DNA of 64,000 bases from Sphyrna mokarran. Lineage: Eukaryota. Where the stretch lies: positions 25,916,001 through 25,980,000 of the forward strand of contig JAGIQG010000013.1 in the NCBI GenBank assembly GCA_024679065.1. The letters are read 5' to 3'. A program made the position numbers and the translations under genes. The notes under the pieces were generated by a model. The model did no database searches, had not been told where the DNA came from, and saw nothing but the letters and a program-made list of their open reading frames with translations. Positions 1 through 64,000 of this stretch are shown piece after piece. Position 1 is the first letter of the stretch; each line of letters begins with the position of its first letter.

Positions 1-1348
1 GCTTAGCAGACGTCCCATCCAGACTGGGGGCTTATCTACTTCAGTTACTGCCAGTGGTCCTTGTACCTCTTCTTTAGATAGTTTTGTCTCATTGAACATC
101 CAAGCAACCTCCTCTATTCGCGTAGATTTGGCAAAGCTCTCTTTTTTGGTAATACTGATGCAAAATACTCATTTAATACTTCTGCTGCAACCTATCTACA
201 CAATAAGTTTCCATTTTGGTGCCAAATCAGCCTCATCACTTCAGTAAGGAACACTTTACTGTTAAAATCCCATAGAAGATCTTTGGATCTCCTTTTACTT
301 TAGCTTAAGGAATGAAATCCCTGTTAAAGGAGAAAATAGAAAAAACATTTAAACCATTAATTTTAAAAGGAAAGGTTTTACTAAACTAATCTCATTAAAT
401 TCTTTACAGTGACACAACCAGGTTAGGAATGAACTCACTCTACTCTTTGTCCCACTCTTGAGTGGGTTATAAACATTGTTTAAATTTAGAAATGAGGTGA
501 TACTATATTATCAATTCAATATATATTTAACTGTAGCTCAGTAAATGAAATAAAGCAATCAGATTCCTCGAATTAATTAATAAAAGTTAGTTTTATTACC
601 ACAATTCACTTGGGTGAAAAAACAAATTATTAACAAGAAGATTTAAAATATACAAACATGTCCAATTACCTACTAAGGCAAAAGCAACATTCTCATAAAC
701 TCCCAGTTATGCCCAAAATAGAGTATCAGATATTGCTGAAATAGCTATTTTTTTGTCAAAGTTTTTCACTGCAACATTTTTCAATAATACAAATCCAAGG
801 GAGACAACACATCTAAATTGTATGAGAAGAGAGTGCTGTTTGGCAGATGGAGTGACCTTTAAAATTTATGAAAGTCTCTGACAAAGTAAACATGGAGAAG
901 TTTTCCACTTGTGGGAAAGGGTAAAACTAGAGAGATCATCAATATGAGATTGACACCAGGAAAGAAAATAAGGAATTCAGAAGAAATCTCTTCGCTAGAG
1001 AATGGTGAGGATGTGGAACTTTTGCCATGAAGTGATTGAGGGTCGGTAGCTTTTTGTGGTGCCACTTGAATTCATGGAAGTTTAGCTACTTGAACAGGAT
1101 GTTTCCATTTGGCGTCTTCTTTGTTTTCACTAAGTGCCGAACCATGGGTTGTAACACATCTGTCTTTACTTGGCTTCTCGGACTTTAGGGGATATTTGTT
1201 GAAATGCATGAAGTGGCCATTAATATGAGTCGCTTCATATTTGTTGTGATTTTTACATTGCTTATGAACTTATTGGTGTTCATTAATGGATTGTCTGCAG
1301 ATCTAAAGAGATTTTTTGTTTAATTGTGAACTATGATTGCACATGCAG

Positions 1349-1544
1349 GGGAGGAAATATTGTGCTGCTGAGATTTCTGCTGTGCTTAAAGACAGCCACA
1401 GAAGATGCACTGGTGGCTGACTTGATGACGAACATCCTCAAAGTGTGTCCTGATTTATTGAACAGATTCTTCAAGGAAACACAGTATTCCTTTGTCCCTA
1501 GATCTAAGACAGTCTGGTTGGACAATATCAAACTACTTCGAAAG
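1349..1544 (+). CDS. URB1: URB1 exon (window exon 1)
   Basis: tgcag|G GGA GGA AAT ... CGA AAG|gtaggc; GGNIVLLRFLLCLKTATEDALVADLMTNILKVCPDLLNRFFKE...LLRK. Confidence 0.9.
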
Positions 1545-1791
1545 GTAGGCAGCAACTAACTTGCTTTCAGACTTGATGTTGATCATTATGTATTACAGTT
1601 GTAAGATATCAGTAAATTAATTCTGGAGCACGTATGAAATGTTGGTTAGCATAATCATCGAATTTCATAGTTGACCTTCATTTTTTGGTTATAACCTTTA
1701 GGTTGGAGAATGAAGTGTTAAATGTAAGATAATTGAATAATTGAGAAATTGATAAACAACCCCAAAGTAACTGCAAATCAAACAAGACTAG

Positions 1792-2382
1792 GAGCAAAAT
1801 CTTCTCAACAAATGGCTGTGTTATGAGAAAACTCATGTGTTTACTCCCGAAAGACTAGTCAGTCTTCTCTGCATATTCTATTACACTCTGACAACAAAAA
1901 TTAAGGGTCTGTCATGCCATATGGAGGGGGTTGGTGCTCAAACACGATGGCAAAACCTGATTACTTAGAGATCAGGACATCATCTTTAAAGGGGGCTTCC
2001 AGTCAGAACTCTGATATGGCTTCCTCAACCCCATCACTGATGCCTCAGAGGCTCCCCTCCCCTCCTACAATTGGGATGAACATTCCCTCGGAGTTCTATC
2101 CTCCATGCTCATCAGTCCCTTCTCTATTTGGCTCCATCCTCCAGTGTGATCATCAACCCCTTCTCTCCCCGCCACCCAGCCCCCAAATGATGTTGGCACC
2201 TTCTCTCTTTGCCACCACCTATTGCTTAATTAAACATTATGAGCATGAATCTGATGATATCACCGGCGAGGGGATGAAGAAAATCTGAAAGTGTGTTCTC
2301 ACTAGTGAAAACTGATACTTGTGGACCTTGAGTTCCCACCGGCAACCTCGCAGATGGCAAATGCAGGCTGAAGATTTTGTCT
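1792..2382. mobile_element. PIF/Harbinger-type MITE
   Basis: TIR gagcaaaatcttc / gaagattttgtct; 3-bp TSD tag. Confidence 0.6.
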
Positions 2383-3489
2383 TAGACTTAATTAACCTGT
2401 CTTACAAGGTCAGAGAATAAAATGCAAAGGCATTGAGCAATGAAGGACCCCTCTTTCAGCTTATAAGAAATCAGAAGATCTATCCTTCATTAAAACATAT
2501 AAATTTTTTATGTAGGTCTCAGATGAAAGGAAGCTGAAAGCTAATTGTTTAAAGGGCCATCAATTCTGAAAGAGGAGGGTTACAAAACTCCATAAGAGAT
2601 ATAAATTAGTTATATAAGTTACATATCAAAAAGTTAATATTGTAGGTAAAATGATTTATTTACATTTTTTTTGAGAATATCACAAAGCATGCCACATTGC
2701 TACGGAGATGGACCACAGTGGAAGGTTCATTTGTTTAATTTAGCTGGGTGTTTCTCACAGAAGGCAGTTTTGGTTTGATAAGGCTGCAACTCTATGAGCC
2801 AAAGAAGATGGATGTTAGTTGTACCTGCTCTGCAGTTAAAGCAGAAAAAACACTATTCCTATCGCTCATTGCACGCAATTCAGGTGGTGGCAGCAGGGGC
2901 CTGGGCTCAGTGTGGAATTTGTAAGGGGAGGAAGAAATTGGAAGATTTGCCTAGTTTGATGCTAGAGGAAGAAACCTACAGTGGTCTTCACAGAGCCTTG
3001 TTGACAGAAAGCATTTTGCAGAGATGGTGCAAGGTGGTGAATAAGTAGTTAGGTAGAATAGGTAGTCAGCAACCAGACTAAGGAACCGGCAACTTTGAGG
3101 CCTTAAAGGAAAATGACAGAGCTTAGCCATAAAATGAAAGAAAAGATCCACATAAAATCTTACCACAAAACATAGCAGGAACATTGAGGAGAATTAAAGT
3201 GAATTCCAGAGAATTGTGGCATTCCTTTGGGTTGGTCCTTGAAGTCATGAATGAAGTTTTCAGAGTCTTGTAATATAAATGGCACTCCAAGGACAAATAA
3301 AAAAGAGATACTTGTTTATAGCATAAGTCTTTGTAAGTTATAGTATTAAGTGATCGGTACTTCCTTTAATTGTTTCATTCCTCTTTATATAGAGAGAAGT
3401 TTGTTTTAATTTAAAAAATGAAATATTTTGCCATAGCCTCTTGTAGTGGATCAGTGGGTGTTCAGATTTCTCTTAACGTTAACAAACCT

Positions 3490-3678
3490 TCCTGTGCCTG
3501 CGTGGGTTTCTTCCAGGTGCTCCAGTTTCCTCCCACAGTCCAGAGATGTACAGTTTAGGTAGATTGGCCATGCTAAATTCTCCTTCAGTGTGCCAGAGTG
3601 TGGCGACGAGAGAATTTTCACAGTAACTTCACTGCAGTATAAATGTAAGCTTACTTGTGACTAATAAATAAACTTTAA
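3490..3678 (+). mobile_element. V-SINE, 5'-truncated, tail A
   Basis: V core and tail A as at 17824. Confidence 0.8.
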
Positions 3679-5396
3679 CTCAAGGGAAAATTTCAGTTTA
3701 ATTACTTCAGAAAATATCCCTGCAAAAGAACAGTTTAAAACACTGATGCTATGTCCATTAATTAATGCAATGAATTTATTTTAATTGGTTTCAATGGAAT
3801 CAGTTAACTTGGGACTATGGGTTTGATGCATTAACAGCGCAACTGTTTGAAATATAAACAGGAAATGCTGGACGTTCAGTAGGTCAGGCGTTATCTGTAA
3901 AGAAAGCAGGATTTTTAGTAAGAAAACAAAAATGCTGTGCATTTAATTGATTTGTACTCAATAAATTTGGAAATGTCTGGTAATGACAGTTTGGTAATGG
4001 TAACAAAACTGCTGGTGTACGTCACCATTGCTGCGCTAAAACTGACAGCAATTTCTAAGCTTGCACGTGTTAAGAATGATGCGGAAATCCAGAAGTTGCG
4101 GTCTGTGACTTCGGTTTACTGTTGAGACACTACCAGAAAATATCAACGGGAAAACTACAATTTGACAAAAACATGCACTTTTAATTACTCTTTTTAATAA
4201 ATGCACTGTTGGCCTTGAAGTAAAAATCCTTGAAAGAGGCCAGTAAAATCTTTTTTTTCTCATCATTTATCTTTATTTCAATTTCTATGCTAATCCAATC
4301 ATAATTTACTTTGCTGTCCGAAATTTTAAATTGCAAGTAAAGGAAGTTGGGCATCTTTAACTTGCTGTTGGCTATGTGCAATTATTTCAATATGTATGAT
4401 TCATTCCCTGCTTGCTGACATCTCTGCTATTTCACACCAAGACAATCCCCTTGACTTGCCCCCAGATTTGAACTGCCATAAGGAAAGGAGAAAGCCACAC
4501 TGAAAAGATTGCTGGATTTTTGTGGGCAGCTTTCTTCAAGGTCAGCAGCAAGCACCCATGCTTCACCACTGACTGCAAAATCAGAGCTGGCACATAGGTT
4601 GAGATTGATGTCCCACTCAATCTTTTGCATGGTCCCTGTCCTGCCCGCTATGATTCCCATGGCAGGCGGGACCAGAAACTTACATCGACAGGGAGAAAAG
4701 CAAAACATTCTAAAATCAGTTTGAAGATAATTCACCATCTGGTCCACAGCTGAGCAAGATGGTATTCACAAGCACAAATTTGTAGTATAATTGCAACTGA
4801 GGAATGTTTTCTTTCAAGATCTGTCAAAATCAGAAATAGTTTGTTAGTGCACAGAAATACCTTCAAGCTGGATTAAAACAGAACCACTGTATGTATGGGA
4901 TGAAGGGAATTCTGCAAAGCAGATACTCTCCCAGAAAGCTCTTCTGAAACAAAATCTTTCTTTTGGTGTGCATGCGTATGTGTTTGTGAAGGCCCTCACT
5001 TCTTTTGCGATAACTTATGTACAGTCTGAGTAGGGACTTTTGAGTTACTGTGCAGCCAAGCAGCCTTGAGGAAACATTGCTGAAAACTGCAGCCTTTAGT
5101 TTGCCAACTTCAAACCAGCACATTCGTACTATCTCAGATTTGATTTATTCACACTTAGTGTTAGCAATAACAGGAAAACAATTTGCCAAGCAAACTTGTG
5201 ATAATAATAAATTCTTTGTATTTTTAATCTTTACATTATGGTATTTGTTTAAAATTAAACTGAGAATAGACAGTGAATAGAGTAAATATTTAAGCTTTTA
5301 TTAAAGATACCTGAATAAGAAATAATTTTCGAAGTGAAAGCTGGATCGTGCATGCTCTTCATAATTTTTTGTTTGTACTTTCAACTTCTATTCTAG

Positions 5397-5534
5397 ATTT
5401 ACGAAGCTCAGCCAGAGATTTCTAAGGCCTTCAGGACAAAAGAGTTCATTCCAATCCCCCGTCTCCTCTCGATGGTGATGGTCACAACATTACCTCCAGT
5501 GGCTACTAAAATCATGTTTACTCAAGGAATCAGT
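5397..5534 (+). CDS. URB1: URB1 exon 2
   Basis: ttctag|ATT TAC GAA...ATC AGT|gtaaga; IYEAQPEISKAFRTKEFIPIPRLLSMVMVTTLPPVATKIMFTQGIS. Confidence 0.92.
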
Positions 5535-7295
5535 GTAAGAAAAAATATATTTAATTTTTATTTGATTCTTAAAATTAAAATTAAAGCCATGTTTACTCAG
5601 TGAATCAGTGTAAATAAAAATTTACTAATTATTGTTTCTTAAAATCAAAATTATTTAGAATATACAAAACATTTGTCAGCAGGAAAGTAAATTACTGCAC
5701 ACTGTACAATCAATTTTACTGTTGATCTGTCTAATATGATTCCTTTCTTGTATCAGGAGCCAGAAAATGCAATATGGTACATAGTAAAACATAGGACTGG
5801 TGTGCATCTGAGGAAATGGTGGGGGTAGTGGTATTGTCACTGGACTATTAATCTAGTGACCTAGTGTAAAGCTCTGGACATCTGAATTTGAATGGTGAAA
5901 TTTAAATTTAATAAAAATCTGGAATTAAAGGGCTAATGAAGCTATTGCCGATTGTCATAAAAACCCATCTGGTTCACTAATGTACCTTAGGGAAGGAAAT
6001 CTGCCATTGTCATCCAGTCTGCTCTACTATATGTGTCTCCAGATCCACAGCAACCTCTGAAATGGCAGCGCAAAGGCAATTAGACATAGTTAATAAATTC
6101 TGCCAAGGCATGAATGATTAAAAAAAATCTCAAAAACAATGGCTTATCAATTGCCTGAACTGCCATACAAGTACGAGAAGGTACAATATATCAGAGAAAA
6201 TAGAAAATTTGGCCATTTATATCCAGAACTGCATCCAGGTGAACTGGATTTGAATCAGCTACTGGTGTAAATTTGAGTAAGTTTGTTTGTGTTCAGTGCA
6301 GGCATTGATACAAAATTTTTAACTTGCAGTATTTTTAATCCATACTTATCACAAAGTTAAGTTAGTTAACAAGTGCTGAAGGTGGTCTCAGGTAATTTGC
6401 ACAAAACAGATTACTTGCAAGGGAGATTTTGGGCTAATTCCCTGTCACAAGGCCAAGTGATGGGCAGGTACAATATGCCAAAAGTGTCTTTCTAGACAGA
6501 GCTGTGACTCATCCAGCGTTTCAGACTTTAAAGTTGCCGACTTTTACTCGAAGCACAAATGTACCTATTGGCAGGACTTTTTATTCAGAAAAAGATGGGG
6601 ACCTTGCTGCATGATTGCTGAGGTCAAGGATACTAATGCTGAAGTATCCAGTGAAGGAACTGGGATATCCAGCTGCTCACCTATTTACTGCTAAAGCCTA
6701 CGTGCTCTGAATCCCACTGCCCACTTTTTTGGGTTCCCCTGTGCCTGGAAATGCCCATGTTGTTCTTATTCAACTCCACAAGCAAAATCTTGGATTGTAA
6801 GAGGAGGCAGCGTCTACGATGGGTCTTTGGCCTTCTTTCCTGATCTTTGCACCTGTGGGAATTGGCATTTCCTGTTGCAAAAGTAAGGAACATTGATTCT
6901 TTAATTTTTTGGGCCATATAACAATGCTGAGAACATAAGCAGAAGTAAATTATTCTCCTACTGCAATTCGAGCTGCTGAATTCCAGAATACTGAAGTGCA
7001 TAGCTATAAAATAAAGTAAGGTTTTGTGTAATAATGAAGGGATTTTATTTTAACTGTCCAGTTTTCTCTTCTTAAAAAAAAGAGACATAGTAATAATTTC
7101 CATCAAGTGTCTTTATATCTAAGAATCACATGCAAAATGTAACTCTCTTTCTGATTTTGATACACTTACTGTCTCAGTCATGTTCAGCTTTTATTTTTAA
7201 CTTTTAAAAATCACAATAGAGACTATTTTCTTATCAGTCTCATAATGTCACACATAGAAAAGTAAATTTAGTGAATTGTCTCTTTTTATTTTCAG

Positions 7296-7469
7296 TTTAC
7301 AAATAAGATCGTCCAACACACTACCTTTTCCTTGCTTGCATATTTTATGAAGAGGGCTCTGAAGAACATTGAACATTGCCTAAATGAGGAAGTGTGGCAA
7401 AACTCTGAGATTTACAATCCCAGTACAATGAAGGACTTTGCACAGCAGTACAGCGAGACCTTCAGCAAG
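7296..7469 (+). CDS. URB1: URB1 exon 3
   Basis: tttcag|TTT ACA...AGC AAG|gtactt; FTNKIVQHTTFSLLAYFMKRALKNIEHCLNEEVWQ...ETFSK. Confidence 0.92.
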
Positions 7470-7954
7470 GTACTTAGGACCGATGTCATGTCAAGAAACT
7501 TGTTTTTGAAATTCGCTGTTTGTTCATTGAGTAAAGAGTGAATCTGAAGTCTCTGTTTTCTTTTTCAGAGGTTCATTTCAAAAACACCAGAGTACTAGCA
7601 AATGATCTTTTTTCCTCCCACACCCTGGTGTAAACCAGTTCTTACAAACTTAAAAATAATTGCCTAATCTTTCCCCAATTAATAATAGCTGTTCTCACCT
7701 ACAAACTAATATGTGTACTTCGTTGTAAAAGGACTCCAATGTTAATAAGTTACACTGGACAAACTGCTTTTGGCTGGTTCAGATTTTGGTTACAATTTGT
7801 ACTTATGTGGCACCTTCAATGTGGAAAATACATCAGTACGCTTCACGTAGATGTAAAGTAACAGCATGCTTCACTAATTTTATATTCTATTCCTTTAGCA
7901 ATAACTGTCAAGATTCCATTTGCTTTCCTTATTTTCTGCTGTTTCCTTATTACC

Positions 7955-8995
7955 TGCATACTACTTAGTTTTCTGTGGTTCGTGCATAAGGTCACCCAGA
8001 TTCCTTTGCACCAAAGCATTATGAAGCTTTTCTCCATTTAGATAATAATTTGCCTTTCTATTTTTTTGACCAAAATGGATAACCTCGCACTTATCTACAT
8101 TAAACTCTATCTGACAAACTTTAGCCCATTTACCTAACCTGTCCATATCCATTTATGAATGTATTTTCTCTGCATTGAAACATACAGAAGTTTCTCTTCA
8201 TTTAGACAATTTGCTTGTGCATTTTTCCATTTGCCATTTTTGCATGCCATTTACTTAACATATCCATATCCATTGTAGATTACTTATTTCATCATCGCAA
8301 CTTACTATCCCACCTATTTTAGTGTCGTCTGCAAATTTGGCCATGGTACCTATTATCACTGCATCCAAGTCATTAATATAGATCTAAAGAGGTGGAACCC
8401 GAGATTGAACCCTGCGACACGGCACTGCACTAGTCCCATCTTATCAACCAGAAAAATTTATTTATTAGTGACACAAGTAGGCTTACTGCATGAAAATTAC
8501 TGTGAAAATTTCCTAGTCACCACACTCCAGCACCTATTTGAAGGGAGAATATTTTTCACGTGACCAATGAGAAAGATTTATTTATCCTGACTTTCTGTTG
8601 GTTGGCCAGTCCTCTATCCATGCTAATAAATTACCCTTAATACCTTGTGAGGTAAAATAAAAGCAAAATACTGCAAATATTGGAATCTGAAACAAAAACA
8701 GAAAATGCTGGAAAATCTCAGCACATCTGTCAGCGTTTGTGGAGAGAATAGAGCCAATGTTTTGAACCTAAGTCATCCTTTGTCAGAGTTGATAAAGCTC
8801 TGATGAAGGACCATCTAGCCTCAAAACTTTGATGCTATTCTCTCTACACACATGCTGACAGACATGCTAAGATTTTAAAGCATCTTTTGTTTTTGCCCCA
8901 TGTGAACTAACCTTGTGAGTTAACTTTTGTGTGACACTTTATTGAATGCCTTCTGGAAGTCCAGACATAAATCATCTACAGGCTTCCCATTAGCA
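7955..8995 (-). mobile_element. Degraded CR1 fragment with nested SINE tail and palindromic insertions
   Basis: QIEFNVDKCEVIHFG, FADD-like gtcgtctgcaaattt, DFQKAF remnant at 8940-8965. Confidence 0.75.
8655..8896. mobile_element. Palindromic Penelope-derived element with decayed hammerhead cores in both arms
   Basis: Arms at about 8692-8788 and 8798-8895 are inverted repeats; ctgatgaagg...ctcaaaac on + and ctgacaaagg...ttcaaaac on -. Related fragments at about 3855-3905, 31810-31990, 42685-42820, 48400-48520 and 61797-61890. Confidence 0.7.
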
Positions 8996-9370
8996 AGAAG
9001 TGAAATAATTTGGGATGTATGTAAATAAGATGCATTCTATTAGGAGGGGGGAATGAAAGTTACTAATTAGCATAAATGATAATATTTAAACATTTTTAAA
9101 ATTGAATAGGTAATGATCAAAATAATCTAATATTCACTTCCATAATTATCACCAAAAATTTATATTCACATCAATTTACAGTATTATAGTTTACACCCTG
9201 TCAAATCATTCTAATCCTTTAGGATTAAAGTTGTCGCATGGCTGATACAGTGGTTAGCATTGCTGCCTCAGCACCAGAGACCAAAGTTCGATTCCCGGTT
9301 TGGGTCACTACCTGTGTGGAGTTTGCATATTCTCCCTGTGCCTGTGTGGTTTTCGTCTGGGTGTCCTGGT

Positions 9371-10097
9371 CTTGTCTACCTAATACGTTGCAAGAAAGGA
9401 TGTCCCGAAGCATGGTACATTGGGGAGACCATGCAGACACTACGACAGCGGATGAATGAGCATCGCTCAACAATCACCAGGCAAAACAGTTCCCTTCCTG
9501 TGGGCGAACACTTCAGCAGTCATGGGCATTCGGCCTCCGACCTGCGGGTAAATGTTCTTCAAGGGGGCCTTCGTGACACACGACAGCGCAGAGTCGCTGA
9601 GCAGAGACTGATAGCCAAGTTCCGCACACATGAGGACGGTCTTAATAGAGATCTTGGCTTCATGACACACTATCTGTAACCCCCGTAACTTGCCTGGGTT
9701 AGCAAAAAACCTCACTTACTGTGCTGTCTGGAGAAAATACACAATTCTCTAACCAATGCTCAGGATTCCCTTCACACACATTGTTAGCCACTTTAACACT
9801 TGAATAGCAGGTTAGATGTAAGGATTCGCATTCTAATCAGCAATCTGTGACTGTCTGTGTTGATATGTGTGCGATTGCAGACCAGAACACTGCGTTTGCC
9901 TGACGAAGGCACAAGAGTGTCGAAACTTACATTAAGACTGCAATGATGTTACCGTGAAAATCCCTTAGTTGTCGAACTCCAGCGCCTGCTTTACTCGCAG
10001 ATTTACTATCAAATAAATCGGTTGGATTTAAAATTGGTGTTGCTAAATTCTTACAGAGTTCTTACCACCCCAATCCAACACTGGCATCTCTACATCA
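9371..10097 (+). mobile_element. Penelope-like element 3' fragment (GIY-YIG C-terminus + 3' pLTR) inserted into a V-SINE
   Basis: VYLIRC...WYIGET...LRQRMNEH...VGEHF...GH...AEQRLI...GLN is a GIY-YIG endonuclease; TSD tgtcctggt/tgttctggt at 9362-9370 and 10098-10106. Confidence 0.88.
9900..9926 (+). ncRNA. Minimal hammerhead ribozyme core in the Penelope pLTR (3' side disrupted)
   Basis: CUGACGA-A, stem II GGCAC/GUGUC with an AAGA loop, then GAAAC. Confidence 0.6.
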
Positions 10098-10410
10098 TGT
10101 TCTGGTTTCCTCCAGTGATTTGCAGATTAGATACATTGGCCATGCTGAATCCTCCCTCAGTGTATCCAAGCAGGCACCGGAGTTCGACAACTAAGGGATT
10201 TTCACGGTAACGTCATTGCAGTCTTAATGTAAGTTTAATTGTGACTAATAAATAAACTACTCCACAAGAATATTAGGTCAAATTCAATAATAATTTCCCT
10301 CAGTAAAATCCAGATTTACAGAAGATATTTTAATAATCCTTATGTCTGCAGAAATACTTTTTGGAATGCCTACTATTCTGTGACACCAGTGTGCTTTTTT
10401 TTTGACACAG

Positions 10411-10573
10411 CATTTGCCAGACATGAATAGCATTGTAGCTACATGGCAATCCCTTTTAAAAGCTGAAAGAAAAGAGGAAGATGAGAAAGGGGAACAGGGG
10501 GATGAGAAAAACACAAAAAGCACCGCTGCATCAGAGGAAGCAAATGAGATATCGGATTTTACAGAGCATCATG
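10411..10573 (+). CDS. URB1: URB1 exon 4
   Basis: acacag|CAT TTG CCA GAC...CAT G|gtaggt; HLPDMNSIVATWQSLLK plus an acidic/charged linker. Confidence 0.9.
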
Positions 10574-10774
10574 GTAGGTTTTTTTTTCAGAGGGGAAGGG
10601 TGGGGAAGTTGCTTGCATGGTTTAAATTACAAAAGTTAATATTTTGCAGACAAAGTAACAGCATGTGAATGATGCACATTGTTAACATGCAAATAGGCCA
10701 GCAACTTATAATGAGAAAGACAATCCATAATTGCAAGTCACCCAAGCTTGCAGGATGACTTGTTCCACTCACAT

Positions 10775-11090
10775 ATGAAACAGAAGCAGGAGTAGGTCAC
10801 CAAGCCCCTCGAGCCTGCCCCACCATTTAGTATGACCATGGCTGATCGATGCTGCCTTCAAATCCTTTTCTACAGCATTTCCCCATTACCCTCTCTATCT
10901 TGATCAATCAAATGTTTACCTACCTTCATTTCTAATACTATAATACATCTAATGACCCAGCCTTCACCACCCTTTGAGGTAGAGAATTCCAGAGATTCAT
11001 CACACTTTGCGAGAAGAAATTTCCACCCACTTCAATTTTAAATGATCTTCTCTTTTTCTTGTAGCTATGTCCCCGTATTTGAGTCTGCCG
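10775..11090 (-). mobile_element. CR1 LINE 3' end (old)
   Basis: gcaggagtaggtcaccaagcccctcgagcctgc terminal motif; agagaattccagagattca (WNSL). Confidence 0.7.
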
Positions 11091-12497
11091 TTAACTTTAA
11101 GAAAATGGTCATTAACCTCCCCATGTTGCTTCATTTCACATTAATTAACCAATGAGTTTACCACATTAAGGTTAGCTTAGTAATTGATCATTTTAAGAGC
11201 CCTTTAACAGTGTGACAACTGGTAATGATTGTCAGAAAGGGAACAATAAAAGTATGGATTATCATTCCTTCAGTTAGTGAATTGTTCAGATTTTTATTTA
11301 AATGTCAGATTTTAAAATTAAAAGGAATCTTATCTCCATTCTTTCTCTTAAACCAGTCTTTCCCTGTTGTTTTTTCTCTTTCTGTAGCTGATTTGATTTG
11401 CCTTGAATTCACCCAACCAAGTTTGCCCTCCTGTTTTTCTTGATCCTTAAATCTCATTGATATGAGAGATATACCCTTGACCCAGCTGTGCAACTGATGA
11501 TCTTGGTGTATCATTATCCACCCTTCTAACTATTTCTAAAGCCAAAAGATTTCCAACTAAAGGCTCAGGTGAATGTCTCACTGGACATACCTGAGTTGTC
11601 CAGCAATGTTTGACCCAATACATAGTAAATATGTTGAAAGCAAAAAATAGGTTCTTAACACTTCTGGTAGAAATAATAGATGACAGGGCCAAAAACTGTT
11701 TGTCATTCATATTGTCTTTAGCAAAATGGTCTCTAAGTATGGTTTGTTCCTTGCTGAGCTACTATAATTCAATTTTGTCACTGTCCAAGCTCCCACTGCT
11801 TGAATTGCTCCCACTATGGGTCCACTACCACTGTGGGGACCAAAAACAAGAACCCCCTTCCACTACTGCAAGCCAATTCAGGCTGGGAAATAAATTTGTC
11901 CTAGTTAATCTCACTGTCATTTCACAAACAATTCAAAAATCATCATTGGACATTGCAAAATTGTGGGTGATCAACAAAGTGCAAGATATATGGTTCAAAG
12001 TCAGGTGGAAAAGGGAGCAAGTATGTTTAAAAATAACTGGCAAGTTTAACATAACACTGAAATGATTTTTTTCTTTGTAGTTACATATACATTTCCTAGT
12101 AAATTATTTCAATGAGAAATAAAACCAAATCCGATGGTGAATTGTGCACATTCCGCAAGTTAATACAAGTGAGTGGATAATGTTGAGGTACTTGTAGTTG
12201 AATATGTGATAGCATTACTCAGTTTCTTTCACTATCTCACCTCATTAATCTTATCATCAAAGTTATGACTCTTGCTTTGAATTATTCCATCATTGTTAAC
12301 ATGTGTTAAACAATTGTGACCAATGCTCAGTACCTGACAGCAGTAGTCAAATAGTTGAGAGCGACAAAACTTTACAAGCCTCAAGCTTTTATTTTTACAA
12401 TTACAAACCTTTGATTTTTTTTTAAATTGATCCTTTAATTAAAGTTTTTAAGCACTTTTGGTCATATTGAACATGCAATCTGTGCATTAATTTTAAA

Positions 12498-12755
12498 AAG
12501 TTTATGAGTCATAAGTAAGGCTTACATTAACACTGCAGTAAAGCCACTGTGAAATTCCCGTAGCCGCCACATTCCAGCGCCTGTACAGGTCAGTGCATCT
12601 AATCAGCGCATTTTTCAGATTGTGGGAGGAAACCAGAGCATCTGGAGGAAACCCACACAGAAATGGGGAAAATGTGCAAACTCCACATAGAAAGTGACCC
12701 AAACCGAAAATTGAGTGATTAGCACAATACTAATCACTGTGCTACCATGCCACCA
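12498..12755 (-). mobile_element. V-SINE, tail A
   Basis: tgtgggaggaaaccagagcatctggaggaaaccc core on the opposite strand. Confidence 0.8.
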
Positions 12756-12826
12756 TTAATTAATTAATTACATTGCATTAATATAATTTATCTTAGTAAA
12801 GTCAGATTTCCTATCTTCTCCTCTAG

Positions 12827-12949
12827 GTGAAGATGATGCTGAGACCACTGTTTTGAAGGCAGTTGTGCTTGAGGTTATGTGCCTTTACCAGAAAGTGGTC
12901 CCTCACCTGGTTTCACAGTGTACATTTGATTTTAGTAAATTACTTAAAG
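12827..12949 (+). CDS. URB1: URB1 exon 5
   Basis: ctctag|GT GAA GAT...AAA G|gtatgt; EDDAETTVLKAVVLEVMCLYQKVVPHLVSQCTFDFSKLLK. Confidence 0.93.
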
Positions 12950-14756
12950 GTATGTAAATATTCTATATTTCTTCAAAACTACATGGCTACTGGAAAGTGC
13001 ATTGCTTACAAATCACTGGCAGTTTGAAAAGTGGAATTGGATGGATCCAAATTAGATGCGTTAACTCATTGCAAAAAGAATAAATCTTTTTCATTCACGG
13101 ACAATGATCTCTTTTTGTATGAAGTTAGGTATCAATTGTTACTTAAGTGAAAATGTAGCATAATTTCTATTTATTTTTCCACTACCTGAATGCTGCATTA
13201 CCAACAAGGCAAGCATTTATGGCAATTGCCTAATTATTGTCAGTAAGGTGTGGAATTGTTGTCGAAAAGGTGTAGCAACCCACTTTCTTGGGTCCCTGGA
13301 GTCATTGTGATGAAGATGTTTCCACAGTGCCATCAGGGAGTAAGTTCCAGGAGTTTGAAACAATTAAGGAATGGTGAAATACTCCCAAATCAGGATGGAG
13401 TGTGACTTCGAGGGGAATATGGATGTGTCACCATGGGCCTGCTGCTCTTATCTTTCCAGGCAGTGGAGCTGGTGGGTTAGGGATTGCTGTTTGAGTTGCT
13501 TTGTCCAGTTGCAGCAGTGCCTCTGGTATATGACCCTCTATGCAGCCAGAGTGCAGCAGTGATGAAGCAAATGAATGTTTAAAGTGGTGGATGATGTACT
13601 GAAAAACGGTTTGCACGTTTTAAGCACCAAAAACTGCTACATTCAGGGTGTGGTTTATATACAAGCAATTGATAATTGTGCATTTTCCCAAGAGTAAGGC
13701 AGTCTATATGCAATGAAAGAAGTTGTCATTATTTATAATGTTATTTTATTTACTTCTAATGATTGCGTACAAATATACTATCCTGGTGAAAAACCTCGTT
13801 CACTGGGATCATATATTAGGTAATCAGTGGCCAGTCCCATGATTTTCTGTTTTTAGTTGAAGAATATTAATTCCTTTAAGCCACAGATGGAGCAGTTGAT
13901 TGGTGTTGTAAAAGTGAGTTTAACAAGTATTTTCTAAAGTCAGTATAGTGATGCATTAATGAGCTGCACAATTGGAAGATTGATTAAAGCAGAGAACTGC
14001 AAATTAAGGCAAGAAATGAGTGCGAGAAAAGCTGATGGGGAATATTTAGAACATTAGATTTCACCAGTGCCCCTTCACAACTAGCACAGGGTTGGAATCC
14101 AGCCCAGACCAGTAAATGAATGTTCCTTCTCTCTGCATTGGCCCTAACTGAAATTGGTTTGGGGATCCAGTTCAATTACTGGTGGATCTTTTACATAGCA
14201 CTGATCTATTTCCAACTTGGCGCCAATTAAATTTAATTTAGGGATGGAAACCATACTGATATCTGCATTACTTCATAATGTCATTGAATAGATCACTTGT
14301 TCTATTCTGTAGCATCAACATCTCTCAACTTAGCGCAACAAGCCTTCTTAAATAAGAATGATATTAATCGTGTTTGTATATTTTTCCTATGTTTACATCC
14401 AGTGAGAGCACTCATCTTGAACGTAAATTTGCAACAATTACAAGTAGGTTGTTTCTGGAAGGATTGTCTTCCTTTCCTGAATAAGGAGTGGTCAGAAAAT
14501 GGAAATTGCTCAGAAAGGGAATGGTTAATGAAGAAAGCTTCGGTGTATTCCAAGGAAAACTAGATAAACACATGAGGGAGAAAGGGATTGGAAGTTGATG
14601 ATAGGATAACATGGGAGGAGACTTGTGTGGAGCATAAACATGGGAACACATAGACAATTGTTTGGGCTGAATGATATGTTTGTGTGCTGTAATTTCCATG
14701 TGAGGAATATGTTAGGTTCTGCACTAATGGTGAGGTGTTCAACTCCTGTTTTCTAG

Positions 14757-14869
14757 GCATCGTAAGTGAGAAGGGAGTGAGACAGGAAATTGCTCCTGTT
14801 CTACAGTACCGCATACTGCAGCTTTCCCTGGAGTTACCTGCCAATAAGTTTGCATGGTTCAGAGTTCAG
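14757..14869 (+). CDS. URB1: URB1 exon 6
   Basis: ttctag|GC ATC GTA...GTT CAG|gtattt; IVSEKGVRQEIAPVLQYRILQLSLELPANKFAWFRVQ. Confidence 0.92.
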
Positions 14870-15014
14870 GTATTTCTTTTGTGTTTGTTTAGACTGGAAT
14901 GGCACTTTAGGTATAAAGTTGCAATATCTTCTTCTCATTTGACTCAAAATCAAATTAATTCAGTGTTAATTGCCGAATGACTTCAACTCTGGCTTGCACT
15001 GCTACCTTCGCCCA

Positions 15015-15200
15015 TAACTCAGAAAGTTGGGAGTTTGAAGTCCAACTCCATAGACTTGAGCACTAAATTTAGACTAATACATCAACGCAGTACCGAGGAA
15101 GTGCTGCATTGTCAGAGGTTGTCTCTCCGATGAGATGTTAAGCCAAGTCTGTCCTTACGGGAGAATGTAATGGATCCTAAGACAGCATTTCAAAAAAATC
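15015..15200 (+). mobile_element. Deu-domain SINE fragment
   Basis: actccatagacttgagcac...gcagtaccgaggaagtgctgcattgtcagaggt...gatgagatgttaa matches the Deu-domain core as recalled. Further pieces at about 18985-19187, 29420-29935, 47205-47340 (-) and 57910-58080. Confidence 0.7.
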
Positions 15201-15831
15201 TGAGCGTTTCTGCCTCTTTCCATCCTTTCCACTTGATTTCCAGATCTCCACACTTTTTCCATGGAACAAAATTCCTCCTCAAGCCCCCTCTTGAATCCTG
15301 CCCGTCACTTTAAACGCTATGGGAAATAGGTTCTTCCCATTCACACCATGCAGGCCCTCACCATTTTATACATCTGAGTTAATTCTTCCTTCAGCCTTTT
15401 CTGCTGCAAGAAAATAAAGTAGTGTACCCAATCTTCATAGCTAAAATTCTCCATTCCTGGCAGCTTTCCCATAAATTTCCCATGTGGTGGCCAGAACTTT
15501 ACTCTAGCTGTGCAAAGAAATACAAGTCTTTTGTTTCTTTATGTGGAAACTATTTCTATGACACTTTTTCAACAAGTGAGAATCTAGTTCTCTTTTGAGG
15601 GAAGAAAGTATGGGTATGTCACGATAAGTGGGTTTTACAAACGTGAACTTTGAAATAGGGCTTTCAGGGCATTCTGGTAGTAATCTTGAAAAATGTAATA
15701 TGTTTAGAAACTGCATAGGTCCATACTCTACCTGATCATAATGCTGGATGTATTTGTATAGATATTCATAGTTCTGATGAGATGTTAAGAGACTGTGCAA
15801 CAATTGATTTCTAGTTCTTATTTGTATGTAG

Positions 15832-15951
15832 GATATAATAGATATGGAAAAGAGCAGTGGAGAACAGTCAGTGTTTTATTTGTTGATAAAAATGTATGTG
15901 ACCAGCAAGAACTCTCAACTACAAACATCAACCAAGCATCTCATTATAAAG
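15832..15951 (+). CDS. URB1: URB1 exon 7
   Basis: atgtag|GAT ATA...ATA AAG|gtgagt; DIIDMEKSSGEQSVFYLLIKMYVTSKNSQLQTSTKHLIIK. Confidence 0.9.
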
Positions 15952-16119
15952 GTGAGTTGAGATTTTAATTGTCATTTAGTTTCTATAATCTAATATATGC
16001 ATTCTGTTAGCTTTCAAATAACATTTGTGAATTTGGCTGGAATGTATCAAGAAAATATTCTTGCTATTATTGTATCACCTGAGGTATGTTAAATCTAATT
16101 AAATGTAATTAATGTACAT

Positions 16120-16485
16120 TTTTTTCTTTATTCATTCATGGGACATGGGCATCTCTGGCTGGCCAGCATTTATTGCCCATCCCTAGTTGCCCTTGAACTG
16201 AGTAGCTTGCTAGGCCATTTCTGAGGGCAGTTGAGAGTCAACCACATTGTGGCTCTGGAGTTACATATAGGCCAGACCGGGGAAGGACAGCAGATTTCCT
16301 TCCCTAAAGGAAATTGGTGAACCAAATGGGTTTTCCTGGCAATCAACAATGGTTTTATGGTTCATCTATAGACTCTTAATTTCATCTGCTGCGGCGGGAT
16401 TCGAACCTGGAACCTGGATCCCCAGAACATTAACTAAGTTTCTGGATTAATAGTCTAGCGATAATACACTAGACCATCACCTCCC
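16120..16485 (-). mobile_element. Second tRNA-derived SINE family (another copy at about 5815-6125, +)
   Basis: B-box ggttcgaatcccgcc on -; shared body aaaacccatctggttcactaat...agggaaggaaatctgc; tail related to LINE 3' ends at 13185-13625 and 18740-18930. Confidence 0.75.
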
Positions 16486-17823
16486 CCTTAATATAAACTA
16501 TGCTTTAATGAGCAACATGAAAAACATACAGTTTGCCTTTTTGCACATTTTCAAGTAACCTAAGCCAATAAAGTGGACATTCAGGTTCACAATTAGCTTC
16601 TGATTTGGAATTATTCCTGAAGTAAAGCATCCTTTCCTCACATATATACCAAAATAGAAAAATTGTTGGTCTCTAATCTGGCTTCATAAGATACCCTTAA
16701 GATTTCTGATCTGGCACCCTAACAATACTATGAACATTACTGTTTTGAATAAAAAATCAGTCTTAAGCCATGGATTTGTACACTCGTCATACAAATGACG
16801 TTCAGAATTATAATTTATCTGTTCTGTAATACTGGATTAAGTGATCATGCAAGCTACAAACCAGTGAGATGAAACTGCATATTCTTGGCATCCTGTCCAA
16901 AGATGACTTGTTGGGAGAGTAGAAGAGAACAAAAATCTGGAATGAAGTCTCTCTAATTGTAGCATGCAATATTTCTTTAAAATATGTGACGAATATGTGC
17001 AGGTTGTTCAGTGAATATATTCTGATGTGACACGACAAATTCAAACCAACAAGTGACCCAGTAAAGAAAAGCAAGTGATTAGACTGGTTGTTATGGGTAA
17101 TCGTAGTCACCATCAGGAGGACCCACCAACAATCTTGACAGTTGTCCTGTGACAGTTTAACACTGAGGACAGTGTTAATTACTTCAAGGCCACACTTCCA
17201 CTCCTTTCTCAGGGATAATTCTCACCTTAAGAGAGCTGCCAGCCAACAGCGCCACCAGGAAGGGTGGTCACAGCTGGTACTACAGGTTGTCCTCAATGCT
17301 GAACAGGGTCGGGGATCTCAGTGAGAGGCCGATTTCAGGAGGGCAGGAGAGGTAGGGACAAAGGAGAAGTTGAGCTTGGTCAGGAAAGAGTGATTCTGAT
17401 GTGTCCAGGTGGGACCATGCTATTACGCCCTGCACAGACCACCCTAGTGCCAGGCTTGCTGCATGCCATGGGCCTGTCTCCACCATGGATAAAATATCAG
17501 CAGTGGTAATATGAGGCCTTTAAATAGCGGGGCTGGCCAATGTCTCTCTCACTGTCCTTCCCATAGGAAGGCCAACTACTGAATTTTATAGGTCTTCTCC
17601 ATCAAACCCACTGGTGAGGGAACTTTAAAATCCAGCTCATTGTTCTTTGAGATAGACAGTCTGAGACACTCTGTTGAGATAGTTTATAATGATTTATATT
17701 AAACTGAATCACTTGTATGCCCGTTAAATAATGAATAGCAGATTTAGGATTTTAGTTCTCAGTGTCTGAAGACCTACATTTTGGATGCAATACTGTTGAT
17801 TTCCTTTGAAATCAAAGAAATTG

Positions 17824-18128
17824 GGGTAGCATGGTAAGACAGTGGTTAGCACTACTACCTCACAGTGCCAGGGATCTGGGTTCGATTCCCGGCTTGGGTC
17901 ACTGTCTGTGTGGATTTTGCACACTCTCCCCTTGTTTGCGTGGGTTTCTTCCAGGTACTCCAGTTTCCTCCCACAGTCTAAAAGACTCGCTGGTTGGTGC
18001 ATTGACCATGCTAAATTCTCCCTTAGTGTATTCAAGCAGGCGCTGGAGTGTGACAACTAGAGATTTTCACATTAACTTCATTGCAGTATTAATGTAAGCC
18101 CGCTTTTGACACTAATAAATAAACTTTA
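17824..18128 (+). mobile_element. Full-length V-domain (HE1-like) tRNA SINE, tail type A
   Basis: A/B-box head (ggtaagacagtggttagc...ggttcgattcc), V core tgggtttcttccaggtactccagtttcctcccaca, tail ttcattgcagtattaatgtaagc...aataaataaacttt. Confidence 0.85.
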
Positions 18129-18361
18129 AGCTGAAAATTTAAGGCACTAGATTGCATGTGTGCGTATTGCTGGGTTATCCTTTCAGATAAAGTTACAAGC
18201 TTTTGCTTTCGAATCCATTCAGAATCACAATTTAAATAAATTTTATCCAGTGTTTAATAGCTACTACCAAGCATTCCTTGACTTTACCTTATGTTCTCCT
18301 GCGACATTTAATCTCCCTGGGGGTAACCATGAAGTGTTGCATGCTTTTGTTTCCTCCCTAG

Positions 18362-18478
18362 ATTTTAAAAGAAAGTGGAATTTTTGAATACACCTGGAAA
18401 GAACTAGAGATGTGGATGAAAGGTCTTTGGTCTGTTTCTGAATCAGAACAAGAGAGTGTCATTTTATTTCTTGAAAGA
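18362..18478 (+). CDS. URB1: URB1 exon 8
   Basis: ccctag|ATT TTA...GAA AGA|gtaagt; ILKESGIFEYTWKELEMWMKGLWSVSESEQESVILFLER. Confidence 0.92.
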
Positions 18479-19187
18479 GTAAGTACAGATTATACTGATA
18501 GGTCTTCTATAAAGTAGATAATAACAACTTGGAAATGCAACGATTAATACTTTCTGTTTAAGTGCTCAGCACTCAGTCCAATTTCACAATCAGTTAGGGT
18601 GGGAGATGAGTTTGCTGGCAGGTCTGAGATGATTTTATTTAAACCTCATGATTCTTTAACATTTGTCTTGGTTGGAGCGGTTGTTCTGGAGATTAAGTGC
18701 CAGACGCTGCTTTTCTGTTTAATTCATTCTTTGATCATAGGCATTGTTGACCAGACCAAGATTTATTGTCCATGCCTAATTGCCCTCAGCAACACAGTGG
18801 TGAGTCATCTTCTTAAACCACTGCAGTATGTGTGGTGTAGGTACACGTGCAATGTTTTTAGAGAGGTAGTTCCAGAATTTTGAGTCAGCAACAGAAATAT
18901 ATTTTCCAATATGGAACCTTGGTTTCCAAATTGGAATAAACCAAAGCCCCATTTCCATCTCCAGTTTGATATACATGATTCCATGACACTATTTACAGAA
19001 TAGCTGAGGAATTCGCTCAATGTCATGGCCAACATATATCCCTCAAGAAATACCACCAGAAACAGGATCTCAATCCTAGTTGGCTGAATCTTGCTGAGCG
19101 TTAATTGGTTGCAATGCGTACCTACATCACAGCAATAATGGCACTCATATTTGACTCTGAAAACACTTTCCAATAATCTGAAATCAT

Positions 19188-20191
19188 GGGGGTGATTCTC
19201 CAATCTCACTATGCTAATTTGCTCGTGCAGTGGGCCAGAAGATTCTCACTTCGGCCAATTGGCAAGGTTTGCGCATTTGTTCCTGCCGCAATAGCGCCTC
19301 TCTGCGCCAGATTTTAACAGTGTCACATCCGCACTTGAAATCGGCAGGGAGGTGCAAAGACCATTTAAGTGGTCGTTTTAATATTTAAATGTGATTAGCA
19401 AGCCCGGTATTGAAGTCTCTGGGCCTGCCAACATTCCTCCCTAAGAGTGGTTCACTCCAACGGGGATTACAGTAGTTCCCCACTAATGGGGAAATGGTAT
19501 CCCAATCCTGCTGGAGTAAAGGAGAAGGACAATCAGTGTCCCCTGCAATGGGTCGTGTGGCAGGATAGGTGCCCCTTGGGCATTGGCACTTTGACAGTGT
19601 CAACCTGGGCCCCCAGGCACTGCCAGAAGTTAAAGTGCCAATCAGTAGGCATGGCAGTGGGGGGAGGGGGGGTCCCATTGCCACTCTGCAGACAGGATCA
19701 GTGGGGGACAGAGGGAGGCTAGCAATCAGGGCGAATGGTGGGGGCGGGGCGGGGGAGAGAGGTGATTTGGTTGCAGGGAGGTGGTCAGCCTGCTATGGGC
19801 GCCGGGACTGTGGAGAGGGTGAAATCTGGAGTGAGGGGGAGGGTGCTAGGACGAGGAGGTTTGGGGCTGCCCCAGAAACAGCCAAGGGGCAGCGATCAGG
19901 CTGTAGGTGGGGGGATGGAGGGCAGCATTGCGGGGATGATAGCCGGTAATCAGGAGGCTGGCAGTGAGGAGCTACTGCCCAATCTCGGAACTGATGGTTC
20001 GGCGCATTTGCAGTGGCTTGCCTCAGTGCTACGCTGCTGGCCTCCCTGGTGATATTTAATGACATCCAAATTGATGCATTGAACAGAGTGTAGGAGATTC
20101 TTCTCTGAACTCCCACTGAAAAAAGCAGCGTGAGTTACTCCAGTTTTCATATGAATTTGACACTTAGAATTTGTTTGGGAGAATTGGGCCC
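19188..20191 (-). mobile_element. ~1-kb PIF/Harbinger-type MITE (family H1)
   Basis: TIR gggggtgattctcc / ggagaattgggccc; the subterminal sequence is shared with 30294-31141 and 58471-59477. Confidence 0.75.
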
Positions 20192-21593
20192 AAGAATGGT
20201 AGTAAATAAACATAAGCAATTTATTACAGGGTTGAGAAATTTCCACTATTTGGCGCAAGTCCAACATTGGGGTCTCAGAAATCCGCTGTTTTAGATATAT
20301 GTTCCGACTTCCATAGCTTATCCAGCGGGCTTAAACCAAATTGTGACTCTGCTGTCTTGTGGCCAGATTGGGAACTGACTGCAATGTTGTGACTGGAGGA
20401 GCAACAGGCGTGGAGAGACAGAACTACTCCTCCAATCACACATTCTGTCTCTCTCAAACTCACTGCTTCAACTCCTCCAATCACAGATTTCCTCCTCCTG
20501 GTCTAGGCACTCTTCCAGTGATCAGAATCTATGATGGAGGAAAAGCAAGAACAGGAGGATGGGGACATGTGATTAGAGGCCAATGAACAGTTAGTCCGAC
20601 TGGTCCTACTTCCACCAGGCAGAATATTTTCCATTGCACTGTCACCAGTCACTTTTCAACCAGCCTCTGAACAATGGGTTTGACCCATTCAGCATCTCAT
20701 GGGAGGCCCAGGAGAAGTAGAGAAAGAAAATTTAGGAGGGAGAGTGAGAAAGCCTGGAAAATCTCTTGCAGTATCAAGTATAGGCCTGGGGGAGTCGCGT
20801 GTTAATCTGGACCCGGCTGCTGTCTGCAGAGATGGGACCTGGGCTCTTTGGCTAACCTTTCACCTTCTTGCAGTGATAGAGCCTGAGTAGTTTGCAGGAT
20901 GTTGTTTTGATGGCAAGTGAAAAATGGAGAAAATTTGTACAAGTGCCATTTCGTTGGGATGGTTGGAGGATCCCAGTCTGGGACCCAAAAAGGAGTCAAT
21001 GGGTTACTGGATAGTTCTCTGGATCCCTGTAAAAGAGCTGTCTACCAGGAAACCCCTCCAGTTAGAGTGAAAGCCCTAACAATAGACTGTTTCTGACTGT
21101 AAGGGATCTACATTAGCATTTACCAACCTTTTTCTCCTCCCATACCTATGGAAACTTTTACAAACAGTTTTTATTCTCCCGATGAGAGGCATGAATGACT
21201 TGTTCCTACTGTTTGGATCCATGCTGTGGTAGTGTTGTATGGTTGTACAGTCTTTTCATTCTTTTCTATGGCAGCAAACACTAAGTCAAAAGCCTGTTTT
21301 CTCTCTTCACTAGTTTACTGAAAAGTGCCCACACTGAAAGATCAGAAACCTGACAGAGTGGATATCTCCCCTCTTCATGGCACTGGCCACTGGTGCCATA
21401 TTGTCATTTGACTCCTTTGCTTGATATCATAAGAAATTGTAGCATTTAACTGGACCCAACAATTGAAACAATTAGTATAATGTTGCTAAGTGAAACTAGA
21501 TTTTCAGTTTCTCTTGAGATGGCAAAGTTTCACAAATATTTGTTTCTTATTCCCATATGTGTTATTTTAATTTATGCTTTGTGTTCTTCTTAG

Positions 21594-21732
21594 GTTTTGA
21601 TGCAGTTAATGTCAAATCCATATCCTTACACGGACAGGATTTCAGATGTAATACGAGAAGCTGGCATGCTGCAAGCAAACCTTGGTGGACAGGACTCGGA
21701 TGTTGTCAGTTTGCCTATCTCACATATTGATG
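21594..21732 (+). CDS. URB1: URB1 exon 9
   Basis: tcttag|GTT TTG...GAT G|gtgagt; VLMQLMSNPYPYTDRISDVIREAGMLQANLGGQDSDVVSLPISHID. Confidence 0.92.
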
Positions 21733-21984
21733 GTGAGTAGGGAAGAAATTAAAGTATTGATGCTCTTACAGTAACTGTACAAAATACAAGCAGCAAATCC
21801 AAACCCTTCTGAAAGTAAATGATAATTCAGTCAGTTGAATATTTCAACCAATAACACTGGTTTTGGTCAAACGAAATGCATAGCTGAGGCAGACCCTGGA
21901 CTGGGGTTTGCCACTTCAATATTTACAATACACTCCAGAACCACATATTAGAAAATTGTTCATACCCTAATCTTCTAACCATTA

Positions 21985-22290
21985 TCATAGAATCACAGAA
22001 ACGCAACAGTGCAGAAGGAGGCTATTCAGCCCATGGAGACTGCAGCGTCAATAATCCCACCTTGTGCCTTATCCCCACAACTCAACACATTTACCCGTTA
22101 ATCCCCCTAACTACACACCCCAGGACTCTAAAGGGGCAATTTAGCATGACCAATCACCTTAATCTTTGGATTGTGGGAGGAGACTAGAGAACTCGGAGGA
22201 AACCCACGCAAACACAGAGAGAATGTGCAAACTGCACACAGACTGCGACCCAAGCCAAGAATCGAATCCATGTCCCTGGACTGTGGTACG
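21985..22290 (-). mobile_element. V-SINE, tail B (CR1-type)
   Basis: catagaatc...cagtgcagaaggaggc tail plus V core. Confidence 0.8.
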
Positions 22291-22557
22291 CCCATTACTT
22301 TTAATGTTTTGCAAATGGCATACAGTGGGATGCTGAATCTTTCCATGTACGTTTCTAGCATTTGCTGACCTACTGAAGCAAACAGTGCTGTTTTTAATTA
22401 GCTGTTTATTTAAATAAAGGCTGTTGTTAGCTCTGGTGAGTGAAACGCTTTCTCTTGAGAATTCCTGAAGACAAATCTTGCACAGTTAGAACTCCTTTTA
22501 TTCTGACCCCAACCATGTACATCATCCCTGACTTCAAAGAAGAGTGCCTTCTTGTAC

Positions 22558-24205
22558 AGAACAAAGAAAATTACAGTATAGGAACAGGCCCTTTGGCTCT
22601 CCAAGCCTGCACCAACCATGCTGCCTGGCTTAACTAAAATCCCCGACCCTTCCGGGGACCATATCCCTCTATTCCATCCTATTCATGTATTTGTCAAGAT
22701 GCCCCTTATAAGCCACTATCCTATCTTCTTCCACGACCTCCCCCGGCAGCGAGTTCCAGTCAGTCACCACCCTCTGCGTAAAAAAAAATCTACCTCGTAC
22801 ATTTTCTTTAAACTCTGCCCCTCAAACCTTAAACCTATGTCCCCTACTAATTGACTCTTCCACCCTGGGAAAAAACTTCTGACTATCCACTCTGTCCCTG
22901 CCTGTCATAATCTTGTAGACTTCTATCAGGTCGTTCCTCAACCTCTGTCATTCCAGTGAGAACAAACCGAGTTTCTCCAATCTCTCTTCATAGCTAATGT
23001 CCTCCATGCCAGGCAACATCGTGGTAAATCTTTTCTGTACCTTCTCCAAAACCTCCACATCTTTCTGGTAGTGTGGCGACCAGAATTGATTACTATATTC
23101 CAAGTGCAGCCTATCTAAGGTTCTATAAAGCTGCAACATGACTTGCCAATTTTTAAACTCAGTGCCCTGGCCACTGAATGCAAGCATGCCATATGCCTTC
23201 TTGACACACCTTTTCCACCTGCATTGCTGTTTTCAGTGACATGTACATCCAGATTCCTCTGCCTATCAATACTCTTAAGGGTTCTGCCATTTACTGTATA
23301 TTTCCTGTCTGTATTAAACCTTCCAAAATGCATTATCTCACGTTTGTCTGGATTAAACTCCATCTCTGTCCAAATCTCCAACTGGTTTATATCTTGCTGC
23401 ATTCTTTGATAGTCCTCATCGCTATCCACAAATCCACCAAACTGTGTCATCTGCAAACTTACTAATCAAACTAGTTACATTTACCTCCAAATCATTTATA
23501 TATATTACAAACAGCAAAGGTCCCAGAACTGATCCCTGAGGAACGCCACTTGTCACAGCCCTCCATTCAGAAATGCACCCTTCCACTGCTACCGTGTCTT
23601 TGGCCAAGTAAGAAGTCTCACAACACCAGGTTAAAGTCCAACAGGTTTATTTGGTAGTAAACACCTCTAGCTTTTGGGGTTTGCCCCTTCATCAGGGAAA
23701 AGAGCAAACCCCAAAAGCTAGTGGCGTTTACTACCAAATAAACCTGTTGGACTTTAACGTGGTGTTGTGAGACTTCTTACTGTGTTTATTCCAGTCCAAC
23801 GCCAGCATCTCCACACCATGACCTCTTTGACTGAGGCAGTTTTGTGTCCAGCTTGCCAGGTCACCTCTGATCCCATGTGACTCCATCTTCTGTAACAATC
23901 TGCCGTAAGAGACCTTGCCTGTCCCTTTATTGAAAACCATGTAGACAACATCCACTGCCGTATCCTCATCAATCATCATCACTTCCTCGAAAAACTCGAT
24001 CAAGTTAGTGAGACACGACCTCCCCTTCACAAAATCATGTTGCCTTTCACTAATATGTCCACTTAATTCCAAGCGGGAATAAATCCTGTCTCGAAGAATC
24101 CTCTCCAATAATTTCCCTACCACTGATGTAAGGCTCACTGGCCTGTAGTTACCTGGATTGTTCTTGCTACCATTATTAAACAAAAGAACAACATTGGCTA
24201 TTCTC
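22558..24205 (-). mobile_element. CR1 LINE 3' portion, degraded, split by a Penelope insertion
   Basis: Frameshifted ORF pieces [43 protein letters not shown]; aagaacaaagaa tail. Confidence 0.9.
23607..23819. mobile_element. Inverted-repeat Penelope pLTR pair inserted in a CR1 fragment
   Basis: 23607-23690 is the reverse complement of 23697-23781; it shares aaataaacctgttggactttaacctggtgttg with the 3' end of the 9371-10097 element; ctgatga core on - at 23689-23695. Confidence 0.8.
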
Positions 24206-24727
24206 TACCTATATAAATGTGACAATTTTCTGCTTTCCACAGCAGTTTTCTGAGTAGCGTTGCTCAGAGGAATAATGTGCTGTGGATTCGCATATACTCG
24301 TGACTGAAATAAGACTATCCATACCACTTCTATAGAGGATGTTTTGCCCAGCAGAATGGAGAGACTTTCATTCTGTCATCTATGCTGAATTTGAACTTAG
24401 ATTCTGAAGATGAAAACACCAATGTATAATCAAATCCTCTGCCAACTGAAATGGTACAACTCTTATGTGAAGTATCCTATATTTGTTCCCTATATGAAAT
24501 TAGTGTGTAAACTTCAACATAAGCTGTTCCTATAACTCAGCAGTGTCCTATTAACTTGAATATATAATGAGGAATAAATTGTGCTCGAATAAATATCCCT
24601 GTAAAATGAACTTTGTCCACCAAGTTCTTGGAACTACCATGAACTGCACAAAGTTAAATGGAAGGTTATTAAGCCAATTATATTCATTTCATATGCAATG
24701 ATTCTCTGACCATTGCCTCTCCTTCAG

Positions 24728-24898
24728 ATGTTCTGGATATGGTAGACGTTATGATGGAGACCAGTGAAGGTTTGGATGATGAGATTGGGTTTACGCTGAA
24801 CGAAGATATGATTGTACAGACTTTTCCTTTCAGTCCTGTGGTCGCAGCCGCTCTGGAAGTCAAGAATAAAATGATTTCAGGAAACTGTAGTGGAACAG
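24728..24898 (+). CDS. URB1: URB1 exon 10
   Basis: cttcag|AT GTT CTG...ACA G|gtgaac; VLDMVDVMMETSEGLDDEIGFTLNEDMIVQTFPFSPVVAAALEVKNK. Confidence 0.92.
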
Positions 24899-25663
24899 GT
24901 GAACCGCTTGCTGAATGACCTTTTGAACAGAGCTTCACTGTGAATGGTAGAGCTCTCTAACCCTCTGATTTTAATCTTGATACCTTTGTTGAAATTTTGC
25001 ATTTTTCACTGACACGAACACAAATGAGGTATTTTCATTGGAATCCTAGTGCACATGCTCAATTTTGTTCATATAATATTATAGATAACATCAAACTAAT
25101 CCATGAAAGTGTATTTGATTTGATTTGTTATTGTCACATGTACTGGTATATATTGAAAAGTAGTGTTTCTTGTGCGCTATACAGGCAAAGCATATCGTTC
25201 TTAGAGAAGGAAAGGAGAGGGTGTGGAATGTAGTGTTACAGTCTTAGCCATGGTTTTGAGAAAGATCAACTTAATGCAAGGTAGGTCCATTCAAAAATCT
25301 GATGGTAGGAGGGAAGAAACCGTATGGAAGTGAACAGTTGTAGGAAGTGACAGGTGGAGTGATTTTGTTTTCTCTTCCCTCCCCATCTTATTCAAAATAG
25401 TTCCGTAGGATCATTGTTGACAAGTCCCCAATCATGCCATCTCTCATGACTCAGAATTCAGCATTATCCTTCTTTGTTCACTTCTATTGCTAGACTAGCT
25501 CAGAATTTTCATACAACTGTTGAAGTGCGTTATAGCATGTTATTTGGTTTTATCACTAACGATAGCAGCCAAGAAATATTTTTCAAAAACCAGTACATTT
25601 GAATGAGTTTTAATGGGTGAGGATTTTACTTTAGAGGTAATGTAATTTGCATCTTAAACCTGT

Positions 25664-26692
25664 CCCTCAGCTCAATTGAATGGAACTATCAGCTCCTCCC
25701 TCTGCGACTGGAGACCACAATCAGGAAGGATATGCAATAACACTCCTCCGTGATCATCCTCAGCACTGTTGCCCCACAAAGCCATGTTCTTAGCCCCTTT
25801 CTGTACTCCTTATACACCTAATGATTATATCCCCATCAATTCAATTTTCAAGTTTACTGATGACACTGTTGGAGTGGGTTGGATCTTAAATAACAATAAA
25901 ATGGAATACAGGAAAGAACTAGAGCATCTGGTGAATTGGTGCAATGACAATAATCTCTCCCTCAGTGAAAACAAAACAAAGAAGATAGTCATCGCGTAGT
26001 AGAAGACATGCCCCTGTCTTCATTAATGGGGATAAAGTAGAAACGGTCAAAAGCCTCGAGTTTATAGGTGTCTAGATCACCAACAACCTGTCTTGGTCCT
26101 CCCATGCCAACTCTATAGTTAAGAAAGGTCACCAACACCTCTACTTTCTCAGAAGACTAAAGAAATTTGACATTTCCACTTTGACTCTCACCAACTTCTG
26201 GGATACATCATACAAAGCATTCTTTCTGGTTGTATCACAGTTTGGTATGGCTTCTGCTCTATCCAAGACTGCAAGAAACTACAAATGGTCATGAACAAAT
26301 CCCAGTCCTTCCCTCAAACCAGTGACCCATCCATTGACACTATCTGCACTTCACGCTGTCTCAGTAAAGCAGCCAGCATAATTAAGGACCTCACGCATAC
26401 TGGAGAAACTATCTTCTACCTTCTTCCTTCGAGAAAAGAATACAAAAATCTGAGGTCACGTACTAACCAGCTCAGGAACAGCTTCTTCCCTATTGCCATC
26501 AGACTTTTGAATAGACCTACCTCACATTAAATTGATCTTTCTCTACACCCTAGCTATGACTGTAACACCACGATCAGCACTGTCTCCTTTCTTTCTCTAT
26601 GAGTAGTATGCTTTGTTTGTGTAACATGCAAGAAACAGTACTTTTCACTGTGTGTTAATACATGTGGCAATAATAAATCAAACTAAATCAAC
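25664..26692 (+). mobile_element. Rex1/Babar-like LINE 3' fragment
   Basis: Degraded APQ...VLSPFLYSLYT, FKFTDDTVGVG, WCNDNNLSL, FFPIAIRLLN; tail aataataaatcaaactaaatcaa. Other pieces at about 25110-25325 (-), 39595-39690 (-) and 47840-48400 (-). Confidence 0.75.
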
Positions 26693-26737
26693 AGGAGTCT
26701 CACTTACTGATCCCCATTTTACTGTGTGCTGTTTCAG

Positions 26738-26937
26738 ATGCTGTTTTGAAGTATCTTTTTGCTGTTATGACTGACATTCTGCATGTTCAACAAGATCCAT
26801 TGGCTTTGTGTATAGTGTTGCAGATGTATGACAAGGAATTGGATTCCTTGCCTGAAAATCAACCTGTGCACAAAATTAATCTCCAGCTGCATAAATATTA
26901 CAGTCTTTGGATCCCACAGCAAGCCAAGGAAACACTG
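26738..26937 (+). CDS. URB1: URB1 exon 11
   Basis: tttcag|AT GCT GTT...ACA CTG|gtaaga; AVLKYLFAVMTDILHVQQDPLALC...YYSLWIPQQAKETL. Confidence 0.92.
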
Positions 26938-27154
26938 GTAAGAATTGAATTCCACAAGAGTTCACTCCAACAGTGGGGTTTGACACTTACTAGCGAAATC
27001 AAGACTAACCGTCTTGTTAGTATTAATATTAATTTCAAACTGCTTCCTTTATGGTTTACATATCGATAGTCAAAGTGTGGATTCCTAGAAATGTTAGAAT
27101 TTTTATTGGCATTACAGAATCTATCATTTCATTTAATTATGTATGTTTTACTGT

Positions 27155-27445
27155 TAGTAGGGTGGTTGGCAGTGCTGCCTCACAGCACTAGGGACTCCTG
27201 AGTTCGATTCCCAGCTTGAGTCACTGTCTGTGTGGAGTTTGCATGTTCTCCCCGTATCTGCACAGGTTTCCTCCGGGTACTCTGGCTTCCTCCCACAGTC
27301 CAAAAGATGTACTGGTTAAGTGCATTGGCCATGTTAAATTCTCCTTCAGTGTAGAGGAGTTAGAGTGTGGTACCAAGGGGATTTTAAGTAACTTCATTGC
27401 AGTGTTAATGTAAGCCTACTTGTGACACTAATAAGTAAAATTTTA
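27155..27445 (+). mobile_element. V-SINE, tail A
   Basis: Head, V core and tail A. Confidence 0.8.
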
Positions 27446-27875
27446 AAAGATTTTTTAAAAACTTTAATACTCAGAGTCAATTAAGCAGTAATCTTATCCT
27501 GTCTAAAATTTCTTTTTTCCCCAAATCATGGAATGCTCCACATTTTGTTTTAGCATTCCATTTGCTCTCCACCCCATTCACAATAGAGTAAATCCACATT
27601 TGTGTTTGTGTTTCTGAAATTTAATTTTAATTTAACCAAAACATGGATTCCCATAGATATCACAGTTAACATTGAAGTTAGGTTTTATAAGACCTTCCTC
27701 ATTAGAAAAATATTGCACATTACACACTATAGGTTGAAATTCTAAGGGAGAAAGTAGATACATTTTAAAATATAAAATGAAAATTTTCCAAACACAATAC
27801 TTCCTCTTTGCTGACAAGCCTGTTTCCTGGATCTTTTGCTCCCAGATTTTCCTGTCATTACAGATCTTCCGTCAG

Positions 27876-28014
27876 CACTGACCCTCTACTTTGTGACCTT
27901 TCCCCCGTCATTGACCCTCTGCCAGTGGCCTCTTCCCATCACTGACATTCTGCTTTATGTCTTTCCCCATCTCTGACCCTTCCCTTGTGACTTTTTCCTG
28001 TCTCTGGCCCTGCC
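27876..28014 (+). repeat. Degenerate ~31-bp minisatellite, about 4.5 copies
   Basis: Units resemble cactgaccctctgctttgtgacctttccccat. Confidence 0.7.
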
Positions 28015-29936
28015 AACACCCTCCTCCTCCTCTTCCTCATCATCCCGCCGACCTCTCACCTTGTGCTCTCTCTCTCTATCCCTAATTCTTTGCCTTCTGG
28101 CCTCTTTCCATCATTTGTTGATTAAAGGGCCCTTTATTTTAGCTACATAATTGATCCTTGTGTCAAGACCTGAACGAACCAAGGATCCTTCAGCTAAGTA
28201 TTAGAAAATTCTGTGTCATCCAATGCCGTTAAGCTGTATACAACATCGCCAAGTCTCTGACTTTGGATTAAGTCAGTATGATGTCCAGCTTGACCACAAA
28301 TACAGTTTCTTTCTGCAAATCCATTCCATCACCAAGATCACTTCTACTTTCAGGCTCTTTCTCCTCCTCCTTCAACTCCCCAGTACTGAATTGACTCTCA
28401 AAAATTTCAGTTCTAAGTACCATAAATCCATACTCTATCAAAGTCTACATTCTCAACATCCTCACTCCACAGACTCCCCATTTCTCAACATGTTGGTTTT
28501 TCATAATTCTGATCCTTATTTTCATGTTTCTCAATAGTCTTGTGAACTGCCCCAGCCTTATCTCCCCACCCCAAAATATAAACCTTGGGCTCCTCTAACA
28601 CTGTATGTTTTCCTCACCGATCCTCCATTTGTTCCACTTTTGCTGCATATTCCACCACTATATCCTTGGTTCTGCTAAACTTCCAATAAAACTCCAGCAA
28701 TGGAGCAGAGGAAGCCTGGAGAAAATTCCTAGGTCACGATTTCTGGAATGGTGGGGTTTTCCATCCTGCCGTCTGAAGGGTCAGCAGAGAATACATCCCC
28801 ACAACTATTTCATACTCTTGTGAGCGCTAATGGGTGCAGACAGAGCTTCCACTTCTCATTCAGGATGGAAGGAGCCTGCCTTGGAGAACTGCTGACCAAT
28901 CAGATTAACCAACAGTTCTGTGGTCCCTGCCAGCAGCAGCAGTGGGCAGGACTGGGACTGCAGTCAGCTCCCAAAGTCTAAGCCCAAGGATCCCAGAAGA
29001 GGGTAAGCGCTGGATCTCACAGTGTGGAGAGGTAGGGGAAATCTGGGCGTGTGGACAGTGGGGAATTGAATTGTTCGGGAAAAGGAGATCTGATGTTTAC
29101 TAGACAAAAGCCTAAAGGTTAAAAGGGCACCTCTGATAGATGTGTTTCTTCCTCCCCAACCTCCCTCCCCAGCATCTTCCCACACCAAGGATTACAACCA
29201 AATATTTTCAGACTTTCCCCACATTTGGGAACATCTTCTGCCAGCCTGAAATTGAGGCTGGCTTCCCTGAGAACTCATCCATCCTGGGATGCTTCCCAAG
29301 ATAGACAAGTCCAGCCACAATCTCATCTATGCTTTTTCATGCTCAGCACCACCCCTTATTGCCCACAAACCTGCAGGCAGGGAACATAAAGTTCGTACCC
29401 TAGTGGCAGTCTAATTATTGGAGCAGTACATGACTGTTGGAGGTGCTGTCTTCTGCAAGAGTTGTTAAATCAATGCTTGATTCACCCTGCCGGATGAAAT
29501 GGATCTCATTACACTCTTCAGAGATGGATAGAGGCTGTCTCTTAATGTTCTAATGAACGTGCATCTTTCAGCTAACATAAGCACAAAAATTCGGGACCAT
29601 GTTCCCCCAACCCAGCCCGGCACCTTCCCTCATGGCGGGTTTTCCAGTGATGAACCTGAATTGCTATTGGTTGGAGGGATCCCAAGTGGCGCAATCGGCG
29701 AGAAGCACAAATGACCATTGACTGGCAGGGCTGAAAGGTACTACTGGCTTCCAATAGCCAGCAACCTTTGCTATCAGAAAATCTGCTGTGAGGGGTTTGG
29801 AAGGATGTGACAGGCAAAAATCCCAGCCCTGGTCATTTATCTCGTTGTTGTGTGTGGGACTTTGCTATATAACATGGCTACTAGATTTTCCAACAGCAGC
29901 ATCAGTGCCTCATAAAGTAAGTTACTGGCTGTGATA

Positions 29937-30250
29937 GAGAATCATAGAATCCCTACAGTGCAGAAGGAGGCCATTTGACCCACCACATTTGCACCAACTA
30001 CAATCCCACCTAGGCCCTATTCCTCCACCTCCACGTCTTTATCCTGCTAATTTACACTGGCACTGACGGCCAATTTAGCATGGCCAATCTACCTAACTTG
30101 CGTACCTTTGGATGGTGGGAGGAAACTGTAGCACCCAGTGGAAACACATGCAGACACGTGGAGAACGTGCAAATTTCACACAGTGACCTAAGGCAGGAAT
30201 CAAACTCAGGTCCTTGGCGTTGTGAGGCAGCAATGCTAACCACTGTGACA
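29937..30250 (-). mobile_element. V-SINE, tail B
   Basis: agaatcatagaatccctacagtgcagaaggaggcc tail, V core and head. Confidence 0.82.
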
Positions 30251-30293
30251 AGTAAGATGTGCTTTGCTACATCCTGAGATTATGTAAAACAAC

Positions 30294-30848
30294 AGTCGGG
30301 ATTCTCCCAAAAATATTCCAAGTGTTAAATTTGTGTAAAAACTGGAGTAACTTCCACTGGGTTTTTTTTCAGTGAGATTTTCAAAATGAATTTCACACAC
30401 TCTGTGCACTGCAGAGTGCCCAAGCATGAATCATGATTAAAAACCATGGGCTTGGTCTATTCTTGCCAGACAGGCTAACAGCAGAGCACAACAGATCAAG
30501 CCACTGCGCAAGTGCCGATTACCCCCCTCAAACCACACCCGATCCCCCCGTCTCCTGGGCATGCCAATCCACTCACCCATCCCTGATGGCTAGCCCCAGT
30601 TGCTGTTCCCCCTCCTGTCACCAATCCCAAGTGGCAGCAGGATCCCCCAACCCATCGATCTACCCTCCCCCGTAAGCCTTGCCCATTGGCAGTGCCCAGT
30701 GGATAGTGCTAACATGCCATCTGGGCATTACCAGTTTGCTCCTTCGGCAGTGCTGGGACAGGCTGGCACTGCCAATCTGACAATGCCCAGGGGAATCTCC
30801 CTTAATTCTGGCCTCCTGGAGAGGCCTCCATCCCACCAACACCATCTC

Positions 30849-30880
<32 letters not shown>

Positions 30881-31141
30881 CTGTTAGTGGGGAGCTATTA
30901 TAAACTCTGCTGGAATGAACTGGCAGAGGCCAGCGGGCCCGGAAACTTCAGTCTCAGGCTCACTAATATATTAAAATGAAGATTTAAATATTTTAACCGG
31001 CTCCATGCAGATTCCCGGTGTGGAGCTCATGAAGCCAGAAATCCAGGACCCGGAAATGTGCGGAGGCCATGGCCCCCACCAGAGAGCCCGCTAAACGGTG
31101 TTTGTTTAGGTCTCCAGCAGTGAGTTGAGAGAATCACTCCC
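30294..31141 (+). mobile_element. PIF/Harbinger-type MITE (family H1)
   Basis: TIR agtcgggattctcc / agagaatcactccc; 3-bp TSD aac. Confidence 0.78.
30849..30877 (+). repeat. (CA)n microsatellite
   Basis: Direct reading; other short ones are (CA)n at about 47258-47276, (CT)n at about 49865-49884 and poly-C at about 50299-50315. Confidence 0.9.
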
Positions 31142-31467
31142 AACATATGAATGCATTGCACCTGAAGAATTTAATCAATATTTTTATAACAGGGTACTTA
31201 AATAAAGTGAGAGCATTGTTTTTGAACTTTAACTTATCCACTATAAAATGCCAAGAAAGAATTTATATTATGCACCATGGGAAATAAAATTATAAATCTT
31301 AAGGTAAAACATTCTTAAGGTACTTAAGGTAAAACATTCTCCAATTGTGGTTAACCATCTCATGATGCAGGAAATGATTTTTGTTGCAGTATGTTCATGT
31401 CTTAATTTTTCATGTCTTTCAATGAATCACAAAAAACTATTTCTTTTGTCTTGGAACTTGCCCACAG

Positions 31468-31692
31468 TTTGAACGGTTTGGTTCAGATACAACTAATTCA
31501 GCACCGTTGAAAGGTGTTTCGTTCTGCAGCCTTCTAATGGGTCTGTATGAAATGGGAGCCAGCAGCCTCCTAAATGATGAAGTAAAAGAAGATTTGAAGC
31601 AGGCGATTACAAAACTGCATCTCTGCGATCTAGTTCTGGCCGTGAAGCAGGTGATGTTGTACATCCGAAGCTCCGTGGAGAACTTTCCAAAA
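31468..31692 (+). CDS. URB1: URB1 exon 12
   Basis: ccacag|TTT GAA...CCA AAA|gtgagt; ...AVKQVMLYIRSSVENFPK. Confidence 0.88.
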
Positions 31693-33442
31693 GTGAGTGC
31701 GGTATTTGTTACCAGGACAACTAGGGAAAAGAATGTGTTTAGATCCAGAGATTATCTGTCCATTTAATGTTACAATAACTTCCCTGCAGTATCTTACACC
31801 AGGCCTGCCTTGAAAATAAAAAATATGAAATGTTGGATGTATTCGGCAAGCCAGGCAGCATTGGAGTTATTTTTTCAGGTCTAACATTAACTCTGTTTAT
31901 CTTCCCACAGGTGCTGCCTGACCTGTTGAGCATTTCCATCGTTTCCTGGTTATATCTCAGATTTTCAGCATCCATAGCATTTTACTTTTGTATTACTGCT
32001 TACTTCCAATAGGAAAAGCGGATCACCCCTTGGTTTTGCTTATTTTAAAGCGTGCCACATGATTTTCTTTTGAAAGCATTCTGCTCTCAAATCAAAAGTT
32101 GCAAGAAATGCTGATATAGTTGATTTGTTTAAGAGAAATATTGGAAATTCAAATGCAAAATTATATTATTTACTATATCCTGGGCATAAATATTGCTGAT
32201 AAAGTAATTGTTCTACTTGGAGTACCAGTGTTTGAAAGACACTGTATAAAATGCAAATTCTTTCTATTAAAAATAGTTTCACATGAGGCTCAAAGGGCCA
32301 AATGTACTCCTCCTCCTCCTATCTTTCATGTTTCTATGAAATGTCTGCCTGTCTTCTATGTCTAGTGACATATCTCCTATCTTTAAAATACATTTCTCAA
32401 AACCCTTTTGACATGGCCCTAAAGAAAATGCAGCACTTTCCACAATATCACCTTTGGCACTTTGACTTTCAGTGACATTTTTAGTTCTTTCCTGCTCAGT
32501 ATGATTAGAACTATCTATTCACAATGGGGAGTGAATGCAGAAGACACCACAATCATTTAGACCAGACAGTGTGGTCCAGTAAATCTTATCCTGTTGATCA
32601 TTTGTTGTGTGTTCATTACATAAAACAGATAATAGCAAACAGTCAGTTTGGATTTACACTTGGAACTCTGAGGTGACACACTGCATCATTCAATCCAGCC
32701 ATGTGCTAGCAATTGATTGTGAAAATTCATTATTTTTTCTACAAGGCATTCTTTGGATTTTTAAGAATTTTGTTTTTAATCATTGCTCCTGTGATTTTGT
32801 GCTCATTAGTATTTGACTATTCATATGTTGAAGTCGCCCAAAACAGCATCTCTGTAAGTAGTGCAGCCTGCCATTGGTCTTGTGATTCTTTACTGTGCTG
32901 GACCAGAACTTCAAGAATTTGTCAATTATCTCAAAACAATGTTATCACTCCTGAAAATGTTCCATACTTTAAGTCTTTAAGCAACACAGCACGGGAAACA
33001 GGCCCTTCGGCCCAACGAGCCCGCGCCGCCGTCATACTATATAGTAGCAAATACATTATCCTATTTTAATATTCCTATATAATAGTATATATATTATTCC
33101 TAATATGGAAAATTTTCACCATAGGGACAATTTGTTTCCCAATCAGCCTAAGAGCGAATTTTTGGGTTGTGGGAGGAAACCGGAGTGCCCGGAGAAAACC
33201 CACGCAACCACGGGGAGAACGCGCAAACTCCCGCAGACACCGGCCCAATTCCAAGTGTCTGCACAGCCACATCGATAGTCTCTGAGCTGTCATGGTGCCC
33301 TTCAGATGGTCCACATAAAGCACTCATTTACGACATGAGGTACCAGGCAACCCATGAATCAACATCCAAGAGCTGTACCCGCACCACCTGCCGAATGCGT
33401 GCTCAAATTATGGACCGAATTACCTGTGGAAAAAAGCCGTAG

Positions 33443-36349
33443 TTAAACAGTCCTAATATATCCCTCTATCTGCATACCGCTCATGTGGCTGTCCAAGAGA
33501 CCCTTAAACAGCCCCAGCGTGCCTGCTCCCACCACCTTACTCGGCAGTGCATTCCACACCCCCACTACCCTTTGTGTGAAAAACTGCCCTCTAATATTCG
33601 TCCTATACATAGCCCCCCTCACCCTATGGCCATGACCCCTCGTCCTATCCATTTCTAAAGGTGGAAAAAGTTTACCTCCATTTACTCTATCTATACCCCT
33701 TATAATCTTATACACCTCTATGAGATCCCCTCTAAGCCGACGTCTTTCAAGGGAAAACAACCCCAGTCTATCTAATCGTTCCTCATAAGACAGTCCTTCC
33801 ATACCAGGCAGCATCCTGGTAAACCTCCTCTGCACTCTCTCCAAGGACTCCACATCCTTCCGATAGTACGGAGACCAGAACTGGGCGCAGTATTCCAAGT
33901 GAGGCCTAACCAAAGTTGTATACAACTGCAACATCAAACTCCTACTCTTATATTCTATACCCTTTTCTATGAAAGCTAACATACTATACGCCTTCTTTGT
34001 CACCTTCTCCACCTGTGAGGACACCTTCAGAGACTTGTGAACCTGCACCCCCAAGTCTCTCTGCGTCTCTATGCTCCGTATAGTTTTACCTTTTATCCTA
34101 TAATTCTCTTCTACATTTTTCCGGCCAAAATGCATCACCTCGCATTTTTCCGGATTAAATTCCATTTGCCATCTATCTGCCCAGTCTACCAACCTGTCTA
34201 TGTCCTGTTGTATTGCCTGACACTGCTCTTCTGTACCCGCCAATCCAAGCATCTTGGTGTCATCAGCAAATTTGCTGATCTCACCACCTACCCCTACTTC
34301 CAAGTCGTTTATGTAGACCACAAATAGAAGAGGACCTAGTACTGAGCCTTGTGGCACTCCACTAGTGACAGGCTTCCAGCCGGAAAAAGAGCCTTCCACT
34401 ACTACCCTCTGTCTCCTCCTCCCGAGCCAGTTCTCGACCCATCTACATACCCGACCCTGTATCCCATGCGCCTTCACCTTCTCTATCAGTCTACCATGAG
34501 GAACCTTGTCAAACGCCTTACTGAAATCCATGTAGACGACATCAACAGCATGTCCTTCATCAACTGTTTTTGTCACTTCTTCAAAAAATTCCACTAGATT
34601 TGTAAGACAAGACTTCCCCTTGACGAAGCCATGCTGCGTATCCCTGATCAGATCGCAGCGCTCCAGATGCTCATACATCCTGTCCCTAAGGATCCTCTCC
34701 ATTAGCTTACCTATAACTGAAGTCAAGCTCACCGGCCTATAGTTCCCTGGGTGATCCCTCTGACCTTTTTTAAACAACCGTACTACGTTTGCTATCCTCC
34801 AGTCCTCTGGGACCTCACCTGTGTCCAAGGAAGAGACAAAGATTTGCGTCAGAGGCCCAGCCAAGTCTTCCCTCAACTCCCTTAGCAGCCTGGGGTAAAT
34901 GCCATCAGGCCCCGGAGCTTTATATGTCTTTAAGCTGCCTAACAGCCCCAACACCTCTTTCCTCGTAATCCTTATTTCCCTCAACCGATCCTCAACTTTG
35001 TCAACATCAGGCACAGACATCTGTCCAGTCTCCTGCGTGAATACCGACGCAAAGTATTCATTCAGGATCTCCCCCATTCCCTCAGGCTCTAAGCATAGAT
35101 CCCCTCCTCTGTCCCTAAGAGGTCCAATCTTGCCTCTAACCATCCTTTTGCTCCTTACATAGGTGTAAAATGCCTTTGGATTTTCCTTTATCCTACCTGC
35201 CAGAGCCACCTCGTGGCCCCTTTTTGCCTTTCTAATACCCCTTTTAAGATCCCGTCTACACTCTCTATAAGCTTCCAGCGCTGTCTCAGTCCCTAGTTGC
35301 CTAGATCTAATGTAAGCCTCTTTCTTTTTCTTGATCAAGTCCTCAATCTCCCTGGTAAGCCAAGGTTCTCTAATCCTACCTTTCCCATCCTTCCTCCTTG
35401 CCGGCACGTATCTTTCCTGCAGAGAGTTTAGTTTTCCCTTGAAAGACTCCCACATGTACCTCGTCGACCTGCCCTCAAAAAGCTTATTCCAGTCGGTATC
35501 TTTAAGATCTTGCCTAATCTGGCCGTATCTAGCCCTCCCCCAGTTAAATACCCTCCCTTTTAGGCCAGTCTCGTCCTTTTCCATTAATATCCTAAAGCAG
35601 ACAGAGTTGTGATCACTATTTGACACCTGCTCTCCTACCTCGACGTCAACCACCTGGCCTGGCTCATTCCCCAGAACCAAATCCAGTATAGCCCCCTCTC
35701 TAGTCGGGCCATCCACATACTGCTCCAAGGACCCTTCCAAAACACACTGTACAAATTCCTCCCCATCCACTCCTACAGCCCTGGGCACACTCCAATCTAC
35801 TCCAGGAAAATTGAAATCTCCCACTACTACCACCCTATTTTTCCTACACTTATCTAAAATGTCCCTGCATATCCCTTCTTCCGCAGCCTGCGGGCTGTTG
35901 GGCGGTCTGTAGTAAACACCCAACAGTGTAACCACTCCCTTCCTATTCCTCAACTCCACCCATAGAGACTCAATTCCTAAATCATCCATACCTCCCTCCC
36001 TCTGCACTGCTATGACGTTGTCCTTAACTAATAAAGCCACTCCCCCGCCTCTCTTCACACCAACTCTGTCACACCTAAAACACTTATACCCTGGAATATT
36101 CAATTGCCAGTCTTGCCCCTCCTTCAACCACGTCTCGGTCACCGCCACCACGTCTAAACTCCTCGTGAACATTATTGCCTTCAGTTCATCTGTTTTGCTA
36201 GTCACACTCCTCGCATTAAAACACGTGCACTGAAGACCCTCAGCTCTCGGATATTCCTTTCTACCTACTGGTGTTACCCTATCATCCCTCTCTCTCCCAC
36301 TCCCAGTTCCCGTTGTCTCCCCACCCTCCCTCCCTATTAGTTTAAACAT
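33443..36349 (-). CDS. CR1 ORF2, APE endonuclease + reverse transcriptase, intact (968 aa)
   Basis: EN motifs FNARS, VTETW, GVYYRPP, GDFN, LDLVL, SDHN; RT motifs [44 protein letters not shown]; no internal stop. Confidence 0.95.
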   Translation of the reverse strand: MFKLIGREGGETTGTGSGRERDDRVTPVGRKEYPRAEGLQCTCFNARSVTSKTDELKAIMFTRSLDVVAVTETWLKEGQDWQLNIPGYKCFRCDRVGVKRGGGVALLVKDNVIAVQREGGMDDLGIESLWVELRNRKGVVTLLGVYYRPPNSPQAAEEGICRDILDKCRKNRVVVVGDFNFPGVDWSVPRAVGVDGEEFVQCVLEGSLEQYVDGPTREGAILDLVLGNEPGQVVDVEVGEQVSNSDHNSVCFRILMEKDETGLKGRVFNWGRARYGQIRQDLKDTDWNKLFEGRSTRYMWESFKGKLNSLQERYVPARRKDGKGRIREPWLTREIEDLIKKKKEAYIRSRQLGTETALEAYRECRRDLKRGIRKAKRGHEVALAGRIKENPKAFYTYVRSKRMVRGKIGPLRDRGGDLCLEPEGMGEILNEYFASVFTQETGQMSVPDVDKVEDRLREIRITRKEVLGLLGSLKTYKAPGPDGIYPRLLRELREDLAGPLTQIFVSSLDTGEVPEDWRIANVVRLFKKGQRDHPGNYRPVSLTSVIGKLMERILRDRMYEHLERCDLIRDTQHGFVKGKSCLTNLVEFFEEVTKTVDEGHAVDVVYMDFSKAFDKVPHGRLIEKVKAHGIQGRVCRWVENWLGRRRQRVVVEGSFSGWKPVTSGVPQGSVLGPLLFVVYINDLEVGVGGEISKFADDTKMLGLAGTEEQCQAIQQDIDRLVDWADRWQMEFNPEKCEVMHFGRKNVEENYRIKGKTIRSIETQRDLGVQVHKSLKVSSQVEKVTKKAYSMLAFIEKGIEYKSRSLMLQLYTTLVRPHLEYCAQFWSPYYRKDVESLERVQRRFTRMLPGMEGLSYEERLDRLGLFSLERRRLRGDLIEVYKIIRGIDRVNGGKLFPPLEMDRTRGHGHRVRGAMYRTNIRGQFFTQRVVGVWNALPSKVVGAGTLGLFKGLLDSHMSGMQIEGYIRTV

Positions 36350-36508
36350 TTCTGAAACACTCCAGCTAACCTCCCAGCTAAAATATGTGTTCCCCTCCCA
36401 GTCAACTGCTCCCTATCCCTCGTGAATAGGTGACCCTCCCTCCTGAAGACTTCCCAATGATCAATAAATATGAAGCCTTCTGCCCTACACCAATCCCTCA
36501 TCCATGCA
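36337..36508 (-). pseudogene. CR1 ORF1 C-terminal remnant (SGNH esterase-like)
   Basis: WMRDWCRAEGFIFIDHW...LTGRGTHILAGRL...LN* resembles the CR1 ORF1 esterase tail; cut by the 5' truncation. Confidence 0.8.
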
Positions 36509-36662
36509 TCCATACTTAGCAATTTTGGTAATAATTCTGAGGAATGAGTAGGAGCCGAAGAATAATTACTTAATTAAGTAACCATTTTGTAATTCCTTTA
36601 CAGATACAGTTTGTATTTTTAAATCATCCTTCAACTTGTTATTAATCTGTTTGTTGTTTCAG

Positions 36663-36839
36663 TTGGAACGAGGCACTGGATTAGCACTGATCGAACTATT
36701 TATGGATCTCTTAAAATTGTTGTTACGGAGATGTGAACAGATTGATGATACCATTGAGAATAAATTTATTAATGAAGGTGAAACTGAGCTTTTCATTGAC
36801 CTTGATTCCATTACGGATGGAGAACTAATGAAGGATCAG
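36663..36839 (+). CDS. URB1: URB1 exon 13
   Basis: tttcag|TTG GAA CGA...GAT CAG|gtaatc; LERGTGLALIELFMDLLKLLLRRCEQ...ELFIDLDS. Confidence 0.88.
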
Positions 36840-36949
36840 GTAATCCCTCAGTGTACTTTGTTCTGTTTCTACATTGAGACTTTCACGCCCTATGGTTAAA
36901 GTGGAATTTTCCACATGTTGAAGAGGCCCAAAATAGCATCTCTGACCAG

Positions 36950-37305
36950 AATCATACTTTAAGAAGAGGCCCTTTGGCCCATCAGGTCTGTACCTACACA
37001 TGAAACACCTGATCTCCCACCTAGTCCCATTTATCAGCACTTGGCCTATAGCCTTGAATGTCATGATGTGCCAAGTGCTTATCCAGGGACTTTTTAAAGA
37101 TTGCAAAGCAACCCTCCTCTTTACTCCCTCCCAGGCAGTGCATTCAAGATTATCATTACCCTGTGGGTAAAAAAGATTTTCCTCACATCACATCTAAACT
37201 TCCTGTCCCTCACCTTGAACTTGTGTCCCCTCATAACTGATCGTTCAACTAAGGGGAACAGCTGCTCCTTATCTATTCTGTCCCTGCCCATCCATAATCT
37301 TGTAT
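36950..37305 (-). mobile_element. CR1 LINE 3' end
   Basis: gaggccctttggcccatc terminal motif and remnants of the ORF2 C-terminus. Confidence 0.75.
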
Positions 37306-37909
37306 GTAAATTTTCAGGTTGTTCTCACCAGCGGAATCTTTCAGTCCCACTGATGGCAACATCTGCTGTGGGTTTCCTGGCAGGTGGTACATTGAACAGG
37401 AAAACCTGGCGACAGCACCAGCCATTCTTGGGCGAGGGTGTGCCTCTGCCAGGAAGGAAGCCACATGGGCACACAGAAATTCCCGCCCTCTATCTGTAGT
37501 GCAGGCTATGAATGATCTCATTCGAGGCATGATTTATGTCATATGAGAGTATTCTTTTGAGAATGTATGTTTTAAGATCGTGGCTCTGTTTGTATTGTTT
37601 TTCTTGCTAACTTTTTCCTGTCTAAACCTTTGCTGAATTCTTGTGGAAATGTAAAGGCAAATTGCCCTATTTGACCACAGGGAAGTCTTAATTGTTGCTC
37701 ATCTTGACCCCACCCAGTATTCAGAAACATGAACATTATCAAGACTTGCAGGATAATCATTTGGAAACCTAGTTGATTTTCTTTCCACTACCAATCTAGA
37801 GGTTTTGGGCTCAAGGCCTTCATTATTTCTCTAACTAAGATGATCTAACTGAACAAACTTGATAATAAAACCTGGAGCATCGTTGGTATGAGTTAAGGAA
37901 GAAAGAGGT

Positions 37910-38890
37910 CATTGAGGTTTACAGCATGGAAACAGGCCTTTCAGCCTAACTTGTCCATGCTGCCCTTTTTTTAAACCTCTAAGCTAGCCCCAATTGCTTG
38001 CATTTGGCCCATATCCTTATATACCCATCTTATCCACATAACTGTCTAAAGTTTTTTAAAAGACAAAATTGTACCTGCCTCTATTTCTACCTCTAGCTGC
38101 TTGTCCCACTCACTACCCTCTGTGTGAAAAAATTTCCTGTCTGGACTCTTGTATCTCTCACTTTAAACCTAGGCTCTCTAGTTTTAGACTCCCCTACCTT
38201 TGGGAAATGTCTATGTGATCAATGTCCCTCATTATTTTATAGACCTTTTTAGGATCACCCGTCAGCCTTCCACACTCCAGAGAAAATAGTCCCAGTCTAT
38301 CCAGCCTCTCCTTATAACTCAAACCATCAAGTCCCAGTAGCAACCTAGTAAATCTCTTCTCACTCTTTCTAGTTTAATAATATCCTTTTTATAATAAGGT
38401 GAACAGAACTGTACACAGTATTCCAAGTGTGGCGTTACCAATGTTTTGTACAACTTCAACAAAACATCCTGACTCCTGTAATCAGTGTTCTGACCAATGA
38501 AACCAAGCATGCTGAATGCTTCTTCACCACTCTGTCCACCTGTGCCTTCACTTTCAAGGAGCTATGAACCTGAAACCCTAGATCTCTTTGTTCTGTAACT
38601 CTCCCCACCACCCTACCATTAACTGCCTTGCCCTGTTCAATCTACCAAAATATATCATCTCGCATTTATCTAAATTAAATTCCATCTGCCATTCATCAGC
38701 CCACTGACTCAATTGATCAACATCCCGCTGCAATCCGAGATAATCTTCTTCACGGTCCATTATGCCACCGTCTTGGTGTCATCTGCAAACTAACTAATCA
38801 TGCCTCCTGTATTCTCATCCAAATCATTAATATAAATGACATATAACAGTGGACCGAGCACCAATCCCTGAGGCACACTGCTAGTCACTG
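37910..38890 (-). mobile_element. CR1 LINE 3' fragment
   Basis: WQMEFNLDKCE, PHLEYCVQF; 3' terminal motif near 37925-37965. Confidence 0.88.
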
Positions 38891-39304
38891 GAATTGCTGG
38901 AATTTCCTGACTTCTCTTTTTAGAGGTTACCAGACTGAAGAGATTGTGTTTATATAAAAGGTAGAGGACACCATCTATACCCTGGATTTATTTTCGTCTT
39001 TGTGTTTCAAAGTCACTAGGAGGAAATGTTTTCTTCGAATTGTACGGTGCTGGATAGCGGTTTATAGGAGTCAATGATTAATATCATTGCTATTTCTGGA
39101 AATAAAGTCAAAAAGACAGGTTAATTGTCTAAAGAGGGAAAAAATAGGCTGATATTTTTGATGGAACTCTGTCAGAGGAAGTTGCAATGTTGAATCTAAT
39201 AAATAGCTCATCTGAAATTTTAATTTGCTTTTCTCTTTGAAATGCTAGCCTAATTATGTGCATTTGCAACATTTTTTATTCCCACTTTCAGTTTTCATTA
39301 TTTA

Positions 39305-39955
39305 TCATTGAAGAGTGAGACCTGAAGCTTTGACTCATCAGGATATAAACAAGAATGCCAAATTTCAAACCGTCACAACAATTTATACTAGAACAAAAAA
39401 CAGTGTTGATTGATTGACTGAGACATTGTCATGGAGAAAGTAATGGGGGAACTATAAGTTCTCCAAGCTTCCAGGTAATTAAAAAAGCATAAAGCTTGAT
39501 TATATTCCTTTTGTTTGCAGAAAATGCATCCTAATGTATGAGTGTTGTCACTTCCATCAGTATAAATGAGCCATGTTACAAAGTCGACTGATTATCTTGA
39601 TTTGCTTTGATTTATTATTGTCACATGTATTAGTATACAGTGAAAAGTATTGTTTCATTCGCACTATCCAGACAATGCACATTATATCATATCTTAAATT
39701 GGTTGTCAATGGTAGTTCTCTGCAAACAAAAGGAATATGTTGAAGTCTTGAGCCCTCTTTTAAATTCCTCCGGAGCTTGGGGAGCCTATAGTGCCCCTTG
39801 CTTTCCTCATGGCAATGCTTTGAGCAGTTAGAGTCCACTCACCAACCAATCAGCACTCTTCACTTTTGTTGTGATAATTTGAAATTTGGCATTTCTGTAT
39901 TTGTTCTGATAAGTGCAAGGCAACAAACTTTGGCAAATTGTCACCCTTTTCAGTA
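39305..39955. mobile_element. Palindromic element with ~230-bp inverted arms and hammerhead-like cores, interrupted by a LINE tail (39595-39690)
   Basis: Arms at about 39305-39525 and 39715-39955 (e.g. atattccttttgtttgcaga / tctgcaaacaaaaggaatat); ctgatga on - at 39335-39341 and ctgataa on + at 39906-39912. Confidence 0.65.
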
Positions 39956-40031
39956 ATTTTCAAGTTCTTTACTACCAAACAACTGGTTCACTGTTGATAC
40001 TGTGTCTTTAATCCTCCACTGTTAATTTCAG

Positions 40032-40890
40032 GTTCTGGAAAACATGTTGTTGGCAATTTTTAAACACCCGACACTGGAACAGTGGTTCTTGGCTTTGGAA
40101 TTACAGACTCCACCACTGCATAGCCTGAACCCTGTGAGTTTCAAAATGCTATCAGCCCACCTTACTTCTGGCACCTTGAACCTCCTCCAGCAGAGTGCCT
40201 CATCGTTGCATAGACTTGGCCGCATGAATATGCTGTTAACTTATTTTAAAGCTATAGCAGAAGGTGCATTGAAGGAACTTGAAATGAAAAAGATAGCCAA
40301 GAAGAAATTAACAGTGGGGGGTAAGAAGTCCTTACCTTTGGAAGGCCTGGACATTTTGCATGGCTATATGGATACAGCTCTGCTCAAAGAGATTGTGGCA
40401 TCCATGTTGGAACTCTCAGAAGAATTTTTGATTATTCCAAGTGAACCTGAGAATGGCGGTGATGGAACGAAACAGTTAAGCATGTATGGCAAGACTTTGA
40501 TCAAAATCCTTACAGAAAATAACCAGGAGTCTCCAGATAGAGGCATGCTGTCATGCAACCATTTCAATACTTTAGGAGCACTCTTGCAGTCCTCCAACAG
40601 CGAAGAGTTGATGAAGGTTCTCCTTGGAGTCTTAGAGAAAGAACCAATCTACGCACAGCTCGTTAGATCAGATGTGTTTGCTCATTGTTTGAATCACATG
40701 ACTGAAACTTCCCTCTCTATTTGCAAGCTCCTCATTCAGCATAGTAGAACTCACCTTTTACAGTTGGAACTTTGGTGCTTCGATGCAGGGAGAATTAAAT
40801 ATCTACGGAAAAATATGGGAGTTTATCTTTCACTTCTTAGCACGTATCTACAATACCGAGGAAAGGATGATTATGCCCGACCAAAGAAAG
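40032..40890 (+). CDS. URB1: URB1 exon 14 (large, 859 bp)
   Basis: tttcag|GTT CTG GAA...AAA G|gtgatt; VLENMLLAIFKHPTLEQWFLALE...LLIQHSRTHLLQLELWC; matches the 292-aa ORF. Confidence 0.92.
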
Positions 40891-41669
40891 GTGATTATCT
40901 TTTTAGTATGTATAATATATAATGTTCTATTACTATTTTTTTCTCATTCTTTTAAGTCTGCTTCTCTTATTTCAGGGAAAATTATTAAAATGGTGGCTGT
41001 GATGAAAATCTTTCGAGTTCTCTTGTTGCCATTAATGTTTTGCAAAGGCCATGATTGAAATGTTTTAAATTTATTATTGACAATAAATTGCTGCAGCCAC
41101 TGGTCATATACCATTTCTCCTGATGTATAAACTGACTCTCTCTAGGCCTCAGAGAGCTATGAGTTGGGTTGGTGGGGGATATGGGCTGGGATTTTATGTC
41201 CTTGCTCGTCCCAAAACTGCAAAATCCCGTCCGAGGTCAACAGACCTTTCCATGGTCTGCCCCCTCACCTGTGGCGGGCGAGATGGTATCCACTGGGCCA
41301 TGGTGTGTTTTACTAACTTTGCCACAGTTGATTGCTGTTGTTCTGTGTAGGGTATGCAGATCCTTTGGATTGTCTCAAGCAGTAATTTCTCAAACTAACG
41401 TTATTCTTGGCAGTGAAAGTGAACCTTCAGTAATAAATCTATTTAAAATGCTTATCTGAAATTGGACGTGGCTTCATTAAAAGTGTAGTTCAGATGAACT
41501 TTTGTCATGCCTCAGTTGTTGCAGATGATGCTGCCCTTGCAGAAATAACAAAATGAAACACTGAAACAAACCAGTATTAAATTGACGTTTTTGTGACATA
41601 TCCAGTAGGACCAAGTCATCCAGTCAATTCTTTGGCAGGGTCTAAAAATGTCTTCTTGTCCTAATTTAG

Positions 41670-41874
41670 TATTTGCAGACGCCCTGATGGTTATCAGACA
41701 GATCCTGTGGAAGAAACTCGTGAGCTCCATTGCTTCAGATGATCCGTCTGATGAACTTGATTTGCAGATGCAAATGCTTGCTAGATTGACACAGCTAACG
41801 TCGTCACGTGAGGATGTGTCATGTATAATGGAACAGCTACCCGCAGTGCTGGAGAAAACAACAAACTCTTCAAG
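41670..41874 (+). CDS. URB1: URB1 exon 15 (alternative in-frame acceptor at 41679 possible)
   Basis: atttag|TA TTT GCA GAC...TCA AG|gtagat; FADALMVIRQILWKKL...MEQLPAVLEK. Confidence 0.8.
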
Positions 41875-42125
41875 GTAGATTCCTTCATTTTCTTTCCAAC
41901 AATGATGTGCATTCACGTAGTGCCTTGTTCCTAAATATTGTAGTTTTCTCTAATTCTATTTCATAGCCCTCATAAATTTTGGCTGTTGTGAGCAGTGCAT
42001 TTATGCAAACTTCAGAAGCACTCAGTATTAGCTACATGTATTATTTTGTGTTCTGTTGTTAATTTCAAAGGCCCCACTTCTTTTCTAACTCGCAGATTTT
42101 GTAACATAGAATCATTGAATTGCAG

Positions 42126-42312
42126 ATGGACTTTGGCAGATGCAGTCTCCAGTGTGCTGGGGGAATATCCTGCGGATCAATGTTCTTGGAGGAAATCCCT
42201 AATAAAGACCTGTCTCTGCTGGATAACAGTCACCTATAGCAGCAGCAAGGTGCAGGAGGAGAACATGAAGGAGACTGAAATGGTGATGCTAAGCAGGTTA
42301 CAGGAGCTGGTG
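42126..42312 (+). CDS. URB1: URB1 exon 16
   Basis: ttgcag|A TGG ACT...CTG GTG|gtaaat; WTLADAVSSVL...WRKSLIKTCLCWIT. Confidence 0.9.
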
Positions 42313-42419
42313 GTAAATTTTTCACCCTTACTCAGATTCAACCAGCAAAGATTAATCATGTTGCACTTCCAAACCATTGGAGCCAAATTTGTTCCCATTG
42401 TATTCTGTTCTATTTGCAG

Positions 42420-42478
42420 GTTTCAATTGGTGAGGTCAACTCAGATGATTGGAGCGGTTTTTTAAAGAATGGACTAAA
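42420..42478 (+). CDS. URB1: URB1 exon 17
   Basis: ttgcag|GTT TCA...CTA AA|gtaagt; VSIGEVNSDDWSGFLKNGLK; the phase links to the next exon (K-YRY). Confidence 0.85.
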
Positions 42479-44860
42479 GTAAGTTAAAATGTATACTTAT
42501 TTACATTTAAATGTAATAATAGCGCTGCATAAAAAGCATGTTAATTATTAAACGGTATTGTGGTGTTGCAGATTCTGGTTATCATTTGACTGGAAGTTGA
42601 TGGTCTTGGGTGTGTGCACTTACACGAGTGTTGAAAGTCAGAAGTATAGAGGGCACAAGAGCAATGAGTGAGGAGTTAGGGAAATGAAAGCAAAATACTG
42701 CACAGGCTGGAATCTGAAACAAAAAACAGAATGTTAGGAAACACTCAGCAGATCTGACAACATCTGTGGAGAGAGAAAACAGAATTAACATTTTAAGTCC
42801 ACACGACTCTTCATTTGAATTAAAGAGAGGGGAACTGTTTGATTGTATACTGTACAAGGAGATAGAACAGAGTAAAACCAGAAGGGATTGCAACAAAAAT
42901 GTAGCAAAACTTAAGAACAAGTGACAAGTGGCCCACTGGGAAGGAAAAAGGTGGGTTTCTGCAATAGGAATGTAGATGTGGAAGTGGTTGCAAATGTTTT
43001 CCTAGGACAGAATTTATACGCTCTCCCAACAAGTTCTGAAATTGAGGGGGAGCATAAATTGCAATGATCGTATACCTCCAGAGTTTCTGCCCACATCAAC
43101 TTGGTTGGCGTTTTATGTTGGACCATGCAGGGCCAGGGATGAGAAGCCCTCCAGTGCCCCTCCTGTAGTCATTTAATGGTCATTTCCTGCCCGGTCTCAA
43201 TTTTTAGGCATGAGGAGAGAAAGGGACTAGTGTGAAAATAAAACAACTTTGATCTCAGGTGTGAGATAAGTGGTGGAGGAGAGGCTCCACCAGTAGCTTC
43301 TTGCAACTGAAGGCACTCTTTAAAGGCTCGCTCACCTTTGGTCCTCCCTGGCAACTCCATCGACTAGGTGTTCCCTACCCTCCCAACCCTGAGACCCCAA
43401 CAACTTGCCTATTCTCTGGGTCCTGGGACTTAGTGCCAGACAGCTCCCTGCAGTGCCTCTTCTGGCCACTGCAGCACTCTGCCTGGAGGGACTGGAGATC
43501 TGCCAGCCACTCTGATTAGCCAATAGCTCTCCAAGGCGGGACTTCTGAGTGAGGAGCAGAATTCTATGCCAGCTAGTAATTTGGTTTTGGGGCTAGTGGA
43601 GTTGATGGGGATATTTTCCCAGCCAATGCTTCAGAAAAATTTAAGCTTTAGTAATTGAAATTGTAGCCTTGATATTAATTTCTACAATGCAAGTGGGAAC
43701 TTGATTTAACTCTTGTCAGATGGGTTTCCCAGATATCGAGAGATTCAGTGAAATGGAGTAGGAAGCTGTCAACTGCAAAAAGTAAGTGGATTTGCAGCAA
43801 ACCATGTGGACCGACTATCTCCAGTCTCAGAGCAGAGGGACAAGAAGGAAGGAGAATGAGAAGCGAAGGGAGGAGGAAGAGGAAGCATTAGTGATAATAA
43901 TGCTAGTAATAATTTGAAAACGATTTATCCTTTCCTTTCCCTGGCACCTCAGGGAAGTATTTGGTCTCCCTCGGCCCCCGGCTGACATCCTCCTCCAGCC
44001 CTCCCGATTATAGGCCTCTCGAATCTCCCAGTAGCTTTTGGGTGACCCCAAGAGTTTCTGGTTTTGGCATACTGTCACAAAGTTCCCCTTCATGGCTGCC
44101 TATTTTGCTAGCTCCCAGGAAAGAAAAAGAAGCTTAAAATTGTTAATGAGATCCTGTCTTTAAAATTGCTAGAATCTCCATTTTCAACCATACTCAACAA
44201 CTTGCTGAATATTAAGGCTAATGTATGATAAACAATCGCAAGACAGCTAATGGATTTGGAAGCTGAAGTTGAGAACATGAGTGGGCAGAGAAGTTGGAAG
44301 AGAAAAGCACATTGACTTTGAATGAAGATTGAATTTGACAAGAAAATGGTGAGGGGGATGGGTAATGGGAATGAACACAAAGTTGAACAAGATGTTGAGA
44401 GACTGAGATATTGAAACAGTAAAGATACTGGAGGAGTAGCACAGGCTGAGGTGAGAATGTGATATTATCCTACGGATCTGAACAAGCTCATTTCTAGTTC
44501 ATTTTAAATAGAAAATATGTTGTGTCAAGGACTGGCAAGGCTGGGGCCAAGTTAAATTTCTCTAAGACCTGTAGAAGGAAGAACGAAAAACTGAGGAGGA
44601 TGAGTAGTGAAGTTTGAGATCTTGTAAAATAATGTTGTGGAGCAAAAGATAGTGCAAGTAATTTTTGATTCTTGACATTCAAAGTGCAAGGAGAAGAATG
44701 CATGAAAGAAAGTATATTTAGACTTAGGAAAGAAATTTTCACCAGAGCATCAAGCGCAATAGAATGGATAAATTAGTAAACCTAATTGCACACGTCAGGG
44801 TCCATGTGCACAGTTCCAATTATATTTCTGCTTTGAATGATCTCCCTCTTACAATGGCAG

Positions 44861-45051
44861 GTATCGCTACAGAGATTGGGCATTTATGGAAACCCTTCAT
44901 AAATTAGTACCCATATTGTATGAGAATGAAGATCTGGCTCAAGGTTTGATTCCATTGTCTATGATCCATACAATGGTAACAAATCACTCCCTGTTTCTGC
45001 CAACCATGCTGGAGGTCAGAGAGGATCCGGATGGAAATGCAAAAGCGAGAG
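44861..45051 (+). CDS. URB1: URB1 exon 18
   Basis: tggcag|G TAT CGC TAC...AGA G|gtatga; YRYRDWAFMETL...IHTMVTNHSLFLPTML. Confidence 0.9.
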
Positions 45052-45119
45052 GTATGACCAGATAAACTGACCCCTGGGATTGGCACTCAATCATAAATGG
45101 TTTTCTATTTGTTTATCTG

Positions 45120-45340
45120 TTTATTTTTTATTAATGTGAAACTTCCCTAGTCGTCACATTCCGGCACAATGCACTTAATTAGCACGTCTTTCAAACTATG
45201 GGAGGACATCAGAGCACCCAAAGGAAACCCATGCAGACACAGGGTGAATGTGCAAACTTCACACAGACAGTGACCCAAACTGGAAATCGAACCCAGGTTC
45301 GTGGTACTGTGAGGCAGCAATGTTAACCATTGTGCTGCCT
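45120..45340 (-). mobile_element. V-SINE, tail A (internally deleted)
   Basis: V core and head on -. Confidence 0.75.
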
Positions 45341-46525
45341 TACATAGAGATGTCTCCTGGAAGTTTGTGTTTTGTGTATAAAAGGGAGTGAATAACTGTT
45401 AGAAATATTGCACTGTGTGATTTAATCATTAAGAAAAAGAGAAAATATTGCAGAATTTTGAATATACGCTTTCTGCTGGCTATAGTCCAAACTATTTTCA
45501 GCAGCAAGTTTCCAGACACACAGTTATTTCTCCTCCTATTCTTTCCTTTAAACGTTTCTTGCTATGGTAAAGAGCAGTGATGTCAAATGCAATCTGCTGG
45601 GTAATCTCACATTCTGATCAGCTAAAACCAAAATTCCAGTCTGGAAGCAAAACAATCCATATGCATGATTCTATAATTTGATTGTTGCTCACTGAGTTAT
45701 TTATTCCTGCCAGTTGGCTGCAACATAACCCAGATCAACTGTTCTAATGTTGTCATGTGGTACCAAACCCAGTGATCAAACTCCACAACTGTGTTCAGAC
45801 CAGTAGCAGTGCAACAATGTCAAAAAAATACAGAAACATTTCAAAAATGCCTTTTCTCCCCCTTTGCTTTTAACCACCTGGTAACAAAATATGTTCTCAA
45901 AAATTGCAGATGTCAAAGCCACTTTGTCTAGTTTCCTTATTGGTTGTTATTATGAAGAGAAACTGGCACTGCCTTATTCCGATATCCAAGTTACAGGCCC
46001 AACCTATTCAGTCTCTCCTCATAATATTTCCATACCCATTGAGTTATACTAGCTATCCAGAGGAATTCAATCTGCCCTATTCTCCTGCTCTATCCTGGTG
46101 GTGCTGGAAGTTTTATTTCCCTCAAGTGGTCCTCCAGTTTCCTTTTGGAATCTTTGACCATCTCTACTTCCACCAGCTGTGGGTGGTGTGCAAGATCATT
46201 AGCACTCACTATCATTAGCATTCAAAATTCCTCCTCACATCCCACCCTTTATTTCTTGCAGGGCAGAGGGTCTGGGTAACATTCTCTGTGAGGCAGAGGG
46301 TGCATTCTCGATGGTCTCAATGGCCTCCTTCTGTAAGGGTTCTGTGATTCACTTACTCTTCGTACAAAACCTTTATGTCCTTACTGAGTTTCAGTGCCCA
46401 AAACTGAACATAACCGCTGCTGGTGGTGTACATTGTGATTATTGATGTAATTTGTCACAATGTATTACAATATGAAATAACACCACTTTTAAAGACCCTT
46501 AATTAAAATGTTGTGATTCTTTTAG

Positions 46526-46636
46526 ATGCTCTAATTGACGTGTTACTGGTTTTGGTCAGAAAATGTCCTTCTGTGTGCAACAGCAGTCATTTTGGTGTTT
46601 TACTGGGGGCTTATGGAGCAACATTCTGTGATACAG
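46526..46636 (+). CDS. URB1: URB1 exon 19
   Basis: ttttag|AT GCT CTA...ACA G|gtaaat; ALIDVLLVLVRKCPSVCNSSHFGVLLGAYGATFCDT. Confidence 0.92.
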
Positions 46637-46722
46637 GTAAATCTCTTACTTCTTTGTTTATATTACACAACTGAACAGCAAATGTGATCATTATTTATTA
46701 TCTATCCTTTTCCTTTGTAAAG

Positions 46723-46786
46723 ATCAGAAACTGCTGATGATCCTACAGTCTTATGAGAAAAACAACATAAGTCTTGCTGAGTTCGG
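46723..46786 (+). CDS. URB1: URB1 exon 20
   Basis: gtaaag|AT CAG AAA...TTC GG|gtgagt; DQKLLMILQSYEKNNISLAEF; follows an 86-bp intron with an AAG acceptor. Confidence 0.87.
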
Positions 46787-46844
46787 GTGAGTTCGTTTTG
46801 CTGCAAATGAAATCTGCATTTAGTATAATAGTGTAACCCGAGGA

Positions 46845-47142
46845 ACCATAGAATCCCTATAGTGCAAAAAGAGGCTGTTTGGCCCATAGAATCTGCACCA
46901 GCCTCTGAAAGAACATTCCACCCAGGCCTGAGCATTTATCATGGCTAACCAACTTAACTTGCACATCTTTGGATTGTGGGAGGATACCAGAGCACCCAGA
47001 GGAAATCTACGCAGACACAGGGGAGATTGTGCAATTTTCACATGAACGCACACACATGCATGCACACATACCCGAAGGCCAGAACTGAACCCAGATCACT
47101 AGTGTTGCAAGGCAGCAGTGCTAACCACTGTGTCACCATGCT
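46845..47142 (-). mobile_element. V-SINE, tail B
   Basis: catagaatccctatagtgca tail plus V core and head. Confidence 0.78.
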
Positions 47143-47839
47143 GACAGCAGAATGAAAGCCAAGGATCTTCTTTCTCAGCACCTCATTACTAAAGTTATTT
47201 AAGAAGAAGGAACTTGTATTTGAAAATCACATTTCATGACCATAGGACCTCCATACAACACACACACACACACACAAAACCATTTTTATAATGTAGATAA
47301 ATGCAGTAGTTAATCTATACACATTAAGATCCTATAAATACCTACTCCTTTACACAATAATGCTGAGTATGTCCATTCCGCCATATGAAAGCACTATTTA
47401 AACAATAACATTTTGTAAACGGGTGGACCAGCATCCTGGATGAGTGACCGGGCCATATGATTCCAGGGAAGACAACAACATAATCACAGATCTCTGTTCA
47501 GTTAGCTGATCCTAATTGGAGTAATATTAAGAGAGCTGCAATTGACTTTGTTGATTCAGGGTAAGAGAATGAGAAAATTATCAGATTCCCAACCTTAGAT
47601 CCTTTCTGGAAATACTTGTGTTGAGTGACATTGAGTAGCGTAACCATGACATCCTTCAGGATCCAATACTTTATTGACATAAAGTCCCATGTGAATAATG
47701 ACCAGTCGAGCAAAGTACAGGGGGGCATTGCAACTTGCATATCATTCCTTACAAAGAGTAAATATTTCTGGTAAAAGGAATGGATGAAGTCGATGGAGAA
47801 AAATTAGTAAAAAGATAAAGTGCAAAGAGCTTGTGTTGT

Positions 47840-48400
47840 TTGGTTTCACATTGTCACATGTATTGGGATACAGTGAAAAATGGTGTTCGTTGTGCACTAT
47901 ACAGAAAAATCACACCATTCATGGAGTACATGGGGAGAATGAAAGACTGAGTTGCAGAATATTGTGTTGCAATTACTATTAGGGTAAGGAAAAAGATCAG
48001 TATAGTATATGATAGAACCATTCAAAAGACTAGCTGCAGGAAAGAAGTTGTTTTTGAGTTGGTTGGAACGTGTTCTCAGATTCTTGTAACTATTTCTTGA
48101 CCTATGAAGGTGGAAGAGGGTATGTTCGGGCACGTAGGGTCCTTGATTATGCTGGCTATTTTTCCAAGACAGTGGGAAATGTAGATGGAGTCAATGGATG
48201 GGAGGCTGGTTTGCGTGATAGACTGGGCTTCGTTCACAATTTCTTGCAGTCTTGGACAGAACAGGAGCCATACCAACTGTAATGCATTTGAGAGGATGCT
48301 TTTTATGGTGCATCTGTAAAAATAGTTGACAGTCGCATTGGACATGTCGAATTTCCTTAGCCTTTTGAGAAAATGGAAGCATTGGTGGGCTTTCTTAACC
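47840..48400 (-). mobile_element. Rex1/Babar-like LINE 3' fragment
   Basis: KKAHQCFHFLKRLRKF...FYRCTIKSIL; reverse-complement homologue of 26120-26690. Confidence 0.75.
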
Positions 48401-48994
48401 AAATGCTGGAAATGTAAAATTGAAGTGAAAAGAGTTGGAAAAGCTCAGTTGGTCTGGGAGCACCATTGGAGAGGGAAGACCAATTAATGTTTTGAGTCAA
48501 ATATGACTCTGTTCAGAAGAGTGATGTTAATTGTTTTTTTTGATAGTTTGGTGAACATTCCTTAATGTAAGACCATCCACAGCACCTAGCATCTGGAAAC
48601 TGACCTCATTATTTAGGAACTTGTGCCTTAAGAGGAAAGGAATTTGTAATTGGAGAAGAATGGGATTGTAAATCCTGATAAGAGGAAGATCTTGCTGATC
48701 TTTTGTCTTCCAGCAAAACATATATTTCGTTAAAAGAAACACTAAGAATTGTGAAAGACGATCGTAGAAAATTCCATTGTTTCAATTATATTGCCCCAAA
48801 TGGGGTGACTGAAAACTCAGCATGATGTCCTTATTTACCAAATAATGTTTTGCTTCAGTGACGCACTTTTCACAGTACAAAACCCCTTGTGAACATTTCA
48901 GGCTAAGCAAACATATGTGCACTGACACAATTTCCACTGAGCTTTTGAACAGAGATGCATTTTCAATAAATGGTGTTAAACCTCTGTTTCTCAG

Positions 48995-49163
48995 CCTGAT
49001 GTTGTGGGGCCCAGCTGCGGTTGAACACCTCAAGGTTCGCAAGAGCCTGGGGCAGTCCCTATGGCAACAACCAACCATGGAAGATATCCTAACACTCCTG
49101 GACAGAGAGAAGATGTTCCAGACAGTTATCAACTTCCCACAGCATCGCCAGATCCTGCCAGAG
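48995..49163 (+). CDS. URB1: URB1 exon 21
   Basis: tctcag|C CTG ATG...CCA GAG|gtgcgt; LMLWGPAAVEHLKVRKSLGQSLWQQP. Confidence 0.93.
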
Positions 49164-49353
49164 GTGCGTTTTAGTTGTATCACTTCGGGTTTTTTTTTAA
49201 ACTTTCCTTGTATATTCCTAGTACATTCCGGGGGCATTAGGACTGGGCTGATGGAAAGTCAAGATAACCATCACTCTGAACATGCCCAATTTTATGCTGT
49301 GCCATGTTTTAGAACACAGTCAGATCCATATTGCTATTTTGTTTGTATTTCAG

Positions 49354-49456
49354 GATGGAAAAGAGTTAGTCTTCAAAGATTACGACATTAAGGAGCCCCA
49401 CAATCTGTACGACCCTTGTTTCTTGCTGCCTCTCTTTAGTGGATTAATGACACCAG
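49354..49456 (+). CDS. URB1: URB1 exon 22
   Basis: tttcag|GAT GGA...CCA G|gtatgt; DGKELVFKD...LYDPCFLLPLFS. Confidence 0.92.
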
Positions 49457-49526
49457 GTATGTAAAAACTTATTGAAAAGGGAGCCCTTTCAACCCTAGTT
49501 TATTGAGCTTATCAACAATGAAGATA

Positions 49527-49780
49527 GTTAAAGTTTATTTATTAGTCGCAAGTCAGGTTTTCATTAACAGTGCATTGAAGTTAGTGTGAAATTTGCCCCG
49601 TCGCCACACTCTGGCATCTATTCAGATCAGTGCACCCAACCAACACAGTCTTTCGGGCTGTGGAATGAAACCGGAACACCCGGAGGGAACCCACACAGAA
49701 TGTGCAGACTCCGCACAGATAGTGACCCAAGCCAGAAATCGAACACAGGTTCCTGACGCTATGAGTAGTGCTAACCTCCA
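49527..49780 (-). mobile_element. V-SINE, tail A
   Basis: aaagtttatttattag tail plus V core. Confidence 0.78.
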
Positions 49781-50524
49781 CCCCCAGCCCCCTCGCCCTC
49801 ATGGTGATGTTGGAAGTGAGGCTAGCATTTAATCAGGTGGGTGGGTGATTTGCAGGACCACCTGTCTCTCTCTCTCTCTCTCTCCCCGCTGCCACCCTCG
49901 CCAAACTTCCACCTCTATCCCAGTTAAGTTCCTGATGGGAGGTCCCATGGATAATCCTTAACTGGATAATTGGTGCTCACTTAAGAGCTTACCCTGCAGG
50001 GAAGACAACAAGCAGGCTCATGCAGGATTGCTTACAGGCTTCAGGATGAGGAGTGGTTGGGGTCCTTCATTTCAAGGCGTTAGTAAATTGGGGTAACTTA
50101 CTGTGAATTGTAAACGTGGCATCAGGTGTCATTGCTGGAGTGATTTTTAATGATTACAAAGTATCCATCATTGAAATGTGAATGATGATATTGATTTTAG
50201 CTTTTCCTGTTGAGACTTCAGTTCCGCCCCTTTTACACCACAGCCGGTGTCCATACAAACAGTTCCACTTTTCCTAGGTTATTTCATATACTGTGTCACC
50301 CCCCCCCCCCCCCCCACAGTGCACCCCATCCCCAATAAGCCATTTCCTTTTTTTAATTAAGCAATGCATTTTTGACACTTCAGTAACAGCCAAAAAGACA
50401 TTATGCCAATGTCACAAGTTTATTATAAAAGTAATACATGATTCATATCCTTTTCTAGAAGCAATAGCAATTGTGGGCAACCTGTTGATTTCCGTCCACT
50501 TAGTTTTTTTCCCACCTGAGTGAT

Positions 50525-50805
50525 TGGTGGAACTGTGGTTAGCACTGCTGCTCATGGCAGCAGGGACTTAGGTTCAATTCCAGCCTTGGGTGACTGTGCG
50601 GAGTCTGCACATTTTTCCTGTGTCTGCTTGGGTTTCCTCTGGGTGCTTCAGTTTCCTCTCACCGTGTGAAAGACATGCTGATTAGGCACATTGACCATGC
50701 TAAATTCTCCCTCAGTGTACCCGAACAGATGCCAGAGTTGTGGGGATTAGGTGATTTTCACAGTAACTTCATTGCAGTGTTAACTATGAAACTAATAAAC
50801 AAACT
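50525..50805 (+). mobile_element. V-SINE, tail A
   Basis: Head, V core and tail A. Confidence 0.78.
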
Positions 50806-51325
50806 GAAAAATACCTAAAATGACATGCACCTGAAGAAAGGGCAAGTGAATGAACTTCATGCTTGTTGTGCACAACATTGACTGTGGAGCCATACGCTCT
50901 CTCTGCATCCAAATTTTTTTGTCTTATCTTTTGAAGTTTAGGATAATTCCATCAATATATAAATGATTGACATTTCCTGAAACTCGTTATGAAATATTTA
51001 GTGTATATTAAATGTATTTAATCTTCTTCATTGGGTTATGGTTAGTGAACAATCCTGATTTCAATCTTGCAATTCTCTGAGGTGAGAAAGGATCACTCAT
51101 GCAACCCACTCACTCACTTAGGTTGTGTACCATTGAGCTGCAGATTCACAGTCTGTGTTAGTATGAAGGCTACAGGTAACTCTGATTTTGGTTATTTATC
51201 ATTGATTTCTGTCACTGCATCCGTCCTTGGTTCGGAGTATTCTCCATGTTTGAAATATTATTAGCATGTAAGCATTTAATTGTCAAAATAGTAAATAGTT
51301 CTTAGTTTCATCAGTTCTACAACAA

Positions 51326-51341
51326 GGCCACTAGATGGCAG
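51326..51341 (+). promoter_or_regulatory. Candidate CTCF site
   Basis: ggCCACTAGATGGCAG fits the CTCF core consensus CCASYAGRKGGCR in non-repeat intronic DNA; motif match only. Confidence 0.45.
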
Positions 51342-51393
51342 ATGCTGCACAATAATGTATTGTCATCAAGAAGTAAACTGGATTGGCTACTTA

Positions 51394-51738
51394 TGATGTG
51401 GAGATGCTGGCATTAGACTGGGGTAAACACAGAAAGAAGTCTCACAATGCCAGGTTAAAGTCCAACCAGTTTGATAGTAAACCCTTTCGGGAATGCTGTA
51501 CCACATCTCTTTAACCTATGCTTAAGGCTATCTTCATTCACATTGTCTGCACCTTGAAGGCTTGAACAGCAGGTTAGCTGTAAAGAGTTGCATTCTAATC
51601 AGTGTTCTGTAAACTGTGTGCGCCTTTATATACCCTTCTGTGATCAGAACTTTCCATGCACTTGACGAATGATCAGCTTGTAGGCTTACTATCAAATAAA
51701 CTGGTTGGACTTTAACCTGGTGTTGTGAGATTTCTTAC
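51394..51738. mobile_element. Penelope pLTR with inverted partial copy
   Basis: 10-bp TSD tggctactta at 51384-51393 and 51739-51748; homologous to 9740-10097. Confidence 0.82.
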
Positions 51739-52152
51739 TGGCTACTTAGGGCAGGGTACTCTGCAGCCCCCAGAAGGGCTCACAAGAAGATTTCAAGGAA
51801 TCCACCAAACATGTTAATCAGATAAAAGTTACCCTCGTTTGGAAATGAGGATAGCAAATGAGCAAGGCCTGAGCAACAGCATACGTGATCTTTCCATTGA
51901 TGCCATAGCACTATACAGACTGTGACTGTCCACATCCCCACTTAGATGCGGCCCATTCTTCTGGTCTTGGCACTAAACGTGACACCATGGTTCACATTAT
52001 CTCAGCTGGGGGAGTGGTGGAGGACAGCTGCTAATTTGAGATTCCCAGCCACAGGAAACGACCTCCAAGTATACACCACTTGGTCAAGTCCATTAAGAAT
52101 TTACACGAGATCACCTTTCATTGTTCTAAATTGAAGGGAAGAGAGGCCTGAC

Positions 52153-52460
52153 AGGCATCACGATAACACAGTGATTCACACTGCTGCCGCTCATTACCAA
52201 GAACCCGGCTTCAATTCCGGGCTCGGGTCACTGTCTGTGTGGAATCTGCACATTCTCTCCATGTCAGCATGGGTCCCCTCTGGGTGCTCCGGTTTCCTTG
52301 CACTATCTGAAAGACTTGCTGACTGGGTGCATTGGCTGTGCTAAATTCTCCCTCAGTGTATCCAAACAGGCGCCAGAGTGTGGCGACTAGGGGATTTCAT
52401 AGTAAGTTCATTATAGTGTTATGGTAAGCCTATTTGTGACACTAATAAACAAACTTCAAA
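52153..52460 (+). mobile_element. V-SINE, tail A
   Basis: Head, V core and tail A. Confidence 0.78.
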
Positions 52461-54391
52461 CAAAGTTGATGGTCACCACAAAACCCAGAGGCCGGCAGGC
52501 ATTTGTACTTTGGCCCAGGTGAGTAAATCTCTGGCCAGGAGCAAGCTGGAGCAGAAGGTGAAAACATCTGTGTAACCAGTGGCCAGTCACTGGCTCAGCA
52601 TAGGATTAAAGTCCCTCACTTAAACCAGCAGTGGCGGAAAAATCATTAGGTTGATCAAAGTTAATCAAAGGCAACGACTGAATTTTGTATTTTAATGTAA
52701 GGTAGTCCATTGCAGAGATTAGTCTTGAGGTCCTGAGAAATCCAGGAATTTAACAATCCAAATCTGAAAGAGCCCATGTGTTTGAGGATAAGGTTTTAAA
52801 TGGCGGGCGAGGACATTTTAAACCAGTGGCTAACTTGTAGTCAGGGGGACTTTAAACAGTGGAAAGAGAAGATGGGGGGTGATGTGGAACAGAGCAAAGG
52901 AGAGCAGTAGACGACTATAGATAGTGAGAAAATCCCTCGGGAGATGTCTTGTGACTTGAAGATTTTTTTTGTTAAATCAGATGCTGAATATTAACCCTTT
53001 GCAAGTGGATGAATTTTGAATGTGTTAAAATTGAGTCCATTACTTCTAGTTTTCTGTAATGTGAGTCAAGATGGGAAAGAAGGAGTTTTAACCTAACCCT
53101 GCCCATCCAAATTATCAAGTATACGACTTGTTGCCCACATTTCCCCACTGTTTAGTACTCTAATATTTACAAAACATTATGTAAGCACTTAACATTTACG
53201 CTAGTGTCTGTACCTGGTATAATTTGAATTTTATTCCTCTCGGCCACTCAATGTTTTCCTTTGAACTCCGTTTTATTGTTCCCTTAAACCTGTCTGCAGA
53301 GTTTCAACATCTGTGTTTGGGTAAATGTGACTGTCAGAAACAAATACCATTAAATGTTATTAATCCACAGCTCCAAAGATTGCCATGTTATGCTGAATGT
53401 TCCTTGTGGTTGTGGTCAGCAATGAAATGGTCAAATTTTAAAGTTTTAACTTGTCATAATTACAGTGAAAATATTCTGATGAGTTTTCATTAAGCAAAGC
53501 CATTTTTCTGCCCTCCTTCCCTAACCAGTTTACAATCTGACTATTTACTGTCTCTGCTGCATCTTAACTAAAAGTGTCATTCTGTCTTGAGTAGCTGTGA
53601 TATATGTAGCTGCTTTATAAGAATTTCTTACCTTGAAATCTGAAAAAAACTGCATTTGCCCAACATAAATCTCTCACTACAAGTTTCTTTACAATTTTAG
53701 GTGCATTTCGCTTTTCAAGGTTATTAAAAGTTAATATTGTGGCTGTAGGTCAGAGTGAAGTTGTTCAGTTCAAGGGCATAATCTCCCTTTTGGGAAGCAG
53801 ACTGATTTCTTTCTATTGGGGGAGATTTTGATCTCAAAAAAGCTAATTCCCTTCTGTGCAATATCTTTTCCACTTTTAGCAACTAGATAGGCATTTTTTT
53901 TTAAGATTGCACATTCTCGGCTTAGATCTAAGCCCATTGAGATCAGAATGTGAGAAGTTGCAGACCCTTGTGGTGTCTCAATACACAGCCCTCAGACAAG
54001 TCCCCATCCTGGGAACTTAATTTTGTATTCAATTTCAGCTGGTCCGTTCTCAGCTTGGCTCAGTTGGTTCAATTTTCATCTGCAAAATGGAGTACAGCGT
54101 TTTGTCAAGATGCCATTTCTTAGCAAAGATGTTAAGTCACATTCGTTCCCATGGTTTTCTGTGGAAAATGCTGTAGCACAATTTGGTAAAGAAACACAAG
54201 ATTTCCTCCATTTTCAACCAACATGCTTCTCTCCATGAGTCAAGATGGATTGTGCAATTGTTTGATGGATTTTTTTTAATGAGGTGGAAGTGCTGGTATT
54301 GAACTGGGATGGGCCTGGTAAGAAGTTTAACCTGGTGCTGTGAGATTTCTTACTTGTTTTTAACTACCAGCTCCTGAGTCCAGCTACACAT

Positions 54392-54703
54392 GGATGGCAT
54401 GGTAGCACAGTGGTTGGCACTGATGCCTCACAACGCCAAGGACTGGGTTTGATTTCCATTTTGGGTCACTGTCTGTGTGTAATTTGCATTTCCTCCCGTA
54501 GCTGTGTGGGTTTCCTCCAGATACTCCGGTTTCTTTCCACAGTCCAAAGATGTGTGGGTTAGGTGGATTGGCCATGCTAAATTGCTCCTTAGTGTCAGGG
54601 GGATTAGCATGGCTATATGCATGGGATTAGGGCCTGGATAGGATTGTGGTCGGTGCAGACTTTACGGGTCAAATGGCCTCCTTTCGCACTATAGGGATTC
54701 TAT
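54392..54703 (+). mobile_element. V-SINE, tail B
   Basis: Head, V core, gtcggtgcagac...ggcctcc...agggattctatg. Confidence 0.8.
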
Positions 54704-55680
54704 GTAACACTTGTCAGAGTAAAAACCTTTGAAACTTCTCTGAGAGATAGCATTAAAATGGATGTCATTAATATACAAAAAAGATGTGCCTGTCGGTTCA
54801 ATGTTTCGTGCATTTGTTGCAAAGAGTTCTTATTTTTGTAGAAGTCTGTGTTGGAGGGAAGAGATGGCGTAGTGGTATTATCGCTGGACTATAAATCCAG
54901 AAACTCAGCCAATGTTCTGGGAGGATTTTCCTGGTGTATTTTTGGGATACACCCCCCAGCACAACACCAGGAGCCAGCAAGTTACTGGCCAATGAGTTTC
55001 AACCCTAACCAATGATGTTGAGGTCCAAGTGCGGGGATATAACTCTACTTTGTAATTTGTTCCATAATTGCATCCCTGATTCTGAGAATCTGCCGAAAGA
55101 TAGTTCAGTATTTGTCTTTTAACCAAATCTGTTGCATTAAGTAAATGGAGAATCGCATTTATACGTTCAAAATTGTAATTCAGTGTTGAAACCACAAGTT
55201 AGGGGAACAATTGCAGAAAAAGAAATTAAGACAGTTTAACACATATCAGAATATCAGCTATTTAGCTGCATCAGAATGATTTGTACAGTTTCTCCAATTC
55301 ACTTTCTAAATGCATCTTGGTGCATTGTTTTAAACTGTTGTGTTCATTGGTTGAGATGGCAAACAGCCAAACTTTATCGAAACCATTGTGAAATTTGAAG
55401 TTATGAAAGGAAGAGTGAGGCTTCATTGCTATGAATTTCAGCTAAGTGCTTGTGCCCTTCTGTTCTGTGACGTAATATCATCAATATGCTACACTGCGTG
55501 AAGTCTGGATCAAAACAAAATGCAGTCACATGCAAGACGGGCTCAAATCATCAATTTTCTCTCCTGGAATTCAGAAACAGCCTTGTCTGTTTTAATGAAA
55601 GTCTCTGTTCGCAGAATGAGATGAGTGTATGCAGAGTGCGTCATTTCCATTCTGTGGAAAATGAATTAACTTCTGATCCT

Positions 55681-55900
55681 TAAAGTTTATTTATTAGTCA
55701 CAAGTAGGCTTACATTAACACTGCAATGAAGTTACTGTGAAAATTCCCATGTCGTCTCACTCAGGCGCCTGTTCGGGTCAATGCACCTAAGCAGCACGCC
55801 TTTTGGACTATGGAAAGATCTGGAAGGAACCGACGCAGACATGGGGAGAACGTGCATACTCAGCATAGACAGCGACCCAAACCTGGAATCAAATCTGGGA
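55681..55900 (-). mobile_element. V-SINE, tail A
   Basis: aaagtttatttattagtcacaagtaggcttacattaacactgcaatgaag. Confidence 0.78.
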
Positions 55901-56601
55901 GGCTGAAACCAAACTGTCAGTCTCCCATTTGCTGGCCAGCCCAGAACTCTTGCAGTAATGTACACTCAAAACAGCACCATGCTCCTTCTCCTCACGACCC
56001 CTGCCCCCTCCCTCCCCCACCGCCACTGCCACTCATCACCACTAGCACCAATGGCACAATCACACAGCCCTCATCCCCATCCTGGATCACATCGATCTCC
56101 AGCCTCCCCTTCACAGGTAGAGACCCCAGGCCACCCCAATCCAATTATTGGCCTCCTTCCTGCCCCCATCCCAATGCAGAGTGGCAGCGGGACTCTCCAC
56201 TCCGACCAATCACAGTCTAGGCCCAGCTCCCAATAGGCCCAGCCCCCATATGTCCTGCCCCTCAGCACTGCCCATTAGGCAATGCCAGGATGCCCCCAGG
56301 ACATGGGAAATGTGAACCTTGAGCAGTGCTAGGAGCACAGTTTGGGGTGCACATGACCAGGGGGCACAACTCCCTGCTGCCCAACCCCTTGGGCGGGCCT
56401 CGATTGCTCCCCACCAGCGGGATTGGGCCGCTAACTCCCCGAAAATGGGGAGCTCATGATTTCACGGGTAAAACACTCTGGGCTGGGTGGGAGAGACTTC
56501 GCGGGCCTAGAGAATTTAGCCCTGGGCCTGCTAACATCAATTAAATGCTAGCCCCACTCATTTCTGGTGCAGAGCAGACCACACCAGAAATCTGACACTG
56601 A

Positions 56602-57687
56602 GGGCCCGATTTACTAATCAAAGGCTAAGGGCTAGATCCGAGCCAAGGATCCTCGTTCCAGAGCGCCCATACATTATTTGCCAGCTCCCATCCAGTCCAC
56701 GCTGTGAGGCAGGGCTTAGCGCTGTCAGAATGATTGGAGCTCTGAACCATGCATGTGCAGTTTGGAAAAAATCTGAAGAAGCGTGCCGGGGCGTGAAAGA
56801 CCACCTCCCCAAGATCAGACACAACTCCCCAACACCCTCCCCACCCCCATGCCTGATCAGACCCCCTCCAAGAGAAACCCTCCCCTGCAATCAGACTCCC
56901 CAGGTAGAGCATACCCCCAACGTACGTTGATCACTGCTCTCCCTCCACTGTCATTCTGACCTGCAGTCTTTGGAGAGCCTGCAACACTTTTTTGGCCTGC
57001 CGGAGGAGTGGGGCGGGCTCTGGTTGGGAGAGGGTGATGGAGATTCTCCCAAGTCCATCCTCCCTCTCACTCCCCATCCTCCACCACCCTCACCTCCTCC
57101 CCAACCAGAAATCCATCTGAGCCAGCCCCCCTCCTCTGGCAGACACCAGCAAAAGGCCAAGAAAGTGCTTGCTGCAGGCTGTCCAACAACTGCAGGTCAG
57201 AAAGACAGAGGAGAGAGAGCACCGATCAAGGTAGATTGGGGGGGTGTTGTGCCGAGGGGGCCTACCTCCCGGGGTGGTGGGTGGGGTGGGGTGTTGCTCA
57301 GCCGAAAGGTGTTTGCCTCCCAGGGGGGTCCGATTCAGGGGGCAGGGAGTTCTGCGGGAGTGGTTAGCAGGGGATGCAAAAGGTCTTTGTGGAGGATGGG
57401 CTTCAGAGGTTCCTTGCAGTGTAGGAATCCACGTCAGATTTTTATTCTGCAGATTGATAACAGCGCAGACCTGGAACGGATCTGAAGACAGTAAAATGGG
57501 GTTTGTTAGTAGAGTTGGGTGTGCAGTTCATGCTAGTACATTTAAATCGCTGGGTCGTCCAATTGGGGCACGGACTAGATCTGCAGCCAAATCAGGTGTC
57601 AATAAAGGCGCATCTGTTCAGATTCAGATTGCGTTACAGACCTGACGCACGAATTTTCAGGTGCAAAGTTTTGGTAAAATCAGGCCC
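56602..57687. mobile_element. PIF/Harbinger-type MITE nested in an H1-like MITE (about 55920-57740)
   Basis: TIR gggcccgatttacta / tggtaaaatcaggccc; TSD tga on both sides. Confidence 0.8.
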
Positions 57688-58145
57688 TGAGAGATGCTAG
57701 CAGGGCACCAATGCTTGCGGAACCCTTCCCCTGAGCAATTCCCTAAATCCACGCAGCCAAGATGTTAGAATTGCTGCCTTAGAGTTGTGATAGAATTTTC
57801 TTGCTTGTACAACTTCCCCATGATGGACAATATGCTCTAGATCTATGAGCACGTGCTGTAGTATCTGCTTTGTGAGTAGGTTTTCTAAACACTGTTCTTT
57901 CAGAGAAAACAAGGAGATCTTTTATTCATCCAATTGACATTCTTTCCTTGACCAACACAAAGCAATTGGTTATTTCAGCTTGCTGCAGTTTGCGATATGC
58001 AAATACTATGTGCAAAATGATTGTCACTTTTGGCCCAAAAGATTTGATAGCCTTCAAAAATAATTCTTTGTATGTGAAGCGATATTAAACTTTCCTGTGA
58101 AGAAACATCTGATAATTAAAGGCTTTGTTTCTTTTTCTCTTGCAG

Positions 58146-58306
58146 AATCTGTGGTGGATTGCTATAAGTTTGTGGATGTTAATGCTTTGGGATTAACCAT
58201 TGCAGCTCTGAGCAGTTATGATTCTAAAGTGAGAGCTGCTGCCTATCACATCCTGGGTAATTACTACACGCATCTAGAAGCTGCTCATTTTAAGGAAAAG
58301 CAGCAG
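58146..58306 (+). CDS. URB1: URB1 exon 23 (start of the Npa1 C-terminal region)
   Basis: ttgcag|AA TCT GTG...CAG CAG|gtaagt; SVVDCYKFVDVNALGLTIAALSSYDSKVRAAAYHILG. Confidence 0.93.
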
Positions 58307-58470
58307 GTAAGTGCAACGTATGGCATACAGTTTACTTCAATCTTAGACTAAGGAATGTCCTTTATAGTTTTGTAGAAGCTACCAAAATGCATCCATCCAA
58401 TCCAGTGAAGACTGTTTGAGCTTCCCATATTGTGCGTAATCCATGATGTGGGCTGACCTACTCAGAGAGA

Positions 58471-59477
58471 AACAGCGATTCTCCCATCCTGATCCGCTAA
58501 TTTTTTGATGTGTCAGGCCAGGAGAACCGCATGTGTGTCGATTCACATGTTCCAACATGTGCATATCTCCTAGCAATATATATCCGATGCAGTGGGGCCC
58601 ACACTGGAAGCCGGCGGGAACAGCAGGTAAGTATTCTTCATGTTATTTTAATGTTATTTGAATGTGATTATCGGGCTAGGGACTGAATTCTCTGGGCCCA
58701 ATAGCATCTCCCACCCCGCCAGTACGATTTCACTCCAGCGGGATTTGGCGTAACTCCTCACTTTTGGGGAACTAACGGGAGGCCCCACTGGAATGAAAGG
58801 GCGGTGGCAATCAGGGCACCCCATGGAGTCAGGCAGCAAGGGTGTGCCCCCTGGGAATGCACAAGGAGTAAAGTGCCCAAACCCAGTGGGCACGTTGGTA
58901 CTGCCCACTGGGCATGAGGCAGTGCCATGGGGGAGGGGCTGAGGGGCAATTAGTAGGGAGGCGAGTCCAGTTGCCACTCTCCACTGGGAACCTGTCAGGA
59001 CTGGAGGGAACCTAGCAGTTGCATGGGGGCAGTGGGATGGGGGAGTGAGTACTGTGGGGGGAGATCATCACTGCTATGGGTGGATGGGGGGGCAGTGGTG
59101 CTGGAAATCAGGGTGCTGCTGGATGGGGCGAGTTGGCACTGACCCGGGAATGCTTGTGGGGGCTGCGATCAGGCTGTGGAGGTTGCTGGGTGCAGGGGGC
59201 AGCACTGTGAGGGTCCTGGGCTGGCCAGCGTACCAGAGGCTGGTAGATCGGGCCCACTGTGCATCTGCAGAGTTCTGGAACAGTCAGATTCTGGCGTCAA
59301 TAGACCTTCCCCCCCCCAAATCCCTGCCCGCAGGCTTTTAATATTCATGATTGTGACCTCTGCAATACATAGTGTGTGGAAGATTCGAGTCTGAACTTCC
59401 ACTGAGAAACAGTCATGATTTACACCAGTTTTCCTGCGAATTCCGCACTTAAAACTTTTTTGGGAGAATCCCCAGCC
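58471..59477 (-). mobile_element. PIF/Harbinger-type MITE (family H1)
   Basis: gcgattctcc ... ggagaatccccagcc termini; subterminal homology with the other H1 copies. Confidence 0.75.
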
Positions 59478-59478
59478 T

Positions 59479-61103
59479 AAATGTTGACAATCACCTTGAT
59501 CTGGCAGCGACTGGTTACACAGTGCCAGTCAACACCAAGGAGAAACATGTGACTGAAGTTGTGAATCCTCTCTATTGCTTTAGGGCATACACGCTGTTAC
59601 CAATCTGCATCGCTGGCTGCAGCTTTTCTCAGTTCTCGACACATCTTGTCATCCTCATTCGTGATGCCTTGTGATGGTTTGATCTGTCATATAGAGTAAA
59701 GCAGCAGGACTCGCATGCATGCTGATGTGATCATTTTGTTCCATATTCAAGCACAATTTCCTAAATTAAACTGAGCAAATATTTTGTGTCTGTCTTCCTA
59801 TTTGAAGACACAAATTACATACCAAAAAGAGGCTAATGAGAGTGAGGAGCTTAAAGTAATTAATATCAGCAGAGAAAAGTATTGGAGAAAATTAAGGGAC
59901 TAAAAACTTCAATTCTGGTCGCCACACTACCAGAAAGATACGGAGGCTTTGGAAAGAGTACAGAAAAGATTTACGGGGACATTGCCTGGTATGGAGGACA
60001 TTAGCTATGAGGAAAGGTTAGAGGAACTTGGTTTGTTCTGACTTGATAGAAGTCTACAGGATTATGAGAGGCACGGACAGTGTGGATAATTAGAAGCTTT
60101 TTCCCAGAATGGAAGAGTCAGTTATTCGGGGGCACAGGTTTAAGATGAGAGGGACAAGGTTAAAGAAGATGTACGAGGCAGATTTTTTTTTACACAGAGT
60201 AGTGAGTGCCTAAAACTCGTTTCCGGGGGAGGTAGTGGAAGCGGATATGGTAGTGATTTTTAAGGGGCATCTTGACAAATATCTGAATAGGATGGGAATT
60301 GAGCGATATGATCCCCAGAAAGGTAGTGGGTTTTAGTTAAGTCGGGCAGCGTGGTTGGTGCAGACTTGGAGGGCTGAAGGGCCTCTTCCTGTACTGTAAT
60401 GTTCTTTGTTCTTAAAAACTGACAAATCTCTATGATCTCATAGCTTATGTCCTATTCTTCTAAAAGAGATAGCTGCAAAGATAGTAGCTGCACTGGTTAT
60501 GATTCTCCGAAATTCCCTAGAGTCTAGAATATGCCCAGTGGATTGAATGTTAGCAATTATAATATTGCTGTTAAAGAATAATGGAGGGAGAAAGTAGGGA
60601 ACTAGAAACCCGTTAGCCTGGTTCGAAACTGCATTGGACGTGGTGCCTAAACTATCTATCTATCGAGCTAGCTATCTATAATATTATCTGTTTGCAGCCT
60701 CACTGATTTTATTTCTACTTCTCCACTGAGGGAAACTAAACATTGGAAATCACCTTGATCTGGCAGTGACTGCTTACACAATGCCGCTCAGTGTCAAGGA
60801 CCAACACTTGATTGAAGTTGTGAATCCTCACTACTGCTTTAGGGCATACATGCTGTATCGTCAAATCTGTTCCCAATCTGCATCACCGGCTGCAGCTTTC
60901 ATTAGTTCTCATCACATCTTGTCATTCTCATTAGTGATACCTTGTGATGGTTTGACCTCTCATTTAGTGTGAAGTAGCAGGACTGGCATGCATGCCGATG
61001 CGATACTTCTGTTACATATTCAAGCACATTTTCTAAATTAAACTAAAATAAACTAAGCAAATATTTTGTGCCTGTCTCCACAGTAGAAAACACAAATTAA
61101 ATA
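59479..61103 (+). repeat. Diverged ~340-bp direct duplication (about 59479-59822 and 60737-61103)
   Basis: Collinear copies, e.g. aatcaccttgatctggcag, gaagttgtgaatcctc, tgctttagggcataca, ccttgtgatggtttga, atattcaagcaca. Confidence 0.9.
59770..60620 (+). mobile_element. Old CR1 ORF2 fragment carrying a nested younger CR1 3' end (59909-60412)
   Basis: The outer reading LSKYFVSVF...KLRGLK|TDKS...LLKEIAA is interrupted; 8-bp TSD taaaaact at 59901-59908 and 60413-60420. Confidence 0.85.
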
Positions 61104-61925
61104 CATATTACATGATCATCAAATGTAAATACATTAGTCTCAGTGTCTTTATAGAAGCCATTAATCTAGGTAGTAAATTGCTGAGGCCTCAACACAGATC
61201 TTTGTCGCACTTCGCTTGTTACAACTTGCCAACAATAAAATGTCCAGTTAATGCTTATTGCCTTCTTCCTGTGCACAAATCAATCCTCCTTCCATTGCTA
61301 TTATATTACCCCAAACTTTCAAGTGCTCTTGCTATTAACCTTTAGTGTGGTCCCATAGAAATCCAGGCATAGTACTCATCCTCCTTTATCTAACCCAAAA
61401 GTTACACCTTCAAAAAAACTTTATTAAAGTTGTCAAACACAACTTCCCTTTTGATAAAACCATGTTGATTACATTATGAATTTCAAAATGAATTATTATA
61501 GATTTCCTTAATAGTACATTACAGTGATTTCTTGATAACTGAATCAGAGCCTGCACTTGCTCTCTGAATGAACAATTCACTTAGTACTACTCTCCTACCT
61601 TCTCTCTGTATTTCTTTATGACTCCTGGCAATTGATCCCTTAGTTAAAACTGGTCTTCCCTGTCTACCCTATCTCAGCCCTTCATAATTTTGTAAACTTC
61701 AATTCAGCCTCTTCTGTCCTAAGGAAAACAAATGTTGCCCATCCAGACTTTCCACATAGCTGCAATTTTCAAACCTTGACAACATTCTTATAAATCTAAA
61801 CTCTGTTTCCCCTCAGATGCTGCCTAACCTGCTGAATATTTTCAGTATTTCTGTTTTCCTTTTGGATTTCCAATATCCACAAAATTTTGGTTTTCTCCTT
61901 GAAAGTGAAAATTACTATTGAGATA

Positions 61926-62744
61926 ACATAGAACATTACAGCGCAGTACAGGCCCTTCGGCCCTCGATGTTGCACCGGCCAGTGGACCCTCTAACCTAAA
62001 CTATTCCAATATCATCCATATGCCTATCCACCGACCATTTGAATGCCCCCAAAGTAGGCGAGTCTGCAACTGCTGCAGGCAGGGCATTCCACGCCCTCAC
62101 CACCCTCTGTGTAAAGAACCTGGCTCTGACATCCATCCTATAACTACCACCTCTTAATTTAAAGTTATGTCCCCTCGTGTTGGTCATCCCCATCCGAGGA
62201 AAAAGGCTCTCACTATCCACCCTATCCAGTCCTTTGATCATCTTATACACCTCAATTGGGTCACCGCGTAACTTTCTTCTCTCTAATGAAAATAACCTCA
62301 GCCTTTCCTCATAAGGCCTTCCCACCATACCAGGCAACATCCTGGTAAACCTCCTCTGCACCCTTTCCAATGCTTCCACATCTTTCTTATAATGCGGCGA
62401 CCAGAACTGTACGCAATACTCCAAGTGCGGCCGCACCAGAGTTTTGTACAGTTGTAACATAACCTCACGGCTCCTAAATTCAATCCCTCTAACAATAAAA
62501 GCTAACACACCGTACGCCTTCTTAACAACTTTATCAACCTGGGTGCCAACTTTCAAAGAGCTATGTACTTGTACCCCAAGATCCCTCTGCTCGACAACAC
62601 TATTAAGAGTCCTTCCATTAGCCCTATATTTCATATGCCTGTTATTCCTACCATATTGAATTCCATTTGCCACCTCGCGGCCCAGCTCTGCAACCTATCT
62701 ATGTCCCTTTGCAAACTGTAACATCCATCCTCGCTGTCTACAGC
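61926..62744 (-). mobile_element. CR1 LINE 3' fragment, fairly young
   Basis: 225-aa ORF2 C-terminus with small in-frame deletions; TSD tgagata at 61919-61925 and 62745-62751. Confidence 0.9.
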
Positions 62745-62767
62745 TGAGATATAACAGCATAGGAAAT

Positions 62768-62910
62768 GTAAGAAGCCTCTCAACACCAGGTTAAAATCCA
62801 ACAGGTTTATTTGAAATTACTAGTGTTCGGAGTGCTGCTCCTTCATTAGGTAAGTAGAGAGGTGTTCACAAGCATGGCATATATAGACAGCAACACAATT
62901 GCAAGATAAT
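62768..62910 (-). mobile_element. Penelope pLTR fragment with mutated hammerhead core
   Basis: On -: cctaatgaaggagcagcactccgaac...aaataaacctgttggattttaacctggtgttg. Confidence 0.7.
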
Positions 62911-63322
62911 CTTTTGTTCAAAATCAGGCGAGTCGTGGGGAGGTGGGTGGTATGGAGGATAGACATTTATTATCAAAATACCTTGCCTGTGCGGCCTCTT
63001 ATGATCACATACCTTCCCCACTTATCCTTCACAGGCACATTCTTATGAAGTAAAACCGCAACCTCTCAGCTAGTAGTCAAAATTGAGTCAAAAATCACCT
63101 GCCTCACTTCAATTTCAGGTGCTCCTTATCATGGAACTATGGAAACTACAGTGTAGGAGGAGGCCATTTGACCCATTGAGTCTACATCAACTCTGAAAAA
63201 ATCTTACCCACACCAATCTCTCTCCCCTATCCCTATGGCTCTCTTCATTTACAATCGCTAATCCATCTGATTTACACATCATTGAACACAGGGGGCAATT
63301 TAGCATTTAACCTGCACATCTA

Positions 63323-64000
63323 TTATAAAAAGAATATTATTAAACTAGAAAGTATGCGAAGAGATTTACTAGCATACTGCTGGGACTCGTTGGTTTGATT
63401 TGTAAGGAGAGACCTCATAGACTGGGACTTTTTTCTCTGGAGCATAGGAGGCTTAAGAGTGATCTTATAGATGTCTATAAAATAATGACAGGCATAATCA
63501 GCTGGATAGTCAATATCTTTCGCAAAGGTAGGGGAGTGTAAAACTGGCAAGCATAGGTTTAGGTGAGAGGGGAGAGATAGAAAAGGGTCCAGAGGGGAAG
63601 ATTTTTCACACATAGGGCAATGAATGTCTGAAATGAGCTGCCTGATGTAGTAGTAGAGACAGGTTCAATTTTACCTTTTGAAAAGCATTTAGACAGTTAA
63701 ATGGATAAGATTGGTGTAGAGGCATATGGGTCAAATGTGTGCGGCTTGAATTGATTGACCATGACAAATTGTCTCTTAATGTCAGGGGGATTAGGAGAAT
63801 TGATGTATGGGGTTGCAGAGATGGAACAGGATCTGTGTGGGATTGTTGTTGATGGAGGCTCGATGGACCAAGTGGTCCTCTTCTGCATTGTAGATTCTAT
63901 GATTCTGTGAAACACAGGCAATTGGAACTAGCTTAGTGATAAAAACTGGATGGCATGGACAAGTTGTGCCAAAGGCCATGCTGTAAACCTCTACGATTCT
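63323..64000 (+). mobile_element. CR1 3' end with a 5'-truncated V-SINE tail (63738-63908) inserted in its UTR
   Basis: GLFSLE/DLIDVYKIM-like remnants, same family as 37910-38890; SINE tail ctgcattgtagattctatgattct. Confidence 0.75.

What the first reader, a model, noticed from the sequence alone, without database searches (positions are those of the whole stretch)
32970..33442. Autonomous CR1 LINE whose 3' UTR contains a V-SINE core domain and extended hairpins
Seen: the UTR is about 470 nt, much longer than in the CR1 at 61926 (about 70 nt). It contains the V-domain (gagtttgcgcgttctccccgtggttgcgtgggttttctccgggcactccggtttcctcccaca, about 33168-33232) but no tRNA head, no second tail and no internal TSD. 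It also carries a long stem (ggtccataa..gagcac / gtgctttatgtggacc), a perfect gcagacac/gtgtctgc hairpin and an AT-rich block. One TSD encloses the whole element, so it moved as a unit. Inference: either the LINE captured a SINE's 3' half by template switching, or the V-domain is a native LINE UTR module, which would bear on the origin and function of that domain.
Basis: partly seen in the sequence, partly recalled or inferred. Interest (0 to 1): 0.7.

Follow-up and report, generated by a model that had tools for sequence, protein, structure and literature searches.

The report
Shark LINE carrying a captured SINE
A young jumping gene (a CR1 LINE) in shark-like DNA carries, in its untranslated tail, the remains of a short parasitic repeat (a V-SINE) with a well-preserved core but an apparently dead promoter, which matters because such cores have been reported never to occur in LINEs.

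Summary
The anatomy is real. A 3.5-kb minus-strand CR1 (32970-36508) with an unbroken ORF2 lies inside one 9-bp TSD; its 473-nt 3' UTR matches V-SINEs over 33248-33122 (E 4e-22). Three corrections. (1) This copy is 5'-truncated inside ORF1, so it is not autonomous itself. (2) One TSD does not exclude a one-off chimera made at integration. (3) 'No tRNA head' is probably wrong: a decayed head lacking its B box lies colinearly at 33298-33249 (P about 0.002 in one test, 0.03-0.04 in a second, no signal in a third). That points SINE-to-LINE, against a native LINE module. The V part keeps 6 of 6 ancestral CpGs (local SINEs 19 of 79) yet is 21% diverged, and a 42-bp rod upstream has 8 G-U and 0 A-C pairs, so the UTR most likely evolved in an active master lineage (0.7). 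A second family copy was not obtained, so family status is inferred, not shown. Closest precedent: the headless V-SINE in MER6. Nine paper searches and seven look-ups in this scan's notes showed no V-bearing LINE; Repbase/Dfam could not be checked.

The parts
36509..36517 (-). 5' copy of the 9-bp target-site duplication
   Evidence: sits exactly where ORF1 homology begins; chance 98/20000
36337..36507 (-). 3' remnant of ORF1 (56 codons plus stop), C-terminal part of an SGNH esterase domain; marks the 5' truncation point
   Evidence: translation; best PDB hit 4C1B 'ORF1-encoded protein' residues 119-165, E 0.017; no Pfam hit, so weak
33443..36412 (-). ORF2, stop to stop 989 codons (first Met at 36349): AP endonuclease + reverse transcriptase, unbroken
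   Evidence: (PF03372 E 2.5e-13, PF14529, PF00078 E 7.1e-34), motifs; best relatives 58-68% identical
32970..33442 (-). 473-nt 3' UTR
   Evidence: whole-UTR fold z -3.53
33308..33416 (-). unbranched 42-bp RNA rod, 8 G-U pairs and no A-C mismatch (sense-strand bias); origin unknown
   Evidence: binomial P 0.004; no Rfam match at E<=5
33249..33298 (-). probable decayed tRNA-derived SINE head: first ~50 nt kept (22 of 40 identical to the majority head, 10 of 18 mismatches transitions), the ~19 nt with the B box missing
   Evidence: top of 6994 positions in the element; 4 of 113772 in SINE-masked window; 125 of 3000 shuffles, 88 of 3022 real pieces; no signal against 4 single copies
33233..33262 (-). 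perfect 8-bp hairpin joining the head remnant to the start of the V region
   Evidence: 0.14 expected per 470 nt by chance; z -2.45 sense, -3.5 antisense
33163..33248 (-). V-domain core
   Evidence: 68 of 78 (87%) identical to the CpG-restored majority of 14 window SINE copies over 33240-33163; homology starts at 33248
33122..33162 (-). post-core V-SINE body, more diverged
   Evidence: 26 of 41 (63%); Fisher P 0.004 against the core
33041..33121 (-). AT-rich block in the place of the SINE's linker; no detectable homology
   Evidence: 20% GC; 0 of 5 SINE linkers/tails tested score above shuffles
32986..33029 (-). CR1-type terminal stem-loop (ORF2p recognition handle)
   Evidence: covariation over 12 LINE and SINE tails: 87.7% cells paired, 12 two-sided changes, 0 of 500 shuffles; slid controls 41-48%
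32967..32980 (-). tail of about 1.75 copies of an 8-nt unit, last 3 nt shared with the TSD
   Evidence: read from sequence
32961..32969 (-). 3' copy of the TSD
63733..63910 (+). internal control, not part of the element: 5'-truncated CR1-tailed V-SINE nested in the short UTR of an older CR1, with its own tail and the LINE UTR resuming after it
   Evidence: (E 2.7e-7)

Best explanation
This is a recent, 5'-truncated genomic copy of a CR1 lineage whose master long ago captured a whole V-SINE at its 3' end. Steps: (1, shown) the copy has EN+RT ORF2, a CR1 terminal stem-loop, short tail repeats and a TSD; (2, established knowledge for stringent LINEs) ORF2p grips the terminal stem-loop and reverse-transcribes from the tail at the nicked target, so all that lies between stop codon and stem-loop is carried along; (3, inferred) a CR1-tailed (HE1-type) V-SINE was joined to the LINE UTR, either by the RT finishing a SINE RNA and jumping onto the LINE RNA, or by insertion into a master's UTR followed by collapse of the two homologous tails, leaving one tail and no internal TSD; (4, inferred) the Pol III promoter was then lost (B box deleted, A-box part decayed), which stops the passenger from being transcribed as a rival SINE; (5, inferred) the lineage kept replicating, which is why the V part is both diverged and CpG-fresh; the rod upstream is a selected RNA structure of this lineage, most likely a double-stranded-RNA protein-binding or compaction element for RNP assembly (guess, 0.4). 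The V core most likely rides along as a passenger (about 0.65) but may be selected (about 0.35).
For: Unbroken 989-codon frame means very little change since insertion (my estimate under assumed stop/indel rates: about 1% or less), yet V differs from the local SINE majority at 25 of 119 sites and the head at 18 of 40: this divergence predates the insertion. V keeps 6 of 6 ancestral CpGs against 19 of 79 in 14 SINE copies (P 2e-4), so it is not an old genomic SINE. A SINE without a B box cannot be transcribed by Pol III (established knowledge), so it is unlikely to be a fresh SINE RNA. Rod with 8 G-U and 0 A-C shows selection on this UTR as sense RNA. Nested SINE at 63.7-63.9 kb shows what a one-off insertion looks like (own tail, LINE UTR resumes); those marks are absent here. 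3 of 5 diagnostic sites and a weak tree node (84/85) side with CR1-tailed V-SINEs. 26% of the 31-mers of a 4-kb stretch are held by a run under a second organism label, 43% by a second study of the same label (unlaid, part unknown).
Against: No second copy with this UTR was seen: 0 in the window, 0 of 37 fetched loci, all from other families at 63% identity or less. The head remnant was first noticed by eye and is supported at P 0.002, 0.03-0.04 and not at all in three tests. V-SINE families naturally differ in head and post-core while sharing the core, so the module pattern may be inherited from an unsampled donor family. The terminal stem-loop is no closer to local CR1-tailed SINE tails (43-52%) than to other CR1 tails (43-67%), and the AT block has no SINE homology, so the colinear 'SINE tail became LINE tail' step is unproven.
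Confidence: 0.7

Rival explanations
1. One-off chimera made at this integration: reverse transcription began on the RNA of a young, unsampled V-SINE family or non-autonomous derivative (V + AT block + CR1 tail) and switched to the LINE RNA; the family itself has no V.
For: Gives one TSD, one tail and CpG-fresh V, as seen. Chimeric LINE insertions with small RNAs and Alu under one TSD are known for L1 (10.1101/2025.02.02.635956, abstract). V-SINEs are abundant here (20 profile hits in 64 kb).
Against: The donor would lack a B box; no window SINE has the AT block or this tail; the UTR upstream of V is already long, structured and lacks a terminal motif.
Confidence: 0.17
2. Change at this locus after insertion: a SINE piece inserted into, or converted, the UTR of the genomic copy.
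For: It happened to another CR1 in this window (63.7-63.9 kb).
Against: No internal TSD or second tail; the copy is too young for a tail and TSD to have decayed; V is CpG-fresh unlike all 14 local copies.
Confidence: 0.05
3. The V domain is a native CR1 3' UTR module and this lineage preserves the ancestral source of V-SINE bodies.
For: Long branch of the LINE's V (0.27 against 0.13-0.19 for 10 of 13 SINE rows); LINE origin of SINE bodies is a published hypothesis (PMC5786205).
Against: Colinear tRNA-head remnant; 5 of 5 other CR1 ends in the window and one related 3' end (L036) have short UTRs without V; the LINE's V falls among host SINEs, with the CR1-tailed group; V is far older, reaching cnidarians (PMC4824008, PMC5804259, passages).
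Confidence: 0.05

Closest known systems
MER6/MER6A (Tc1/Mariner MITE of mammals carrying an Ac1-like V-SINE; PMC6887750, read parts 1-3 of 5)
   Same: A V-SINE body captured by another class of mobile element, head lost, spread by the host element
   Different: There the carrier is a non-coding DNA transposon and the SINE tail is kept; here the carrier is a protein-coding retrotransposon whose RNA must carry V through every cycle, and a decayed head seems to remain
HER1 LINE / HE1 V-SINE pair of sharks and rays (listed in PMC3747384 table and PMC4824008 passages; original papers not held)
   Same: CR1-type LINE and V-SINE sharing a 3' stem-loop tail in elasmobranchs
   Different: Known flow is LINE tail into SINE; here SINE head remnant and body sit in the LINE. 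HER1 identity could not be tested (no reference sequence available)
L1 chimeric insertions with U6, other small RNAs and Alu (10.1101/2025.02.02.635956, abstract and outline)
   Same: LINE and foreign RNA joined under one TSD
   Different: Mostly single insertions in a relaxed-type LINE; here the foreign part is inside the 3' UTR, upstream of a stringent recognition stem, and looks lineage-evolved
Stringent LINEs ZfL2-1/ZfL2-2 (PMC4176376, abstract)
   Same: ORF2p recognises a 3' stem-loop; ORF1 esterase (PDB 4C1B hit; that 4C1B is ZfL2-1 is recalled)
   Different: L2 clade, no SINE body reported in the abstract seen

Membership tests
CR1-group LINE | ORF2 with AP endonuclease and reverse transcriptase | tested here: met
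   Pfam PF03372, PF14529, PF00078 above cut-offs; catalytic motifs present
CR1-group LINE | ORF2 closest to vertebrate CR1-type RTs | tested here: inconclusive
   Named top hits are bird, turtle, Xenopus, Scyliorhinus and Mobula RT proteins at 37-68%; none is labelled CR1 and no clade tree with named references was built; clade name rests on recalled knowledge
CR1-group LINE | ORF1 with SGNH esterase domain | tested here: inconclusive
   56-codon remnant, PDB 4C1B E 0.017; no Pfam or database hit
CR1-group LINE | Conserved 3' stem-loop followed by short tandem repeat tail | tested here: met
   8-nt tail unit read from sequence
Autonomous (full-length) LINE copy | 5' UTR/promoter and complete ORF1 | tested here: not met
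   TSD abuts the ORF1 remnant at 36508
V-SINE | V domain (80-120 bp central domain) | tested here: met
V-SINE | tRNA-derived head with working A and B boxes | tested here: not met
   no A or B box by pattern; decayed remnant without B box
V-SINE (independent insertion) | own tail repeat and own TSD | tested here: not met
   contrast the nested SINE at 63.7-63.9 kb
Multi-copy chimeric LINE family | two or more independent insertions sharing the chimeric UTR | tested here: inconclusive
   no family copy was among the window or the 37 loci; no host genome held
HER1 | sequence identity to HER1 | not testable with these tools
   no Repbase/Dfam or GenBank eukaryote nucleotide search available

The most novel reading that the evidence does not exclude
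An active elasmobranch CR1 family has domesticated the V domain: after capturing a V-SINE it lost the Pol III promoter and let the flanks drift but kept the core under selection, because V improves RNA stability, RNP assembly or LINE-SINE template switching. It would be the first SINE highly conserved domain working inside a protein-coding LINE, and would let the V domain's function be read out in a standard retrotransposition assay.
Probability: 0.25. Interest if true: 0.8.

Novelty: new variant of a known kind. Interest (0 to 1): 0.52.

Why it matters
Why SINE central domains stay conserved for hundreds of millions of years is open. [quoted passage not shown] A V-bearing CR1 family would be a counter-example, would give V-SINEs a homologous landing site on a LINE RNA, and would allow per-module selection tests and deletion assays. 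It probably does not explain the origin of V, since the flow appears to be SINE to LINE.

Tried and rejected
Family copies sought by protein: metagenome scan, 19 loci from 152 candidates, 28-51% identity; GTDB scan, 3 loci from 105; viral scan, 5 loci from 129, 24-26%; two contaminated prokaryote assemblies, 15 matches, 32-64%. None is this family; 0 of 37 loci match the SINE profile convincingly (best E 0.87). No host genome is held. No reads or contigs were laid on the UTR, so the 23 runs cannot be assigned to ORF2 or UTR; the 20 rows flagged as small shares are not used as evidence. Rfam: 0 hits in the window at gathering, 0 in 33245-33450 at E<=5. Alternative 11-bp TSD at 36963-36953 rejected: it lies in the tail of an older CR1 and would enclose a probable host exon. 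The 8-bp hairpin and AT block are not treated as significant structures; V itself does not fold better than shuffles (z 0.07). Local alignments of the upstream UTR to 4 single SINE heads gave nothing (130-206 of 300 shuffles as high). S9.2k was left out of the tree as truncated (14 rows used). ORF1 remnant and host exons: no Pfam, database or Atlas identification. Paper searches without a V-bearing LINE; Ogiwara 2002 not held; Ogiwara 1999 seen only as a citation; supplements of the papers were not read and Repbase/Dfam entries may already contain this family.

Full report
Setting. The window is rich in tRNA-headed SINEs (20 profile hits in 64 kb) and CR1 fragments. The nearest named relatives of the ORF2 include Scyliorhinus and Mobula proteins, so I take the host to be a shark or ray; this is inference. 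No host genome is held.

The element. On the minus strand a frame of 989 codons runs unbroken from 36412 to 33443 and carries AP endonuclease and RT domains with their motifs. Just upstream, 56 codons in another frame resemble the C-terminal part of a LINE ORF1 esterase (PDB 4C1B, E 0.017; no support). A 9-bp duplication sits at 36517-36509, exactly where that homology starts, and at 32969-32961, overlapping the last 3 nt of an 8-nt tail repeat (chance 98 of 20000). A rival 11-bp match further up lies in an older CR1 tail and would enclose a probable host exon, so it is rejected. The copy is therefore 3.5 kb, 5'-truncated and young. 'Autonomous' applies to its parent only.

The UTR. It is 473 nt: 430 nt from stop to terminal motif, against 33 in the CR1 at 62 kb. 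5 of 5 other CR1 ends that carry the terminal motif have no V match in their UTR. In order: (a) a 42-bp unbranched rod, 33416-33308, z -4.96 with 0 of 200 shuffles, much weaker on the opposite strand, with 8 G-U pairs and no A-C mismatch (P 0.004), stable in context. The window was chosen after the stem was seen and the best of 47 ORF windows reached -3.6, but the strand bias is hard to get without selection on the sense RNA. No Rfam match. (b) V-SINE homology 33248-33122, E 4.1e-22 against a profile of 14 window copies that excluded this UTR: core 68 of 78, post-core 26 of 41 against the CpG-restored majority (Fisher P 0.004), whereas SINE copies are even (81% and 78%). (c) an AT block without homology or fold. 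(d) a CR1 terminal stem-loop that covaries across 12 LINE and SINE tails (12 two-sided changes, 0 of 500 shuffles; slid controls 41-48% paired against 88%; related sequences can inflate this). The 8-bp hairpin is real but near chance level (0.14 per 470 nt).

A head remnant. The alignment placed UTR sequence against the SINE head. A matrix built from 11 SINE heads aligned without the LINE scores 33298-33259 highest of 6994 positions in the element (22 of 40 identities, 10 of 18 mismatches transitions); 4 of 113772 positions in the SINE-masked window score as high, about P 0.002 for the expected zone. A gapped global test is weaker (125 of 3000 shuffles; 88 of 3022 real pieces), and local alignments to 4 single copies showed nothing. 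The remnant spans 50 nt where the SINE head has 69; the missing part holds the B box. I put its reality at about 0.75. It makes the captured piece a whole SINE with a dead promoter, and it sets the direction SINE to LINE.

Family or one-off. One TSD shows only that the parts arrived together; a template switch during this integration would do the same. The better arguments are these. The frame is unbroken, so the copy has changed little since insertion (my estimate with assumed rates: about 1% or less), yet V differs from the local SINE majority at 25 of 119 sites. V keeps 6 of 6 ancestral CpGs against 19 of 79 in the SINE copies (P 2e-4), so it is no old genomic SINE. A B-box-less SINE should not be transcribed on its own. 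The window also supplies a control: the older CR1 at 63.3-64.0 kb has a 5'-truncated CR1-tailed V-SINE nested in its UTR, with its own tail, and the LINE UTR resumes behind it; none of that is seen here. Together these favour long residence in a replicating CR1 lineage (0.7). Against: no second copy was obtained (0 in the window; 0 of 37 loci, all other families). Near-identical sequence occurs in a second study (43% of words) and under a second organism label (26%), but which part of the 4 kb they hold is open. An unsampled young V-SINE family could also explain the module-wise divergence, since V-SINE families share cores and differ elsewhere.

Donor. 3 of 5 diagnostic sites side with the CR1-tailed SINE group, 1 with the other, 1 with neither; the tree agrees weakly (84/85, 14 rows). 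The terminal stem is not closer to local SINE tails (43-52%) than to CR1 tails (43-67%), so whether the SINE's tail replaced the LINE's is undecided.

How it works. By analogy with stringent LINEs (PMC4176376, abstract), ORF2p binds the terminal stem-loop and primes at the tail, so upstream UTR content is copied along. Capture came either from RT running off a full SINE RNA onto the LINE RNA, or from insertion and collapse of two homologous tails. Promoter loss followed. V is more likely a passenger (0.65) than selected (0.35); the rod is probably a selected protein-binding or compaction element, which is a guess.

What is known. V is an 80-120 bp domain found from cnidarians to vertebrates (PMC4824008 passages; PMC6887750 parts 1-3 of 5; PMC4758252 passages). 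Its one non-SINE carrier in the papers I saw is MER6, a DNA transposon with a headless V-SINE. [quoted passage not shown] HE1/HER1 are listed in PMC3747384 (table passage). PMC5499810 and PMC11481361 (passages) showed no V-bearing LINE in what I saw. Nine searches found none either, but the library lacks most subscription papers, supplements were not read, and Repbase/Dfam were not available. This scan's notes hold no look-alike; two unchecked notes describe the opposite mosaic, tRNA-headed LINEs, in other genomes.

Verdict. A real SINE-in-LINE chimera, probably a lineage feature, new as a variant of CR1 and analogous to MER6. It does not support a LINE origin of V. Interest 0.52; 0.8 if the V core proves selected in the LINE.

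Noticed in passing
window 63321-64000 (+): Older CR1 with a 5'-truncated CR1-tailed V-SINE (63733-63910) nested in its short 3' UTR; the UTR resumes at about 63910 and matches the CR1 at 37905-38040. A second truncated V-SINE lies on the minus strand at 63141-63321.
   Followed up: yes
window about 31485-31693 and 36663-36840 (+): Two probable host-gene exons (AG...GT bounded open frames); the CR1 lies antisense in the intron between them. Gene not identified.
   Followed up: partly
window 36337-36507 (-): The ORF1 remnant has Gln where the aligned 4C1B chain has His in the Asp-x-x-His motif, so esterase activity may be lost in this copy or family.
   Followed up: no
V-SINE copies across the window (e.g. 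17827-18135, 54396-54708): The V-SINEs share head and core but fall into two tail types, one CR1-like (4 copies aligned) and one other (9 copies), a local example of tail exchange.
   Followed up: partly
L021, L029-L037 (handle G001); P0002: A bacterial type-strain assembly holds 14 CR1-like matches on short contigs, most at 47-64% identity to this ORF2, and the best protein hit (68%) is filed under Carnobacterium maltaromaticum: vertebrate DNA contamination in public bacterial assemblies.
   Followed up: partly
window 9923-10236: 69-bp inverted repeat at 96% identity (9923-9991 / 10168-10236) made of V-SINE 3' parts.
   Followed up: no
window 23607-23819, 51430-51740, 62768-62814: Several copies of another short repeat end, one apparently interrupting the CR1 at 22.6-24.2 kb.
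   Followed up: no

Follow-up and report, generated by a model that had tools for sequence, protein, structure and literature searches.

How the second gene of a LINE is translated is a long-standing question, and the elements studied, L1 and SART1, point to reinitiation. Silkworm SART1 makes a separate ORF2p by UAAUG-coupled reinitiation (available text of PMC3708506); human L1 reinitiates in an unconventional way, and mammalian L1 makes ORF2p without a fusion and with no need for an AUG (available text of PMC5009743). TRE5-A and TRE3-A of Dictyostelium require a -1 frameshift for ORF2, according to the available part of a review (PMC5911963).

The heptamers U_UUA_AAC and G_GGA_AAC are among the four listed as most shift-prone; IBV uses U_UUA_AAC, equine arteritis virus uses G_UU(A), and spacings of 12-15 nt have been linked to trans-acting factors (available text of PMC5009743). 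The same text, from a 2016 review, calls natural quadruplex-stimulated frameshifting "not currently known but anticipated". In reporters, (G3U)4 drives -1 shifting of as much as about 7% when the spacer is 6-8 nt and is active at 5 nt, and more than five G3 repeats reduced shifting (PMC3919603). Quadruplex-linked +1 shifting at codon repeats is described for HDAC1 (available text of PMC12809536).

CR1 elements are the dominant retrotransposon group in most vertebrates, according to the available part of a recent survey (PMC13343379). No report of frameshifting at the CR1 junction was found in the literature searched, and an early remark in subscription journals is possible. The available main text of the survey contains none of the terms "frameshift", "overlap" and "start codon", and its supplement, within the first 400 letters of each cell, does not contain "frameshift" (PMC13343379). 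The supplement of PMC4316615, searched except file 1, yielded four motif matches, all in ORF2 3' ends.

The ORF1-ORF2 junction of the window copy

The window (the whole 64-kb stretch of DNA analysed) contains on its minus strand a copy of a young family of CR1 LINEs, designated family A; the copy is truncated at its 5' end. Its features are as follows.

36509, minus strand: 5' truncation point of the window copy
36337..36509, minus strand: ORF1 3' remnant, last 56 codons of an SGNH-esterase-type ORF1p, ending C-L-N-stop
36347..36349, minus strand: overlapping ORF2-frame AUG (ATG in the window copy; minority state within family A)
36340..36346, minus strand: candidate slippery heptamer U_UUA_AAC (TTTAAAC), in X_XXY_YYZ phase with ORF1
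36337..36339, minus strand: ORF1 stop directly 3' of the heptamer (TAA in the window copy)
36319..36334, minus strand: canonical G3 quadruplex motif GGGAGGGAGGGTGGGG with 1-nt loops, candidate 3' stimulator
36277..36311, minus strand: five further G3 tracts, starting at 36311, 36304, 36298, 36288 and 36279
36311-36286, minus strand: second predicted quadruplex
36218..36346, minus strand: N-terminal extension in the ORF2 frame, independent of an AUG and 43 codons long, reaching from the heptamer to the N of NARS
36224..36226, minus strand: position of the second in-frame AUG of family A (ACG in the window copy)
33443..36346, minus strand: intact ORF2 with endonuclease and reverse transcriptase (RT), 967 codons from the heptamer
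32977..33442, minus strand: family A 3' UTR, about 470 nt, common to 4/4 other copies fetched

The initial annotation had described U_UUA_AAC in X_XXY_YYZ phase, an intact 968-aa ORF2 in the -1 frame, and a G3 motif 5 nt downstream followed by five more G3 tracts, and each of these descriptions holds. ORF1 ends TGT TTA AAC TAA (C-L-N-stop) with the heptamer at 36346-36340, a spacer of 5 nt (36339-36335) separates the heptamer from the G motif at 36334-36319, and ORF2 is open to 33443 (968 aa counted from the ATG, 967 from TTT). The N-terminal extension is free of stops in the -1 frame, and the two remaining frames contain 3 and 4. Both strands of the window hold 25 TTTAAAC sites and 11 G3L1-7 motifs, which puts the chance of one heptamer and G3-motif pairing at roughly 0.01 (25 x 5 start positions x 11 / 128,000) before phase, stop and an open -1 frame are demanded. 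Since the window copy keeps just 56 ORF1 codons, it cannot use the signal alone, and the junction signal is to be read as a property of the family.

ORF2 matches PF03372 at residues 44-246 and PF00078 at 527-747 (APE endonuclease and RT), and its profile search matches L1 and TRAS1 endonuclease structures; a single-sequence PDB search gave no matches. Sister copies have a complete ORF1 of 300 aa (P0001), which matches PF13472 (Lipase_GDSL_2) and PF17182 (OSK) below the Pfam curated cut-off. It has 42 homologs, most with PF13472; among named ORF1 relatives, those of rays and sharks are nearest. The ORF1 end motif is the same as in published CR1 consensus rows, and the element is assigned to the CR1 clade on the basis of its ORF1 type and the likeness of its junction. 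No protease able to cut the predicted fusion was found among the Pfam matches.

Candidate slippery site and start codons across CR1 families

Three other families in this genome (B, C, and D) have ORF1 42-46% identical to that of family A, and the four are mutually 42-70% identical, with synonymous sites nearly saturated between families. B, C, and D keep U_UUA_AAC followed by a stop and the -1 phase, and they have no in-frame AUG before the endonuclease. The stop is TGA in B and D and TAG in C and in a distant locus, L172. The same codon is used in all four families at just 13 of 78 conserved non-M/W ORF1 columns; the last two ORF1 codons are TTA AAC in every one of them. None of the 18 other L-N pairs in these ORFs uses TTA AAC, TTA encodes 2 of 94 other leucines in family C, and T-TTA-AAC is expected at 0.2-1.6% from each family's own codon use. 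Conservation of the slippery site at the nucleotide level goes beyond protein need, and the four-family comparison indicates that the letters of the site, not just the residues, are conserved.

Of 124 anchored copies from other families, 94 have exact U_UUA_AAC right at the anchor; 105, old copies included, have [T/G]TTAAAY plus a stop no more than 3 nt from where it is expected, in 38 clusters at 85%, and 19 are without the motif. A subfamily of B has 217 exact copies with G_UUA_AAC, in which the first triplet is non-canonical. NARS is in the -1 frame in 54/57 family-A copies, 25/27 C copies, and 20/33 B/D copies, these counts leaving out old copies, whose phase is scrambled by indels. Insertion or assembly errors are the likely source of the 13/33 B/D copies that are out of -1 phase, where G-runs vary in length. 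Independent points number about four, since B is closely related to D and the eight distant tails ending Q-G-N may form a single clade.

The linkers of the five lineages measure 43, 47, 54, 48, and 72 codons, are hardly alignable past the first nine codons, and are free of stops in the -1 frame alone. Going upstream from the heptamer, intact B, C, and D copies meet a stop in the -1 frame after 2-8 codons, and the first ORF2-frame Met is at codon 85, 85, and 179, past NARS at 48, 55, and 49. The -1 ORF2 is open from the heptamer with no required start codon, the AUGs of A and L172 being optional.

The overlapping start position reads GTG in 608 of 818 exact family-A copies and ATG in 210. A SART1-type AUG overlapping or adjoining the ORF1 stop is not conserved; it is absent from these 608 copies and from B, C, and D. 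G is the main letter at this place (1871) in all four RNA runs, and two of four full-length GUG copies read have both ORFs open, with ORF2 longer than 900 codons. In 57 of 59 family-A copies a second AUG of the ORF2 frame stands three codons ahead of the N of NARS. It sits within the first conserved endonuclease block, one codon past a Cys that is invariant in all five lineages.

Among 67 distinct distant ORF1 tails, 41 end in N (background 6.3%) and 26 in another residue; 28 have L-N and 8 have Q-G-N at the end, and the distance to the DGxH motif is 24-39 residues. L-N lies 26 residues from DGxH in 19 of the 28 tails (vertebrate CR1s), and the residue before L-N has a codon unable to end in U in 1/28 (10/28 one and two places upstream). 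The L-N ends include swallow, snake, and poison-frog proteins. For Q-G-N tails G_GGA_AAC was predicted, and the sole junction-spanning locus recovered, L172, reads CAG GGA AAC TAG. L172 comes from a second metagenome scan, in which it alone of three loci spans the junction; its ORF1 is 30-35% identical to those of A-D, and a 685-codon EN-RT frame follows in -1. It has an in-frame AUG three codons before the heptamer and two more near the endonuclease start.

The motif was found at the ORF1 end in 17 of 22 rows of a published consensus table, among the rows listed; these rows were read by eye and found through a motif search, and they show presence only. We read the row labels as alligator, crocodile, coelacanth, bowfin, bullfrog, chimaera, sharks, and rays. 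For birds, reptiles, and amphibians the junction was observed only through protein ends and partial consensus rows. A metagenome scan with the shark/ray ORF1 alignment gave no relatives among 149 candidates, and viral-contig scans gave 0/7 and 0/112. Searches of the element's own genome gave no match with P0079 at E 1e-40 and one old copy with the P0011 tail at 1e-33.

The G-rich tract downstream of the heptamer

A canonical four-tract G3 motif within 32 nt is present in 55/57 family-A copies, compared to 3/33 B/D copies and 0/27 C copies (3/60 non-A copies overall); the canonical quadruplex motif is family-A-specific. L172 is without it, and no quadruplex is predicted there. Across the 3.8 kb that a full copy of family A devotes to coding, G3L1-7 motifs occur just twice, at +6 and +29 from the heptamer. 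Across families it is a G-rich tract that is conserved, spanning about +11 to +20, with G peaks at +11 to +15 and +18 to +20, positions that the 3' part of the 36319..36334 motif overlaps. The top G4Hunter score of the coding region belongs to a 20-nt window starting at +4 to +12 in A, B, and D, and blocks elsewhere reach the junction score in 0/128 cases in A, B, and D, 1/129 in C, and 3/101 in L172. For B, C, and D the predicted quadruplexes at +7 to +20 have two tiers, with G2x4 in 45/60 copies. These folding and quadruplex results are ViennaRNA and G4Hunter predictions.

In the 70 nt downstream, ViennaRNA predicts no conserved Watson-Crick stem-loop or pseudoknot shared by the five lineages, and the family A fold without a quadruplex is -3.0 kcal/mol. 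Long-range pairing of the G-tract with a C-rich 5'-UTR module reaches -39.9 and -33.1 kcal/mol in B and D. It was rejected as a conserved stimulator because the A, C, and D tracts pair better with the module of B than with their own UTR, and because one B copy has lost part of the module and A is without it, so that there is no covariation. Pairing of the tract with the family A 3' UTR (-26.7) was rejected as not common to family C.

The initial annotation proposed an ORF1-ORF2 fusion made by quadruplex-stimulated -1 frameshifting, to be checked by alignment of copies. The frameshift part gains from the comparison, in which the heptamer phase is kept and the AUG is not; the quadruplex part is weaker, since the G-rich tract is conserved in position but the canonical G-tracts are largely confined to family A. 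A quadruplex acting as the frameshift stimulator falls slightly short of an even chance.

Proposed mechanism, alternatives, and comparison with known systems

Comparison of the families makes it likely that -1 frameshifting at U_UUA_AAC joins CR1 ORF1 to ORF2. Frameshifting is preferred over reinitiation because heptamer, phase, and stop are kept across families and the AUG is not. Counting against it are the usable AUGs of family A and L172, the G_UUA_AAC copies of the B subfamily, the copies that are out of phase or without the motif, the distant tails that end in a residue other than N, and the lower shifting of reporters with more than five G3 repeats. L1 makes ORF2p with neither a fusion nor a need for an AUG, so AUG absence alone proves nothing. 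Termination-reinitiation near the ORF1 stop (at the overlapping AUG/GUG, the AUG that precedes NARS, or, like L1, a codon other than AUG) would give a separate ORF2p, which is the rule in studied LINEs, L1 and SART1 among them, and the G-rich tract would help hold the ribosome like the downstream structure of SART1. It could draw on the in-frame AUG that overlaps the ORF1 end in 210 family-A copies, on the in-frame AUG of L172, and on an ORF2-frame CUG that overlaps the stop in B and D. However, it leaves unexplained the fixed TTA AAC, the preceding U, the switch to G_GGA_AAC, and the constant -1 phase, and it would have no AUG before the endonuclease in B, C, and D. A start at the second AUG of family A would lose the invariant Cys, on which this argument rests, the profile search having left the first strand unaligned in two alignments shown. 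We regard reinitiation as unlikely. It is more improbable still that there is no recoding signal, with L-N a protein need and the G-tract a product of a G-rich sense strand and a Gly-rich linker. The sense strand of the element is strongly G-skewed, Gly codons lie on the tract, and L-N has its fixed 26-residue distance in vertebrate CR1s; but codons are conserved against saturated synonymous sites, the terminal N stands at variable distance with G-N as an alternative, no other part of the coding region has a G4Hunter window above that of the tract, and ORF2 of B, C, and D would be left without any start.

Splicing, a shorter transcript, or base-adding polymerase slippage could let ORF2 be reached at the RNA level, and splice-donor-like and pyrimidine-rich words in 5' UTRs and the copy-to-copy length variation of long G-runs in B and D would fit. 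An RNA-library contig (X2 record 11, 1843-2285, 22 other letters) nevertheless spans the junction ungapped, the RNA contigs being from related organisms and possibly containing DNA, with runs that hold 4-26% of sampled words. GT..AG ends were found in 0/9 joints among those listed, A and C are without a long homopolymer, and the DNA itself already has an open -1 frame; we give this route very little credence. If frameshifting is real, the chances are even that its stimulator is something other than a quadruplex, either a protein (host or ORF1p) bound to the tract or a pause at the stop. The canonical motif is found in so few non-A copies, and no quadruplex is predicted for L172; the G peaks are near the 12-15 nt distance of trans-acting factors, and a stop is directly 3' of the heptamer in all families. 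Against this, the quadruplex of family A is of the most stable type and stands at a spacing that works, and B, C, and D have their predicted two-tier quadruplexes.

Under -1 frameshifting, most ribosomes would stop at the ORF1 end and release the 300-aa ORF1p, and a few per cent would slip one base back at U_UUA_AAC, reading ..K-C-L-N-L-I-G-R.. onward. The predicted 1,265-aa fusion would carry zinc finger, coiled coil, and esterase on one chain with the endonuclease and RT. Slippage would hold the ORF1p:ORF2p ratio high and attach the RT to the particle of ORF1p. More speculatively, the pause may come from the G-rich tract, which in A would fold into a quadruplex of three tiers and elsewhere would be a two-tier quadruplex or a protein-bound G-tract, probably aided by slow termination at the adjacent stop. 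We found no precedent for an N-terminal 300-aa fusion on an endonuclease. We tentatively extend this to the CR1 clade, from sharks to birds and more distant animals, as a Gag-Pol-like fusion made by an ancient -1 shift with a quadruplex stimulator, which would be the first natural and essential -1 shift driven by a quadruplex and would exist in thousands of genomic copies; as a whole, we would sooner doubt this extension than adopt it.

If a conserved -1 frameshift is real, the CR1 group would use the retroviral Gag-Pol solution, annotated CR1 ORF2 proteins would miss their true N-terminus, and endonuclease and RT would have the esterase attached to them. The short cassette has natural variants, with three stops, three heptamers, and canonical and non-canonical G-tracts, and includes a candidate for the sought natural quadruplex-stimulated -1 shifting. 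Esterase-type ORF1 and an ORF2 with APE and RT are shared with the CR1 LINEs described in the available part of the survey (PMC13343379). Like L1 and SART1, the element has a bicistronic LINE RNA with ORF2 past the ORF1 stop, whereas those two reinitiate and make a separate ORF2p. TRE5-A and TRE3-A are also APE-type non-LTR elements but differ in clade and ORF1. As at nidovirus and retrovirus -1 sites, the same in-phase heptamers occur with a structural gene upstream and a polymerase gene in -1, and a candidate stimulator lies at least 5 nt downstream of the heptamer. Unlike these viruses, CR1 is a non-LTR element, and its candidate is a G-rich tract in place of a conserved hairpin or pseudoknot, none of which was found. 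The (G3U)4 reporters likewise place G3 tracts with 1-nt loops just 3' of the shift site. They are synthetic -1 cases and HDAC1 is a +1 case, whereas the CR1 case would be natural, -1, and needed for an essential gene.

The young CR1 copy and its family

The ORF1/ORF2 junction at 36277..36349 (- strand) belongs to a young CR1 LINE family, here family A, and every coordinate in the initial annotation proved correct when the sequence was re-read. The junction feature in the window is real. The surrounding elements are as follows.

36509 to about 32977, - strand: young, 5'-truncated family-A LINE copy
33442-32977, - strand: family-A 3' UTR, about 470 nt, common to four of four other copies (L219-L222)
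38500-37900 and 37300-36950, - strand: older, broken CR1 3'-end fragments of other families, directly upstream of the young copy

The window copy retains only the last 56 codons of ORF1, followed by an intact ORF2 that encodes endonuclease and RT domains. When the 2.77-Gb genome was searched with 321 bases spanning the junction, 1,564 candidates turned up; the 40 of these that were scored showed 99-100% identity. In sister copies ORF1 is complete and encodes 300 aa; the protein has a Cys/His N-terminus, and its C-terminal domain resembles SGNH esterases. The named relatives closest to it come from rays and sharks. The family-A protein (P0001, residues 186-197 and 268-280) reads HIGQKD and REQLT where relatives have HIGTND and DGLHL; judging from the loss of these motifs, ORF1p is probably catalytically dead, though the family is highly active. 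The middle of the 3' UTR appears to resemble the conserved central domain of V-SINEs. This part is missing from family C as judged from a single 3' end, whose UTR is short. Family A is possibly a LINE with a captured SINE module.

Conservation of the heptamer

ORF1 ends in the heptamer U_UUA_AAC (DNA TTTAAAC) and a stop, and ORF2 lies in the -1 frame. Other families were sampled without using the heptamer, by a degenerate pattern for the ORF2 endonuclease motif NARS (first 30 of 6,778 matches taken as loci), by protein searches with the ORF1 tails of four relatives, and from 20 chosen regions. Three more young families, B, C, and D, were found, with ORF1 identities of 42-46% (A against the others), 50-52% (C against B and D), and 70% (B against D). 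All four end ORF1 with TTA AAC and a stop, while the residue ahead of L-N (C, A, T, and G in A, B, C, and D, respectively), the stop (TAA, TGA, TAG, and TGA), and the linker from the heptamer to the N of NARS (43, 47, 54, and 48 codons) differ, the last in sequence as well. Among 118 junctions found in 141 loci, ORF2 is in the -1 frame in 54/57 A, 25/27 C, and 20/33 B/D copies; G-runs differ in length among the 13 B/D copies that are out of phase. Anchoring on the esterase tail minus its last three residues placed 124 of 135 non-A loci: TTTAAAC stands exactly at the predicted spot in 94 and GTTAAAC in five, and [T/G]TTAAAY plus stop occurs within 3 nt in 105 and is absent there in 19. The G_UUA_AAC form is a real family-B subfamily (217 exact copies; L184-L186, L062-L090), which invites comparison of shift efficiency with the U_UUA_AAC copies, the two forms being a natural pair. 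Several of its copies are on very small contigs.

Across the four families the same codon is used at just 13 of 78 conserved ORF1 columns (M and W excluded), so synonymous sites are near saturation. The other L-N pairs, 18 across five lineages, never use TTA AAC, and each family's codon preferences give x-L-N a 0.2-1.6% chance of being written T-TTA-AAC; these values are not simply multipliable because the families are akin.

When a profile was run against 50%-identity representatives, 6,091 hits came back; among the best 150, DGxH (the esterase motif near the ORF1 C-terminus) was present in 87 and a tail of 20-45 residues in 83, comprising 67 distinct tails. A terminal N was found in 41 of these (28 L-N, 8 Q-G-N, and 5 others) and not in 26; lineages of the latter kind may reach ORF2 by another route, and would map gain or loss of frameshifting. 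Residues whose codons cannot end in U are avoided just ahead of L-N, where one stands in 1/28 (P 0.04 against tail composition). The L-N members named, three among ten looked up, are from swallow, snake, and poison frog. Q-G-N predicts the heptamer G_GGA_AAC, and the sole recovered locus spanning such a junction, the metagenomic L172, reads CAG GGA AAC TAG; a 685-codon EN-RT frame lies in -1, and an in-frame AUG stands three codons ahead of the heptamer. In the part of the PMC13343379 supplement covered (first 400 letters per cell), 22 of 23 motif matches were viewed by eye, with 17 at the ORF1 end of CR1/Crack consensus rows and 5 elsewhere; having been searched by the motif itself, these indicate breadth, not frequency or phase.

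Routes to ORF2

The initial annotation had proposed an ORF1-ORF2 fusion made by -1 frameshifting. The junction's layout and its conservation are shown directly and agree with this; that ribosomes slip, how often they do so, the fused product, and what the G-tract contributes are inferred. We consider it likely that, with UUA in the P site and AAC in the A site, tandem slippage by -1 yields a minor fusion (predicted 300 + 965 = 1,265 aa) beside abundant ORF1p.

Reinitiation at ORF2 is kept as a rival because L1 reinitiates without an AUG (PMC5009743, as far as available) and SART1 by coupled stop-start (PMC3708506, likewise in part), but it appears unlikely, as it leaves codon choice, phase, and the heptamer swap all unexplained. 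The overlapping AUG earlier suggested as a restart site is present, but it is dispensable: exact 35-base patterns count 210 ATG and 608 GTG copies. Twenty regions were fetched at full length, 19 with a junction, of which five have both ORFs open with >900 ORF2 codons, two of them with GUG. A second in-frame AUG, previously missed, lies three codons ahead of the N of NARS in 57/59 family-A copies (the window copy has ACG, one copy outside the 57 has GTG, and one is unreadable), and family A taken by itself stays compatible with reinitiation. It falls on the V/F of a C-[VMF]-[YC]-[FT]-N block, one codon past a Cys invariant in five lineages, a position that fits an internal Met better than a start. 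Families B, C, and D have no ORF2-frame Met ahead of the endonuclease, the first one lying inside it, and going upstream from the heptamer their -1 frame is closed after 2-8 codons. RNA-level routes to ORF2 find no support in the RNA contigs examined, which are weak evidence.

The downstream G-tract and known systems

If slippage occurs, the G-tract may stimulate it. The family-A motif at +6 (nt after the heptamer) belongs to the type that forms the most stable quadruplexes, and just one other G3L1-7 motif occurs in the coding region. In the available part of PMC3919603, (G3U)4 gives about 7% -1 shifting at 6-8 nt spacers and is active at 5 nt, and more than five G3 repeats reduce shifting. 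The quadruplex motif first annotated here holds for family A (canonical motif in 55/57 copies) but not for B/D (3/33) or C (0/27), and the shared part is G-richness: over 38 clusters, G content is 68-92% at +11 to +15, 74-87% at +18 to +20, and about 20-50% beyond. By G4Hunter score, the tract ranks first or nearly first among the windows of each element. Folding predictions by ViennaRNA give two-tier quadruplexes for B, C, and D but no quadruplex for L172, and no hairpin is common to the junctions of A, B, C, D, and L172. Since G-richness is shared and the canonical motif is not, the comparison supports a selected G-tract, not a quadruplex fold. A pause from a protein bound to the tract, or from the adjacent stop, is a live alternative.

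Long-range pairing as stimulator was tested and rejected. A C-rich 5'-UTR module about 60-230 nt ahead of the ORF1 start (L184, L185, L189, L192) is complementary to the family-B G-tract over about 16 nt, with no covariation. It is common to families B and D and one family-C copy (L189), which suggests 5'-UTR exchange between them.

The junction signal is of a textbook viral frameshift type, known from viruses and, within the literature searched, apparently new at the CR1 junction. No description of frameshifting there was found in the literature within reach (subscription papers and bioRxiv supplements lay beyond it); the word "frameshift" is absent from the available text of a 2026 CR1 survey (PMC13343379) and, in a CR1 context, from the half of a chicken report examined. 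Among retrotransposons, a -1 frameshift is stated for TRE5-A and TRE3-A of Dictyostelium in the accessible part of a review (PMC5911963).
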